In this document: piece after piece, positions 1-50,423 of the stretch
Layout of the letters: each line of letters begins with the position of its first letter
Position numbering within the stretch: position 1 is the first letter of the stretch
Assembly: GCA_964645535.1 (NCBI GenBank)
Contig: CAZYCQ010000017.1
Coordinates: forward strand, 1 to 50,423
DNA from: an uncultured archaeon
GTDB taxonomy: Archaea; Asgardarchaeota; Heimdallarchaeia; Heimdallarchaeales; Kariarchaeaceae
Direction: 5' to 3'
Length of the DNA: 50,423 nt
Position numbers and translations under genes: made by a program
The notes under the pieces: model-generated
Told to the model about the DNA's origin: nothing
Database searches by the model: none
What the model saw: only the letters and a program-made list of their open reading frames with translations

Positions 1-148
1 ATGGTTTAGCTCCGAGGTTTGGTGGTTTTGCATCTAAGTTGGGTTTGGCATCGAGATTGGGAGTGGAAGGCTTTGTCCCAAGGTTTGGAGGAGATGGTTT
101 AGCTCCGAGGTTTGGTGGTTTTGCATCTAAGTTGGGTTTGGCATCGAG
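1..148. repeat. Intragenic direct repeat: identical 55-bp copies at 1-55 and 94-148 (93-bp period), with shorter degenerate P(N/K)L(D/G)AK-coding units nearby
   Basis: atggtttagctccgaggtttggtggttttgcatctaagttgggtttggcatcgag occurs twice; the period is a multiple of 3. Confidence 0.9.
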
Positions 149-808
149 GTTGGGTGAAGTAGGTTTTGCATCTAGCTTTGGGGGCGATGCTTTGGCATTT
201 ACTATCGGAGGAGTAGCTTTTGAAACTTTGTTTGACTGTTCCACTTCTACTTTCTTTTCATCTGGTGTTTCTTTTTGCAGTTGGTCTTCTTTTTCTATTC
301 CATACCATTCCTCCGGTGTGGCGATATTTCCAAATTCTTCACCTTCCCAATATTTTTCGCAAACTTCTAGTGCTCTTTGAAAGATGATGTGACTAGGTGA
401 TTCACTTCTTTGTATGGTTTGCTCATTTATCGGATGGGGTATGGGTTCCCATGTCAAAAATGCAGGAATGTAGGTGATAACGTGTTTTGCTTTTTTATTG
501 CTAGCAATATGTAAAAGGTTTATCAAGCCTTGGAAATTGAGGACAAGTTGATCCATGGGTATCATGGGTGAGAATAGGGATGTATCGACTTGTCCATTGA
601 ATATGATGTCTCCTTCCTTGATAATAACGTTAAGGTGTTCTGGATACCTAATGTCTGCAATGTTGACTGTAAATTTTTGATATATTCCTCTTGGAACTTC
701 TCCAGTGGGGCTACATAATATCAGGTTTTCAGGGTTTACCTTATCGACTAGGTATCGGGCAAGTGTAGCTCCAATGAATCGATCAATTCCAAAGATTACA
801 ATTCTCAC
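2..808 (-). CDS. Degenerate extended-SDR (NAD-dependent epimerase-like) N-terminal domain followed by a Pro/Lys-rich repeat region; 3' end runs off the window
   Basis: Not in the ORF track. Hand translation from GTG at 808 gives MRIVIFGIDRFIGATLARYLVDK...ADIRYPEHL...QGLINLLHIASNKKAKHVITY..., then KPNLDAKPPNLGAKPSPPNLGTKPSTPNLDAKP repeats, open to the window edge. Confidence 0.7.
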   Translation of the reverse strand, partial: MRIVIFGIDRFIGATLARYLVDKVNPENLILCSPTGEVPRGIYQKFTVNIADIRYPEHLNVIIKEGDIIFNGQVDTSLFSPMIPMDQLVLNFQGLINLLHIASNKKAKHVITYIPAFLTWEPIPHPINEQTIQRSESPSHIIFQRALEVCEKYWEGEEFGNIATPEEWYGIEKEDQLQKETPDEKKVEVEQSNKVSKATPPIVNAKASPPKLDAKPTSPNLDAKPNLDAKPPNLGAKPSPPNLGTKPSTPNLDAKPNLDAKPPNLGAKP

Positions 809-841
809 TGAATATGACTTTTCTTTTTAGATGTTAAAAGT

Positions 842-1117
842 TTATACGAAAATCTGTTCGAGGGCTAATCTTGCCGCTTTGCGAATTGTCGGCTCAGGAT
901 CCTTTTCTGCAACCAATTTCATGATTTTAATGAGAGATGGGTTTTTTGTTACAATATCTTTCAGATGGGTGATTACATTTGCCCTGACAACCATGGATGA
1001 ATCTGTAGCTGCTATGATGAAGATTTCGGGAGGGATGTCCTTTTTTTTGACAAAGAAGGTCACCTTTTCCTTTTCACTCATGTTTGCCCATTCTTCTAAC
1101 GAGATTTCCCTAGTCAT
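842..1117 (-). CDS. Small HEAT-repeat-like protein
   Basis: Two HEAT-like units: ATDSSMVVRANVITHL and EKDPEPTIRKAARLAL. Confidence 0.6.
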   Translation of the reverse strand: MTREISLEEWANMSEKEKVTFFVKKKDIPPEIFIIAATDSSMVVRANVITHLKDIVTKNPSLIKIMKLVAEKDPEPTIRKAARLALEQIFV

Positions 1118-1248
1118 TTCAATTGCACCTTAAATTATAATGTCCATGGATAAATAGTTTTTCCATCGACCTTCCACAAATTTTTGCTAATATTGATGGT
1201 ATTGAGCTTTCCTGTTATATAGGGCATCCGTAACAATGACTTGCGGTC

Positions 1249-1977
1249 ATGTCAGAAGATAGTCGGTATATCAACTTTGACACAGAACGTGAAAAGCGGA
1301 TTGGAATTGCAGAGGCCGTTTTCGCGGAAGGAAAGTCTTTGGAGGAATTTAGAATTGTTCTTGAAGATCTCAGACCCTTAATTCCCAATTCATTGTTTCT
1401 ATTCACACGGATGAATTCAGATCACTTCAATTTGTTGAAAGATTCACGGTTTCCTATCCGAACGGTGGATACGAACTATCGAACTGCGATAGTGGGAGAA
1501 GGTGATTTCAAGATGCGGTTCAATGATCCCCAAGTTCTTATCGTTTCGGGAGGGACTTCGGATTTGGCAATTGTTGAAGAGATTTCGATCACCCTTTCTT
1601 ACCATGGAATTCCAAGTATTCATGCTGTTGATATTGGTGTTGCGAATCTTGAACGCTTGAAGATTGCTCTCCAAAAGATCCAGAAGTTTCGGCATTCATT
1701 GAAGATTATCATTGCAGTCGCCGGTTTTGAAGGAGCTCTGTTCTCTGTAATGAATTCAGTCACTAAGCTCCCGGTGATTGCTGTACCAAGTCCTCAAGGT
1801 TATGGTTTGGGAGGAAAGGGTGAAGCTGCAATGTTGAGTGCCTTGCAATCATGCAGTTCTGGTGTAGTTACTGTCAATATCGGCAATGGCTTTGGAGCTG
1901 CAATGTTTGCTATAAAACTGCTGAATCATCTGAATTTGATGGAGGAAGAATTCGGTTCAATCTTCCAATCTCAATAA
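1249..1977 (+). CDS. larB: Nickel-pincer cofactor biosynthesis protein LarB (AIR carboxylase-like)
   Basis: Motifs D.ERxxRIGIAEAVFAEGK, GTSD, DIGVA, AGFEGAL, GYG, LQSC, VNIGNGFGAA. Confidence 0.9.
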   Translation: MSEDSRYINFDTEREKRIGIAEAVFAEGKSLEEFRIVLEDLRPLIPNSLFLFTRMNSDHFNLLKDSRFPIRTVDTNYRTAIVGEGDFKMRFNDPQVLIVSGGTSDLAIVEEISITLSYHGIPSIHAVDIGVANLERLKIALQKIQKFRHSLKIIIAVAGFEGALFSVMNSVTKLPVIAVPSPQGYGLGGKGEAAMLSALQSCSSGVVTVNIGNGFGAAMFAIKLLNHLNLMEEEFGSIFQSQ

Positions 1978-1979
1978 AA

Positions 1980-3152
1980 TCATTCTTCCTTTTGAACAAC
2001 TTTCAACGTATTGTGGATTTCCAACGGTGTTTTTCCGAGTTCATTTGCCAGTCTTCTTAGATCCTCAAATTCAATTTTTTGGGTAAATGGGCCGACTTTC
2101 ATTCTCACCTCAAAAAATCTGTTATCAATCTTGATTTTTACTTTCTTTATCTTTCTTTGACCGATGTGACGATGGACATTTCTTATTCTTACACCCAATG
2201 TTCCAGTAAGGCGCATCAACAATTGTGACAATTCGTCTGCTTGTTTCCTTTTGGTGATTACTTGAATTTGCCAACCCGGTCTGTTCTTTTTGGTGAATAT
2301 GGGGTGGTAAGAGACGTCTAGGGCTCCTTTTTCCATTAGATGGATGATGGCATCTCCTAACATTTCTCCCGAAACATCATCGATATTTGTTTCCAAAACA
2401 GTAATCTCACTTTCCGTCTCTTGTACCTCTCCAATACGAACACGTACCACATTTGCTCTATCTTCTAATTCCTTGTTTCCAAATCCAAAGGTGCTTTTTT
2501 TCCAAACTACCTGTTTAGTCCTATTGAGGGAAGAAAATAGGGCTCCAAGTATTGCAGCTCCCGTAGGAGTTAACAGCTCTCCAGATCCATCTGCAACTGT
2601 GGGGAGTTGAAATTTCTCCAAAATTCTTTGTGTGGCAGGTGCAGGTACCGGTAAGATCCCATGACTGGTTTTCACGGTTCCCATTCCTGTATTGACCGGT
2701 GCCATGGTCAGGAAATGAACATCCAACCGATCGATAAGATATGCAGCTGTAAAAATATCGAAAACAGTATCAAAGGCACCTAATTCATGTAACGAGACAT
2801 CATTCGACTGGTGAATCTCTTTTTCGGCTTCTAAGATTGCCGTCCACGCCTTCTGCAGGATTGAATTTCCCAAATCCCCCAGTTCTGACTCCAATTGTTT
2901 GAAAATTTCAGTGATTTTGGTTCCTCCAATCTTGAGTTTTGGTTTCAGCGATTTCAGTTGATACCCCGAAATCCCTTTCTTTTTTATTTGCTTAATTTCA
3001 AAATTGACCTCTTGACCAATTGCTTGCGTTAGAATATTCTTTATCTCTGCTTCTAGCTCTTTTCTTTCCGAAAATAGTGCAGCTAGAGCTACAACAAGCA
3101 TATCTCCTGCTGCACCGGAGCTTGCCGCATCTATTCCTAGGACACGGTTCAT
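1980..3152 (-). CDS. larC: Nickel-insertion protein LarC (DUF111)
   Basis: SGAAGDM, HELGAFDTVFDI, HGILPVPAPAT, GELLTPTGAA, LETNIDD, KKNRPG, TLGVR. Start moved to ATG 3152 (MNRVLGID), which removes the overlap with eutA. Confidence 0.9.
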   Translation of the reverse strand: MNRVLGIDAASSGAAGDMLVVALAALFSERKELEAEIKNILTQAIGQEVNFEIKQIKKKGISGYQLKSLKPKLKIGGTKITEIFKQLESELGDLGNSILQKAWTAILEAEKEIHQSNDVSLHELGAFDTVFDIFTAAYLIDRLDVHFLTMAPVNTGMGTVKTSHGILPVPAPATQRILEKFQLPTVADGSGELLTPTGAAILGALFSSLNRTKQVVWKKSTFGFGNKELEDRANVVRVRIGEVQETESEITVLETNIDDVSGEMLGDAIIHLMEKGALDVSYHPIFTKKNRPGWQIQVITKRKQADELSQLLMRLTGTLGVRIRNVHRHIGQRKIKKVKIKIDNRFFEVRMKVGPFTQKIEFEDLRRLANELGKTPLEIHNTLKVVQKEE

Positions 3153-3186
3153 GAACCTGTATCTTTTCAGTCCAAAATATCTTTTG

Positions 3187-4632
3187 CTAATTGTTTCCTC
3201 TTGAAAAAACAAGAGATTTCACAGTTACGGGAACAACTTGTCCATTCACTAAAGGTGCCCCTATATCGATCCAATCCCCATCTTCAACCTCTATTTCATC
3301 AATACTTGCCAAATTATCCTTGATGCTGGTTTCCCTTCTGATGACGTTTCCGATGGAATTCCCGATATCTCTTTTGAAAATCAGGATAATTGGAAGATTT
3401 TTCTGAATTGTCCTTGGAAGTGCCATCTCAATTCCATGTGCAAAGGTCTTGAGTTTCTGATATGCAGATCTGACCGGGTCTTCAAAATAAAGTGCGACAA
3501 TTTGGTCGCCTTCTACCAAATCATAACGTGTGAGCGCTTTCTGTATTCTTTCCTTTACATATTCCTCTGAAAGCAAATTTCTATCTACATCGACTTCGAT
3601 GACTGGAATGTTTTGAAGTGGGAACTTAAGGCTGTCATCATCAAGGAAACAAGTCGATCCTGATATTTGGAGAGTATATGATCCTGCGCCGATGACCGTT
3701 GCCCTGATTTTGTTTTCTGGCTCATAAACTGGCGCAGGCAATTTTGCAAATTTGGATCTAAGCTTATTGGCAACCATATAGCCTATATCCTTGAAAGAGT
3801 TCTGCTTTCCATTGGAGTACAGCCATTCCGCAACACCTCCTGAAAACATGATCTCATCTATTTCGTCTATTGGTATGGTGAGATTGTCCGTCATTACCAA
3901 TTTCTGTACTATTGGGGTCTTTCTTCGATTAATGAAATCGATCAGGACATCTGCAAATTTCTCTGCAATTTGTTCCAGTTGCTCTTGTGTGACAATGTCA
4001 CCGATTTTCAATTTGAGGCCCAGTTTATTAATTACCTCCTCCCCTGGCTGGTCAATCCTTGTTATTTTCATGTCATCGCTGTAGGCAACCAGCCTTCCTC
4101 CTACGGAAATACAGGCTGTTTCAAGAACTTTTCCGTTTTTTGAAATAGCTATATTTGACGTTCCACCTCCTATATCACATGATAAAATGGTTTTTTGTTG
4201 GACTTCTGATCTTTTGACTGCACCTGAACCAAATGCTGCAATGACAGATTCAAAATTTGGACCTGCTGTTGCAGCGACAAAATCACCTGCATCCTTTGAT
4301 AATTTCTCTACTATTTCCGCCGCATTTTCCTTTTTTGCGGTTTCTCCCGTTACGATGACAACTCCTGTCTGAATATCGTCTCGAGTCAATCCTGCTTTCT
4401 TATACTCAGTTCTAAAGAATTCTATGAGTGAATCCATGTCAATCGTTGTTCTGTCAATCAATGGTGTGTCGATTATTCGTGATTTATAGATGACTTCTCT
4501 TTCAACAATCTCGTACCTATGTGAGTATGATTTGAGGTTTTTTTGAAGATGAAGTCTACTGAAAATCAAGTGACTCGTAGATGAACCGACGTCAATTCCC
4601 ACACTTGTCAGTGTGATTTTGTCATCCTTCAT
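3187..4632 (-). CDS. eutA: EutA-family (ethanolamine ammonia-lyase reactivase-like) ASKHA ATPase
   Basis: VGIDVGSSTSHLIFS, IVTGETAKKENA, AGDFVAATAGPNFES, DIGGGTSN, GGRL, FSGGVA, IRATVIGAG. Confidence 0.88.
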   Translation of the reverse strand: MKDDKITLTSVGIDVGSSTSHLIFSRLHLQKNLKSYSHRYEIVEREVIYKSRIIDTPLIDRTTIDMDSLIEFFRTEYKKAGLTRDDIQTGVVIVTGETAKKENAAEIVEKLSKDAGDFVAATAGPNFESVIAAFGSGAVKRSEVQQKTILSCDIGGGTSNIAISKNGKVLETACISVGGRLVAYSDDMKITRIDQPGEEVINKLGLKLKIGDIVTQEQLEQIAEKFADVLIDFINRRKTPIVQKLVMTDNLTIPIDEIDEIMFSGGVAEWLYSNGKQNSFKDIGYMVANKLRSKFAKLPAPVYEPENKIRATVIGAGSYTLQISGSTCFLDDDSLKFPLQNIPVIEVDVDRNLLSEEYVKERIQKALTRYDLVEGDQIVALYFEDPVRSAYQKLKTFAHGIEMALPRTIQKNLPIILIFKRDIGNSIGNVIRRETSIKDNLASIDEIEVEDGDWIDIGAPLVNGQVVPVTVKSLVFSRGNN

Positions 4633-4687
4633 GACACTGGTCTTGTTCCGTTGTTAATAAAGTTCCCAGAAGAGGAAATGGTTGAAA

Positions 4688-5398
4688 TTAGTTCTCAGGA
4701 CTCTTTTCTCCTTCTTCTGAATTTTCGAAGCTTTTCAGGTCCTCAATGCTTTGAGGCGGTCTTTTCAGGATTCCCAACCATGAGAGGATAGATCCTGCCA
4801 TGAAATAAAAGGCTTCTTCCACATTCAAACCAGTTTTGGCAGAGGTGCTGAGATAGATAATGTTGAACTTCTCATCCGCATATTCCTCATTTAGTTTTTC
4901 AACAAACTCTTGGACCTTCTCGTCTGGCACGACGGTTTCAGGATCGGCATTTTCCACCAAATCTGCCTTGTTTCCCAAAATGATGACAGGTACCTTTCCG
5001 CGAGAGCTATGCTTCTTCAACTCATTTAACCAATTGGGAATATTTTCAAATGATGTTGGACGGGTTCGATCAAATACTAATAGACCTCCAAAACACCCTT
5101 TGTAATACATCGATCTCACGCTATTGAAGGTTGACTGACCTGCCAGATCCCAAATCTGATAGGTGATGTTGTATTGCTTTCCTCCAAACTTATAGGAAAC
5201 GTCTTTTGCTGCAAAGTCGGCACCAATGGTCATTATGTGTTCTTCTGTAAATCCCATTCCGAGGTAATTTCTTCTCAAGCTGGTTTTACCGACAGCACCG
5301 TCCCCCATCAACACTAACTTGATGAAATAGTTTTCACTACCGTCATCTGTTTTCTTCACGATTTGTTTCGCTTTTGGTTTCTTCTTCTTCCAAAACAT
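4688..5398 (-). CDS. Rab-like small GTPase with polybasic N-terminus
   Basis: G1 GDGAVGKT, G2 TIGADF, G3 WDLAGQ, G4 NKAD, G5 SAK; N-terminus MFWKKKKPKAK. Confidence 0.93.
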   Translation of the reverse strand: MFWKKKKPKAKQIVKKTDDGSENYFIKLVLMGDGAVGKTSLRRNYLGMGFTEEHIMTIGADFAAKDVSYKFGGKQYNITYQIWDLAGQSTFNSVRSMYYKGCFGGLLVFDRTRPTSFENIPNWLNELKKHSSRGKVPVIILGNKADLVENADPETVVPDEKVQEFVEKLNEEYADEKFNIIYLSTSAKTGLNVEEAFYFMAGSILSWLGILKRPPQSIEDLKSFENSEEGEKSPEN

Positions 5399-5479
5399 TG
5401 GTGCTCAGTAAATAACACTAGTTATCTCTTTTAAAAAATTAGCTCCAAATTGCAAGGCCGTTTCGCAAAATTGTTTGGC

Positions 5480-5956
5480 TCATTCCATCAATCGTTCTAG
5501 AAGATTTACAACTTCTTCAAGGGTTTCACGAACTCTCTTTTTATATTCTGAATCGGTTTCTCCATCATTCCTCGTCTTATTTTCAACCTTTGTCATCGTG
5601 GTTCTGACTTTTTCAAAAGGTTCTTTCTTTATTGTTACAGTGTGCTGTTCAGAACCTCCTGTTTCTTCTGCTTTACCTTTCTTCAATACCTCCGAAGGTC
5701 TGACAAGTCGATCTTCCCCTGGAATTTCCGCAATTGGAATTTCTTTAAGTCTTTCTGAAGGTCTGACAACATGTTCTTCCTCGAAAAATTTGGATTGATC
5801 TTCCTTTTCAGCCTCTTTGGTCAGGATTTCACTTGGTTTAACCAACGTGTCATCGTCCTGCTGTTCAAACTCTCCCCCACTGGCTTCTTGCTCAGTCAAT
5901 CCACATTCTGGGCATGGATATCTAACGAAATAGGATCTACATCGTGGGCAGAGTAT
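5480..5956 (-). CDS. Zinc-ribbon protein with an acidic linker carrying three V(K/R)PSE repeats and a C-terminal amphipathic helix; probable ATA start
   Basis: The frame stays open upstream of the track's TTG (5899) and reads ILCPRCRSYFVRYPCPECG-LTEQ; GAGGGA lies 6 nt upstream of ATA 5956. Confidence 0.7.
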   Translation of the reverse strand: MLCPRCRSYFVRYPCPECGLTEQEASGGEFEQQDDDTLVKPSEILTKEAEKEDQSKFFEEEHVVRPSERLKEIPIAEIPGEDRLVRPSEVLKKGKAEETGGSEQHTVTIKKEPFEKVRTTMTKVENKTRNDGETDSEYKKRVRETLEEVVNLLERLME

Positions 5957-6041
5957 TTTAAATCCCTCGATACCTGAATCTTTCTTTCGACTTTAACTAT
6001 TTCGATGGGCTATTGTATTGAACCTCAAATTCAATCCAAAA

Positions 6042-6812
6042 TTAGGGAATTTTATAGAAACGCTTTGCATTTGATGATGTGATTTTAGCCAATTCCTTGA
6101 TCTCGATCTCAAAATCTTCTGCTAATTTCCTTGCAGCTATCGGAATGTTCCCGGGTTCATTTCGTTCAATGTCTTCAAGTGGAGCGCAGAATGGAGAATC
6201 AGTCTCGATCATGATGTTCTCTAGACCAAACCTTTTTGCTGTTTTACGCCGTTTTTTTCTCCGTGTAAGATTGGTGGGAATTGTTGCTGGATAGCCAAGA
6301 TCAACGGCTTTTTTTGCCTCTTCTGCGGTTCCATCAAAAGAATGCAACAAGACAGGCACTTCTGCATATTTCTCAAGAATTGAAAGCGTTGGTCCCTCAG
6401 CTTTTCTACAATGGATGACTAGCGGTTTATCCAATTGGTTCGCCACTTTGATTATCTCTATGAAAACTGCTTCTTGGTTCTTTCTTTGCTTTTCGTCTTT
6501 AACCCAATAGTAGTCAAGTCCCACCTCTCCAATCCCAACTATTCTGTCTCCGAATGATGAATCAAGCTGTTCCGAAAACATGCCAAAAAGATCCTTTTGC
6601 AGAAAATTTGGTGCTATCGTGGGTTGAAGACCTAGCGTTGTGAAAATTTCAGGAAACATGCCTGATTTTCTGACCTGTTCGAAAGTGGTAGGGTCAGAGG
6701 AGCAGTTGACAATAAGATCCACTCCTTTTGCTTTTGCTCTTTGGATCACTTTTGGCATTGAGTCATCGGGAAACCATGGTTCATGAAGGTGACAATGACT
6801 GTCAATAAACAT
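6042..6812 (-). CDS. tatD: TatD-family metal-dependent nuclease
   Basis: IDSHCHL, GIGEVGLDY, PLVIHCR, LHSFDG, IETDSPF, RNEP. Confidence 0.93.
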   Translation of the reverse strand: MFIDSHCHLHEPWFPDDSMPKVIQRAKAKGVDLIVNCSSDPTTFEQVRKSGMFPEIFTTLGLQPTIAPNFLQKDLFGMFSEQLDSSFGDRIVGIGEVGLDYYWVKDEKQRKNQEAVFIEIIKVANQLDKPLVIHCRKAEGPTLSILEKYAEVPVLLHSFDGTAEEAKKAVDLGYPATIPTNLTRRKKRRKTAKRFGLENIMIETDSPFCAPLEDIERNEPGNIPIAARKLAEDFEIEIKELAKITSSNAKRFYKIP

Positions 6813-6909
6813 CTTATTCTGGTTTCTCTTCTCATCTTTAAATTTGGAATCAAACTACCCGAGACATTTGACCTTTAAACTTTTATGTGATAAAGGAATA
6901 TTATGAAAC

Positions 6910-7206
6910 ATGGCAGTTGTACTCAAATTCATTGACGGACAATTTACGGAATCAGACGCCAAAGAATACGATGCCAAGCTGGAATTAATCCCTGATGGGC
7001 ATACCGGAGTCGCAAAACTTTCCTTTTCGGATTTCATCAGCCTTATCAATCGACGAATCGCCATTCGGCAGGCGAATAGCATCTGTGCAAGTGGATTTCA
7101 ATTGAAGAACGGAACTCGAATCGGACGCGGATTTGATCTTGAAATTCTTGGAGAGGATGAAATTAGTGATACCTTGAAAAAAGAGGGACATAAGTACAAT
7201 CGTTAG
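6910..7206 (+). CDS. Single-domain gelsolin/cofilin-like protein (Asgard ProGel-like)
   Basis: 98 aa with helix LINRRIAIRQANSIxxSGF...RIGRGFDL and tail DTLKKEGHKY, resembling Asgard one-domain gelsolins as I recall them. Confidence 0.6.
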   Translation: MAVVLKFIDGQFTESDAKEYDAKLELIPDGHTGVAKLSFSDFISLINRRIAIRQANSICASGFQLKNGTRIGRGFDLEILGEDEISDTLKKEGHKYNR

Positions 7207-7430
7207 CTTTTCTGTTGCTCCAAATACCATGCCCAGATCTGGTCTATTTTTTTCTGCATTTCCTGTAACATCTCGAACTGTTTTCTTTCAGTTTGAGAGA
7301 TCAAGGCAAACTCAAGCAATTCAGTAATGAGTCTTGACTTGCTTATGCCTTGGCGGATTGCCTCTTCGGTAAGTTGTTGTGCAAGTTCCACAGGGCATGT
7401 GAAAACAACTCTTGTTGTGTTCTTTGCCAT
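7203..7430 (-). CDS. Ribbon-helix-helix (CopG-like) DNA-binding protein
   Basis: Beta strand TTRVVFTCP followed by ELAQQLTEEAIRQGISKSRLITELLE. Confidence 0.8.
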   Translation of the reverse strand: MAKNTTRVVFTCPVELAQQLTEEAIRQGISKSRLITELLEFALISQTERKQFEMLQEMQKKIDQIWAWYLEQQKS

Positions 7431-7526
7431 TAACGTCCTTTGGGAGGGTAATTACTAAACATTTTGGATCGGTCTTCGCGGACATTACCTTAAGGGATTA
7501 ATACCCAGTTTACATAAGCGAACTAA

Positions 7527-9185
7527 ATGTCTAAATCCGATGAGAAATTACAGGAAGAAATTATAGATGTATGTCTTCGACGCGGAATAGTCTTTCCAAC
7601 AGCAGAGATTTATGGGAGTGCAGGAGGGTTTTTTGAATTTGGCCCGATTGGGGAGCTTTTACGCCAAAACTTAGTCAACTTATGGAGAGAACATTTCATC
7701 CGTTCTGAAGAAAACATCTTTGAAATTTCCGGATCAACGATTCTACCCGAAAAGGTATTTGAGGCAAGTGGACATCTTGAAACTTTCAATGATCCCCTTA
7801 CCCAATGCGAAAAATGTAAATCAATGTTCCGGGTGGATCATCTGTTACACGAAGTCGAACCTGAAACCAATTTCGATGGACTTCCCCTAGAGGTTCTCCA
7901 AAAAGAACTCGAACGATTGAAAATAACCTGCCCTAAATGCAAAGGACCTTTGGGTCCTCCTAAACAATTCAATCTGATGTTTGAGACGAAAATAGGGCCT
8001 TCATCAGGCCACCGGGGTTTTCTCCGTCCGGAAACTGCCCAAAACATATTTCTGAATTTCAGAAGGATCAGTCATAGTATGAGGGCGAAACTGCCTTTCG
8101 GGATTGCACAAATCGGGAAGGCCTACCGGAATGAAATTTCCCCCCGTAATTTCCTTATCAGGATGCGTGAATTTGAACAGATGGAAATCGAGATGTTTGT
8201 GGATCCTGAAAAGTTGAATGAACATCCTCGATGGGATGAAATTGCAGATATCGAGATCTCAATTCTAACACGGGAAAGTCAGGAAACTGGTGGGAAACCT
8301 ATCAAAATCACTGTTGAGCAAGCCTTGCAGGATGGTTTGATTCCCAATCAATTTTTCGGATATTATATGGCGCTAGAATCTGAGTTTATCAAATCTCTCG
8401 GTGTCCCTGAAGATAAATTCTGGTTCCGTCACCTTTTGGAAAAAGAAACTGCACATTACAGCAAGGCCAATTTTGATTTGGAGATTGCCTTTCCTTTCGG
8501 TGTGGTAGAATGCATCGGAAATGCCTACCGAACGGATTATGACCTCAAGAAACATGCCGAAAAATCCAAGACCAAACTGCATATGACGACAGATGATGGG
8601 CGAAAAGTAATCCCTCATGTTATTGAACCCTCCTTTGGTGTTCAGAGGTTATTTTACATTCTTCTGTTAAGTTCCTATAGGAAAAACGACCGTGATTGGA
8701 CTTGGTTCCAATTCCCTTATTCAGTAGCACCCTACGAGGTAGTGGTTGCACCTTTAATGAAAAAAGATGGTTTGAAGGAAACTGCCTATGATTTCTTTTG
8801 GGAACTCAAGGATGAAGGAATTGATGCAATATATGATGAATCTGGTCAGATTGGTAAAAGGTACGCCAGATCAGATGAAATTGGAATTCCTTTTGTCCTG
8901 ACTATAGATTATCAAACTCTTGAGGATGATACCGTTACCATCCGTGATCGTGACACCATGAAACAATATCGGATTCCAATGGCAGAAACCTCTGACATCA
9001 TTCGTGAATTGATTTTCAATGTCATTTCCTTTGAAGACCTTAAAAACGAGTATCGAAAGTTGAATTCCCCTCCTTCCGAAAAAAAGAATGACGCAAAAGG
9101 AAATGGGAAGAAAAAGGAGACTGGCAAGAAAAAATCGACCAGTGGAAAAAAGAAACAAAGGAAAAGTGGGAAACAAGAAAAATAA
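7527..9185 (+). CDS. glyS: Glycine--tRNA ligase (archaeal/eukaryotic type) with Lys-rich C-terminal tail
   Basis: AEIYG, ASGH, FNLMF, LRPETAQNIF, QIGKAYRNEISPR, REFEQMEIE, PHVIEPSFG, IGKRYARSDEIG. Confidence 0.96.
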   Translation: MSKSDEKLQEEIIDVCLRRGIVFPTAEIYGSAGGFFEFGPIGELLRQNLVNLWREHFIRSEENIFEISGSTILPEKVFEASGHLETFNDPLTQCEKCKSMFRVDHLLHEVEPETNFDGLPLEVLQKELERLKITCPKCKGPLGPPKQFNLMFETKIGPSSGHRGFLRPETAQNIFLNFRRISHSMRAKLPFGIAQIGKAYRNEISPRNFLIRMREFEQMEIEMFVDPEKLNEHPRWDEIADIEISILTRESQETGGKPIKITVEQALQDGLIPNQFFGYYMALESEFIKSLGVPEDKFWFRHLLEKETAHYSKANFDLEIAFPFGVVECIGNAYRTDYDLKKHAEKSKTKLHMTTDDGRKVIPHVIEPSFGVQRLFYILLLSSYRKNDRDWTWFQFPYSVAPYEVVVAPLMKKDGLKETAYDFFWELKDEGIDAIYDESGQIGKRYARSDEIGIPFVLTIDYQTLEDDTVTIRDRDTMKQYRIPMAETSDIIRELIFNVISFEDLKNEYRKLNSPPSEKKNDAKGNGKKKETGKKKSTSGKKKQRKSGKQEK

Positions 9186-9231
9186 GACCTACTGAAAGGT
9201 AAATATACTACTTCCCTCAAGAAAAAAACGT

Positions 9232-9375
9232 ATGACTCAATACCGTTGCATGAACTGCAAGCAAAGAATCAATCCAAGTGAACTTGTTGAGGAAAGAATC
9301 CAATGCACTTATTGTGGTTATCGGATCTTGGAAAAAGCAAGACCGGAAATCGTCCATAAGATTAAGGCTAGGTAA
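9232..9375 (+). CDS. rpoP: DNA-directed RNA polymerase subunit Rpo12 (RpoP)
   Basis: Not in the track (47 aa): MTQYRCMNCKQRINPSELVEERIQCTYCGYRILEKARPEIVHKIKAR, matching YxCxxC...CxYCGxRILxKxRP...KAR. Confidence 0.93.
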   Translation: MTQYRCMNCKQRINPSELVEERIQCTYCGYRILEKARPEIVHKIKAR

Positions 9376-9465
9376 TCCATCATCTCCCTGTCTTACAACA
9401 ACCTTTAATTGCATAAGCTCGAATCAAAGGATAGAATGCTTGGTTCAAACCGAAGAAAAATATTG

Positions 9466-10419
9466 ATGCAAGGTGAAACCCAACACCCGGCCATTAAGGT
9501 AAAGGAATACTCTGATGAAGAAGCCTTGGAAATGTGGCGGAAGGTTGGAAAAATCGGCGCACAAATCAGGGATCAAGTGGCTGCTGCCATCAAACCTGGA
9601 AAACCAGTCATGGAAATTTGCAATCTTGCAGACGAACTTATTCGAAAGGCAGATGTCAAACCTTCATTTCCTGTAAACATTAGCATAAATGATGTCGCTG
9701 CCCATTACACCTCTCCTATAGGGGATGAACTTCTTGTTCCCGAATTTGGTGTGGTTAAAATCGACATTGGAGTATCTATTGACGGATTTATCTCTGATAC
9801 CGCTACCAGTGTCGATTTGGATGGTCGCTATTCCAAATTGGTTTCTGCAACCAAAGAAGCCCTTAATGCCGCCATTGAATTGATGCGTCCTGGGGCAAAT
9901 ACCGGTCCTATTGGAGGAGTGATCGAAAAAACCATCTCAGATCATGGCTTTACTCCAGTGAAAGAGCTTCGAGGTCATTCAATAGAAAGATATGTTGTCC
10001 ATGGACAGAAGGCTGTTCCAAATATATTCATTGAAAACGGGGATATTCTTGAAGAGGGGGATATCATTGCTGTTGAACCCTTTGCAACAACAGGTCTTGG
10101 TGGTCTTCAAGAAGATTTATCCAGAGTGAATATTTTCCGGATACTCCCCTTCAAAGTTCCTCTGCGAACCAAACCGGCTCGGAAAATTCAGCAACTAGCC
10201 ATTCATGAGTTTGGGGGGATGCCTTTTGCAGAACGGTGGCTCCTTACCCATGGTCTCAAGTCATCTGAGATAAGGGTTGGCATGAGGGAATTGCGAAAGG
10301 CCGGTGCGCTTCATGAATATCATGTTCTCCGTGCGACAGAAAAGGATGCGATAATTAGCCAACATGAACATACCATGATCATTACCCCTGATGGTGCCGA
10401 AGTAACCACCAACGTATAG
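9466..10419 (+). CDS. map: Type II methionine aminopeptidase
   Basis: FPVNISINDVAAHYT, KIDIG...DG.ISDTA, GHSI, AVEPFAT, QHEHT; start set at ATG 9466 (uncertain). Confidence 0.93.
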   Translation: MQGETQHPAIKVKEYSDEEALEMWRKVGKIGAQIRDQVAAAIKPGKPVMEICNLADELIRKADVKPSFPVNISINDVAAHYTSPIGDELLVPEFGVVKIDIGVSIDGFISDTATSVDLDGRYSKLVSATKEALNAAIELMRPGANTGPIGGVIEKTISDHGFTPVKELRGHSIERYVVHGQKAVPNIFIENGDILEEGDIIAVEPFATTGLGGLQEDLSRVNIFRILPFKVPLRTKPARKIQQLAIHEFGGMPFAERWLLTHGLKSSEIRVGMRELRKAGALHEYHVLRATEKDAIISQHEHTMIITPDGAEVTTNV

Positions 10420-10551
10420 AACTCAAGAACAGGATTCGATATACTCCCGTTCAAATCCGATCGGTCGATTAGAAATCCTTATAACCTGTTGTTGGAGAAA
10501 TTTGCTTGTTCAAGAACAACTTGAACACTAAATTCAATTTGAAGAGGTTGA

Positions 10552-10884
10552 ATGACAATATTCGATGATGAAACTGAAACTTGCTCAACATGTGGATTGC
10601 CTGATGACCTTTGCATCTGTACTGAAGTAGCAAAAACTGAAGCTAGGCTGAAGGTAATTCTTGAAAAACGAAAATGGGGAAAGGTTTACACCCTGATCAC
10701 GGGGCTTGACCCAAAGGAATTTGACCTGAAAAAGATAGCCAATACCCTGAAAACCAAGCTTGCGTGTGGTGGAACTGTCAAGGGTGAAACCATTGAACTA
10801 CAAGGGAATCATGAATTCCGTATCCTTGACCTTCTTGAAGAAATGGGTTTCGAGAAGGATTCAATCGACCTGATACGGAAGTAG
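10552..10884 (+). CDS. sui1: Translation initiation factor aIF1 (SUI1 family)
   Basis: CSTCGLPDDLCIC, LKTKLACGGTVK, IELQGNH; SD-like GAGGT upstream. Confidence 0.95.
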   Translation: MTIFDDETETCSTCGLPDDLCICTEVAKTEARLKVILEKRKWGKVYTLITGLDPKEFDLKKIANTLKTKLACGGTVKGETIELQGNHEFRILDLLEEMGFEKDSIDLIRK

Positions 10885-11591
10885 TGATTTTGCAGGTAGG
10901 GTTGGGGATATCATCATATGCTTTTCCCTCAATGTTCCAATCAGTCCAGAATAGACTTTGGTTTGGAACTTCTCCTGCTTGCCAAGAATCCTGCCTAGTC
11001 CAACGGCTTCGTCATTGGGGAGGATTCAAAATTGGAATTGCAACTATTTCCTATTTGTTTGTTGTCCCACTCAAAAATGAGTTATTGGATTTACAAAGGG
11101 AATTCAAGGATCTGACAATCACTGTTGGATTGGGTGACAGACATAGGCTTCTTTCCACAAATAGGAGCATCCATGATCTGAAAATAACAGTTGAAGAAAA
11201 CCTTTCTCTCATTTCTGGAATCGCTTCTTCAAATAAACGACTGGTTCAGTTCGCAGCTTCCCTTGGTCTGAAAGCAATTTTAAATACTGGTGACCCTGAA
11301 GAAATAACTGCGTTCTTGGACTTCATTAACCCTTCATTGGTGACTGCCTATCTTCCCGTCAGTCTTCCTGATCTTCCAATTGAAACAAGAAAAGGGTATG
11401 ATACCTGGGTAAATAGGATGGTCGGGAAAAAAAGATCCCGGGAAAGGGTAGAAGTTGATTTTGATTCAATTTGGGAAAGGTTGGATGAATTGAAGGATTT
11501 AGAGATTGAGGAGGTCATTCTCTCAGCACCTTGGGATAAATCCCTTGTGGGGATGGATTTTGTCAGTGGATTAGATGTCACGTACAATTAA
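10884..11591 (+). CDS. Hypothetical protein, possibly a degenerate luciferase-like (LLM/Mer) barrel
   Basis: KIGIAT...LTITVGLGD...GIASSNKRLVQFAA weakly resembles LLM-class motifs. Confidence 0.4.
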   Translation: MILQVGLGISSYAFPSMFQSVQNRLWFGTSPACQESCLVQRLRHWGGFKIGIATISYLFVVPLKNELLDLQREFKDLTITVGLGDRHRLLSTNRSIHDLKITVEENLSLISGIASSNKRLVQFAASLGLKAILNTGDPEEITAFLDFINPSLVTAYLPVSLPDLPIETRKGYDTWVNRMVGKKRSRERVEVDFDSIWERLDELKDLEIEEVILSAPWDKSLVGMDFVSGLDVTYN

Positions 11592-12572
11592 ATGCTCTGA
11601 ACCTGGTCCTGTTGAGACATATTTGACCGGAACCTTCGCAACATCCTCAACCTTTTCGATAAATTCCATTGCTCCTCGGGTGATGTCCTTTTCAGAAATT
11701 TTTCCCGCCATTTCTGGAAATACGATGTCCATTTTTGTAAGAGCTAAAGTAGTTGCTCCGTTGAGCTGAACTGATTTTCTGGCAAGGGAAAAATCAAAAG
11801 GTGCCGCTCTTCTGGGACGTCCTGTTACAGTTCCGTATTCCACCCATCCCCTTTTTCTGATTTCGTCCTCAGATAGTTCTCCATTCAGAGGGCCGGTACC
11901 TACACGGGTTGTAAAGGCCTTGAAGACAACGATTACCTCATCAACCTTTGTTGGTCCAATACCTACATCCGCGGCAAAAGTAGATGCAGTTACATCTTTT
12001 GAAGTCACAAACGGATACGTCCCATGGATTAAACTCAAATGAGTTGCTTGGGATCCTTCTATCAGTACCTCCCCTCCAGAATCGATGATTTCATTTAATT
12101 CTGCCGAAACATCTGTCAAATATGGTTTCAATGAATCAATGTCTCGGGCAAGTTTCAAAATTCTTCGGGCTCTGTCTTCATTTGCTGGTCCACATCCTGA
12201 TCCGGTTGAACCAATCACGTCCTTAAGGTGAGTATCTTTTCTATCTCGAAGAATGTGCTGTTCCTCGATAATTCCTGTCTGATGATCGACGAAAATTCGG
12301 TCTTCTACACCTGTTCTTTGTATTTCTTCAAGAAGCGTTGGTGGATGCACAAGAACTCCCGCACCAATGTAAAGTTTTGCGTTTTTGTTGAAGAACCCTG
12401 AAGGCACCAATCGCAATTTGTATTCAACCCCTGCATGAACAACGGTATGGCCTGCATTTGGACCCGTTCCTGCTCTTGCAATTGCCTTAAGATCCAATGT
12501 TCTTGCCAAATATGAAACGATTTTTCCTTTTCCCTCATCCCCGAATTGACCGCCAGATATGATGATTGTCAC
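11571..12572 (-). CDS. purA: Adenylosuccinate synthetase (short archaeal type)
   Basis: GGQFGDEGKGK, GPNAGHT, GSTGSGCGP, EGSQ, GTYPFVTS, TTRVGTGP, GTVTGRPRR. Confidence 0.97.
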   Translation of the reverse strand: MTIIISGGQFGDEGKGKIVSYLARTLDLKAIARAGTGPNAGHTVVHAGVEYKLRLVPSGFFNKNAKLYIGAGVLVHPPTLLEEIQRTGVEDRIFVDHQTGIIEEQHILRDRKDTHLKDVIGSTGSGCGPANEDRARRILKLARDIDSLKPYLTDVSAELNEIIDSGGEVLIEGSQATHLSLIHGTYPFVTSKDVTASTFAADVGIGPTKVDEVIVVFKAFTTRVGTGPLNGELSEDEIRKRGWVEYGTVTGRPRRAAPFDFSLARKSVQLNGATTLALTKMDIVFPEMAGKISEKDITRGAMEFIEKVEDVAKVPVKYVSTGPGSEHLIVRDI

Positions 12573-12691
12573 AAGAGTGGGGTGTCTTGCAAGTTAAATA
12601 ATATTTCCAAAGTTTCCACAGAAGTGTAAAAACAAAAATGGTTCAACCTGAAATTCTTGAACAATAATCTTTTTTCTTTCATTTTTCCTAT

Positions 12692-12730
12692 AGGGGACTT
12701 CTACGGGTGTAGAAGAATCCTTTTATTTTT
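12692..12730 (+). terminator. Hairpin followed by a T-rich run (terminator-like)
   Basis: cttctac-gggt-gtagaag (12698-12715), extendable by gga/tcc, followed by ttttattttt. Confidence 0.35.
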
Positions 12731-12737
12731 GTCATCC

Positions 12738-12833
12738 TACCTTTGAAATGGAACTAACAATTTAGTTCATGTCATCTATAAACGAGCAATCGTTTGCGAC
12801 CTATTGAATCAATCAAATGACGATTCAAAGGTA
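12738..12833 (+). promoter_or_regulatory. Putative structured 5' leader or cis-regulatory RNA
   Basis: tacctttgaa (12738-47) pairs with ttcaaaggta (12824-33); internal stems gaactaa/ttagttc, gtcat/atgac and aaacga-GCAA-tcgttt. Confidence 0.45.
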
Positions 12834-12840
12834 AACCATC

Positions 12841-13014
12841 ATGTCAACAATAAACGTACTAACCCCTAACCAATCCGTTCAATTAAGGGAAAAACTAGTC
12901 TCCCTTGATTCACTCTGCTTGAATTGCAAATTCAAAGGAAGAAGCTTCCTTTGTTTGGTTCTGAAAAAGGACTATCCCAATGTGACTTCCTGTGAAAGCT
13001 TTACTCCCAAATAA
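12841..13014 (+). CDS. Small Cys4 putative metal-binding protein (57 aa)
   Basis: Not in the track: MSTINVLTPNQSVQLREKLVSLDSLCLNCKFKGRSFLCLVLKKDYPNVTSCESFTPK; AAGGT upstream of the ATG. Confidence 0.6.
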   Translation: MSTINVLTPNQSVQLREKLVSLDSLCLNCKFKGRSFLCLVLKKDYPNVTSCESFTPK

Positions 13015-13116
13015 ATTGACTTTTTGACCGAAAGCATACCAACTATTCCTACAAAAAAGTAACTGCTGGTGCAAAAATATAAAAGATTTGAGGCTCAATA
13101 GAAAATGTAATACCAG

Positions 13117-13674
13117 ATGATGAAAAGATTAGTTTCAAAATTGGTACTTTGTGGCGATTTGGCAGTCGGGAAAACCAGTATTCGGAGGGCTTACTTTGGA
13201 GATGGGTTCATAAGGGATCATCTCTCCACTCTTGGGGCAGATTTTGCCATCAAACGAGTGAAGATAGATACAGATACCCAATTAGAATTACAAATATGGG
13301 ATTTGGCAGGACAGCCAGGTTTCGAAAGTTTGCGGAAAAGGTTTTTCAAGGGCGCTTCAAGTGCGATGCTTGTTTTCGACCTCACAAGACGAGAAACATT
13401 TGAAAACCTTGATTATTGGTTTTCCCAACTTTGGGAAGCCAGTCCTAAAAAATCCATGGTCATTGCTGTTCTTGGCAACAAAAATGATCTTCAGGATCAT
13501 ACGGTCAAAGAGGACGAAGTTGAACAATTTTTCAAACGACTTAGGGACACCTATGGCCTAGAACAAGAATTGATGAAATATTATGAGACTTCAGCCCTCA
13601 CCGGTGAAAATATTGAGGAATGTTTCCAGTTTGTCAGCAATGCCATTCTGGATGATATAAGGCAACAAAAATGA
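13117..13674 (+). CDS. Rab-like small GTPase
   Basis: GDLAVGKT, TLGADF, WDLAGQ, NKND, SAL. Confidence 0.93.
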   Translation: MMKRLVSKLVLCGDLAVGKTSIRRAYFGDGFIRDHLSTLGADFAIKRVKIDTDTQLELQIWDLAGQPGFESLRKRFFKGASSAMLVFDLTRRETFENLDYWFSQLWEASPKKSMVIAVLGNKNDLQDHTVKEDEVEQFFKRLRDTYGLEQELMKYYETSALTGENIEECFQFVSNAILDDIRQQK

Positions 13675-13721
13675 TTTTTTTCCAAGAAAACCTTTTTCCT
13701 TGTTTTCCATTTGTAAAATGA

Positions 13722-15107
13722 ATGCGAATTCCTGACGGTCTGTTGATTCAATATCTTACTCTTCTCGGATGGCTTTTCGCCATACCATGGCTCGTGTTTT
13801 TGGGTCGGCAAAACCGAAATATATCCAACAAAACCTATCCTAAACTCGCAGTTTTCACTTCACTCCAATTTTTGCTCCAGATAATGCAAATACCTCTTTT
13901 CGGTTTTCCCGTTGCGCTAGGGGTTTCTGCTGTTCCATTGACCATTCTTTCCTTGGGATTCAGGTTAGGTCTGTTTTCTACCAGTGCAGCTCTTCTCTTA
14001 GCCGCCATGTTGATCCCTGGATATTTTGGGTCTTTTGGAATCAATTTACTTAATGTTGTATTTTCATCCACGATTGTCCTACTTCCTGTTCGGATTAGAA
14101 TAAAAAAAAAAAAATCGTCTCGTCTCAGAAGTCTTTTTGTCTTTTTTCTCAGTCTCTTTTACTATTGGACAGTTGGAATCATGATTGCCGTGGAATTGAC
14201 CTTTTCTCATGTCTTCAGAAATTACGTTGTTGCTATTTCTTTCTTGGCTGTTGTATCCATTTTTGGGATTGCTGAAGGAATCTTGTCTGCTTTTCTATTT
14301 AGGGTTTTGGCAAGTCAAGATACAAGTGAATATTCTCTTCTTGTTTCCCCTCGAACTCTTCCTCGCGCCCTTAAGGACAGATATCTTAAAAAATTGGATC
14401 TAGACCCAATAGGAAGATACAACAGATTGGATCCCCGAAGCAAGTTGATTACAACAGGAATTTTTCTGATCGCTTTGGCGTTGTCCTTTGAATTTTATCA
14501 AGAATTGATAATCTTTCTTTCAGCCGTCTTCTTATTTTTCATTTATCGCCCTTCAACTCGATTCTTCAATCGAATCGCCATCGCCATTCCATTTACAATA
14601 CTGTTGACTGGAATACTCCTTTTGGGATTTCAAGGTCAAGATGTGGAGCAGGCTTACAAGCTTGGATTCAGATATTTTATTTCATTTGTCCATTCATCGC
14701 TTCTCCTTGAATCAGAAGAATCCTATTTCAGGTACATTGAAGCCATGAGGGAATTGGGTATTCCAAAACCGATTGTCACCGTCCTTCTTATTTCGTTGAG
14801 GATGGCCAATCGGTTATGGGAAGATTTCAGTAGCATGAAAATTGCAATGGTTAACAGAGGTGCAGTTTTGACATTGCGATTAAGGGGTGGCTGGCGTTCT
14901 GTTCTTCCGATTTATATGCAACTCTTCAATAATCTGCTTCAAAAATCCCTCAAATATAGTGAAATGATCTCTGAAAGCCTTGAAGAACGTGGGTTCACCG
15001 GAAATCTGTTTTTTAGTGTCCAACCAATATCCAGTGAAGGTTTAACTTTACAGGGACTTGCTTTCACCATTTCATTGGTAACTATTCTTAGTAGATTCTG
15101 GATCTAG
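13722..15107 (+). CDS. Fused ECF transporter S component (CbiM/NikM-like) and T component (CbiQ/EcfT-like)
   Basis: N-terminus MRIPDGLL (cf. MHIPDG) and GIAEGIL; second half RLDPRSKL...AMRELGIPKPIV...AMVNRG...SLEERGF. Confidence 0.85.
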   Translation: MRIPDGLLIQYLTLLGWLFAIPWLVFLGRQNRNISNKTYPKLAVFTSLQFLLQIMQIPLFGFPVALGVSAVPLTILSLGFRLGLFSTSAALLLAAMLIPGYFGSFGINLLNVVFSSTIVLLPVRIRIKKKKSSRLRSLFVFFLSLFYYWTVGIMIAVELTFSHVFRNYVVAISFLAVVSIFGIAEGILSAFLFRVLASQDTSEYSLLVSPRTLPRALKDRYLKKLDLDPIGRYNRLDPRSKLITTGIFLIALALSFEFYQELIIFLSAVFLFFIYRPSTRFFNRIAIAIPFTILLTGILLLGFQGQDVEQAYKLGFRYFISFVHSSLLLESEESYFRYIEAMRELGIPKPIVTVLLISLRMANRLWEDFSSMKIAMVNRGAVLTLRLRGGWRSVLPIYMQLFNNLLQKSLKYSEMISESLEERGFTGNLFFSVQPISSEGLTLQGLAFTISLVTILSRFWI

Positions 15108-15115
15108 GTGATATC

Positions 15116-15838
15116 ATGAAAAAAACAGCCATAAAAGCTTCAAAAATAAGTGTCGAACTTGAAGGCAAAAAAATTCTAAAAGACCTTTCCATTGAGATCA
15201 ATCATAGGGAATTAGTGGCATTGGTTGGCCCCTTCGGATCTGGAAAAACCACCTTGTTGAGGGTTTTCAACGGAACAATTATCCCTGAGTTTGGTGATAT
15301 TGAAATTCTTGGCAAAAAACCATCTGAATTTAAACCTGGGGAAATTCCTGCCTTGGCGGGTTTTCTCCATGAAAATCCTGATGATCAACTTTTCCTTTCC
15401 AACGTTTTTGATGATATCGCTTTTGGACCAAGGAACTATGGATTGCCCCGTGATGAGGTGAATCATAGGGTTCTTTCTGTAGCAAAGAAAATTGGTATCA
15501 TCAACCTTCTTGAAAGAGAAATTGGCTCGTTGAGTTTTGGAGAAAAAAAACTGATTGCCCTTGCGGGTATTCTAGTAATGAACCCAGAACTTCTTTTGCT
15601 GGATGATCCTCTTTTAGGTTTAGACTTCTGGACAAGTGAAAAGGTTTTGAATCTTCTCAAGCAACTCAAAAAAGTAACTACAATCATCTGCACGGCCAAT
15701 CAATGGGAAATGTTGGATATTGCTGATCGTATTCTTTTCATTGACAATGGGAAAATTCAAGAAGAATTTGATTCAACAGAGGAATTCAAAAATTTCTTTT
15801 ACCGAAATCTTAACTATGACGATCAATTATTGTATTGA
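15116..15838 (+). CDS. ECF-type ABC ATPase (CbiO-like) with degenerate catalytic motifs
   Basis: Walker A GPFGSGKT, NPDDQLF, DDIAFGPRN, LSFGEKK, Walker B LLLLDDP. Confidence 0.88.
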   Translation: MKKTAIKASKISVELEGKKILKDLSIEINHRELVALVGPFGSGKTTLLRVFNGTIIPEFGDIEILGKKPSEFKPGEIPALAGFLHENPDDQLFLSNVFDDIAFGPRNYGLPRDEVNHRVLSVAKKIGIINLLEREIGSLSFGEKKLIALAGILVMNPELLLLDDPLLGLDFWTSEKVLNLLKQLKKVTTIICTANQWEMLDIADRILFIDNGKIQEEFDSTEEFKNFFYRNLNYDDQLLY

Positions 15839-16589
15839 TTTCAGATGACATTCTTTCAAAAAGATCGATAATGTCATCTCTTTGAGGTGCATTGTAATAT
15901 GCCCGACCCAGAATGCAAAAATCCGATAGTCCTATTCGATGAATGACCCATCCCTCATATTGAAAATTTTTGGTTCCAAATTGCTTGGGTGCAATCAATC
16001 TGGATTCTCCAATCCATGATCTTTCAAACGGAATTTCACTTAAGATTTCCATCAACAGCTGTATGATCTGTCCCTTTCCTTCCCTCCAAATATTGACAAT
16101 CCCGTCGTCCAAATCTGCAATCAACAAGGTATCCACATTTGGCATCTGCTTGAATTCTCTTTCAAAGACCTTCTCAATTTCTGGAAGAGCAGACTTGGGG
16201 AATGCCATTGTTGTGATCAGATTTTTGATCTCCTCTCTGATTTTCTCTTCATTCGGTATCCCTCTGTAAAAATCAGATTGCAAGAAATCATCATGGAAAC
16301 GATCAATCACATTGCTTAAGGTCTTCTTGGTGAATGGTTCATTGTCATAGGTGTCTTGAATGACTATATACGCCAAATGATCCTTTTCGATAGATGAAAT
16401 CTGGATATTTCCGATTTCCACCTCTCTGAGTTCCCCTTTTGGATCTCCTGCATCCATCTGCTTTCCTAAAAGAAGGATGCTTTGGATCAAGGAAATTAGC
16501 AACTCTGATGGAAGGGAGTACTTTTGGTCGTTATATGCCTCAAATCCCACTGATTTTGAGGTATCTACGACAAAAAGATAATGAATCAT
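15810..16589 (-). CDS. Longin-like domain plus a second roadblock/profilin-like domain
   Basis: MIHYLFVV...SELLISLIQSILLLGKQM...ELREVEIGN...LAYIVI...LSNVIDRF pattern; second half VDTLLIADLDDGIV. Confidence 0.6.
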   Translation of the reverse strand: MIHYLFVVDTSKSVGFEAYNDQKYSLPSELLISLIQSILLLGKQMDAGDPKGELREVEIGNIQISSIEKDHLAYIVIQDTYDNEPFTKKTLSNVIDRFHDDFLQSDFYRGIPNEEKIREEIKNLITTMAFPKSALPEIEKVFEREFKQMPNVDTLLIADLDDGIVNIWREGKGQIIQLLMEILSEIPFERSWIGESRLIAPKQFGTKNFQYEGWVIHRIGLSDFCILGRAYYNAPQRDDIIDLFERMSSEINTIIDRHS

Positions 16590-16864
16590 TAGATTTTCAT
16601 TGTTTTTAACCTATATTCATCTTTTTTGTCCTTCTCGTCTAAAGGTAAATTTTATGAGATGTTTTCCCGCAAACGAATGCCGTAAGTGAATCTTTTGGAT
16701 TTGCAAATTAACCAATCTGGAGGACAATTTGTGCAAAAATGTCGGAATTTTCAATTTTGATAACTGTTGTCCGAAAATTTAAGAGAATCAAAAATATTCT
16801 GCCCAATAAGTTTATATTCCTTTTTTTCTCCACATTACATAATCACAAAGGTGATTGTGGTCCT

Positions 16865-17575
16865 ATGATGGAATTCTATATCTCGCTCATTGTCATTGGC
16901 TTCATCTTGTTTCTTGTGAATGAGTTTGCCGATATGGAAGTGCCGTTCCTTGTCGGCTTCTTTTTTGCCCTTCCCTATTGTTTATTTCTTTGGGGTGTTT
17001 TTGGATTGTTAATTGGTCTGGGTGAACCAACATCTTTCCTTACTGGCTTTTTGATACCGTTTGTCCTAATTATCCTCATGTATTTTGCTTTTGTCCAGAA
17101 CAAGGACTACCGTGATCTTATCATCGGGCAAAAAGGAAGGATAACTGTTAAGACGGATCTTGAGTCCACCGGGGAGGTTGTTGTTGAAACAGATTGGGGA
17201 CGACAATTTTTGCTTGCAAAACCCTCGGATAAACAACTGAAGCCATTGGTGAAGGGTGATGAGGTAATTGTTGTGGAATTTGACCCGCCTTTTGCCTATG
17301 TTGAAAAGGTATCGGAATCCCACGATTCCTCTCTTCAACCTAGAAAACGAAGAATCCGTGTGCCAACCTTTAGAGGTATGCTTCGTAACTTGGTGTGGGC
17401 AAACAAATCAACGGGTCAAACTTGTGGCATCTGTTATGGTCAAATTTCAAAAGCCAAGCTGACAACATGCCCCCATTGCCAAACCCCATTCCACAAGGAC
17501 CACTTTGAATCATGGATTTCTGCCAAAGGACAATGCCCTGTTTGCAGAAATCCAGTGACTATCAATCATAATTAA
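16865..17575 (+). CDS. Membrane NfeD-like (TM + OB-fold) protein fused to a C-terminal RING-type zinc finger
   Basis: Three hydrophobic segments; LIIGQKGRITV...GEVVV...G...LA...LVKGDEVIVVEFD (NfeD C-domain); C-x2-C-x11-C-x2-C-x4-H-x2-H-x3-W-x6-CPVCR. Start set at ATG 16865 behind AGGTGA. Confidence 0.85.
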   Translation: MMEFYISLIVIGFILFLVNEFADMEVPFLVGFFFALPYCLFLWGVFGLLIGLGEPTSFLTGFLIPFVLIILMYFAFVQNKDYRDLIIGQKGRITVKTDLESTGEVVVETDWGRQFLLAKPSDKQLKPLVKGDEVIVVEFDPPFAYVEKVSESHDSSLQPRKRRIRVPTFRGMLRNLVWANKSTGQTCGICYGQISKAKLTTCPHCQTPFHKDHFESWISAKGQCPVCRNPVTINHN

Positions 17576-17588
17576 CGGAGGAAAAACA

Positions 17589-18863
17589 ATGTCCGCAAAA
17601 TTAATTGGAATTTATGCAGTTCTTGCAATTGCTGCAACTATTGCTGTTTCTACGATCAATACCACCGCAGGTACATTCCTGGGTATTGTACTCGGCGTGA
17701 TCTTTCTATTTTTATTGAGAGCTTATACCGTTGTCGACCTTCAGGAGGTTCACGTTCTTTCCGGGAAAGGGAAAGTGAAAGAATATACCGCAGGTCAATC
17801 CTATCTCTACTTCCCTTATCTTGAAAAGAGGAACATTGTTCCTCTGAGGGTTTTGGAAATTGCAATACCCAGAATCAAACTGATGGATATGAACAATCTT
17901 CCTTTTGGTGTCGAAATAAGTTGCAAGGTTCAAATATCTGATCCAAGGACTGCTGTTAAAGCATTGGGTCAAGCAACTCCTGATGAGATTCGACCGATTG
18001 TCGATGACACCATTCAGTCTGCTGCAAGAGCACAGGCGATGAAACAAACCCTGATCACCATTATGAGGGAAAGAGACGAAATTGAGCAGGCAATCCTTGC
18101 CGCCACCAATGACAGTCTTGCAAGAATTGGAATAAGGGTGGTTCTTTTTGACATCAAGAATATTGTCGATGTACCTGGCTCAACAGTCATCGCTGATATG
18201 GAACGAGTCAAATCTGCCGAATTGGAACGCCTTGCCCGTGAAGCAGAAGCAAAGGAAAACAGTGCCGCAGAAATTGTGGAGGCTCAGAAAAGGGCTGAAG
18301 CTGAAATTCAGAGGCAAAACGCTCTGAAACAATCTGAAATGGCTCGGCTTGAACAGGAAATGGCAGTTGCTGAAAAGCAACGTGAGCTCAAACTTAAAGA
18401 AATGGATGTCATAAATGCCCAAAAGAAAAGAGAAGCCGAGATCGAGGCAGAAAGAATTGCCATTGAGGCTAATGCGCAAGCGGAACAGCAACGTATGATT
18501 GCTCAAGGTAATGCAGATGCAAAATTGATTCAAGCAAAGGCAGATGCGGAATCTCTCAAACTCAAGGCATCTGCTGAAGCAGATTCGATCCGTCTTAAAC
18601 TTGAGGCAGAAGCGGAAGGTACAAAGGCTTTGGCTGATGCCCTTGCCAAATTCACACAAGAAGGAATTCATGTCAAATTGGCCGAAATTGATGCAGAAGC
18701 CAAGGCTAAAGTCGCTGAATCCATTGCTCGAGGAATACAGCATAGCACCAAACTGATTCTTCCTTCAAATGGTGTGTCAAGCCTCTTCACAAACCTTGTC
18801 AGTGGTCTTGAAACAATGAAGGAAGCTGGAGTTTCACTCGAAGACCTCAAAGGAAAGAAATAA
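17589..18863 (+). CDS. SPFH/band-7 flotillin-like protein
   Basis: N-terminal TM hairpin, SPFH core (YLEKRNIVPLRV...IKNIVD) and a long Ala/Glu-rich coiled coil (EAEA, AEAD repeats). Confidence 0.92.
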   Translation: MSAKLIGIYAVLAIAATIAVSTINTTAGTFLGIVLGVIFLFLLRAYTVVDLQEVHVLSGKGKVKEYTAGQSYLYFPYLEKRNIVPLRVLEIAIPRIKLMDMNNLPFGVEISCKVQISDPRTAVKALGQATPDEIRPIVDDTIQSAARAQAMKQTLITIMRERDEIEQAILAATNDSLARIGIRVVLFDIKNIVDVPGSTVIADMERVKSAELERLAREAEAKENSAAEIVEAQKRAEAEIQRQNALKQSEMARLEQEMAVAEKQRELKLKEMDVINAQKKREAEIEAERIAIEANAQAEQQRMIAQGNADAKLIQAKADAESLKLKASAEADSIRLKLEAEAEGTKALADALAKFTQEGIHVKLAEIDAEAKAKVAESIARGIQHSTKLILPSNGVSSLFTNLVSGLETMKEAGVSLEDLKGKK

Positions 18864-18865
18864 CC

Positions 18866-20878
18866 TTAGACATAATATTTGTAGCCTAACAATCTAATTA
18901 TTTCACTTGCATCCTCTAATTGATTTGTACTTTTTTCCATCAATTCAATTGCATCCTTTAGAGAAATGAAATCAAATGTGTTCTTCATCTTCACCTTTGC
19001 TAGTTGATCCCACAAAAGTCGGTAGATTACGTCAAGCAATTCCTCAACATTTCCCACTTCCATGGCTCTTGTTATTGCCACACCCAATCCCAGATTTAGT
19101 GAATCGATGGATTTTTCGAGAAATTCCAGCAACGCAAGCTCGATGACAGAATATAACACCAATAGATCCAATATTTCCTTTGGGAGCGGCTCATTGATCT
19201 TCAATAACCTTCTTAATCCTCTAAGCTCATTTCCTGCAGCCTTGTCTACCCTTGAGGCAATTTTCAATAATTCAAACGCATCCTTCTTTGGGAATGTTCC
19301 TGAATAGGTTTTTCTAGTCAGATCCATGAGAATCTCATCTCCGTCCAATTCGAACTTCTTCGCATTTTTCAGTCGGAGGTTAGCCTGTTCCATGTTCTCT
19401 TCCGCGTATGCCTTTATTCCTAATGTAATCTCATTTCCCAATTTCCGTATTGCTTTAATATGTTCCTGAAGATAGGACAATTGGTTCCAAACCGGCTTAC
19501 TATCTTTGAGAAAAAGAATAAGGATCATTGCATGTACGATCCCTATCAGGCCGACAAGACGAAGAAGAATTTCAAATATCCTGATGTTAGGAATTTCCGC
19601 AAAAAAATTCGGAAAAACTATTGTCTCCAATGAGATCAGGAATATCGAAGCAAAAAAATAGCCTAGATCAAGAAAAAGCCGGTATACCCCAAGCGCTCTT
19701 CCACGTATTGCTGGAGGGACGAGATCTGCCATTGCTGAACTGGGAAGTGGATAATAGATTCCTAACCCTAAACCTGTTGCAGCAATAAGCCCAAACATGT
19801 ATCCTACTGAATTTTGATCGACAACAAAATAGAACAACGCAAATTCTGCAAATACGCCGAAAATCAATGGAAATCTTCGACCAGCAATTTTCACCAAAGA
19901 GGGTGAAATGAAAATTCCGATTGCCCAAAACAAAACAAAAATGGTATTCAACTGAGCAAAAAGTGTAGTGGTATTTCCGAACCTTTCTGTCAAAAAAAGC
20001 GGATATACCAGAATAAATGCCGTATCCAACAATCGTGAAACTACTCCTGTCATCAAGATCACAATCAAGGTAGGTTTGAAGAACATCGAAACGTTTAGCT
20101 TCTCGTTTTCCAAACCATTTGGAGTGATGCCTTTTTCGAGAACAATCGCAAAAGTTTCTTCCATTTCATTCGGGATTTTTATTCCATGTTCCTTAGACAC
20201 CACTTCGATTTTGTGCAGAATATTTTCCGGTTTGAGAGTGAAGGTTTCTGTCTCCAATCCAACAATTTCTTTGCTTTCCCGTAAACCAATGATTGCCAGA
20301 AGAACCCCTGCCACTGCAATTCCAAAAGAAACTTGGAAAAAAAGGAAAAATGACCCGAAAGGCGAAAGGATTGAAGGAATAAAGGAACCAAAGGCGGTAC
20401 CAAGGTAAACGGAAAGTTCCATTAAGGAAACTGCCTTGCTTCGGTTCCCTATCCCTGAATAATCTGTCAATGCAACAGTAGATCCTGCATAGACAAATCC
20501 TGCACCTGCACCAAGAAGACCGTTTCCTAGTACAAAACCCACTAACCCTTCCACATAGAGGAATGACAAGGTTCCAAAAACTATAACCACCGTTCCCATG
20601 AAAATCGTTCTTTTTCGACCTAGTTTATCAGAGAAAAAACCGCCAATATAATTCCCAATCGCTTTTGCACTTCCATACAACGTCAAGGTGATGGCTCCCG
20701 CTAAAAGGTTGGAATATGATTGATTCAAGCCTTTTGAGTAGATCGCCAAAATTGATCTCTGAATTCCGATCGCACTGGATGTGAGGGCAAGAACAATGGA
20801 AATGAAGATAACTGGCCATAAAAATCTGGAAAAGGAAATGTCTTCGAGGGTCGTGTCAGAAACATCCATGTCAACCAT
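18866..20878 (-). CDS. MFS transporter fused to a C-terminal DUF47/PhoU-like domain
   Basis: MFS motif A GFFSDKLGRK and about 12 TM segments; C-terminal ~200 aa with FELDGDEI...RVDKAA...VEELLDVI...MEKSTNQLEDASE. Start set at ATG 20878 (uncertain). Confidence 0.82.
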   Translation of the reverse strand: MVDMDVSDTTLEDISFSRFLWPVIFISIVLALTSSAIGIQRSILAIYSKGLNQSYSNLLAGAITLTLYGSAKAIGNYIGGFFSDKLGRKRTIFMGTVVIVFGTLSFLYVEGLVGFVLGNGLLGAGAGFVYAGSTVALTDYSGIGNRSKAVSLMELSVYLGTAFGSFIPSILSPFGSFFLFFQVSFGIAVAGVLLAIIGLRESKEIVGLETETFTLKPENILHKIEVVSKEHGIKIPNEMEETFAIVLEKGITPNGLENEKLNVSMFFKPTLIVILMTGVVSRLLDTAFILVYPLFLTERFGNTTTLFAQLNTIFVLFWAIGIFISPSLVKIAGRRFPLIFGVFAEFALFYFVVDQNSVGYMFGLIAATGLGLGIYYPLPSSAMADLVPPAIRGRALGVYRLFLDLGYFFASIFLISLETIVFPNFFAEIPNIRIFEILLRLVGLIGIVHAMILILFLKDSKPVWNQLSYLQEHIKAIRKLGNEITLGIKAYAEENMEQANLRLKNAKKFELDGDEILMDLTRKTYSGTFPKKDAFELLKIASRVDKAAGNELRGLRRLLKINEPLPKEILDLLVLYSVIELALLEFLEKSIDSLNLGLGVAITRAMEVGNVEELLDVIYRLLWDQLAKVKMKNTFDFISLKDAIELMEKSTNQLEDASEIIRLLGYKYYV

Positions 20879-20980
20879 TAATCTCTGTGATTGATCAGGT
20901 TTTAACATTATCCTTGATTTCTGATATTTGACAAAATGCTTGAAAGGAAATTCTTTAAACGATGGGTTAAAGGCTAGTCT

Positions 20981-21799
20981 ATGGCTCTCCGTTTCAGTCC
21001 TCAGCAAGCAGTTGAAGCGAAATCTTCCGGAAAAAAATTGGTTGAACTAACTGCTTATGACTATTCTTTTGCAAAAATAATTGATGAAACTGCCTCTGTT
21101 GATATGATCCTTGTTGGCGATTCATTGGGGATGGTGATGCAAGGGCATGATACCACCCTTCCAGTGACCATGGATCAAGCTGTTTATCATGTCTCAATGG
21201 TGTCCCGAGGAGTGAAAAATGCAATGGTCATTGCAGACATGCCTTTCATGAGTTATCAAATCAATGAGGATGAAGCAATCAGGAATGCTGGTAGATTTGT
21301 TCAAGAAGGAAATGCCGATGCCGTGAAGCTGGAAGGAGCTGGCCGATTTTGCAAAATCATTCGTCGTCTTGTTGAAACAGGCATTCCTGTCCAAGGCCAC
21401 ATTGGATTGACTCCTCAATCAATAAACATGCTTGGAGGATGGAAGATCCAAGGAAAAACCATGTCTGATGCCGAAAAATTACTTCAACAGGCAAAGGAAC
21501 TTGAAGATGCTGGTGTTTTTTCATTGGTTCTTGAAGGAATGCCGAATGAAACTGCTAAAATGATCACTGAAAACCTGACCATTCCTACCATTGGAATTGG
21601 GGCTGGCCCCCACTGTGACGGTCAGGTTTTGGTAATGCACGACATGTTGGGGCTTTCTGATTTCCAGCCTGTCTTTGTCAAAAGATATGCCAACCTCAAA
21701 AATATTGCACAAACAGCAGTTAAACAATATTCCAATGAAGTTAGAAGTGGTGAATTTCCTGGGGAAAAATACACATATAAAACCAAATTGAGCAGTTAA
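20981..21799 (+). CDS. panB: 3-methyl-2-oxobutanoate hydroxymethyltransferase
   Basis: LTAYD, ILVGDSLGMV, ADMPF, VKLEG, GHIGLTPQ, TIGIGAG, DGQVLV. Confidence 0.97.
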   Translation: MALRFSPQQAVEAKSSGKKLVELTAYDYSFAKIIDETASVDMILVGDSLGMVMQGHDTTLPVTMDQAVYHVSMVSRGVKNAMVIADMPFMSYQINEDEAIRNAGRFVQEGNADAVKLEGAGRFCKIIRRLVETGIPVQGHIGLTPQSINMLGGWKIQGKTMSDAEKLLQQAKELEDAGVFSLVLEGMPNETAKMITENLTIPTIGIGAGPHCDGQVLVMHDMLGLSDFQPVFVKRYANLKNIAQTAVKQYSNEVRSGEFPGEKYTYKTKLSS

Positions 21800-24036
21800 G
21801 TCATTACCAATTCCTGCAACACACCTATCAAAATCTCTTCAGGAATCTTCCTTGTCGACATGATATTGTCCCGAGCACTCTGTTCCATTTCCCCAAACAT
21901 AGTGGCAATGGTAAACAATTGCTCACTCAATGCCCCACTTTCTTTTGAACCTCCTTTCGCAACCTCGTTTGCCGCCTTGAAAGTGGAATCTTTTGCCTTA
22001 CTCCAATGAAGGGCCGCATCAGAGAATTTTTTGGCTTGAAGGAAGTTCGAAGCCCTAATTGCTTCTGAAATTGCATCTATGAAGGAAATCGCTCCTGAAA
22101 TATTGGCATAAAGTGTTTGGAAATATTCCCAGTTAACGGCAGAACCTTTTATCCTGATTGGTTGCTTGTTTTTGATTAGGGTTTCTACAGCCACCAACAG
22201 GTCCTGCATCGATTTCTTGAATTCATTGATTTCACTAATGTCTTGAGGAACATTCAATCCTTGCTTGAGTGTTCTCGAGCCAATAACACTGCTGTCAATG
22301 ATTGCTGCCACCTTATTGATGAATGCAAATTGGAGAAGGGCTGTTCTCAGTTGAATTTCTGCGATCAATCCCCTAAGAAGGGCATTGTCGGCCAATGGCT
22401 TCAGAAATTTTTCAACTGTCTCTGATAATGCCTTGAGATTGTGTTTCTTCGCATAAGTTATCGCGTCTTGAACAAGGAAATACGTTTTTGCCCTAATCAT
22501 TAATTCTTTGACAGGATTCTTTCCGAACTCTTCCTCTGCTTTTATGCCAATAGTAATTGCTTCCGTGGCTTCATCGATTGCGTGAAGCTGAATTTGTGCT
22601 TCCTTTTTGAATTTTTCATTCTTTGGAAGAAGAAGGATGGCCAGTTCCAAAATTTCCAAATTCTTTCCAACATGTTCTAGTTGATGTTTCTCGTCTCCAC
22701 TGGCCAATGCCGACATCCAATCTGCTGTCAACTGCTGGAATGACTGATTCAATCGATCTTCAAGAAGATTGAACCTTTCATCAATAAATTTAGTAAGATG
22801 ATCTAGATTGAAATGATCTTTATCATTGATTCTATCAAGAAGGTATGCAAAAGTACTGTCATAAACCAAAAGAATTGATGACAAAAGGGGGACGTCACCA
22901 TGCTTGAGGCTTTCAGAAATCTCATCCTGAACATTTTTCACCTCTTCAATAAAGTCCAATTCAGTTCCTTCTGAAGAAATTTTCTCAAAGATCCTGTGAT
23001 AAGTTTTTGATGCTTTGGCTGCAACATTCGCAAATTGCATTACATGGAGTTCTTCAATAATGGTCGTCCTAGCCCACGCTAAAGGTGCAAAAAGGGCTTT
23101 GTTTTGCCCATGCTTGGTGATCAAGTCTGTTGCCATTTGGAAATATTGGATGGCAAAATCCAAATCTCCTTTGATTAATGCCTGTTTTGCAAGTGTGCGG
23201 TAATGGAACGCAAGATATGCATCTGAAAGCAGGTCGGTTGATTCAAAATTTGCTTGATTGAAACTGATTATTTTCTGCTTCAAGTCTGAAGTGATCTCCT
23301 CTTTTCTTTCGCTGGCCTTTTCCATATGAAAGGTGGCATGCGAAAAATTGGCATGGATCGCAATGGGATCCTTCCACCACCATGACTGTGAAACTTTGGC
23401 AAGTGTTGATCCTACATTTTTGAGAACAAACAAAGCCTGATTGAAATCATATTCTGCCAAAAGGCTTGCTCGGTTCCTTGAAATTCCCAATTCTTCCTCG
23501 GAAAAATCCACTTCTTGGAAATATCCTAGATGTTTTCTCAACTGATCTTGTTTTAACAAATCAAGCAGTATGGCCAAACTTTCCGGTGTAAATGATGCCT
23601 GTTGCGAAAAGCCCAATTGAAGGAGTTCATCGAAAGAAAATCTTGTTCTATAGTACCCTGAGGTTGATCCCTTGGAAAACTGTTTGAATAACTTGGTTTT
23701 CCCTAAAGTTGCATAGGCATAGCTTAACAAGCTAAGATCAAGCCAAAATCCGGTTACTGATTGAAGACGTTTGAGGTCTGCTACATCCGCCTTGTCTGGC
23801 GCCCTTTTGAGCTCGTCAACTATCCTGTCATAAAGACTCCGTGTCAGATCAATCACGAACAAAAGGTGAGCAACAACATCTTCTGAAAACTTGATCCAGT
23901 CTTTTGCTATTTCCTCATTTTCATCAATGCTCTCATAGTCCTTGTAGAGATTTTGCCGTAATCCCGTAAGTTCTCCGAACCTTGAGAAGACAAGCTTCTT
24001 ATCGAGGCTTTCAGTGGTCACAGGGAAAATTTGCAC
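21796..24036 (-). CDS. Large alpha-helical hypothetical protein
   Basis: 746-aa ORF of helical composition with TPR-like segments; no recognisable catalytic motif. Confidence 0.7.
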   Translation of the reverse strand: MQIFPVTTESLDKKLVFSRFGELTGLRQNLYKDYESIDENEEIAKDWIKFSEDVVAHLLFVIDLTRSLYDRIVDELKRAPDKADVADLKRLQSVTGFWLDLSLLSYAYATLGKTKLFKQFSKGSTSGYYRTRFSFDELLQLGFSQQASFTPESLAILLDLLKQDQLRKHLGYFQEVDFSEEELGISRNRASLLAEYDFNQALFVLKNVGSTLAKVSQSWWWKDPIAIHANFSHATFHMEKASERKEEITSDLKQKIISFNQANFESTDLLSDAYLAFHYRTLAKQALIKGDLDFAIQYFQMATDLITKHGQNKALFAPLAWARTTIIEELHVMQFANVAAKASKTYHRIFEKISSEGTELDFIEEVKNVQDEISESLKHGDVPLLSSILLVYDSTFAYLLDRINDKDHFNLDHLTKFIDERFNLLEDRLNQSFQQLTADWMSALASGDEKHQLEHVGKNLEILELAILLLPKNEKFKKEAQIQLHAIDEATEAITIGIKAEEEFGKNPVKELMIRAKTYFLVQDAITYAKKHNLKALSETVEKFLKPLADNALLRGLIAEIQLRTALLQFAFINKVAAIIDSSVIGSRTLKQGLNVPQDISEINEFKKSMQDLLVAVETLIKNKQPIRIKGSAVNWEYFQTLYANISGAISFIDAISEAIRASNFLQAKKFSDAALHWSKAKDSTFKAANEVAKGGSKESGALSEQLFTIATMFGEMEQSARDNIMSTRKIPEEILIGVLQELVMT

Positions 24037-24084
24037 AACTCGGTAAAAATACTTTGTTCAATCCCTATCCCACTTTTGCATCAT

Positions 24085-24411
24085 TTATTGTCTTGAATTC
24101 TTGAATTTTTTGAACTCCGATTCAGGATCAATTTGGCCAATATATTGCCCATCCTTCAACCATTGGATCGGTACAATCTGCATCTTTCCATTCTTTAGGG
24201 TTCTCATGACTCCAATAGGCAAAACCCTTGCAGCAAGTTCTTGACGGGCCATTTCGATGGGTGATATGGACATGTTCTCGAACTCCAATAAAGTAGGTGC
24301 TCCATGGCTGATCTGCAGCGCCCTTGCCCCCACTATTCTCGCTCTTTCATATTTGCTTAAATACTCCGTGCCGATCTCAATCTTGTCAGAAACGATCTCC
24401 TTCAACTCCAC
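24085..24411 (-). CDS. rpoK: DNA-directed RNA polymerase subunit Rpo6 (RpoK)
   Basis: LSKYERARIVGARALQISHGAP...PIEMARQEL...LPI. Confidence 0.95.
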   Translation of the reverse strand: MELKEIVSDKIEIGTEYLSKYERARIVGARALQISHGAPTLLEFENMSISPIEMARQELAARVLPIGVMRTLKNGKMQIVPIQWLKDGQYIGQIDPESEFKKFKNSRQ

Positions 24412-24617
24412 TTTCCGATTCCTCTAATTGCCCTTTTTGAGCCCATTTGTTTTTAATCTTTTCAAAGAAATCAATAAGTCAAAAATGATGCTTATTTCAA
24501 AATTTCATCAAATTTCCTCATATTATTGATGTTTGGTTCAAAAAAAAACATTATCTGTTAAGCAATGGTGTGTGTCAGGAGGAACGAGGTTTTAAGGGAG
24601 AGGGAAAACCTGCACTT

Positions 24618-26024
24618 ATGTCAAGGGTCCTTTCACATCTCCTACGTGACATTGCAAGTCTCACAAGATACCATGAGGACGCTAGTTCTCGACTTTGCTA
24701 TTTTTTGGGAACAAGGGAAGCCATCCGGCTGATGCTTGGGGTAAGGGATGCCGCTGAGAATCAATTCCTTGTCCTCAATGTTCCTCCAAAAGAAAAGAGT
24801 ATGGAAAAGGTAATGGAGAAGGTAATCAAGGAAATTGAAATCCAAGGGTATGATTATGAAATAAGAAAGGACCTAGGGGATGTCATTGCTGTAAAAACAA
24901 AGGATCGAAAAAAGGAATTCGAGCAAGAAATTGAGAGAGCAAAAGAAAGCGGGGAGGACATTTCCGAAGTTATCAACAAGTTTGACCCGGAGCATATTAA
25001 ACGCAAAGGAATTCCGACAGTGGTGGTTCGACGTAAGGCATCCATTGAAGCTTCAATGGGTGCTTCCATTGTCTCAGGCGATATAATCCAAAGTGGCAAT
25101 ATTCAGGCTCATCAAGAAGTTGCAATCCAAAACATGTATTATGATGTGGTGGCGCATGGTATTGCAGAGTTGAGCAGTGAGGAAATCAAACGATCTCCTG
25201 GTAGGATCGCCATCAGAACATTGGAAGGGCGGTATGATGTCTTTACCGTTCACCACCAAAAAAGGTACCGGAACGGCTTGTATTCTGTGACCACACTTCC
25301 AAGAATCCTAGGGATGAATGTTCTGAAATTCAAGAAAAACAAATCTGCATATATCTTGGTAATTGCTCAAGACAATGGCGAGGTTGCAGTTGAGTTAAAG
25401 AAAAGAGCTCCCGAAGGATCAAAAGTTGCCATTTTCATCCACAATGAATCCCATAAGAAAGCAGTTGTCGAAACGATTGAAAGACTACGGCTGGAACCTG
25501 AGGAATTCAAGTTCATTGAGGATCCCATTGATAAGTATGCAAAGAGCCGCCCCCGGAAGAAATTCACTCATTTCTTCATTGAATTCCCCTCTTCCGAAAT
25601 CGGTCGACGTCCCAACCCCTTTGTCAATCTTGAAGAAAAGAATTTTGTAAATTTCGCAAGATATCAGTTCCAAGCAATAAGGGCTCTGACCCTTATTGGA
25701 GAAAATGAGGCACAAATTGCCTATGTTTCCCACTCATTCGATCCTAGTGAAAACGAAGATATATTGGTGCAGACCTTTAGACAGGGCTATTTTTCACCTC
25801 TTGTCCTCACCGATGATTTGAGGGAAGCCTATCCTGTTAGGATGAATGCAATTCCTGAAATTCCCACCATTTCACAAGGTGGATCTATTGACCTAAATAA
25901 AATGCGAGCTGAAGAAAGTTATTCCTCTTGCTGGTTAAGAGTTGATCCTTTCAAACATGGTGCGGATGCGGGTTTCGTGGCCTATTTTGAACTCCTTCTC
26001 AAGGGTGGGGGAAGAAGAAGATAA
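24618..26024 (+). CDS. PUA-domain RsmB/NOL1/NSUN-like protein lacking the catalytic cysteines
   Basis: PUA-like segment ASMGASIVSGDI; FIEFPSSEIGRRP, YQFQAI, AYVSHSFDPSENE, P.KHGADAGFVA; start uncertain. Confidence 0.75.
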   Translation: MSRVLSHLLRDIASLTRYHEDASSRLCYFLGTREAIRLMLGVRDAAENQFLVLNVPPKEKSMEKVMEKVIKEIEIQGYDYEIRKDLGDVIAVKTKDRKKEFEQEIERAKESGEDISEVINKFDPEHIKRKGIPTVVVRRKASIEASMGASIVSGDIIQSGNIQAHQEVAIQNMYYDVVAHGIAELSSEEIKRSPGRIAIRTLEGRYDVFTVHHQKRYRNGLYSVTTLPRILGMNVLKFKKNKSAYILVIAQDNGEVAVELKKRAPEGSKVAIFIHNESHKKAVVETIERLRLEPEEFKFIEDPIDKYAKSRPRKKFTHFFIEFPSSEIGRRPNPFVNLEEKNFVNFARYQFQAIRALTLIGENEAQIAYVSHSFDPSENEDILVQTFRQGYFSPLVLTDDLREAYPVRMNAIPEIPTISQGGSIDLNKMRAEESYSSCWLRVDPFKHGADAGFVAYFELLLKGGGRRR

Positions 26025-26081
26025 ACCTTCTGCGTAATTAAGCACGACTTCTTAAATGTCTCAGATATTGATAATCTGTTT

Positions 26082-26789
26082 ATGAGCTTAGTTCAAGTCA
26101 AAGAAAATAAGGAGGATTTGATTGGTTCAATCCTTAAATCAAGGTTACCTGCTGAAGAGGCCAAGATTTTGACAGAAGATCTGGCATATATCGCTAACTT
26201 GGATACGTCGCTTTTCTTCTCAATTAACTTGAATGAAACTCCAAGAGGATTCATGGTGATGTCCATTGTTGAAGACTTTGATGAGGAAACCGGTTACAAA
26301 CACGACCTTCTCTTGATTGAGGAAATCTGGCTTGAAGCAAATGCGGGTGATATGGCTCCATTTGCAGATGAAATTGTACGGGGAATTATTTCCGTCGGTG
26401 ACTCCAAAAAAGTGAAAAACATTGAGGTCATGATCAATGAGCCCAACGCTTGGCTAAAAAAGGGACTGGAAAACTATGGATTTAAGGTCGAGGAAATCCA
26501 CGCAAAAAAAATCATTCCCTTCCCCTCTTCTGTTGAAGATATCTTCGATTTAATCAATCAGTCTCTTCCGTTTCCCAAAGTGATCCAATTGGTTGCAGTC
26601 AAAGGTGATGAGGAACTTGTTGATTTTGTGGATACGATTGAAGAGATTAATGAACTCCTTGAAAGTAATTGGAACCCTGAACTATTCCATGTAGTTCTTG
26701 AACCTGATTCTGACCAGATTGATGCATTACTGAAGAATTCTGTTGAAATTGTGAAATGGGATGAAATTGAATTCGTATACCGCAGGTAG
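26082..26789 (+). CDS. Acidic hypothetical protein with a GNAT-like N-terminal half
   Basis: PRGFMV...LLIEEIWL...KNIEVMINEPN...LENYGFK. Confidence 0.5.
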   Translation: MSLVQVKENKEDLIGSILKSRLPAEEAKILTEDLAYIANLDTSLFFSINLNETPRGFMVMSIVEDFDEETGYKHDLLLIEEIWLEANAGDMAPFADEIVRGIISVGDSKKVKNIEVMINEPNAWLKKGLENYGFKVEEIHAKKIIPFPSSVEDIFDLINQSLPFPKVIQLVAVKGDEELVDFVDTIEEINELLESNWNPELFHVVLEPDSDQIDALLKNSVEIVKWDEIEFVYRR

Positions 26790-26798
26790 GTGTGTAGA

Positions 26799-28400
26799 AT
26801 GGAAAAAGAAGGCGAACTGGGGACTGAAGGATTCTGGGCGAAACAAATCGCAGAAGAAGCAATCGGGCATTTTCCTGGAAAACAGGTAATAAACGGGGGA
26901 TGGTCTCCCTCTGGCGATTTTCATATCGGAAACGCAAGGGAGATAATAACTGCCTATGCTATACATCACCACCTGCAAATCATCGGTGAAGATTCAGAAC
27001 TGAAGTTTGTCATCGACAATTTTGATTCATTCGATAGGATTCCCTCAACAATGAAATCCTACAAAAACACGCTACGGCCTTTTTTGGGGAAACCAATCAA
27101 TCAAATTCCTGATCCTACTGGACAGTCAGAATCCTATGCAGACAGGTTCAGTATGACTTTTGTCGAGGCAATGCAGGATTGGGGACTGGATGTCAACATC
27201 CATTATGCTTCAGAAATGTACAAAGCTGGTCTTTATGATGAATATCTCAAGTTATTCTTGGAAAAAGAAGAAGAGATTCAACAAATCATGGAAAAAGTGG
27301 CTGGCAATCGATTGGACAGTTTCGTAAATGTCGTCTGCACCAATTGTGGCAACCTTAGGACAACAACATTACTCGGAATTGATGGCGAAAAGCTCATTTT
27401 CAAATGTGAAACAAAAAGAGAATTCAAAGGTTGCGGGTTTCAAGGCGAGACTTCAATCAATGAACATAATTGGAAACTAAAATGGCGACTTGATTGGCCT
27501 GCCCGTCAAAAATTTTTGGGGGTAACTGTTGAACCCGCAGGTAAAGATCATTCCGTTGCTGGAGGTTCCATTGATACAACTATAGAGATCCATCGGAAAA
27601 TCTTCAACGCCACACCCCCTATCATGCCCAGATATGGTTTCATTACCATGAAAGGGAAAAAGCTTAGCGGAAGCAAAGGGACGGGAATCCCCGCAAAGGA
27701 TCTACGGAAATTACTAGACCCTCAGGCCTATTTCTTTTTAGTTTTCAAAAATGACCTTCGCAAAGATGTTGATTTCAATTATATGTCTCCAGACTATATG
27801 AAACTTGTCGATGAATTTGTCATGTCTAGAAGAATGCTCAATGGTTACCAATACCCTGGAACTACAAGACAATTAGAAAAGTTGAAGATGGCTGTCCGTC
27901 TTGCATTGAAAGATAAAGAGGTGAAGGTAATCCCTGCAGACATCTCTACCTCTGAACTCCTCTTGATCTATCAGATAACTTTACGTGATAAAAACAAGAC
28001 AATCGAGAAATTCAAGGAATTGGGAAAAATCAAACCTGAAGATTCCTTGATCGAATTGTCCTCACGGCTCGACCAAACCTCATATTGGTTAGACAAGTAT
28101 GCACCAAATGCAATCAAGTTCAAAGTTCTCAATTCTCCTCCTGAAAAGGCAAGAGAAGTTTGGGATGCAAAAATGCAAGAGCTTTGGTTATCCATCTTGG
28201 ATCAAATCAAAGAAGAGATGTCAAAAGATGATGTAATGGCACTCATCAGAGATACAGCAAAATCCTATGATATCCCCATCAAATCCGTTTTCCAAGCTTT
28301 TTATCTGCTACTTCTTGGAAAAACCGCAGGACCCAATGCCGCTCAGTTTCTTTTGACTTTGGGAACTGAAAAAGTTAAACAAATGATTAACCTTCTCTAA
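26799..28400 (+). CDS. lysS: Lysine--tRNA ligase, class I
   Basis: WA, SPSGDFHIGNAREI, KLKWRLDWP, EPAGKDH, KLSGSKG, GP near the C-terminus. Confidence 0.96.
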   Translation: MEKEGELGTEGFWAKQIAEEAIGHFPGKQVINGGWSPSGDFHIGNAREIITAYAIHHHLQIIGEDSELKFVIDNFDSFDRIPSTMKSYKNTLRPFLGKPINQIPDPTGQSESYADRFSMTFVEAMQDWGLDVNIHYASEMYKAGLYDEYLKLFLEKEEEIQQIMEKVAGNRLDSFVNVVCTNCGNLRTTTLLGIDGEKLIFKCETKREFKGCGFQGETSINEHNWKLKWRLDWPARQKFLGVTVEPAGKDHSVAGGSIDTTIEIHRKIFNATPPIMPRYGFITMKGKKLSGSKGTGIPAKDLRKLLDPQAYFFLVFKNDLRKDVDFNYMSPDYMKLVDEFVMSRRMLNGYQYPGTTRQLEKLKMAVRLALKDKEVKVIPADISTSELLLIYQITLRDKNKTIEKFKELGKIKPEDSLIELSSRLDQTSYWLDKYAPNAIKFKVLNSPPEKAREVWDAKMQELWLSILDQIKEEMSKDDVMALIRDTAKSYDIPIKSVFQAFYLLLLGKTAGPNAAQFLLTLGTEKVKQMINLL

Positions 28401-28412
28401 AGCGCGCGCTTT
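28399..28412. terminator. Perfect 14-bp palindrome at the lysS stop
   Basis: aaagcgcgcgcttt, overlapping and following the TAA. Confidence 0.35.
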
Positions 28413-28441
28413 TCCCTCATTTATTCCTGAAAGAGCGCTAA

Positions 28442-28831
28442 ATGTCCATTAATGTTGCTGGATTCTCCTTTTATTTTGCAATTTGCAAACAACATGGAAA
28501 ATTTTTAATAGCCGAAAAAAAGATCGATGATTTGCAGATGGAAGTCCCATACGATAAAAAACTCCCTGATGAAGACATCCAGTTTCATTGTCAGAATCGA
28601 TCTTGTTCATTTGATTTCTCCCCTGCAATCCTAGGTCTCTCAAAACGAATCTTGGCCTTGTCGGAGGGATCTGCAAGCTTAGAAAATGGGATTTTCAGAT
28701 GTCCCGTATGTAATACTCTTTATGTAGCAAAGTCAGTAACCCTCATGGATGAAAAGCAAAGACCCCTAAGTTCACTTTTTTTGGAGGATCCGAAACCTCT
28801 GAAATGGGGTGTCAACGTAGCTGCATCGTGA
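28442..28831 (+). CDS. Hypothetical Cys/His-containing protein, possibly Zn-binding
   Basis: CKQH, CQNRSC and CPVC motifs. Confidence 0.55.
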   Translation: MSINVAGFSFYFAICKQHGKFLIAEKKIDDLQMEVPYDKKLPDEDIQFHCQNRSCSFDFSPAILGLSKRILALSEGSASLENGIFRCPVCNTLYVAKSVTLMDEKQRPLSSLFLEDPKPLKWGVNVAAS

Positions 28832-28915
28832 AATATGCAATGGATTCCATATATTTTCTAATTTTTTCCTTTCTTTTGGCAGAAGAATTTAATTTGGCAT
28901 AATTGAAATTGCAGT

Positions 28916-29986
28916 ATGGTCTTTCAGGTTACCGCCGTGGTAATATCAATCATCTTCATGCTTGTTGGGCTCATCTCCTTTCTCAACTCCCTTAAATATG
29001 CACCAGGTAGTCTTGTTCGTCTCCAAAGAAGATTCTCTTTTTTGAATTTCATTGGTGGTGCCCTCTTTGGAATGGGTGCATTCTTTCTTCTGGACGGTCG
29101 GCTTTTTTCCCCTGAAATAACTTCATCCAATTCGTTTCTTAAATTTCTGAAATCTTGGGATCCCGTCTGGCTGGCAGTTGTTTTCCTTTTGGTGGGTTTT
29201 CTCTTTTTCTTCTCCAGTAAGAGGGGCTTGGAAGAGCAAATCACTTCTCCTCTTGAACAATTTTCGGAAGCTCTGACGATATATGGTTCAAAAGGGATAT
29301 TCATCAGATTGCTTGAATTGGGAGCAATGGAATTCCGGTTATTTGCGAGAAAATTCAATGAAGCAACCTTGAAGGTAGCTAATGATTTGGATATCACAAA
29401 GGAATATTTTGACCAAGTAATTGATGGACTTAGTCAAGTTGCAAACAAAATTTCAACGTTCAATAAAGAGAGTGTGAACTTCCGTAATTTTCTTGATTCC
29501 TTCTCTTCATTGTTGACTGATCAGCAATTTATAATTCAAAATCTCGGAAAATTAAAAGATGATACAAAACATTGGTTTGAAACATCCGCAAATACTATTG
29601 GGGACATAAGTAACCAACTTTTGGTTCTATCGGAAGCGCTTAATCTGATGACCATCAATATTGCCATTGAGGCTGCAAATTCGGAAGCCGAGCAGTTTCA
29701 GGAAATTGCGAAAAAAAGCAGGGAGATTTTCCAAGAGTTTGAAGGTCTTACTCTTTCCCTAATTAAGGAGGTGGGTCAGCTCAAGCAATTCCTTCAAAAT
29801 CATTTCTCGTCTGTTGAGGAGTTGTCGTCACATGAAACAACTTCTCAAGAGGTACAGGAAACAATCCAGAAAATCATTGACATGCTTGAAGCTCAAATGA
29901 CTCGAAGACTGGATGTACGGTCGGAAATTGATAAGATTGATCAAACCTTGTTGAAGATCAATGAAACACTACCAACCCCATATTAG
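28916..29986 (+). CDS. Divergent methyl-accepting chemotaxis-like protein (TM-HAMP-signal domain)
   Basis: Three TM segments, HAMP-like ITSPLEQFS...EFRLFARKFN, and NLMTINIAIEAA resembling NLLALNAAIEAA. Confidence 0.65.
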   Translation: MVFQVTAVVISIIFMLVGLISFLNSLKYAPGSLVRLQRRFSFLNFIGGALFGMGAFFLLDGRLFSPEITSSNSFLKFLKSWDPVWLAVVFLLVGFLFFFSSKRGLEEQITSPLEQFSEALTIYGSKGIFIRLLELGAMEFRLFARKFNEATLKVANDLDITKEYFDQVIDGLSQVANKISTFNKESVNFRNFLDSFSSLLTDQQFIIQNLGKLKDDTKHWFETSANTIGDISNQLLVLSEALNLMTINIAIEAANSEAEQFQEIAKKSREIFQEFEGLTLSLIKEVGQLKQFLQNHFSSVEELSSHETTSQEVQETIQKIIDMLEAQMTRRLDVRSEIDKIDQTLLKINETLPTPY

Positions 29987-30035
29987 ACCATTTTAATGCG
30001 GATAATGTAAAATAGGTTTCTACCAAAAGGCGTCC

Positions 30036-30446
30036 ATGGATCAAGTTTCAGAAGGTTCTACAAACTTTTTCTTTTCCATTGTCAAGGAACTCGGAATTGC
30101 ACTTGGTGCCGCCATCAAAAATGGACTTTTTCCCTTGGCAGTGGTGGTAGTGGTGATCTTGCTCAATTTTATATTTTATTCATGGTCTGATATGAATGGT
30201 GTCTACTTGGGTGCCGAATTTCTCCTTTTTTTCCTCCTTCTACTTTCCTCCTTCTGGAATATAGAATCAAGAAAAAACAGAATTTCTGCGTTAACTTTCT
30301 TCGTTTTATTCTTTGGAATGGATATGCTTTTTTCTTTGACAATTATCATTCAGGAAGGAATCAATGATTATCTCAATGTCTTTCTTGGATTTCTTGATGC
30401 TTTAGGGCTTATTTCCTCATTTTATTGGTTTTTAAACCAATTCTGA
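30036..30446 (+). CDS. Hypothetical membrane protein
   Basis: About four hydrophobic segments. Confidence 0.65.
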   Translation: MDQVSEGSTNFFFSIVKELGIALGAAIKNGLFPLAVVVVVILLNFIFYSWSDMNGVYLGAEFLLFFLLLLSSFWNIESRKNRISALTFFVLFFGMDMLFSLTIIIQEGINDYLNVFLGFLDALGLISSFYWFLNQF

Positions 30447-30650
30447 TCGAATCCTTACTAGGTTGATGTAAGGGACAAAATTGATTCTGTTTTTGGCAAC
30501 CCGGTTCATTTCCTCAAAGGTCACCCCAACTTCATCCATTGCAAGAATCTTGCAATCAGATATCTTTTCCACCTTACTCCCTTCCCGAACAAAAATGGTG
30601 TATTCATTTTTTCTTTCAGTTAAAATCTCTAGGTGTTTCTCTGCTACCAT
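30432..30650 (-). CDS. Small protein, possible Sm/LSm-like fold
   Basis: Helix followed by strands YTIFV, KILAMDEVGVTF, NFVPYINLVRI. Confidence 0.5.
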   Translation of the reverse strand: MVAEKHLEILTERKNEYTIFVREGSKVEKISDCKILAMDEVGVTFEEMNRVAKNRINFVPYINLVRIRSELV

Positions 30651-30689
30651 ATCATAAGTAAAGGCAATCTCAATAAAAAGGCTTCTTGT

Positions 30690-31145
30690 TCAAGGTGTGA
30701 GTTTGGGCTGACTGACGCTTTTGTTCAGTACAACAAAGGTTGTTGTCTGCTGCACTCCGTTGATTTTACGTATTGTCTCAATGGCATTCTTCAGATGGAG
30801 ATCTTTTTGCATATGCAGAACCACAAAAAGATCGATATCTCCGGTCGTTTCATAGATCGCTTCAACTCCTGAAGGAATCCTCTCAAAAATCTTGTCCTTG
30901 ATGATGCCAGGTCCAACAGTTCCACCGATATTCACGCCCACTATCGCACGGATTCCTGCCATCTGCTCACTCAATGTTACCGTGAATCCTTCAATTATTC
31001 CATTTTCTACTAACTTCTTTATCCTTTTCCGCACTGCTCCTTCTGTGATCTTCAATTGCCTTGCGATTTCAGTATTCTTTTCTCGTGCATTTTTTTGAAG
31101 GATCTGGATGATTTTCTGGTCAATCGTGTCCAATTTATCGCGCAT
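30690..31145 (-). CDS. Lrp/AsnC family transcriptional regulator
   Basis: LDTIDQKIIQILQKNAR...IARQLKITEGAVRKRIKKLVENGIIEGF, YETTGDIDL; start set at ATG 31145. Confidence 0.93.
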   Translation of the reverse strand: MRDKLDTIDQKIIQILQKNAREKNTEIARQLKITEGAVRKRIKKLVENGIIEGFTVTLSEQMAGIRAIVGVNIGGTVGPGIIKDKIFERIPSGVEAIYETTGDIDLFVVLHMQKDLHLKNAIETIRKINGVQQTTTFVVLNKSVSQPKLTP

Positions 31146-31312
31146 CAAATAATCCTCAATTGCGTTATTCGGACTCACCTTTTATAAATTGTTTCAAATT
31201 TGATTTGCTTATTGGTCAGTTTGTTTGACAACACTGACACCCCTGTTATCCTCATTTTTCTGTATAGGGTACCTGCCCACAATCTTAAATTTGACAAATC
31301 GGGAGATGTATT

Positions 31313-32212
31313 GTGGTGCTGAAACTTTCCCCAACCATGGTTCTTGTAATTGGTATCCTTGCGGTGACCTCCTCTTCATTTATTGTCCTTGAAGCAGGAG
31401 AAATTTCGAATTCCATGGGGGATCGTATCGTGCTTGCCTTTTACCGTGTTCTGTTTACGTCTTTCTTCTCTTATGTTTTCCTCTACCGATTGTTTAAACT
31501 AAATCCAGGGCGTTCCAATATGCATAAGGAAACACGTGCCTCCAATATCCCCATGTGGGCGGTTGTGCTTCTGTCAGGGGGCTCATTGGCATTTCATTTC
31601 TCCCTATGGTTCATTTCTTTGGATTACCTTCCTGTAGGGATATCTCTTGCCCTAACAAACAGTGCCCCTATTTTTGTGGTAATCCTTACCTGGTTGCTTT
31701 ATCATGAACGAACAACTCCTCTTCAAGTTGGGGGCGTTCTTATGGCAATTTCGGGAGCTGCAATTCTAAGCCTTGAATCTTTCAATGATTCCACTGTTTT
31801 TTTAAATGGCTTTCTTTTTGCTTTCCTCTCAGCAATTGCTTTGGCGGTTTATCTGTCATTGGCAAAGAAAGGGGTGACTGAATATGGTCTATGGAATTAT
31901 TTCGGTAAGGTAAATTTCGTTGCAGCAATGGTTCTGCTTTTTTGGATCTTGTTCATTGGGAAAAATCCAGTCTCCCTTTCCACAATTTACTATGGGTTTC
32001 TTCTTGCCTTGATTCCGGGTATTATGGGTCATGCCTCATTCCAATATGCAATGAGTCGTGTCAGAAGCGCCATTGTTAGCGTTTCCACGTTGGGTGAACC
32101 TTTGTTGGGAACACTGATCGCGTGGGTCTTCCTAGATCAAATTTTGACTGGCGCTCAAACCATAGGTGGTCTCCTTATCCTATTTGGGGTATATGTCACC
32201 TCGCGCAGGTGA
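31313..32212 (+). CDS. DMT/EamA family transporter
   Basis: AFYR, LAFHFSLWFISL, PIFV, GH, LGEP; about 10 TM segments. Confidence 0.9.
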   Translation: MVLKLSPTMVLVIGILAVTSSSFIVLEAGEISNSMGDRIVLAFYRVLFTSFFSYVFLYRLFKLNPGRSNMHKETRASNIPMWAVVLLSGGSLAFHFSLWFISLDYLPVGISLALTNSAPIFVVILTWLLYHERTTPLQVGGVLMAISGAAILSLESFNDSTVFLNGFLFAFLSAIALAVYLSLAKKGVTEYGLWNYFGKVNFVAAMVLLFWILFIGKNPVSLSTIYYGFLLALIPGIMGHASFQYAMSRVRSAIVSVSTLGEPLLGTLIAWVFLDQILTGAQTIGGLLILFGVYVTSRR

Positions 32213-32471
32213 TTTTTCACTACATCCTGCTTCCTGTGATTTCGGCTTCTAATGTACTTTCAGTAGGGTATTCTTTATACCATAGTCAACGAGGTGGATT
32301 TTCTCCCCACTTCCCCCATGTTTGAAATCCAAAAAATAACCCGAAGACCATTAAATTTACCTACATGGGTTGTTTTGAACAGTAACTTTAGATTTTTATT
32401 GTACCTTGAGAATAGTAGCTTGCATACAATTACCGATTTATGCTAGTCATACAAAAGAGAGGTAATGAACC

Positions 32472-34103
32472 ATGACATTGACAGGACAACCCGTAATTAT
32501 TCTTAAAGAAGGTACCACAAGAACCCGTGGAAAGGACGCACTCAGAAACAATATTCAAGCTGCAAAAGTCATCGCAGAAGCTGTAAAATCCTCGCTTGGT
32601 CCAAAAGGAATGGACAAAATGCTTGTCGACAACTTCGGGGATGTAGTGATCACCAATGACGGTGCTACAATCCTGAAGGAAATCGACATTCAGCATCCCG
32701 GCGCAAAATTCGTAGTGGAATTGGCCAAGACCCAAGACCAGGAAGTCGGTGACGGTACCACAAGTGTTGTTGTCCTTGCTGGTGAGCTTCTCAAGAGGGC
32801 AGAAGATCTTCTTGACCAGAACATCCATCCTTCCGTCATCGTTGAAGGCTACAAACTAGCAAGGCAAAAATCTCTTGAACTCCTAAGGAACAATGCAATT
32901 CAAATCAAGGAGGATGACCGTGAGGCTCTAATCAATATTGCTAAGACCTCCATGTCATCCAAGATTGTCAAGGTTGAGAATGATCATCTTGCAAAGATCA
33001 TCGTTGATGCAGTTTTGAAAGTGGCCACTAAGAAGGATGGTGAGAGCAAAGTTGATCTTGATGACATTGTCATTGTCAAGAAGATCGGAAACTCTCTGAG
33101 AGAGACTGAACTGGTTGATGGTCTCGTTGTTGACAAGGAATTCGTCCATCCTGACATGCCAACAGTCATTAAAAATGCAAAGGTTTTGGTCATCAACAAG
33201 GCTCTTGAAATTACCAAAACAGAGTTCGATGCCAAACTCTCAATCTCCACCCCAGAGGAAGTCCAGAAGTTCCTTGAAAGAGAAAGGGCCATGCTCAAGG
33301 AAATGGCTGACAAGATCATCAAGAGCGGTGCAAATGTTGTTTTTGCTCAAAAAGGAATTGATGACACCATCCAGCACTTCTTGGCTGATGCGAATATCTC
33401 TGCTGTCAGAAGAGTCAAGAAATCTGACATTGAAAGGATCTCTGAAATTACTGGTGCCACAATTGTGACCAACCTCGAGGACTTGGATGAATCCTATCTT
33501 GGAACCGCAAAGCTTGTTGAACAGAAGAATATTGCCGGAGATGACCTGATTTTCATCAGTGGCACTCCCAACTCAAGTGTAGTCACCATATTGATAAGGG
33601 GTGGAACTGAATTCGTTCTCGATGAATATGAACGATCCATCCATGATGCATTGTCTGTTGTCAGAAATATCATTGAAGACAAGGCTCTTGTACCAGGAGG
33701 AGGTGCCATTGAACTCATGCTTTCAAGGGCACTGAACGAATATGCGGATACCCAGCCCTCAAAGATCCAACTTGCAATCAGAGCTTTTGCCCAAGCTCTT
33801 CTTGTCATCCCCAAGACCTTGGCAGAAAATGCAGGGTTGGATCCCATCGAAATGATCGGTGAAATGAACAACTACTTTGCCGAAAACAAAACCTCATATG
33901 GTATCAACCCCTTCAGCGGAAAGGTTGAAGACATGTCTGCCCTCGGTGTCCTTGAACCCTCAAGAGTGAAGGATCAGGCCATTTCATCTGCGGCAGAAGC
34001 TGCAACCATCTTGCTGAGAATTGATGACATTGTCTCGGCAAAGGATCTGGGTGGTGGTGACAACAACGCTCCTCCAGGTGGAGGAATGGATGACGATTTC
34101 TAA
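32472..34103 (+). CDS. ths: Thermosome (group II chaperonin) subunit
   Basis: [49 protein letters not shown]. Confidence 0.97.
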
Positions 34104-34197
34104 AGATAAATTCTGAATAAGATCCACAATCACAAAAAGAAATCTGCTTGAAGGATAAAAATTTAATAGTGACCTATCATTTCACATTTGCAGTGAT

Positions 34198-35277
34198 ATG
34201 AAATTTCTTCCGTTGTTGAGCATTTCCTTGTGCTTCATTTTGATTTCTAGTCCATTGCAAATTTTCGGAGATGATTTACCGACTTCTGAAGATCTGTTTG
34301 GGTTTGTGGAAGCTCAACTCAACCTTGGGTACCGAATTCCTGGAACAGAAGGATCTGAACGGTTCAAGAATTATATGAAAGATTTTGTTACAAATACAAG
34401 TTCTTGGAACCTATCTTTCAAAAATTTCTCCTATATGGATGTTGAAATGTCCAATCTTCTGATTACAAAGAAAAGCATTCCCATACCCGAGTTAGGAAAT
34501 AATTCCTCTAAATTTCCAAAGCTACTCATCGGTGCCCATTTTGATTCAAGAGCCAGGGCAACAAAAGATGCATTTTCTTCAGATCTTCCAGTTCCCGGAG
34601 CAAATGATGGTGCTTCTGGGGTTGCAGTAATTCTGGGTTTAATGTTGGCTTTGGATGATGAAGATGTAGATGTAGGATTTGTCCTTTTTGACGGAGAGGA
34701 TCAGGGATATGATGTAGATTATGGACTTCCTGGTTGGAGTTGGATACAAGGTTCAACTGTATTTGCTGCAGCTTTATCAGAAAATCAAGTAAATGATATG
34801 GAGATGTTCCTACTCCTTGATATGATCGGTGACAAGAACCTTCAAATTAAGATGGAAAGAAACAGCAATTCAACACTCAATCAAAGAATTTGGGATCTCG
34901 CTGCAAAATTAGGGTATCAGGATACTTTTGTTGATACGCCTGGTTATTCAATTATTGACGATCATATCCCATTTTTGAGAAGAGGCATTCCTTCAGTGGA
35001 TTTAATTGATTTTGATTTCCCATTCCATCATACTGTAAATGACAATTTAGGTGCTGTAAGTGGTGAATCATTATTCACCGTATTTGATTTGACACTGAAC
35101 TGGATTTGGGAGTTTTTAGGGACTGATCCAAAAGTAACTCTCCCTAACCCTACTCAAGACATGAATGTAAAGACAGGCATTACCACTGCCATTATTGTTC
35201 TTTCAATCCCAATGATGGTCTTCTTTTCCATTTGGTTATACTTCTATCGAAGAAAGGTATTTTCTAAAACGAGATAG
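34198..35277 (+). CDS. Secreted M28-family peptidase/glutaminyl cyclase-like protein with C-terminal TM anchor
   Basis: Signal-like N-terminus; GAHFDSR, GANDGASG, FDGED, LLDMIG, DDHIPF, HHT; TM followed by RRK. Confidence 0.88.
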   Translation: MKFLPLLSISLCFILISSPLQIFGDDLPTSEDLFGFVEAQLNLGYRIPGTEGSERFKNYMKDFVTNTSSWNLSFKNFSYMDVEMSNLLITKKSIPIPELGNNSSKFPKLLIGAHFDSRARATKDAFSSDLPVPGANDGASGVAVILGLMLALDDEDVDVGFVLFDGEDQGYDVDYGLPGWSWIQGSTVFAAALSENQVNDMEMFLLLDMIGDKNLQIKMERNSNSTLNQRIWDLAAKLGYQDTFVDTPGYSIIDDHIPFLRRGIPSVDLIDFDFPFHHTVNDNLGAVSGESLFTVFDLTLNWIWEFLGTDPKVTLPNPTQDMNVKTGITTAIIVLSIPMMVFFSIWLYFYRRKVFSKTR

Positions 35278-35757
35278 GGGAATCTTAAACTGTGCTGCTA
35301 TTGCTTTCTGAGAAATTTTTCGGCTTTCTTTTGCTATTTTATAGAGAATGACTGCACAGGTGCTGGGGATATCTTCAAACCCCTCATTTTTTTTTGACCA
35401 TATGGCTCGAGATGTCATATCTATGATTTTTTGGGGAAAATCCAAGACTTCTCTCACAGATACCCAATAATCCCAGATTCCTACCAAAGGTATCCTCAGT
35501 CCCAAATCTCTGGCGCTGGTATTTAATGCATATTGGTCTGGCAACAATTCGTCGATCCAAATCCTTCTTAATTTAGCTGCAAGGATATACAGTTCATACG
35601 TCGAGATGTCTGGTTTTTCCAGTGCTTTTTTCCACAAGATGCAAAATGTCGCTTTGAACCTCCAATCTGCTCTATCGATCAATTGCCGAACATCTTCCGG
35701 AAGTCCCATTCCCAATCTACTATAGAAAATGAGCACATTTTCTTTGAATTTTTCCAT
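35236..35757 (-). CDS. Truncated TFB/TFIIB cyclin-fold-like protein
   Basis: ATG 35757 behind AAGAGG; PSTCAVILYKIAKESRKISQKAIAAQFKIPLSRFRKY resembles the second TFB repeat and its HTH. Confidence 0.55.
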   Translation of the reverse strand: MEKFKENVLIFYSRLGMGLPEDVRQLIDRADWRFKATFCILWKKALEKPDISTYELYILAAKLRRIWIDELLPDQYALNTSARDLGLRIPLVGIWDYWVSVREVLDFPQKIIDMTSRAIWSKKNEGFEDIPSTCAVILYKIAKESRKISQKAIAAQFKIPLSRFRKYLSSIEV

Positions 35758-35904
35758 TTTCCTCTTTTCATCCTTATCCCTGAAGAAGCTATAATAATGA
35801 TTTCGGCAAAATGCAAGGGAAAAGCTGATGTGTTTACTGAAAAGCAATACACTTAAGAGATAGGGTTTTATTAATTCCGGATTGAGGCACTCCGAGGTGT
35901 TTAC

Positions 35905-36930
35905 TTGGCTGATATACCTAAAGTTGCAATCAATGGATTTGGAAGGATAGGGAGACTCGTTACAAGAGCTCTCCTTTATCATGACAAACGTGTTGATATT
36001 GTTGGAATTAATGATTTGGCCGATACAGAAATGATGGCACATGTTTTTGAATTTGACAGTGTCCATGGACGCTTTGAGGGATCGGTCGAAGTTCATCCTG
36101 AAACACACAACCTTGTCCTTAATGGTGATGAGTTTACTGTGTACACTGAACCAGATCCCAAAAACCTTCCTTGGAAAGAACTTGATGTGGACTATGTTGT
36201 GGAATCTACCGGCCGGTTTAGAACAAGGGAAGGAATGCAGAAACATTTGGATGCAGGTGCAAAACGAGTCATTCTCTCCGCTCCTGGCAAGGGTGTTGAC
36301 ATAACTGTGGTGTTGGGGGTCAACTTTGACAAATATGATCCCAAACGACACTTCCTAATTTCGAATGCATCTTGCACCACCAATTGTTTGGCACCTCTGT
36401 GTAAGGTATTGGATGACAATTACGGAATTGAACATGGAACTATGACAACCGTCCATGCTTATACCAATGATCAAAAACTATTGGACATGCAGCATAAAGA
36501 TTTCAGAAGAGCTCGGGCAGCTGCAATGTCCATTGTCCCTACTACGACAGGCGCAGCTAAGGCAATCGGAGATGTGATGCCTCACCTGAAAGGAAAATTG
36601 GACGGTATGGCATTACGCGTCCCCACACCGAATGTTTCCATAGTTGATCTGACCGTTCGACTGAAAACCCCTGCCGCAAACAAAGAAGAAATTGAGGAAC
36701 GAATTATCGAGGCTTCAAAAAATGAAATGAAGGGAATACTCGGTTATGAATGGAGATCCCTTGTTTCCATAGATTTCAATTCAAATCCCTTGAGCTCAAT
36801 TGTCGATTTCCCAAGCATGATGTTGATTGATGGAACTCTACTTAAAATTCTTTCATGGTATGACAATGAATGGGGCTATGCTAATAGAATTGCAGATCTA
36901 ATACATAAGATGTGGGAATTAGAACCTTAG
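35905..36930 (+). CDS. gap: Type I (bacterial/eukaryotic-type) glyceraldehyde-3-phosphate dehydrogenase
   Basis: INGFGRIGR, DSVHG, SNASCTTNCLAP, PTTTGAAKA, WYDNEWGY; TTG start after GAGGTG. Confidence 0.97.
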   Translation: MADIPKVAINGFGRIGRLVTRALLYHDKRVDIVGINDLADTEMMAHVFEFDSVHGRFEGSVEVHPETHNLVLNGDEFTVYTEPDPKNLPWKELDVDYVVESTGRFRTREGMQKHLDAGAKRVILSAPGKGVDITVVLGVNFDKYDPKRHFLISNASCTTNCLAPLCKVLDDNYGIEHGTMTTVHAYTNDQKLLDMQHKDFRRARAAAMSIVPTTTGAAKAIGDVMPHLKGKLDGMALRVPTPNVSIVDLTVRLKTPAANKEEIEERIIEASKNEMKGILGYEWRSLVSIDFNSNPLSSIVDFPSMMLIDGTLLKILSWYDNEWGYANRIADLIHKMWELEP

Positions 36931-38387
36931 CTCTTTCTTCTTTTCCAAACAACTCCAGTTACAAACAATCCCAATAATATGAAAATTGTTGGAATTGGAC
37001 CTGTCTGAATGGACGTAGGAGAAGCAACATTATTTTCCACTCCTTCGACTAGAATCTCACTCCAAAATGAAGTGACGAATGCTATAAATTCATCAAGAGT
37101 TTCTTCCCCAGCAAGATAGTTATCCAATTCCGTTCCAAAAATTGTTTCTATCTGCGCCCAACGATGATCCACTGGATTCTTGTAGGATCTGTCAATGATC
37201 CTCTTTATTGCCTCTATATATTTCCAAGAATTTGAATTCCTTAGCGTTTCATCTTGATACGCCGATTCTCTTGCTGGAACATGGTAATAATCAATGGCTC
37301 CTTCGACCATTGCATGTGTTGATGACATAAATTTGGCAAATTCCATCGCAGCTTCTCGTACTTTTCCTGTAGCTCTGGATGAAATCACATAAGCATGTCC
37401 GCCTAATGGCGCTCCTTCATTTCCATTCTCATCATGAGGCAATCTCATGATTCCCAAGTTGTCGGGACCTGCATATGGACGATTGTCCACTGTTGAATTG
37501 AATTCTGGAGCGTTATTGAGGAAATTCGCCAACTCCCAAGGTCCTTGCTGGATGAATGCAACCTGTCCCGTGGTGAACATGGTGTTGATTGTTTCCCAAC
37601 CTTGTTGATCCCATGGGGGTGTATAGGGTGCATCAACGATTTTCTTCAAAAATGTCAATGCTTCTCTTGATTCTGTTGAATTGATGTTTATGTTTTCAAC
37701 ACTGATGATATCATTTTTGAAAAACCTTGCACCATGACCGTAATAGATGGGCTGACCTCCAAAAAACATTCCTTGGAGAGTAAAGCCATATACCCGTCCT
37801 CCTTGCCCATCATCTAGATTTGCATCCCATACTGCCTTTATGTTTGATTCAAACTCCTCCCATGTGAAAGAGGTGTTTGTGGTCCAAGAAGCAGTGTCAA
37901 TTCCCGCTTCCTCAACAAGACGCTTGTTATAGAATAGGGCAGGTACATCAACTAATTGTGGGAACCCCCAAATTTGTTCCTCTCCATTGCTGTCTGGATA
38001 AGTGACCAATCTCAGCGCATCGCTGATGAAATCTTGCTTGTCTGTTTCATTCATGAAATCAGTAACCGGCTGTATCAGGCCTTGAAATGCGAATTCAACT
38101 ACCCAATCTCTCGCCGCTCTGAAAACTGTTGGTTCAAGTTCAACAGTGTATTGTGTCAAGTAGGTTTCTTTTGCACTGAAGAACCCCTTTGCTTGAGCAT
38201 CGATGTCAATGTCTGGGTGGGTTGCCTCAAACTCTTCAATCAAGCGAAGAACTCCTGGTGCTTCACTTGAATTTTCAGTGTACCAAAATGTAACGACTGT
38301 TTTACTTTCTGTTTGGGCGGCCGTTACACTAAAAACACTAAAAGCAATTATCATAAGTTCAAAAATGAGTAAATGATTTCGTTTCAT
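36927..38387 (-). CDS. Sugar ABC transporter solute-binding protein with C-terminal TM anchor
   Basis: FEATHPDI, WGFPQLVDVPALFYNK, TWEE, QGPW, LGG; tail of TM followed by KRRK. Confidence 0.9.
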   Translation of the reverse strand: MKRNHLLIFELMIIAFSVFSVTAAQTESKTVVTFWYTENSSEAPGVLRLIEEFEATHPDIDIDAQAKGFFSAKETYLTQYTVELEPTVFRAARDWVVEFAFQGLIQPVTDFMNETDKQDFISDALRLVTYPDSNGEEQIWGFPQLVDVPALFYNKRLVEEAGIDTASWTTNTSFTWEEFESNIKAVWDANLDDGQGGRVYGFTLQGMFFGGQPIYYGHGARFFKNDIISVENININSTESREALTFLKKIVDAPYTPPWDQQGWETINTMFTTGQVAFIQQGPWELANFLNNAPEFNSTVDNRPYAGPDNLGIMRLPHDENGNEGAPLGGHAYVISSRATGKVREAAMEFAKFMSSTHAMVEGAIDYYHVPARESAYQDETLRNSNSWKYIEAIKRIIDRSYKNPVDHRWAQIETIFGTELDNYLAGEETLDEFIAFVTSFWSEILVEGVENNVASPTSIQTGPIPTIFILLGLFVTGVVWKRRKS

Positions 38388-39742
38388 GCTTTTTTCCTCC
38401 TATTTCGGATTGTAACCACTACCAAGAAAAAGGTTGGGATGAGCCAGAACTCCAATGGACTATCTGCCTGAGTGGTGGTTTCTGATGCAGGAAACTCAGG
38501 TAAGGCTGCCCACGGTACTGTTTGTGGAATTTCCAGTTTTAGTGCAATTTCTAGACCCAGAAGGGTAATTGTGTCATTTTGGTCTCCTTTCAACAATTTT
38601 GTCATCTGTATGTCAAACTTTTCTTCGACAATCTGCCACTTTGGATCATGCGGATAGTCGATATAATTAGTGGCAGCAGAAATGAGTGCATCTGCATGTG
38701 GTGTTCCATCACTGATTTCCTTCTCGGAATATGGAATGATTCCTTTGGAAAGAAGATCGTTTTGGAAAGAAGTTTCTCGCAAAATTCCGGCTATTTCTTC
38801 AGCAATTGAAATTTTGGAATTATCGGTTGTCATAACTGTGAGGGCATCAACTCTGCCTCCTTGAGGATAGGAAAAGACGGCAAGGTTTTCTTGGTTTGCG
38901 AAAACTGCGCTCTCTGCAATATTTGCCAGCACTGTACTCTTTGCCAAGAGAACCCCTAGTTTTCCAACTTCCTTGAAAAGATTTTCAGATCCGCCGTCTT
39001 TCTGCTCTTCCCAGCTTGGAGTGACCTTCCGAAGGTTAACCAACTTATTGATCTCTCCAAAGGCTTCTTTTGTTTGCTCATCAGACAGGGCTAAATGTTC
39101 CAAGTCCACAACATTGTCCCTGAAAAGGGTTCCGTTGAAATTGTAGATCAAGGCAAGGGGACCATGAACCGCATCTTGAAACCCTAGTCCATATATCTTG
39201 TTTGTTGGATTTGTTTGATCATTGAACCGGACTGCGGCACTGGCAATCCCTTCTATTGTGGAAAAATCGGCATCTGCAAGATCCACTATTGCTGTATTCA
39301 CTAGAATTATGTCTGCAACTGCTCCAAAACCGAACCCGTAAAGTTTAACGGTTCCATTAATAATTGATGCGGCAAACTTGCTGGTTGGGCTTACCTCAAA
39401 GAATGCTGAGGCTCTCTCAATTCCAGGAAAAACATCCTTGTTTGATGTATTGCTTACAGGAACAATAATGTTCTTGGTGGCAAGAAGTGGAATGTCTTTT
39501 GATAATCCAATGATGGCATCCGGTTCCTGTCCCAAAACATTCTTTCGATTTGCATCATCGACAAGTTCCGCAGAAGGTACTAATTCAACTTCATATGAAG
39601 TTTCCAATTTCTCCTTGACCAATGTTCCAATCTCTCCATCCAAACCAATCAGGACAGAAGGTTTATTTTGTGAAAAAACAGGAGAATTGGCTATTGACAT
39701 GAAGAAAATGATGATTAAAAGTAAGGTGAATTTCTTTGGCAT
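38384..39742 (-). CDS. Divergent sugar solute-binding protein paralog with C-terminal TM anchor
   Basis: LYGFG...ILVNT, YGLGFQ, DYPHDPKWQIVE; similar layout to its neighbour; tail of TM followed by RRKK. Confidence 0.7.
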   Translation of the reverse strand: MPKKFTLLLIIIFFMSIANSPVFSQNKPSVLIGLDGEIGTLVKEKLETSYEVELVPSAELVDDANRKNVLGQEPDAIIGLSKDIPLLATKNIIVPVSNTSNKDVFPGIERASAFFEVSPTSKFAASIINGTVKLYGFGFGAVADIILVNTAIVDLADADFSTIEGIASAAVRFNDQTNPTNKIYGLGFQDAVHGPLALIYNFNGTLFRDNVVDLEHLALSDEQTKEAFGEINKLVNLRKVTPSWEEQKDGGSENLFKEVGKLGVLLAKSTVLANIAESAVFANQENLAVFSYPQGGRVDALTVMTTDNSKISIAEEIAGILRETSFQNDLLSKGIIPYSEKEISDGTPHADALISAATNYIDYPHDPKWQIVEEKFDIQMTKLLKGDQNDTITLLGLEIALKLEIPQTVPWAALPEFPASETTTQADSPLEFWLIPTFFLVVVTIRNRRKKA

Positions 39743-39915
39743 CTTAACGATTCCTCAAATCGAAACAACCCGTCTTCATGAAAAAGGAATCGGTGGGATT
39801 GCCATTTTGTTCACAAGTTTTCTCAAAAATTTAGACTATTCCTTTTGTCCAGATTATCTACTTCCGAATAGGAATGAGACATGGACTTTAAAAGAAACAT
39901 CAAGAATGAACACGT

Positions 39916-41916
39916 GTGGCAAAGGCAACCTCTTTGAATTCAGAATTTCTTTCCAATTACAGATGGAGTTGGGACATCCGGACAAGAGATTTTTTCCAAT
40001 CCTCTAACCCTATGGTTTGGGAAAAAGTTGGATATAATCCTCGATTGTTCCTTGAAAAAACAGGAATTGAAATCCCTGACTATACGTTTGCAGAGCCCAT
40101 GAAAACCAACTGGATCAACAAACGCGTTGCTTACCTTTGTATGGAATATGGTATACACGAAAGTTTTCCCAACTATTCCGGTGGATTGGGCATCCTAGCA
40201 GGAGATCATATCAAGGCAGCATCTGATCTTGGCCTTCCTTTAACCGGTTTTGGTCTACTGTATCAGCATGGCTATTTTTCACAGATAATTTCTGGTAAAA
40301 ATGAACAACATGTGCAATCTGTAGAATTCAGGCCTGAATCTCTCCCAATGGAAAAATTGAGCGAGGGAAACAAGACAAAAATTTTTTCGATCCCTTTTTT
40401 TGATCATGAATTATATTTTCAAGTTTGGATATTGAATGTTGGTTCCGTTAAGATTTACCTGATGGACACCAACGTTCCCAACAATAATGAAAAGGATAGA
40501 AAGGTTACAGATCAACTTTATGGTGGTGATAGCTGGCACCGACTGGAACAGGAAATTCTTTTAGGTTTTGGAGCAGTGGCTGTTGCAGAAAAAAAGAAAA
40601 TGGATTTTGATGTGTTCCATCTCAATGAGGGTCATACTTCATTTGCCACAATTGCACTTTGGGATCAGGCGATTCGTTCTGGCAACCAAAAAGAAGTTGC
40701 AAAACAAAAAATAAAAGAAAAAATCGTCTTTACTACTCATACAATGGTTCCTGCCGGTCATGATGTATTCGGCAAGGATCAAATCGAGATTTCCTTGAAA
40801 AGATTTTTTGAGAAAAGCCAACTTTCATTGAATGATGTGCTCCAACAAGGAATGTACGATCTTGGGTATGGTTTAGGGTTCAATATGACTGTTCTCGGTC
40901 TAAACTTTGCACGTGTGGCGAATGGCGTCAGCAAGTTGAATGTTGAGGCCTTACATAACATGTGGGGTCCATTCCTAAAGGATCATGGTCTTTCCTTGAC
41001 ACCGATTACAAATGGCATCCATCCTCATACCTTCATGTCACCTCATATTTATTCTCTATTGGACAAATACTGTGAATTTTCATCTGCCACTTCAATGGTC
41101 GATCAACGACCTTGGGATGCAACGAAAATCCCTGATCAAGAATTGTGGTCTGCTCACCTCCAAGATAAGTATTCATTGATCAAATTTGTTCGAAATAGAA
41201 TACGGGTTCATTTAGGTTCCAAAGTTGACCTTTCCAATTTGATTGTAAATGGTCCGTTACTTGAACCTAAAATTCTTACGATTGGTTTTGCACGTAGGTT
41301 TGCCACCTATAAACGCGCAAATCTCATCTTTTCAGATCCGGATCGACTAAAAAAATTATTGACCAATTCCGAAAGGCCTGTTCAAGTGATTTTTTCTGGG
41401 AAACCCCATCCGAAAGATGAAGAAGGCAAGAAGTTCCTTAAGGTAATATTGGATTTTGCATCAGATCCTGAATTTGAAGGTAGGGTTGCTTTCATTCCTG
41501 ACTATGATATGGCTGTAGCAAGAAAATTGGTGGCTGGTGTCGATGTTTGGTTAAACACCCCCCGTGTGCCGAGAGAAGCATCTGGAACAAGTGGAATGAA
41601 AGCTGCAATCAATGGGGTGCTGAATGCATCTACTTTGGATGGATGGTGGCCAGAAGCCTATAATGGCAAAAATGGTTGGGTAATCGGCAAATATGATCCA
41701 AATCTTTCCCCAGAAGAACAGGACAAAGTTGATGTTGAATCTTTCTATAGGATATTACAGGATGAGATAATTCCGAATTATTATGAAAGAAATGAACATG
41801 GAATTCCACATCAATGGGTCAAAAAGATGAAAGAATCCATTCGATCAGTTGGCCCTAAGTTCTCTTCCCATAGAATGGTTCTTGATTATTCTAAACTTTA
41901 TTTTCCATCTGATTGA
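39916..41916 (+). CDS. glgP: Alpha-glucan (glycogen/maltodextrin) phosphorylase
   Basis: YSGGLGILAGD, HLNEGH, FTTHT, ITNGIH, FARRFATYKR, EASGTSGMKA. Confidence 0.96.
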   Translation: MAKATSLNSEFLSNYRWSWDIRTRDFFQSSNPMVWEKVGYNPRLFLEKTGIEIPDYTFAEPMKTNWINKRVAYLCMEYGIHESFPNYSGGLGILAGDHIKAASDLGLPLTGFGLLYQHGYFSQIISGKNEQHVQSVEFRPESLPMEKLSEGNKTKIFSIPFFDHELYFQVWILNVGSVKIYLMDTNVPNNNEKDRKVTDQLYGGDSWHRLEQEILLGFGAVAVAEKKKMDFDVFHLNEGHTSFATIALWDQAIRSGNQKEVAKQKIKEKIVFTTHTMVPAGHDVFGKDQIEISLKRFFEKSQLSLNDVLQQGMYDLGYGLGFNMTVLGLNFARVANGVSKLNVEALHNMWGPFLKDHGLSLTPITNGIHPHTFMSPHIYSLLDKYCEFSSATSMVDQRPWDATKIPDQELWSAHLQDKYSLIKFVRNRIRVHLGSKVDLSNLIVNGPLLEPKILTIGFARRFATYKRANLIFSDPDRLKKLLTNSERPVQVIFSGKPHPKDEEGKKFLKVILDFASDPEFEGRVAFIPDYDMAVARKLVAGVDVWLNTPRVPREASGTSGMKAAINGVLNASTLDGWWPEAYNGKNGWVIGKYDPNLSPEEQDKVDVESFYRILQDEIIPNYYERNEHGIPHQWVKKMKESIRSVGPKFSSHRMVLDYSKLYFPSD

Positions 41917-41990
41917 ATTGCAAAAATTTTGGCTTGTTCAACAATATTGAAATTTAACGTCTGTGCGTTGGAAATAAGATAGGTGAAACT

Positions 41991-44900
41991 ATGAAACAGA
42001 AAACCAATTCGCTTGTTTTCACTTTGACTGCAATAATTGTCCTCTCTCTTGTGCCTTCAGCCTTAAATGCGGCTCAAGGGGCAAGAATTGGCATATCGCA
42101 GAATACCAATCCTTTATATCTGTCAATTGTCTGGCATCAACATCAACCAACCTATTTGGATCCTGCCACAAATATCTATGAACAACCTTGGGTATACATG
42201 CATTCAACTAATTCGTACCCATGGATGGCTGATCTCCATAAGAAATATCCTGATGTCAATGCAACAATAAACATAACTCCTTCCCTCTTGAAACAAATGG
42301 ATGACTATGCAAATGAGGTTGAATTTGATCGAAGAATCCAGGTTGCTTTGATGGACGAAGCAAGCATGAGTGATGAGAACAAATCGGTTGTTTTGCAGTA
42401 TTTCTTTGACATCAATCCTCAATTCGTGACTGGAAGGTATGAATATCTTCAGCAAAAGGCGGGTCAATATCCTACTATGGCAGAAAAGATTGCAGCCTTT
42501 ACAGACGCAGAAATCTTGGATCTCAAAGTCATGTTCTTCCTGAGATGGATAAATGAGGAATACAGAAAGAACGATTTCCTTCTGAACACCTTCGATGCAA
42601 GAATTGATGAAGCAGATGTCACCACGGCCAAGTTTAGCCATGGTGATCTAAATACAGTATTGAGCAAAGGTCGTCAAATCCTACAGTCTGTTGTTCAACG
42701 GCATATTGAGGCTATGCAGCAGGGAAATCTAGAAATCACAACCACTCCATTCTATCACCCAATCCTTCCTCTTCTCATTGATCTAAATTCCGCTAGGGAA
42801 TCCCCTGGCAATGAGAACCTTCCTCTTCCAGAGAACAACACAGGCTGGATTGAAGATGCCCGTGAACAGATAAATCGTGGAATCCAGTCGTTCACGGATC
42901 ATTTTGGAGGCGTCCCCAACGGGATGTGGCCCAGTGAGGAAGCAGTTTCCAAGGACGTTATCCCTCTTATGGCAGATGCTGGAATCAAATGGTTCGTATC
43001 AGATCGCCAAATCCTTGCAAATAGTTTGGGTGTTGCCGACTTGACCCCACAGCAACTCTATCAGATGTACAAGGTTTCTTTCAATGGTTCCTCGGTGGCA
43101 GCTATTTTCAGGGATACGGCCTTGTCCGACAAGATCGGTTTCACTTATTCTGGAATGCATCCTGATGACGCAGCTCAGGATTTCATCGATGAACTTCGTG
43201 CAAGATACGATAGTTTGCAATCTGCTCCCCAAGGGTCAATCCCCTATTTGGTTACTGTTGCACTCGATGGGGAAAATGCTTGGGAACATTATACTTATGA
43301 TATTGATGGTGACGGCAAGAACGAATATACTGGAAACCTCTTCCGAGAAACACTTTATCAGAAGATCGAACAAGCCCAAAATGAAGGGTGGCTAAAAACA
43401 GTTACTCCCAATCAATTTCTTCAGCAATTCTCCGTTGATTCAATGCCAGAAATCACTAATTTGGCTTCTGGTTCATGGATTTCTGGTGAACTAAATACTT
43501 GGATCGGTGAACCTGAAGAAAACATTGCTTGGGATTGGCTTATTCAAACCCGCAATGATCTTGTTGCTTTTGAACAGGCAAATCCCGGATACAATACTTC
43601 CGATGCATGGGAGGCTCTCTATGCGGCAGAAGGTTCTGATTGGTTCTGGTGGTATGGGGCAGATCAGGATTCTGCTAGGGATGAGGTTTTTGATTGGGGA
43701 TATAAGACTCTTCTCCGTAGTGTCTATACGGCAATCGGATACACTAATGATGAAATTCTGGATCGGAACCCATTATTGTTCCTCAAACAAAGCCCACGTA
43801 TCGCTGCGAACTTTCCCGGAAAAATGACCGATTTTTCAATTGATGGTTCTGTAGGCGCTAACGAGTGGGATCTCTCCTACCGAATCAATGATACTGTGAT
43901 CGATAATGGAACCATTGACTTCCTTTACACTGGAATTGCTGATAACCTTTCCCATTTGCTATTTAGAATTGATTTGAATCAATTCTCTGTAAATGACTTT
44001 GTTGGCTTCTATTTTAATGATCCTCGCTCAAATATTGGAGATATCTATCCATTAGGAGTAGATCGATCAAATGTACAAAATGCTCTTGGTTTCCAATTGA
44101 ATTTCGCAGTAGTTTATACTTTCAACAGTTCCGAACTCAGTTATTGGAAAGCCACTGAATCAGGTTGGACCAAGGCCTCCTTCGTTGGTGGTCTGGCATC
44201 CTATGGATCAGTTTTGGAAGTTGCCATCCCACTTTCATTTTTCAATTATACCGGTGGTGATTTCTTCAGTATCAGGGTAACATATACTAACTCTTCAGGA
44301 ACAGTTGATGTCGCCCCTGAAGACGGCCCGCTGGTTTTCCAAGTGCCCCTGACAAGTGTGGACTTCAATGTTGTCTTTGAAATGGAAGACCCAGAAGGAG
44401 ATGAATGGGGTGATTATCCTCTTAACAATGCATTTGAACCTTATCACGGGCTATTTGACATCCTTGATTTCAAGATTGGTTACGATACAGAGAACCTCAT
44501 TATCAGTATGAAGTTTGGTGAAATCACCAATCCGTGGAATGCTCCTTCCGGATTTTCCCACCCCCTTATCCAAGTCTATATCGACAAGGATCGTATTTCC
44601 GGATCTGGAAATGTTGAACCCGACCAAAATGCCAATGTAAAAATCTCCCCTGACTTTGCTTGGGAAACACTTGTCCGAGCAGATGGATGGTTGAAGTATG
44701 GTCTTGATCAGGATCTAACGCAGTTTGGTGGGGTTGATGCAATTGCGGATACCTTGGAGAAAAGAATCACCATTACAGCTCCACTCTCAATGGTTGGAAC
44801 ACCTACAGAAGATTGGGCATATGTGGTTCTGGTGGGTTCCCAAGATTTCCAAGCCTATCGTGAACGTTTGTCCGTTGCTGGCGAATGGAAGCTTGGCGGT

Positions 44901-45512
44901 GGAGATGATGGACCATATGACCCCAATGTTGTAGATATGTTGGTGCCTGAAGGTGCAGATCAGGATCTTATCTTGTCCGATTATTCCGTTGCAGAACAAA
45001 GGCAGGCGGAAGTAATTGGTGTCGGTCCCAAAGTTTCTTTCGCAAAAGACGAAATTGCTCCAACAGTGCAAATCACCTCTCCAACCAATGGAACTCAAAT
45101 GACATACGATTCAAACGGTCAATTAACCATAACTTTTGAATTCACTGCTTTTGACAATGTGGCTGTAGATCACTTCGACCTGTTTGCAGAAAATATTCTT
45201 TTGGCAGATGACCAACCATTAACCAACGGTTCCAATAGCTTTACTGTTACCATCGAAAAATCCGAAGTTGGAACTGGAGAAATTCAATTCTCTCTCCTTG
45301 TCTTCGATGGACCTGATGAAACCGCTTACCGCTTTGGCAAGGCTGTGGTAACTTTAATGCTCTCCGATACTGGTGGTTCTTCTTCAACCATCCCTAATGA
45401 TGAACCATCCGGTGGTGGTTTCCTGTCTCTCCCCACTTGGATTTTCATTGCTAGTCTATTCTCCATTCCTGTTTTGAAACGTAAAATGACCAATGGAAAT
45501 GTAAAATCCTGA
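41991..45512 (+). CDS. Secreted, membrane-anchored GH57 amylopullulanase with glucodextranase/DOMON-like and Ig-like domains
   Basis: Signal peptide; WHQHQP, HPILPLL, GMWPSE, ALDGENAW, AEGSDWFWW; DPEGDE, NPWNAPSGFS...QVYID; C-terminal TM followed by KRK. Confidence 0.92.
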   Translation: MKQKTNSLVFTLTAIIVLSLVPSALNAAQGARIGISQNTNPLYLSIVWHQHQPTYLDPATNIYEQPWVYMHSTNSYPWMADLHKKYPDVNATINITPSLLKQMDDYANEVEFDRRIQVALMDEASMSDENKSVVLQYFFDINPQFVTGRYEYLQQKAGQYPTMAEKIAAFTDAEILDLKVMFFLRWINEEYRKNDFLLNTFDARIDEADVTTAKFSHGDLNTVLSKGRQILQSVVQRHIEAMQQGNLEITTTPFYHPILPLLIDLNSARESPGNENLPLPENNTGWIEDAREQINRGIQSFTDHFGGVPNGMWPSEEAVSKDVIPLMADAGIKWFVSDRQILANSLGVADLTPQQLYQMYKVSFNGSSVAAIFRDTALSDKIGFTYSGMHPDDAAQDFIDELRARYDSLQSAPQGSIPYLVTVALDGENAWEHYTYDIDGDGKNEYTGNLFRETLYQKIEQAQNEGWLKTVTPNQFLQQFSVDSMPEITNLASGSWISGELNTWIGEPEENIAWDWLIQTRNDLVAFEQANPGYNTSDAWEALYAAEGSDWFWWYGADQDSARDEVFDWGYKTLLRSVYTAIGYTNDEILDRNPLLFLKQSPRIAANFPGKMTDFSIDGSVGANEWDLSYRINDTVIDNGTIDFLYTGIADNLSHLLFRIDLNQFSVNDFVGFYFNDPRSNIGDIYPLGVDRSNVQNALGFQLNFAVVYTFNSSELSYWKATESGWTKASFVGGLASYGSVLEVAIPLSFFNYTGGDFFSIRVTYTNSSGTVDVAPEDGPLVFQVPLTSVDFNVVFEMEDPEGDEWGDYPLNNAFEPYHGLFDILDFKIGYDTENLIISMKFGEITNPWNAPSGFSHPLIQVYIDKDRISGSGNVEPDQNANVKISPDFAWETLVRADGWLKYGLDQDLTQFGGVDAIADTLEKRITITAPLSMVGTPTEDWAYVVLVGSQDFQAYRERLSVAGEWKLGGGDDGPYDPNVVDMLVPEGADQDLILSDYSVAEQRQAEVIGVGPKVSFAKDEIAPTVQITSPTNGTQMTYDSNGQLTITFEFTAFDNVAVDHFDLFAENILLADDQPLTNGSNSFTVTIEKSEVGTGEIQFSLLVFDGPDETAYRFGKAVVTLMLSDTGGSSSTIPNDEPSGGGFLSLPTWIFIASLFSIPVLKRKMTNGNVKS

Positions 45513-45555
45513 CCCGGAAAATAATGCTAAAAAAATGTCGACTCAGTAAGAATCA

Positions 45556-47646
45556 ATGGCAAAATCTTCTCCAACTTTGAAGATTGATTCAATTGAAAAT
45601 CCTATCGAGGGTAAAGTAAACTTCGTAAACGTATTTCATTTTCATCAGCCCATTGGTCAGTTTCATTCTGTCTTTGAGGAAGGATTTCGACTTTCATACG
45701 ATCCTTTGATCTCTACCTTGGAGGAACATCCTGGTGTAAAGGCCGGAATCCATATCACAGGTCCTCTTCTAGAATGGCTCATCACCAACCGTCCTGCATT
45801 CATTGAACGATTGAAACGATTGATCAACAGAAACCAGATTGAAATGATTGGTGGGGGATATTATGAGCCAATACTTGCAGTGATCCCAAATGAAGACCGA
45901 GTTGCCCAACTTAAACTACTCTCAGATAAAATTGAAGAGATTTTTGGTGTCCGCCCAAGAGGAACATGGCTTGCTGAAAGGGCTTGGGAACCAAGCCTTG
46001 TCAATTCAATCGTAGAAGCTGGATTGGAATTCATTTTCATCGACGATTTTCATATTAAAAATGCCGGTATATTCGAACCTGACATCCATCATACCTTCAA
46101 TACTGAGGATCAAGGAAAATCTGTAATCATCTTTCCGATTAATGAATCTATCCGGTATCTGGTCCCATGGAAAGAACCTGAAGAGATTTTCAACTATCTT
46201 TCTTCTCAAATCCAATTGGCTGCTGAAAAAAGCCAAAGCAATGAAGTCGATGAATCACTTCTGATTACCAATATTGATGATGCAGAAAAGTTGGGAATGT
46301 GGCCAAAAACGTTTGATAGGGTGTATGGATCTGTTGATGATCACCCCTCTTGGATACAGCAATGGTTTCATCTGACCGAGAATATTCCTTGGGTGAACAG
46401 TCTTCTGCCGTCTGAGTACGTTGACAAGTTTAGGCCACATGGCCTTGTTTACCTTCCCACCGCTTCTTATGACAAAATGGGCGTCTGGGCCCTCCCTACC
46501 CCCGCAAGAAAGGAACTTGAAGCGCTCCAAAAATTACTGAAATCGGGTGCAATCATTGAAAAACAACATCAATCCTTGAATACAGTGTTCCTTAAATTCT
46601 TGAAGGGGTCCTTCTGGAGAAACTTTTTGGTCAAATATCCTGAATCCAATGCCATGCACAAAAGGATGCTTTACTCACGAAAAAAACTTGAAAAGGCAAT
46701 TCAATTGGTGGGACAGACTTCTAACCTTGATGTTGCTTATCGATATATTCTGGCCGCCCAATGCAATGATGTATATTGGCATGGACAATTCGGTGGTCTT
46801 TACTTCTACTTCCTGAGATATTGGACCTTTCGTTATCTATTGAAAGCAGACCGGATCATAGAACCATTGATCTCTGAAAATTATAGTGATGCAAAAATTA
46901 TTGATTACGACTTTGATGGAACTGACGATGTGATTCTTGAAAACCGGTTCCTTTCAGTCTTCATAAATCCATCTCCCTCATTTTCGCTGGCTGAGCTGGA
47001 TTTCAAACCTACTGTTTCCAATCTTATCACTACTTTAAGAAGGGTGCCAGAATCTTATCATCCTGATGGTTTGACCTATGACCTTTGGCGCAAAAATGCA
47101 TTTATCGATTTCATCTTGGAGTCCATATCGCTAGAAGAATTCCTCGAGAAAAAAACCGCACAATCAATTAGACTTGCCCAATTTAACCCTTCCTCGATGG
47201 AGATACACCCTTCCTCTCTTAGTGCCCAAGCCACAGGGACTTGGGGGCTTAAATCATACTCAATCTTGGACAATAGATTGTCTGTTCATTATCATCGTAT
47301 ACCAAAATTTGGTGTAATTGAGATTAATTTGACTTTAGATGATGCAGTTCAAAATATCCGAATAAACTCTAATGAATCCGAGTACGAGATTTCTGACGAA
47401 TTCTTTGAAATTCCCAAAGCAAAGTCCATCATTCTTTCCTGTTCCAATCCAATGGAGCCAAAAATCCATCTTGAAATCCCCGATGGCTGTTCCCGTTTGC
47501 TTGTCGAACCTATTTATCCGTTGTCTCTCGAAGAAGGGAAATTATTCAACACCTTTCAAGGTTTGACAATCTATCTTCACTTTACCAAAGAGGTCAAGAA
47601 TGCTCAGATTTCAATTACTGTAACTGAAAATCAATCGTCAAGTTAG
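45556..47646 (+). CDS. Cytoplasmic GH57 4-alpha-glucanotransferase/alpha-amylase
   Basis: HFHQP, GGYYEPIL, WLAERAWEP, DDAEKLG, WRNFLVKYPESN, QCNDVYWHG. Confidence 0.92.
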   Translation: MAKSSPTLKIDSIENPIEGKVNFVNVFHFHQPIGQFHSVFEEGFRLSYDPLISTLEEHPGVKAGIHITGPLLEWLITNRPAFIERLKRLINRNQIEMIGGGYYEPILAVIPNEDRVAQLKLLSDKIEEIFGVRPRGTWLAERAWEPSLVNSIVEAGLEFIFIDDFHIKNAGIFEPDIHHTFNTEDQGKSVIIFPINESIRYLVPWKEPEEIFNYLSSQIQLAAEKSQSNEVDESLLITNIDDAEKLGMWPKTFDRVYGSVDDHPSWIQQWFHLTENIPWVNSLLPSEYVDKFRPHGLVYLPTASYDKMGVWALPTPARKELEALQKLLKSGAIIEKQHQSLNTVFLKFLKGSFWRNFLVKYPESNAMHKRMLYSRKKLEKAIQLVGQTSNLDVAYRYILAAQCNDVYWHGQFGGLYFYFLRYWTFRYLLKADRIIEPLISENYSDAKIIDYDFDGTDDVILENRFLSVFINPSPSFSLAELDFKPTVSNLITTLRRVPESYHPDGLTYDLWRKNAFIDFILESISLEEFLEKKTAQSIRLAQFNPSSMEIHPSSLSAQATGTWGLKSYSILDNRLSVHYHRIPKFGVIEINLTLDDAVQNIRINSNESEYEISDEFFEIPKAKSIILSCSNPMEPKIHLEIPDGCSRLLVEPIYPLSLEEGKLFNTFQGLTIYLHFTKEVKNAQISITVTENQSSS

Positions 47647-47679
47647 GGAACCTTTATTGTTACCCTATTCAAACGTAAA

Positions 47680-48981
47680 TTGTTGAAGACGGCCATTTCA
47701 CTAGAACCTGAAGTCTTTCTACGAAATTTTGGTCTTCAGTACCAAGAAAAATATTTGGTCGAAATTGTCCATGGTGACCTTGATGAATTCGCCATTTGTA
47801 TGGTGAAGGATAATGAAGGGACTTCAGTTATAATGTGCCTGTACCGCCGAGGGAATTCTTTGTATCCGACTTTCAGATCCATTGACAAATTGAATGTTCT
47901 TTTTCCTGACCTGAATGCAGTTAGCATCTCGAAACTACCGATCGATGCAACCAACCTGCATTATCTGATCAAAACAAAAACTGGTCAGATATACCATATG
48001 AAGGAATACACTCGGACAAAGAAAGGATTTGTAGAGGCATCCGTTTCAAAAGCATTGGATGATGCCCAAATTGTCCCAAAACTTCTTTTCTCCTTCATAA
48101 TTGAAATAAATGAAGAAATGCACTGTCTTGCCTCATTGTTTGAGGAAATCACCCCTATGGATAATCTTGATGCCATGACTGGCGCTCTGTTCGATAAAGT
48201 ATTGGACAACGGGGATATTGATAGTATTTTGCAGCCTTATCTTTATTATCTTAGATCTGCCATCGCCACAATTAGAAAATTTCAAGAATCCATAAATGTC
48301 CCTGGATTGAAAAATAAGCTTAGACCATTTGCGATTTCTCTCCGCGATGAATTTGAGGCAAAATTGACACGTGTAAAAAAGTACCTCCAAAATTGGTATC
48401 AATTTCACTCACCCTTCATATCCAGTCTTGACAAATGGGAAGAAAACTTTACTGCATTTGAACAACAATCATCTGCACGTTTGCAAGAAGGCCAATTTCT
48501 GATTCACGGCGACATTTGGTGGCGCCAGTTTGTCTTTTCCGAAGATAAGGTAATATTGCTGGATATTGAAGATATAATGGTTGGAAACCCGGAATATGAC
48601 TTGGCCAGCCTGTCCTCAGGTATTGCCAATCAAATCGCGTATTTTTTTGTTGAACGGAATGCCAATTCGGAAATTGTCTCTCAATTGTGGGATAGGAGTA
48701 TGCAAACCATATTTGAAGAACTACCTTCTTTTGATTTTTCATTCTTGATTATTCGAATGATTGCAGAGCTGGATTACGCAATCTCCCATTGGAATAGTGA
48801 TCCTACCCTTCCACCAAGAAAATTACAGAAACATGTAGATTTGGTCAAGGCACTATATGATTGCAACCTGCCAATTAAAAGTGTCCCTTCCCTAAAAGAA
48901 ACAATAGATGAAACACGCTATTTTCTCATTGATTTTCTTGTATTGAGTATTCTTTCATTAATCACAAAGATAGGTAACTGA
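47680..48981 (+). CDS. APH/choline-kinase-fold phosphotransferase, maltokinase-like
   Basis: MKEY lysine, IHGDIWWRQF (cf. HGDLHLGQ), LLDIED, YDLASL; located in the alpha-glucan cluster. Confidence 0.6.
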   Translation: MLKTAISLEPEVFLRNFGLQYQEKYLVEIVHGDLDEFAICMVKDNEGTSVIMCLYRRGNSLYPTFRSIDKLNVLFPDLNAVSISKLPIDATNLHYLIKTKTGQIYHMKEYTRTKKGFVEASVSKALDDAQIVPKLLFSFIIEINEEMHCLASLFEEITPMDNLDAMTGALFDKVLDNGDIDSILQPYLYYLRSAIATIRKFQESINVPGLKNKLRPFAISLRDEFEAKLTRVKKYLQNWYQFHSPFISSLDKWEENFTAFEQQSSARLQEGQFLIHGDIWWRQFVFSEDKVILLDIEDIMVGNPEYDLASLSSGIANQIAYFFVERNANSEIVSQLWDRSMQTIFEELPSFDFSFLIIRMIAELDYAISHWNSDPTLPPRKLQKHVDLVKALYDCNLPIKSVPSLKETIDETRYFLIDFLVLSILSLITKIGN

Positions 48982-49152
48982 CTATTTACTATGAACTAAC
49001 GGAAAAAACTTTCATTAAAAAAGTGAATTGATCTATGATTTATCGAGCAGTTGAAACTTCATTCATTTTTTGTTGAATGGATGAACTGTGAGCTTTATTC
49101 TTATAAATCGAGAAAATTTTCTGAGAAGTAACTCTTTAGAGAGGTGATTTTT

Positions 49153-50423
49153 ATCAAAACAAAAACGAGCCTTATGATTTTTGTTTTTACCATCCTGATT
49201 GTAGGATCCGCAGGATTTGCATCTAGTATCCCCATACAGATTAATACTGCTGGACCTGCAAATCGTTATTATATTCCGGATGCAGATTATGATGCCTTCT
49301 ATCCGGATAAGGAATTAACCCAGATGATTGTTACAGCCAACAGTTCTGGTCTTCTGGTAAGCCTGACCAAAGATGTCATTAATGGCGGTACCATGCTCTT
49401 CATAGACACCGATCCTGGTGCTGGTACTGGATTTACAGATATGAGTGGTGCAGGCTGGTACAGGCAATTCAACTTTGCTGGTGGCTTTGGTGCAGAATAT
49501 TGGGCTGCTGGCTGGGAACAGAACCACGGAGATCTTTGGGACTCAACTCCCAGTGTGATTGATGACAACGGAGGTACCGTTGATGAGCCTGGTTATACTT
49601 TTAACTATATTTCCACAAATCAAACAAAGCAATATTACTTTACCTACGCTTTTCTCTTTGGCGCCAATGTTCCTGCCAATGCTTCCATCGGTCTTGTAGC
49701 ACTTACTGTTGGTGGAGATGGAACAAACGCACTTGATGTCATTCCTTCACAAGCGGGAATTCCTGCTGAAACTGACACTGAACTTGTCACCATTTCCCAT
49801 TTCTTGAGGATCGACATAACTGATACCGCTACCGGAAATTTAGCAGGTACCCCCGTCGTCGGCTATCTGTCAAAAGAAAGAGATAACCTCGTAGGTGGAC
49901 AACTTACCGCAGGTTCTGATCTAGTCATGGCCTTCAACGTCTGGATTCATGACGGTTCAGGCAATACAATCAATGATCATGCAAATACCAGTGGTATTGT
50001 AAGATTTGACTACACCATCAATCGCAGCAATGTTCTCACTGATTACTCAGCAACCGTCTACAAAGAATTTGGTTCAAGAGAAGGATTGGGAAGTGACAGC
50101 CACGTGGTTCGCATCCCGGGCACCATGTTCCAAGAAGGTGATGTTGTCAATTGGTCCGTTACCGCTTTGAAACCCGCATCAGACATCTCCTTTGGTGAAG
50201 TCCAAGGAAGCTTTACTGTTGCTCCTTTGCCTCCCTTTGACATTACCTATGTTGGTGGTATCTCACCAACTGGTGGTTTCGTTGCACCCAACCAAGATAT
50301 TGTAATTGTTGCACAGAACAACCTTCAATTTGCGGATGGAACTAGCATCAATGCAGACCCTAATGCAAATATTCCTGTCTTCATGGAGATCAACTATAGC
50401 TTCAACAATTCGCAGACTTGGAA
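49153..50423 (+). CDS. Secreted beta-rich protein with a DOMON/CBM9-like N-terminal domain; partial, runs off the window
   Basis: Not in the track. Open frame IKTKTSLMIFVFTILIVGSAGFA...ELTQMIVTANSSGLLV...LFIDTDPGAGTG...; start could be GTG 49144, ATC 49153 or ATG 49174. Confidence 0.75.
   Translation, partial: MKTKTSLMIFVFTILIVGSAGFASSIPIQINTAGPANRYYIPDADYDAFYPDKELTQMIVTANSSGLLVSLTKDVINGGTMLFIDTDPGAGTGFTDMSGAGWYRQFNFAGGFGAEYWAAGWEQNHGDLWDSTPSVIDDNGGTVDEPGYTFNYISTNQTKQYYFTYAFLFGANVPANASIGLVALTVGGDGTNALDVIPSQAGIPAETDTELVTISHFLRIDITDTATGNLAGTPVVGYLSKERDNLVGGQLTAGSDLVMAFNVWIHDGSGNTINDHANTSGIVRFDYTINRSNVLTDYSATVYKEFGSREGLGSDSHVVRIPGTMFQEGDVVNWSVTALKPASDISFGEVQGSFTVAPLPPFDITYVGGISPTGGFVAPNQDIVIVAQNNLQFADGTSINADPNANIPVFMEINYSFNNSQTW

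Follow-up and report, generated by a model that had tools for sequence, protein, structure and literature searches.

Gene organization of the locus

The window, i.e., the whole stretch of DNA analysed (50,423 nt; positions 1–50,423 of contig CAZYCQ010000017.1), originates from a Heimdallarchaeota-related Asgard archaeon, and all coordinates without a contig label refer to it. Two neighbouring genes on the plus strand were the subject of the analysis. The first (16865–17575) encodes a protein of 236 amino acids, composed of three transmembrane helices, an NfeD OB-fold, a basic linker and a RING finger, and is referred to here as nfeD-RING. The second (17589–18863) encodes a flotillin-like SPFH protein of 424 amino acids with two N-terminal transmembrane helices, a Band_7 domain (residues 48–223) and a long Ala/Glu-rich coiled coil. 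Between the stop of nfeD-RING and the start of the SPFH gene, both on the plus strand, there are only 13 nt, as the preliminary description of this DNA had reported, and a GGAGG ribosome-binding site was assigned by sequence within this gap (17578–17582). A GGTGAT motif resembling a ribosome-binding site was likewise observed at 16850–16855, 9 nt before the ATG at 16865.

The start of nfeD-RING was placed at the ATG at 16865 or 16868, as supported by the GGTGAT motif and by homologues that begin within 6 residues of this position. The in-frame ATG further upstream at 16739 (gene call P0001, 278 aa) is probably a false extension; this start is not conserved among homologues. Scanning of the DNA for promoters and terminators gave results at chance level, with a scan of bacterial design applied to an archaeal host.

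The SPFH gene is met convergently by a minus-strand gene (18866–21007) for an MFS transporter fused to a PhoU-like (DUF47) domain, which is conserved in the genus. On the other side, a minus-strand gene of 259 aa without a Pfam hit (15810–16589) is divergent from nfeD-RING; it stays beside the nfeD-RING/SPFH pair in this genus, and a look-alike is present at locus L059. A gene for a Rab-like or other small GTPase lies a few genes from the pair in several lineages (13117–13674 in the window; loci L058, L059, L060 and L098). The genes purA, SurE and PAC2 likewise recur near such pairs, and the proximity of the GTPase may be plain synteny.

Domain assignment, topology and partner prediction

Hydrophobic segments were recognized in the sequence of NfeD-RING at residues 4–22, 32–50 and 59–77. 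In the AlphaFold2 model (mean pLDDT 80), helices were placed at residues 2–21, 30–50 and 54–79, corresponding to a predicted YbbJ-like membrane anchor (16868–17101). The anchor is followed by the OB-fold (17111–17314, residues ~83–150), which is the SPFH-binding domain in solved homologues, and by a Lys/Arg-rich linker (17315–17422) that is predicted to be flexible (pLDDT 51–74), with a helix at residues 169–179.

The top Foldseek match of the model was YbbJ in the QmcA–YbbJ complex (8z5g; E = 3.1e-6, 163 columns, transmembrane part plus OB), and the next matches were five more NfeD-type OB domains. As determined with VIA, the OB-fold aligned to P. horikoshii 1510-C (3wwv) with Z = 11.0 and an rmsd of 1.7 Å over 64 aa, and to 3cp0 and YuaF (2k14) with Z values of 10.7 and 10.1, respectively. 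The wide structural search yielded four NfeD-type OB domains at Z 10–11, well above other OB-folds. Fold search of the atlas returned plain NfeD clusters only (NfeD_TM cluster, TM 0.56 by target), and no usable match came from the feature search of the ESM Atlas.

By contrast with the fold, the sequence is divergent. Pfam NfeD (PF01957) scored the middle domain at 11.5 bits (E = 0.35), below the gathering threshold of 29.1, so that membership in NfeD rests on the fold and on profile links. The best member of the NfeD-RING family reached E = 4.9e-4 on the same model. A profile of the transmembrane and OB part (TM+OB profile) found YuaF weakly across the full domain (E = 0.069) and also retrieved many RING-less proteins, several of which match Pfam NfeD. 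Matches of the OB profile to beta-trefoils involved 27-residue repeats and were discarded as spurious. The OB signature residues are conserved. Judged by its modelled fold and gene context, the protein is a short-form NfeD. The architecture given in the preliminary description, with three transmembrane helices, an NfeD OB-fold and a Cys/His motif at 17423–17548, was confirmed (the motif to the letter), the fold being recognized by Foldseek and VIA rather than by Pfam.

The Cys/His motif (17423–17548) has the arrangement C187-x2-C190-x11-C202-x2-C205-x4-H210-x2-H213-x3-W217-x6-C224-P-V-C227-R228; the positions for E2 binding and for the linchpin are occupied by I189, W217, P225 and R228. The Pfam zf-RING_2 model was passed with 29 bits against a cut-off of 27.3 (E = 1.3e-6), and the Cys/His pattern was found in 9 ORFs of the genome compared to none in each of 20 shuffles of its ORFs. 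When a profile of 20 finger sequences was compared with PDB sequences, all 52 matches were RING proteins and none was a PHD finger, the best being RNF4, Ark2C/RNF165, EL5, Arkadia and RNF38 (E 4e-11 to 4e-9). The model of the isolated domain reached a pLDDT of 93–96 in its core. The best 50 matches in the structural search with this model were all RING/U-box folds, with modest Z values as expected for 48 residues (for example, the Prp19 U-box with Z 6.9 and an rmsd of 1.3 Å over 48 aa). A PHD finger, absent from the Pfam, PDB-sequence and structural matches, was rejected as the best assignment, and the original proposal of a RING rather than a PHD or other non-cross-brace finger was borne out.

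The zinc ligands of the finger, C4-H-H-C2, do not form any of the canonical C3HC4, C3H2C3 (RING-H2) or C4HC3 sets. His at ligand 6 was present in all 20 NfeD-RING clusters, and this variant is common across Asgard proteins. Although overall identity among the NfeD-RING sequences is only about 25–30%, the E2-contact positions were kept: Ile/Val before the second Cys in 19 of the 20 clusters, Trp and Pro in every cluster, and Arg/Lys after the last Cys in 18. Both residues singled out in the preliminary description, the E2-binding Trp (W217) and the linchpin Arg (R228), are among them. In the Caldiarchaeum RING E3, activity depends on the equivalents of the Ile, Trp and Arg, namely I30, W58 and R69 (PMC5654768). 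By predicted fold and E2-contact residues, the finger is a RING with a non-canonical ligand set.

This ligand set counts against reading the finger as an E3 ligase, and it is one of the points in favour of a non-catalytic, zinc-binding interaction domain, serving dimerization or the recruitment of partners to the SPFH cage. RINGs with a structural instead of a catalytic role exist in subunits of HOPS (PMC11513930). However, conservation of the E2-contact residues in 18–20 of 20 sequences at such low identity argues against a purely structural role, and further evidence on both sides comes from the gene neighbourhoods described below.

The SPFH protein matched Pfam Band_7 with E = 1.5e-17, in agreement with the flotillin-like gene announced in the preliminary description. 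On the FloT model it scored E = 4.3e-11, below the cut-off of this equivalog, and it is consequently called flotillin-like and not FloT. Among PDB sequences at E < 0.01, only human flotillin-1 (E = 1.8e-10) and flotillin-2 were matched. Lys before the first and Arg after the second transmembrane helix suggest that the SPFH domain is cytosolic, i.e., on the side of the RING, and a weak positive-inside bias was observed in both proteins. Together with homology to YbbJ and FloA–NfeD, this bias indicates that RING and SPFH domain most likely both lie on the cytosolic side, consistent with the inward-facing RING assumed at the outset.

For the NfeD/SPFH complex, structure prediction gave an ipSAE of 0.37, with 0.00 for the best control (the SPFH protein was folded without an alignment), on a scale where 7 of 80 solved complexes, and also both of the passing mismatches, scored 0.60 or less. 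Contacts agreed among the runs by at least 88%, and the pLDDT of the partner was at least 74. The predictor may have passed the pair because it had memorized 8z5g, the solved homologue, and the prediction lends weak support to docking of NfeD-RING on the SPFH protein.

Ubiquitin genes, distribution and descent of the fusion

Ubiquitin, E1 and E2, on which the proposed function depends, were all found in the genome. On contig C20, ubiquitin with a GG motif and a propeptide is encoded beside an E1. Two canonical E2s with loop 4/7 motifs are encoded on contigs C28 and C22, and the genome also has two UEV-Vps23-like proteins. E2-family matches were also obtained in five out of five relatives checked. 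In addition, the genome carries two Snf7 (ESCRT-III) genes and two Cdc48 homologues over the cut-off; the control indicated that Cdc48 is general in archaea. A stomatin-like SPFH gene lies about 3.5 kb from both Snf7 genes, with a topoisomerase I-like gene between them (C42:1267–6739).

A second set of ubiquitin-related genes forms an overlapping operon, Ubl-Ubl-E1-E2-JAB, on the minus strand of contig C22 (6928–11273). Its two Ubls end in STAG-x, not in GG. The last gene of this operon encodes a multi-transmembrane protein of 362 aa carrying the same type of RING, with Glu at zinc ligand 6. This protein is a candidate for the cognate membrane E3 of the operon, and its presence there links this type of RING, as well as anchoring in the membrane, with the genome's ubiquitin system. 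It likewise speaks against a non-catalytic finger, since the same RING type closes an E1-E2-JAB operon.

The same type of RING was found on 16 proteins of the genome, 8 of which look membrane-anchored, so the NfeD fusion may reflect a general promiscuity of this domain. All 61 related genomes searched matched the NfeD-RING protein, mostly through the finger. The NfeD fusion belongs to a wider pattern in Asgard archaea, in which this RING is appended to many proteins.

Further membrane-anchored RING proteins are encoded on contigs C4, C16, C31, C41 (two copies as a tandem pair) and C71; the one at C4:96681–97949 has eight transmembrane helices and a zinc ribbon in addition to the RING. A protein of 996 aa (C38:17285–20275), nuclease-helicase-like by eye, carries the same RING at its end, and RING proteins of about this length recur in many relatives. 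In two genomes of the same class, G048 and G056, tandem arrays of small genes for two transmembrane helices plus a RING were observed (loci L021 and L025).

The TM+OB part was surveyed across the phylum in 400 genomes. Strong matches over the full length came from 8 of 11 genomes of the same family and from two small families within its order, but from none of the 31 genomes of the fourth and largest family of the order. A pan-Asgard module was rejected on these grounds, the strong full-length matches being confined to three families of one order. The RING was carried by 20 NfeD clusters (clustered at 50% identity), and the fusion recurs in relatives. It is real, conserved and lineage-restricted, and it joins two known parts.

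The SPFH gene was located directly downstream of nfeD-RING at 10 of 19 loci, in several genera; these loci are kin, and the counts do not represent independent events. In the subclade of the window itself, the SPFH gene was adjacent at every locus checked, with gaps of 0–135 nt. The nine loci without an adjacent SPFH gene belong to a separate subclade and to family f4. This separate subclade comprises 10 NfeD-RINGs (support 99/89), and an adjacent SPFH gene was absent wherever checked. In family f4, no orthologue of the SPFH protein of the window was obtained with this query, and other SPFH proteins exist there. Ligands 3–4 of the f4 NfeD-RINGs are changed to x-P-C-C (L024, L042 and L045, SPFH not adjacent). 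The genomes of this family encode a different flotillin, and in G016 (L108) a gene for a His/Asp-rich membrane protein lies upstream of it.

Such loci fit an E3 ligase that acts in the membrane independently of SPFH, with the NfeD body reduced to an anchor or to a module that binds substrates, and with the neighbouring SPFH gene as a remnant of an ancestral nfeD–SPFH operon. The same reading is favoured by the rates of change: compared with locus P0002, the SPFH protein is 94% identical and NfeD-RING only 67%, so that change is far slower in the SPFH protein than in NfeD-RING. On the other hand, adjacency is kept at all checked loci in the subclade of the window, the OB signature residues are conserved, and the genomes of the unlinked subclade G006, G009 and G011 retain an SPFH orthologue (50–57% identity) elsewhere. 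Independence from SPFH was regarded as improbable.

Next to members of the same SPFH clade (99/99), Asgard nfeD genes that are more remote from this family terminate in a zinc ribbon or carry no such addition. The zinc ribbon was found at L044, L046, P0021–P0023 and P0090, with sister operons in G123 and G126. A simple ribbon at this place in sister nfeD–SPFH operons is what a non-catalytic finger would resemble; set against the conserved E2 contacts and the operon on C22, this alternative was considered quite improbable. In the tree of the TM+OB part, a single change suffices to separate RING-bearing from zinc-ribbon sequences, and the NfeD-RING fusion may have originated once, as far as can be read from a tree with few columns, weak deep branches and a profile built from RING-bearing members.

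The preliminary description had further suggested that ubiquitin tagging took the place of a protease partner. This gained no support: related Asgard NfeDs that lack a RING and neighbour this SPFH family are short forms free of a protease, and the RING as a replacement of a protease domain was rejected.

Proposed function and relation to known systems

The best explanation, held with slightly more confidence than doubt, is a membrane-anchored RING E3 ligase built on a short NfeD, docked on an SPFH cage and ubiquitylating proteins in its reach. By comparison with solved NfeD–SPFH complexes, NfeD-RING would use its three helices and its OB-fold to dock on a cytosolic oligomer of the flotillin-like SPFH protein, with up to one NfeD-RING per SPFH subunit, as in QmcA–YbbJ. 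The RING, on its flexible linker of about 35 residues, would bind E2~Ub through I189, W217 and P225 and through R228. Ubiquitin would then be passed to proteins within reach, which could be clients bound by the flotillin (membrane proteins or unfolded ones) or the SPFH scaffold. More speculatively, the tagged proteins might be removed by Cdc48 and the proteasome or sorted by UEV-Vps23 and ESCRT-III, all encoded in the genome. The first proposal, of an E3 in the membrane that is tethered to a scaffold of SPFH protein, thus stands as the best reading, while the tether is qualified by adjacency at only 10 of 19 loci and by the presence of the RING on many other proteins.

The organization with an NfeD of three helices and an OB domain directly upstream of an SPFH gene is shared with YbbJ–QmcA (8z5g), YuaF–FloT of B. 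subtilis and NfeD–FloA of S. aureus. In E. coli, QmcA and YbbJ form a cage of 26 heterodimers that protrudes into the cytoplasm (PMC13086221), and in S. aureus the cytosolic OB of NfeD binds the flotillin FloA, the pair holding unfolded proteins (PMC11222466). In contrast to the protein studied here, YbbJ, YuaF and the S. aureus NfeD end at the OB-fold, without a RING and in hosts without a ubiquitin system. The SPFH protein of this genus also differs from the partners in these short-NfeD pairs in its two N-terminal helices. Tan et al. are said to have found in 2024 that the OB domain of YbbJ wraps the SPFH domain from outside; in that case the RING would sit outside the cage, away from enclosed clients.

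Another point of comparison is the long NfeD–stomatin pair PH1510–PH1511 of P. horikoshii, where an NfeD likewise carries an enzymatic proteostasis domain beside an SPFH gene. In PH1510 this is a ClpP-like protease domain, located at the N-terminus, whose substrate is its own SPFH partner, whereas here a RING is found at the C-terminus of a short NfeD.

With the RING E3s of Caldiarchaeum (srfp; PMC5654768) and Helarchaeia (bioRxiv 2023.07.25.550441), the protein shares the RING fold, the Ile/Trp/Arg residues and the E1/E2/Ub/JAB context. The Helarchaeia RING E3 acts on UEV-Vps23 (bioRxiv 2023.07.25.550441), and srfp is a small C3H2C3 protein of a ubiquitin operon, whereas NfeD-RING has C4-H2-C2 ligands, is membrane-anchored and lies outside the ubiquitin operon. 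No mention of a membrane anchor was found for either E3 in the available text of the two reports (PMC5654768; bioRxiv 2023.07.25.550441). Likewise, within the accessible portion of the literature no membrane-anchored archaeal RING E3 was found described, and those tested are small proteins of ubiquitin operons.

In mammalian ERAD, Erlin1/2–RNF170 (and gp78) also combine an SPFH scaffold with a membrane-anchored RING ligase, and the preliminary description had labelled the pair ERAD-like by this comparison. A true ERAD-like module would be narrower than the best explanation: the cage would pick misfolded membrane proteins, the RING would ubiquitylate them, and Cdc48 with the proteasome would extract and degrade them. 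Such a module is consistent with the two Cdc48 homologues over the cut-off, with the holding of unfolded proteins by FloA–NfeD, with the bridging of substrates to RNF170 by erlins, and with the PAC2 proteasome-chaperone gene nearby in 3 loci. However, Cdc48 occurs in archaea generally; no genes for Cdc48, Derlin/rhomboid or proteasome subunits were seen beside the pair at the loci examined; and sorting by ESCRT is equally possible, given the two UEV-Vps23-like proteins and two Snf7. Furthermore, erlins are ER-lumenal, opposite the RING, while here both domains are predicted on the cytosolic side and the SPFH protein appears flotillin-like rather than erlin-like. The ligase is tethered by NfeD, which is prokaryote-specific, absent from eukaryotes and unrelated to RNF170, so the likeness is an analogy at most. 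The label is left without specific support, and a true ERAD-like module was judged rather unlikely.

The protein is best seen as one example, specific to its lineage, of how Asgard archaea append this RING to membrane proteins, and probably not as a homologue of erlin–RNF170. With its narrow distribution and no NfeD in eukaryotes, a parallel experiment is more likely than an ancestor of ERAD. The fusion suggests an undescribed link of membrane scaffolds with ubiquitin tagging, probably not the eukaryotic ER-degradation machine. The preliminary description knew of no account of the fusion, and no description of it was found in the literature on NfeD, RING and Asgard archaea, where subscription papers are incompletely covered.

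ERAD and ESCRT sorting depend on ubiquitylation of membrane proteins, and the work on Asgard ESCRT has been without a membrane ligase feeding it. NfeD-RING is a small, tractable candidate for such a ligase, with a docking site predictable from the solved NfeD–SPFH cages and with E1, E2 and ubiquitin genes identified in the same genome. It also extends the theme of NfeD proteins, known as bare, protease-fused and zinc-ribbon forms, by a RING. The stronger proposal, that in Heimdallarchaeia, relatives of eukaryotes, a ligase for membrane quality control arose when a RING was joined to the protein that partners a flotillin cage stoichiometrically, is put forward tentatively and is more doubtful than not. 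If true, a ring of E3s would surround a membrane microdomain, its clients being tagged for removal by Cdc48 and the proteasome or by ESCRT, and these archaea would possess a prokaryotic counterpart, reached by convergence, of SPFH-assisted ubiquitylation of membrane proteins.
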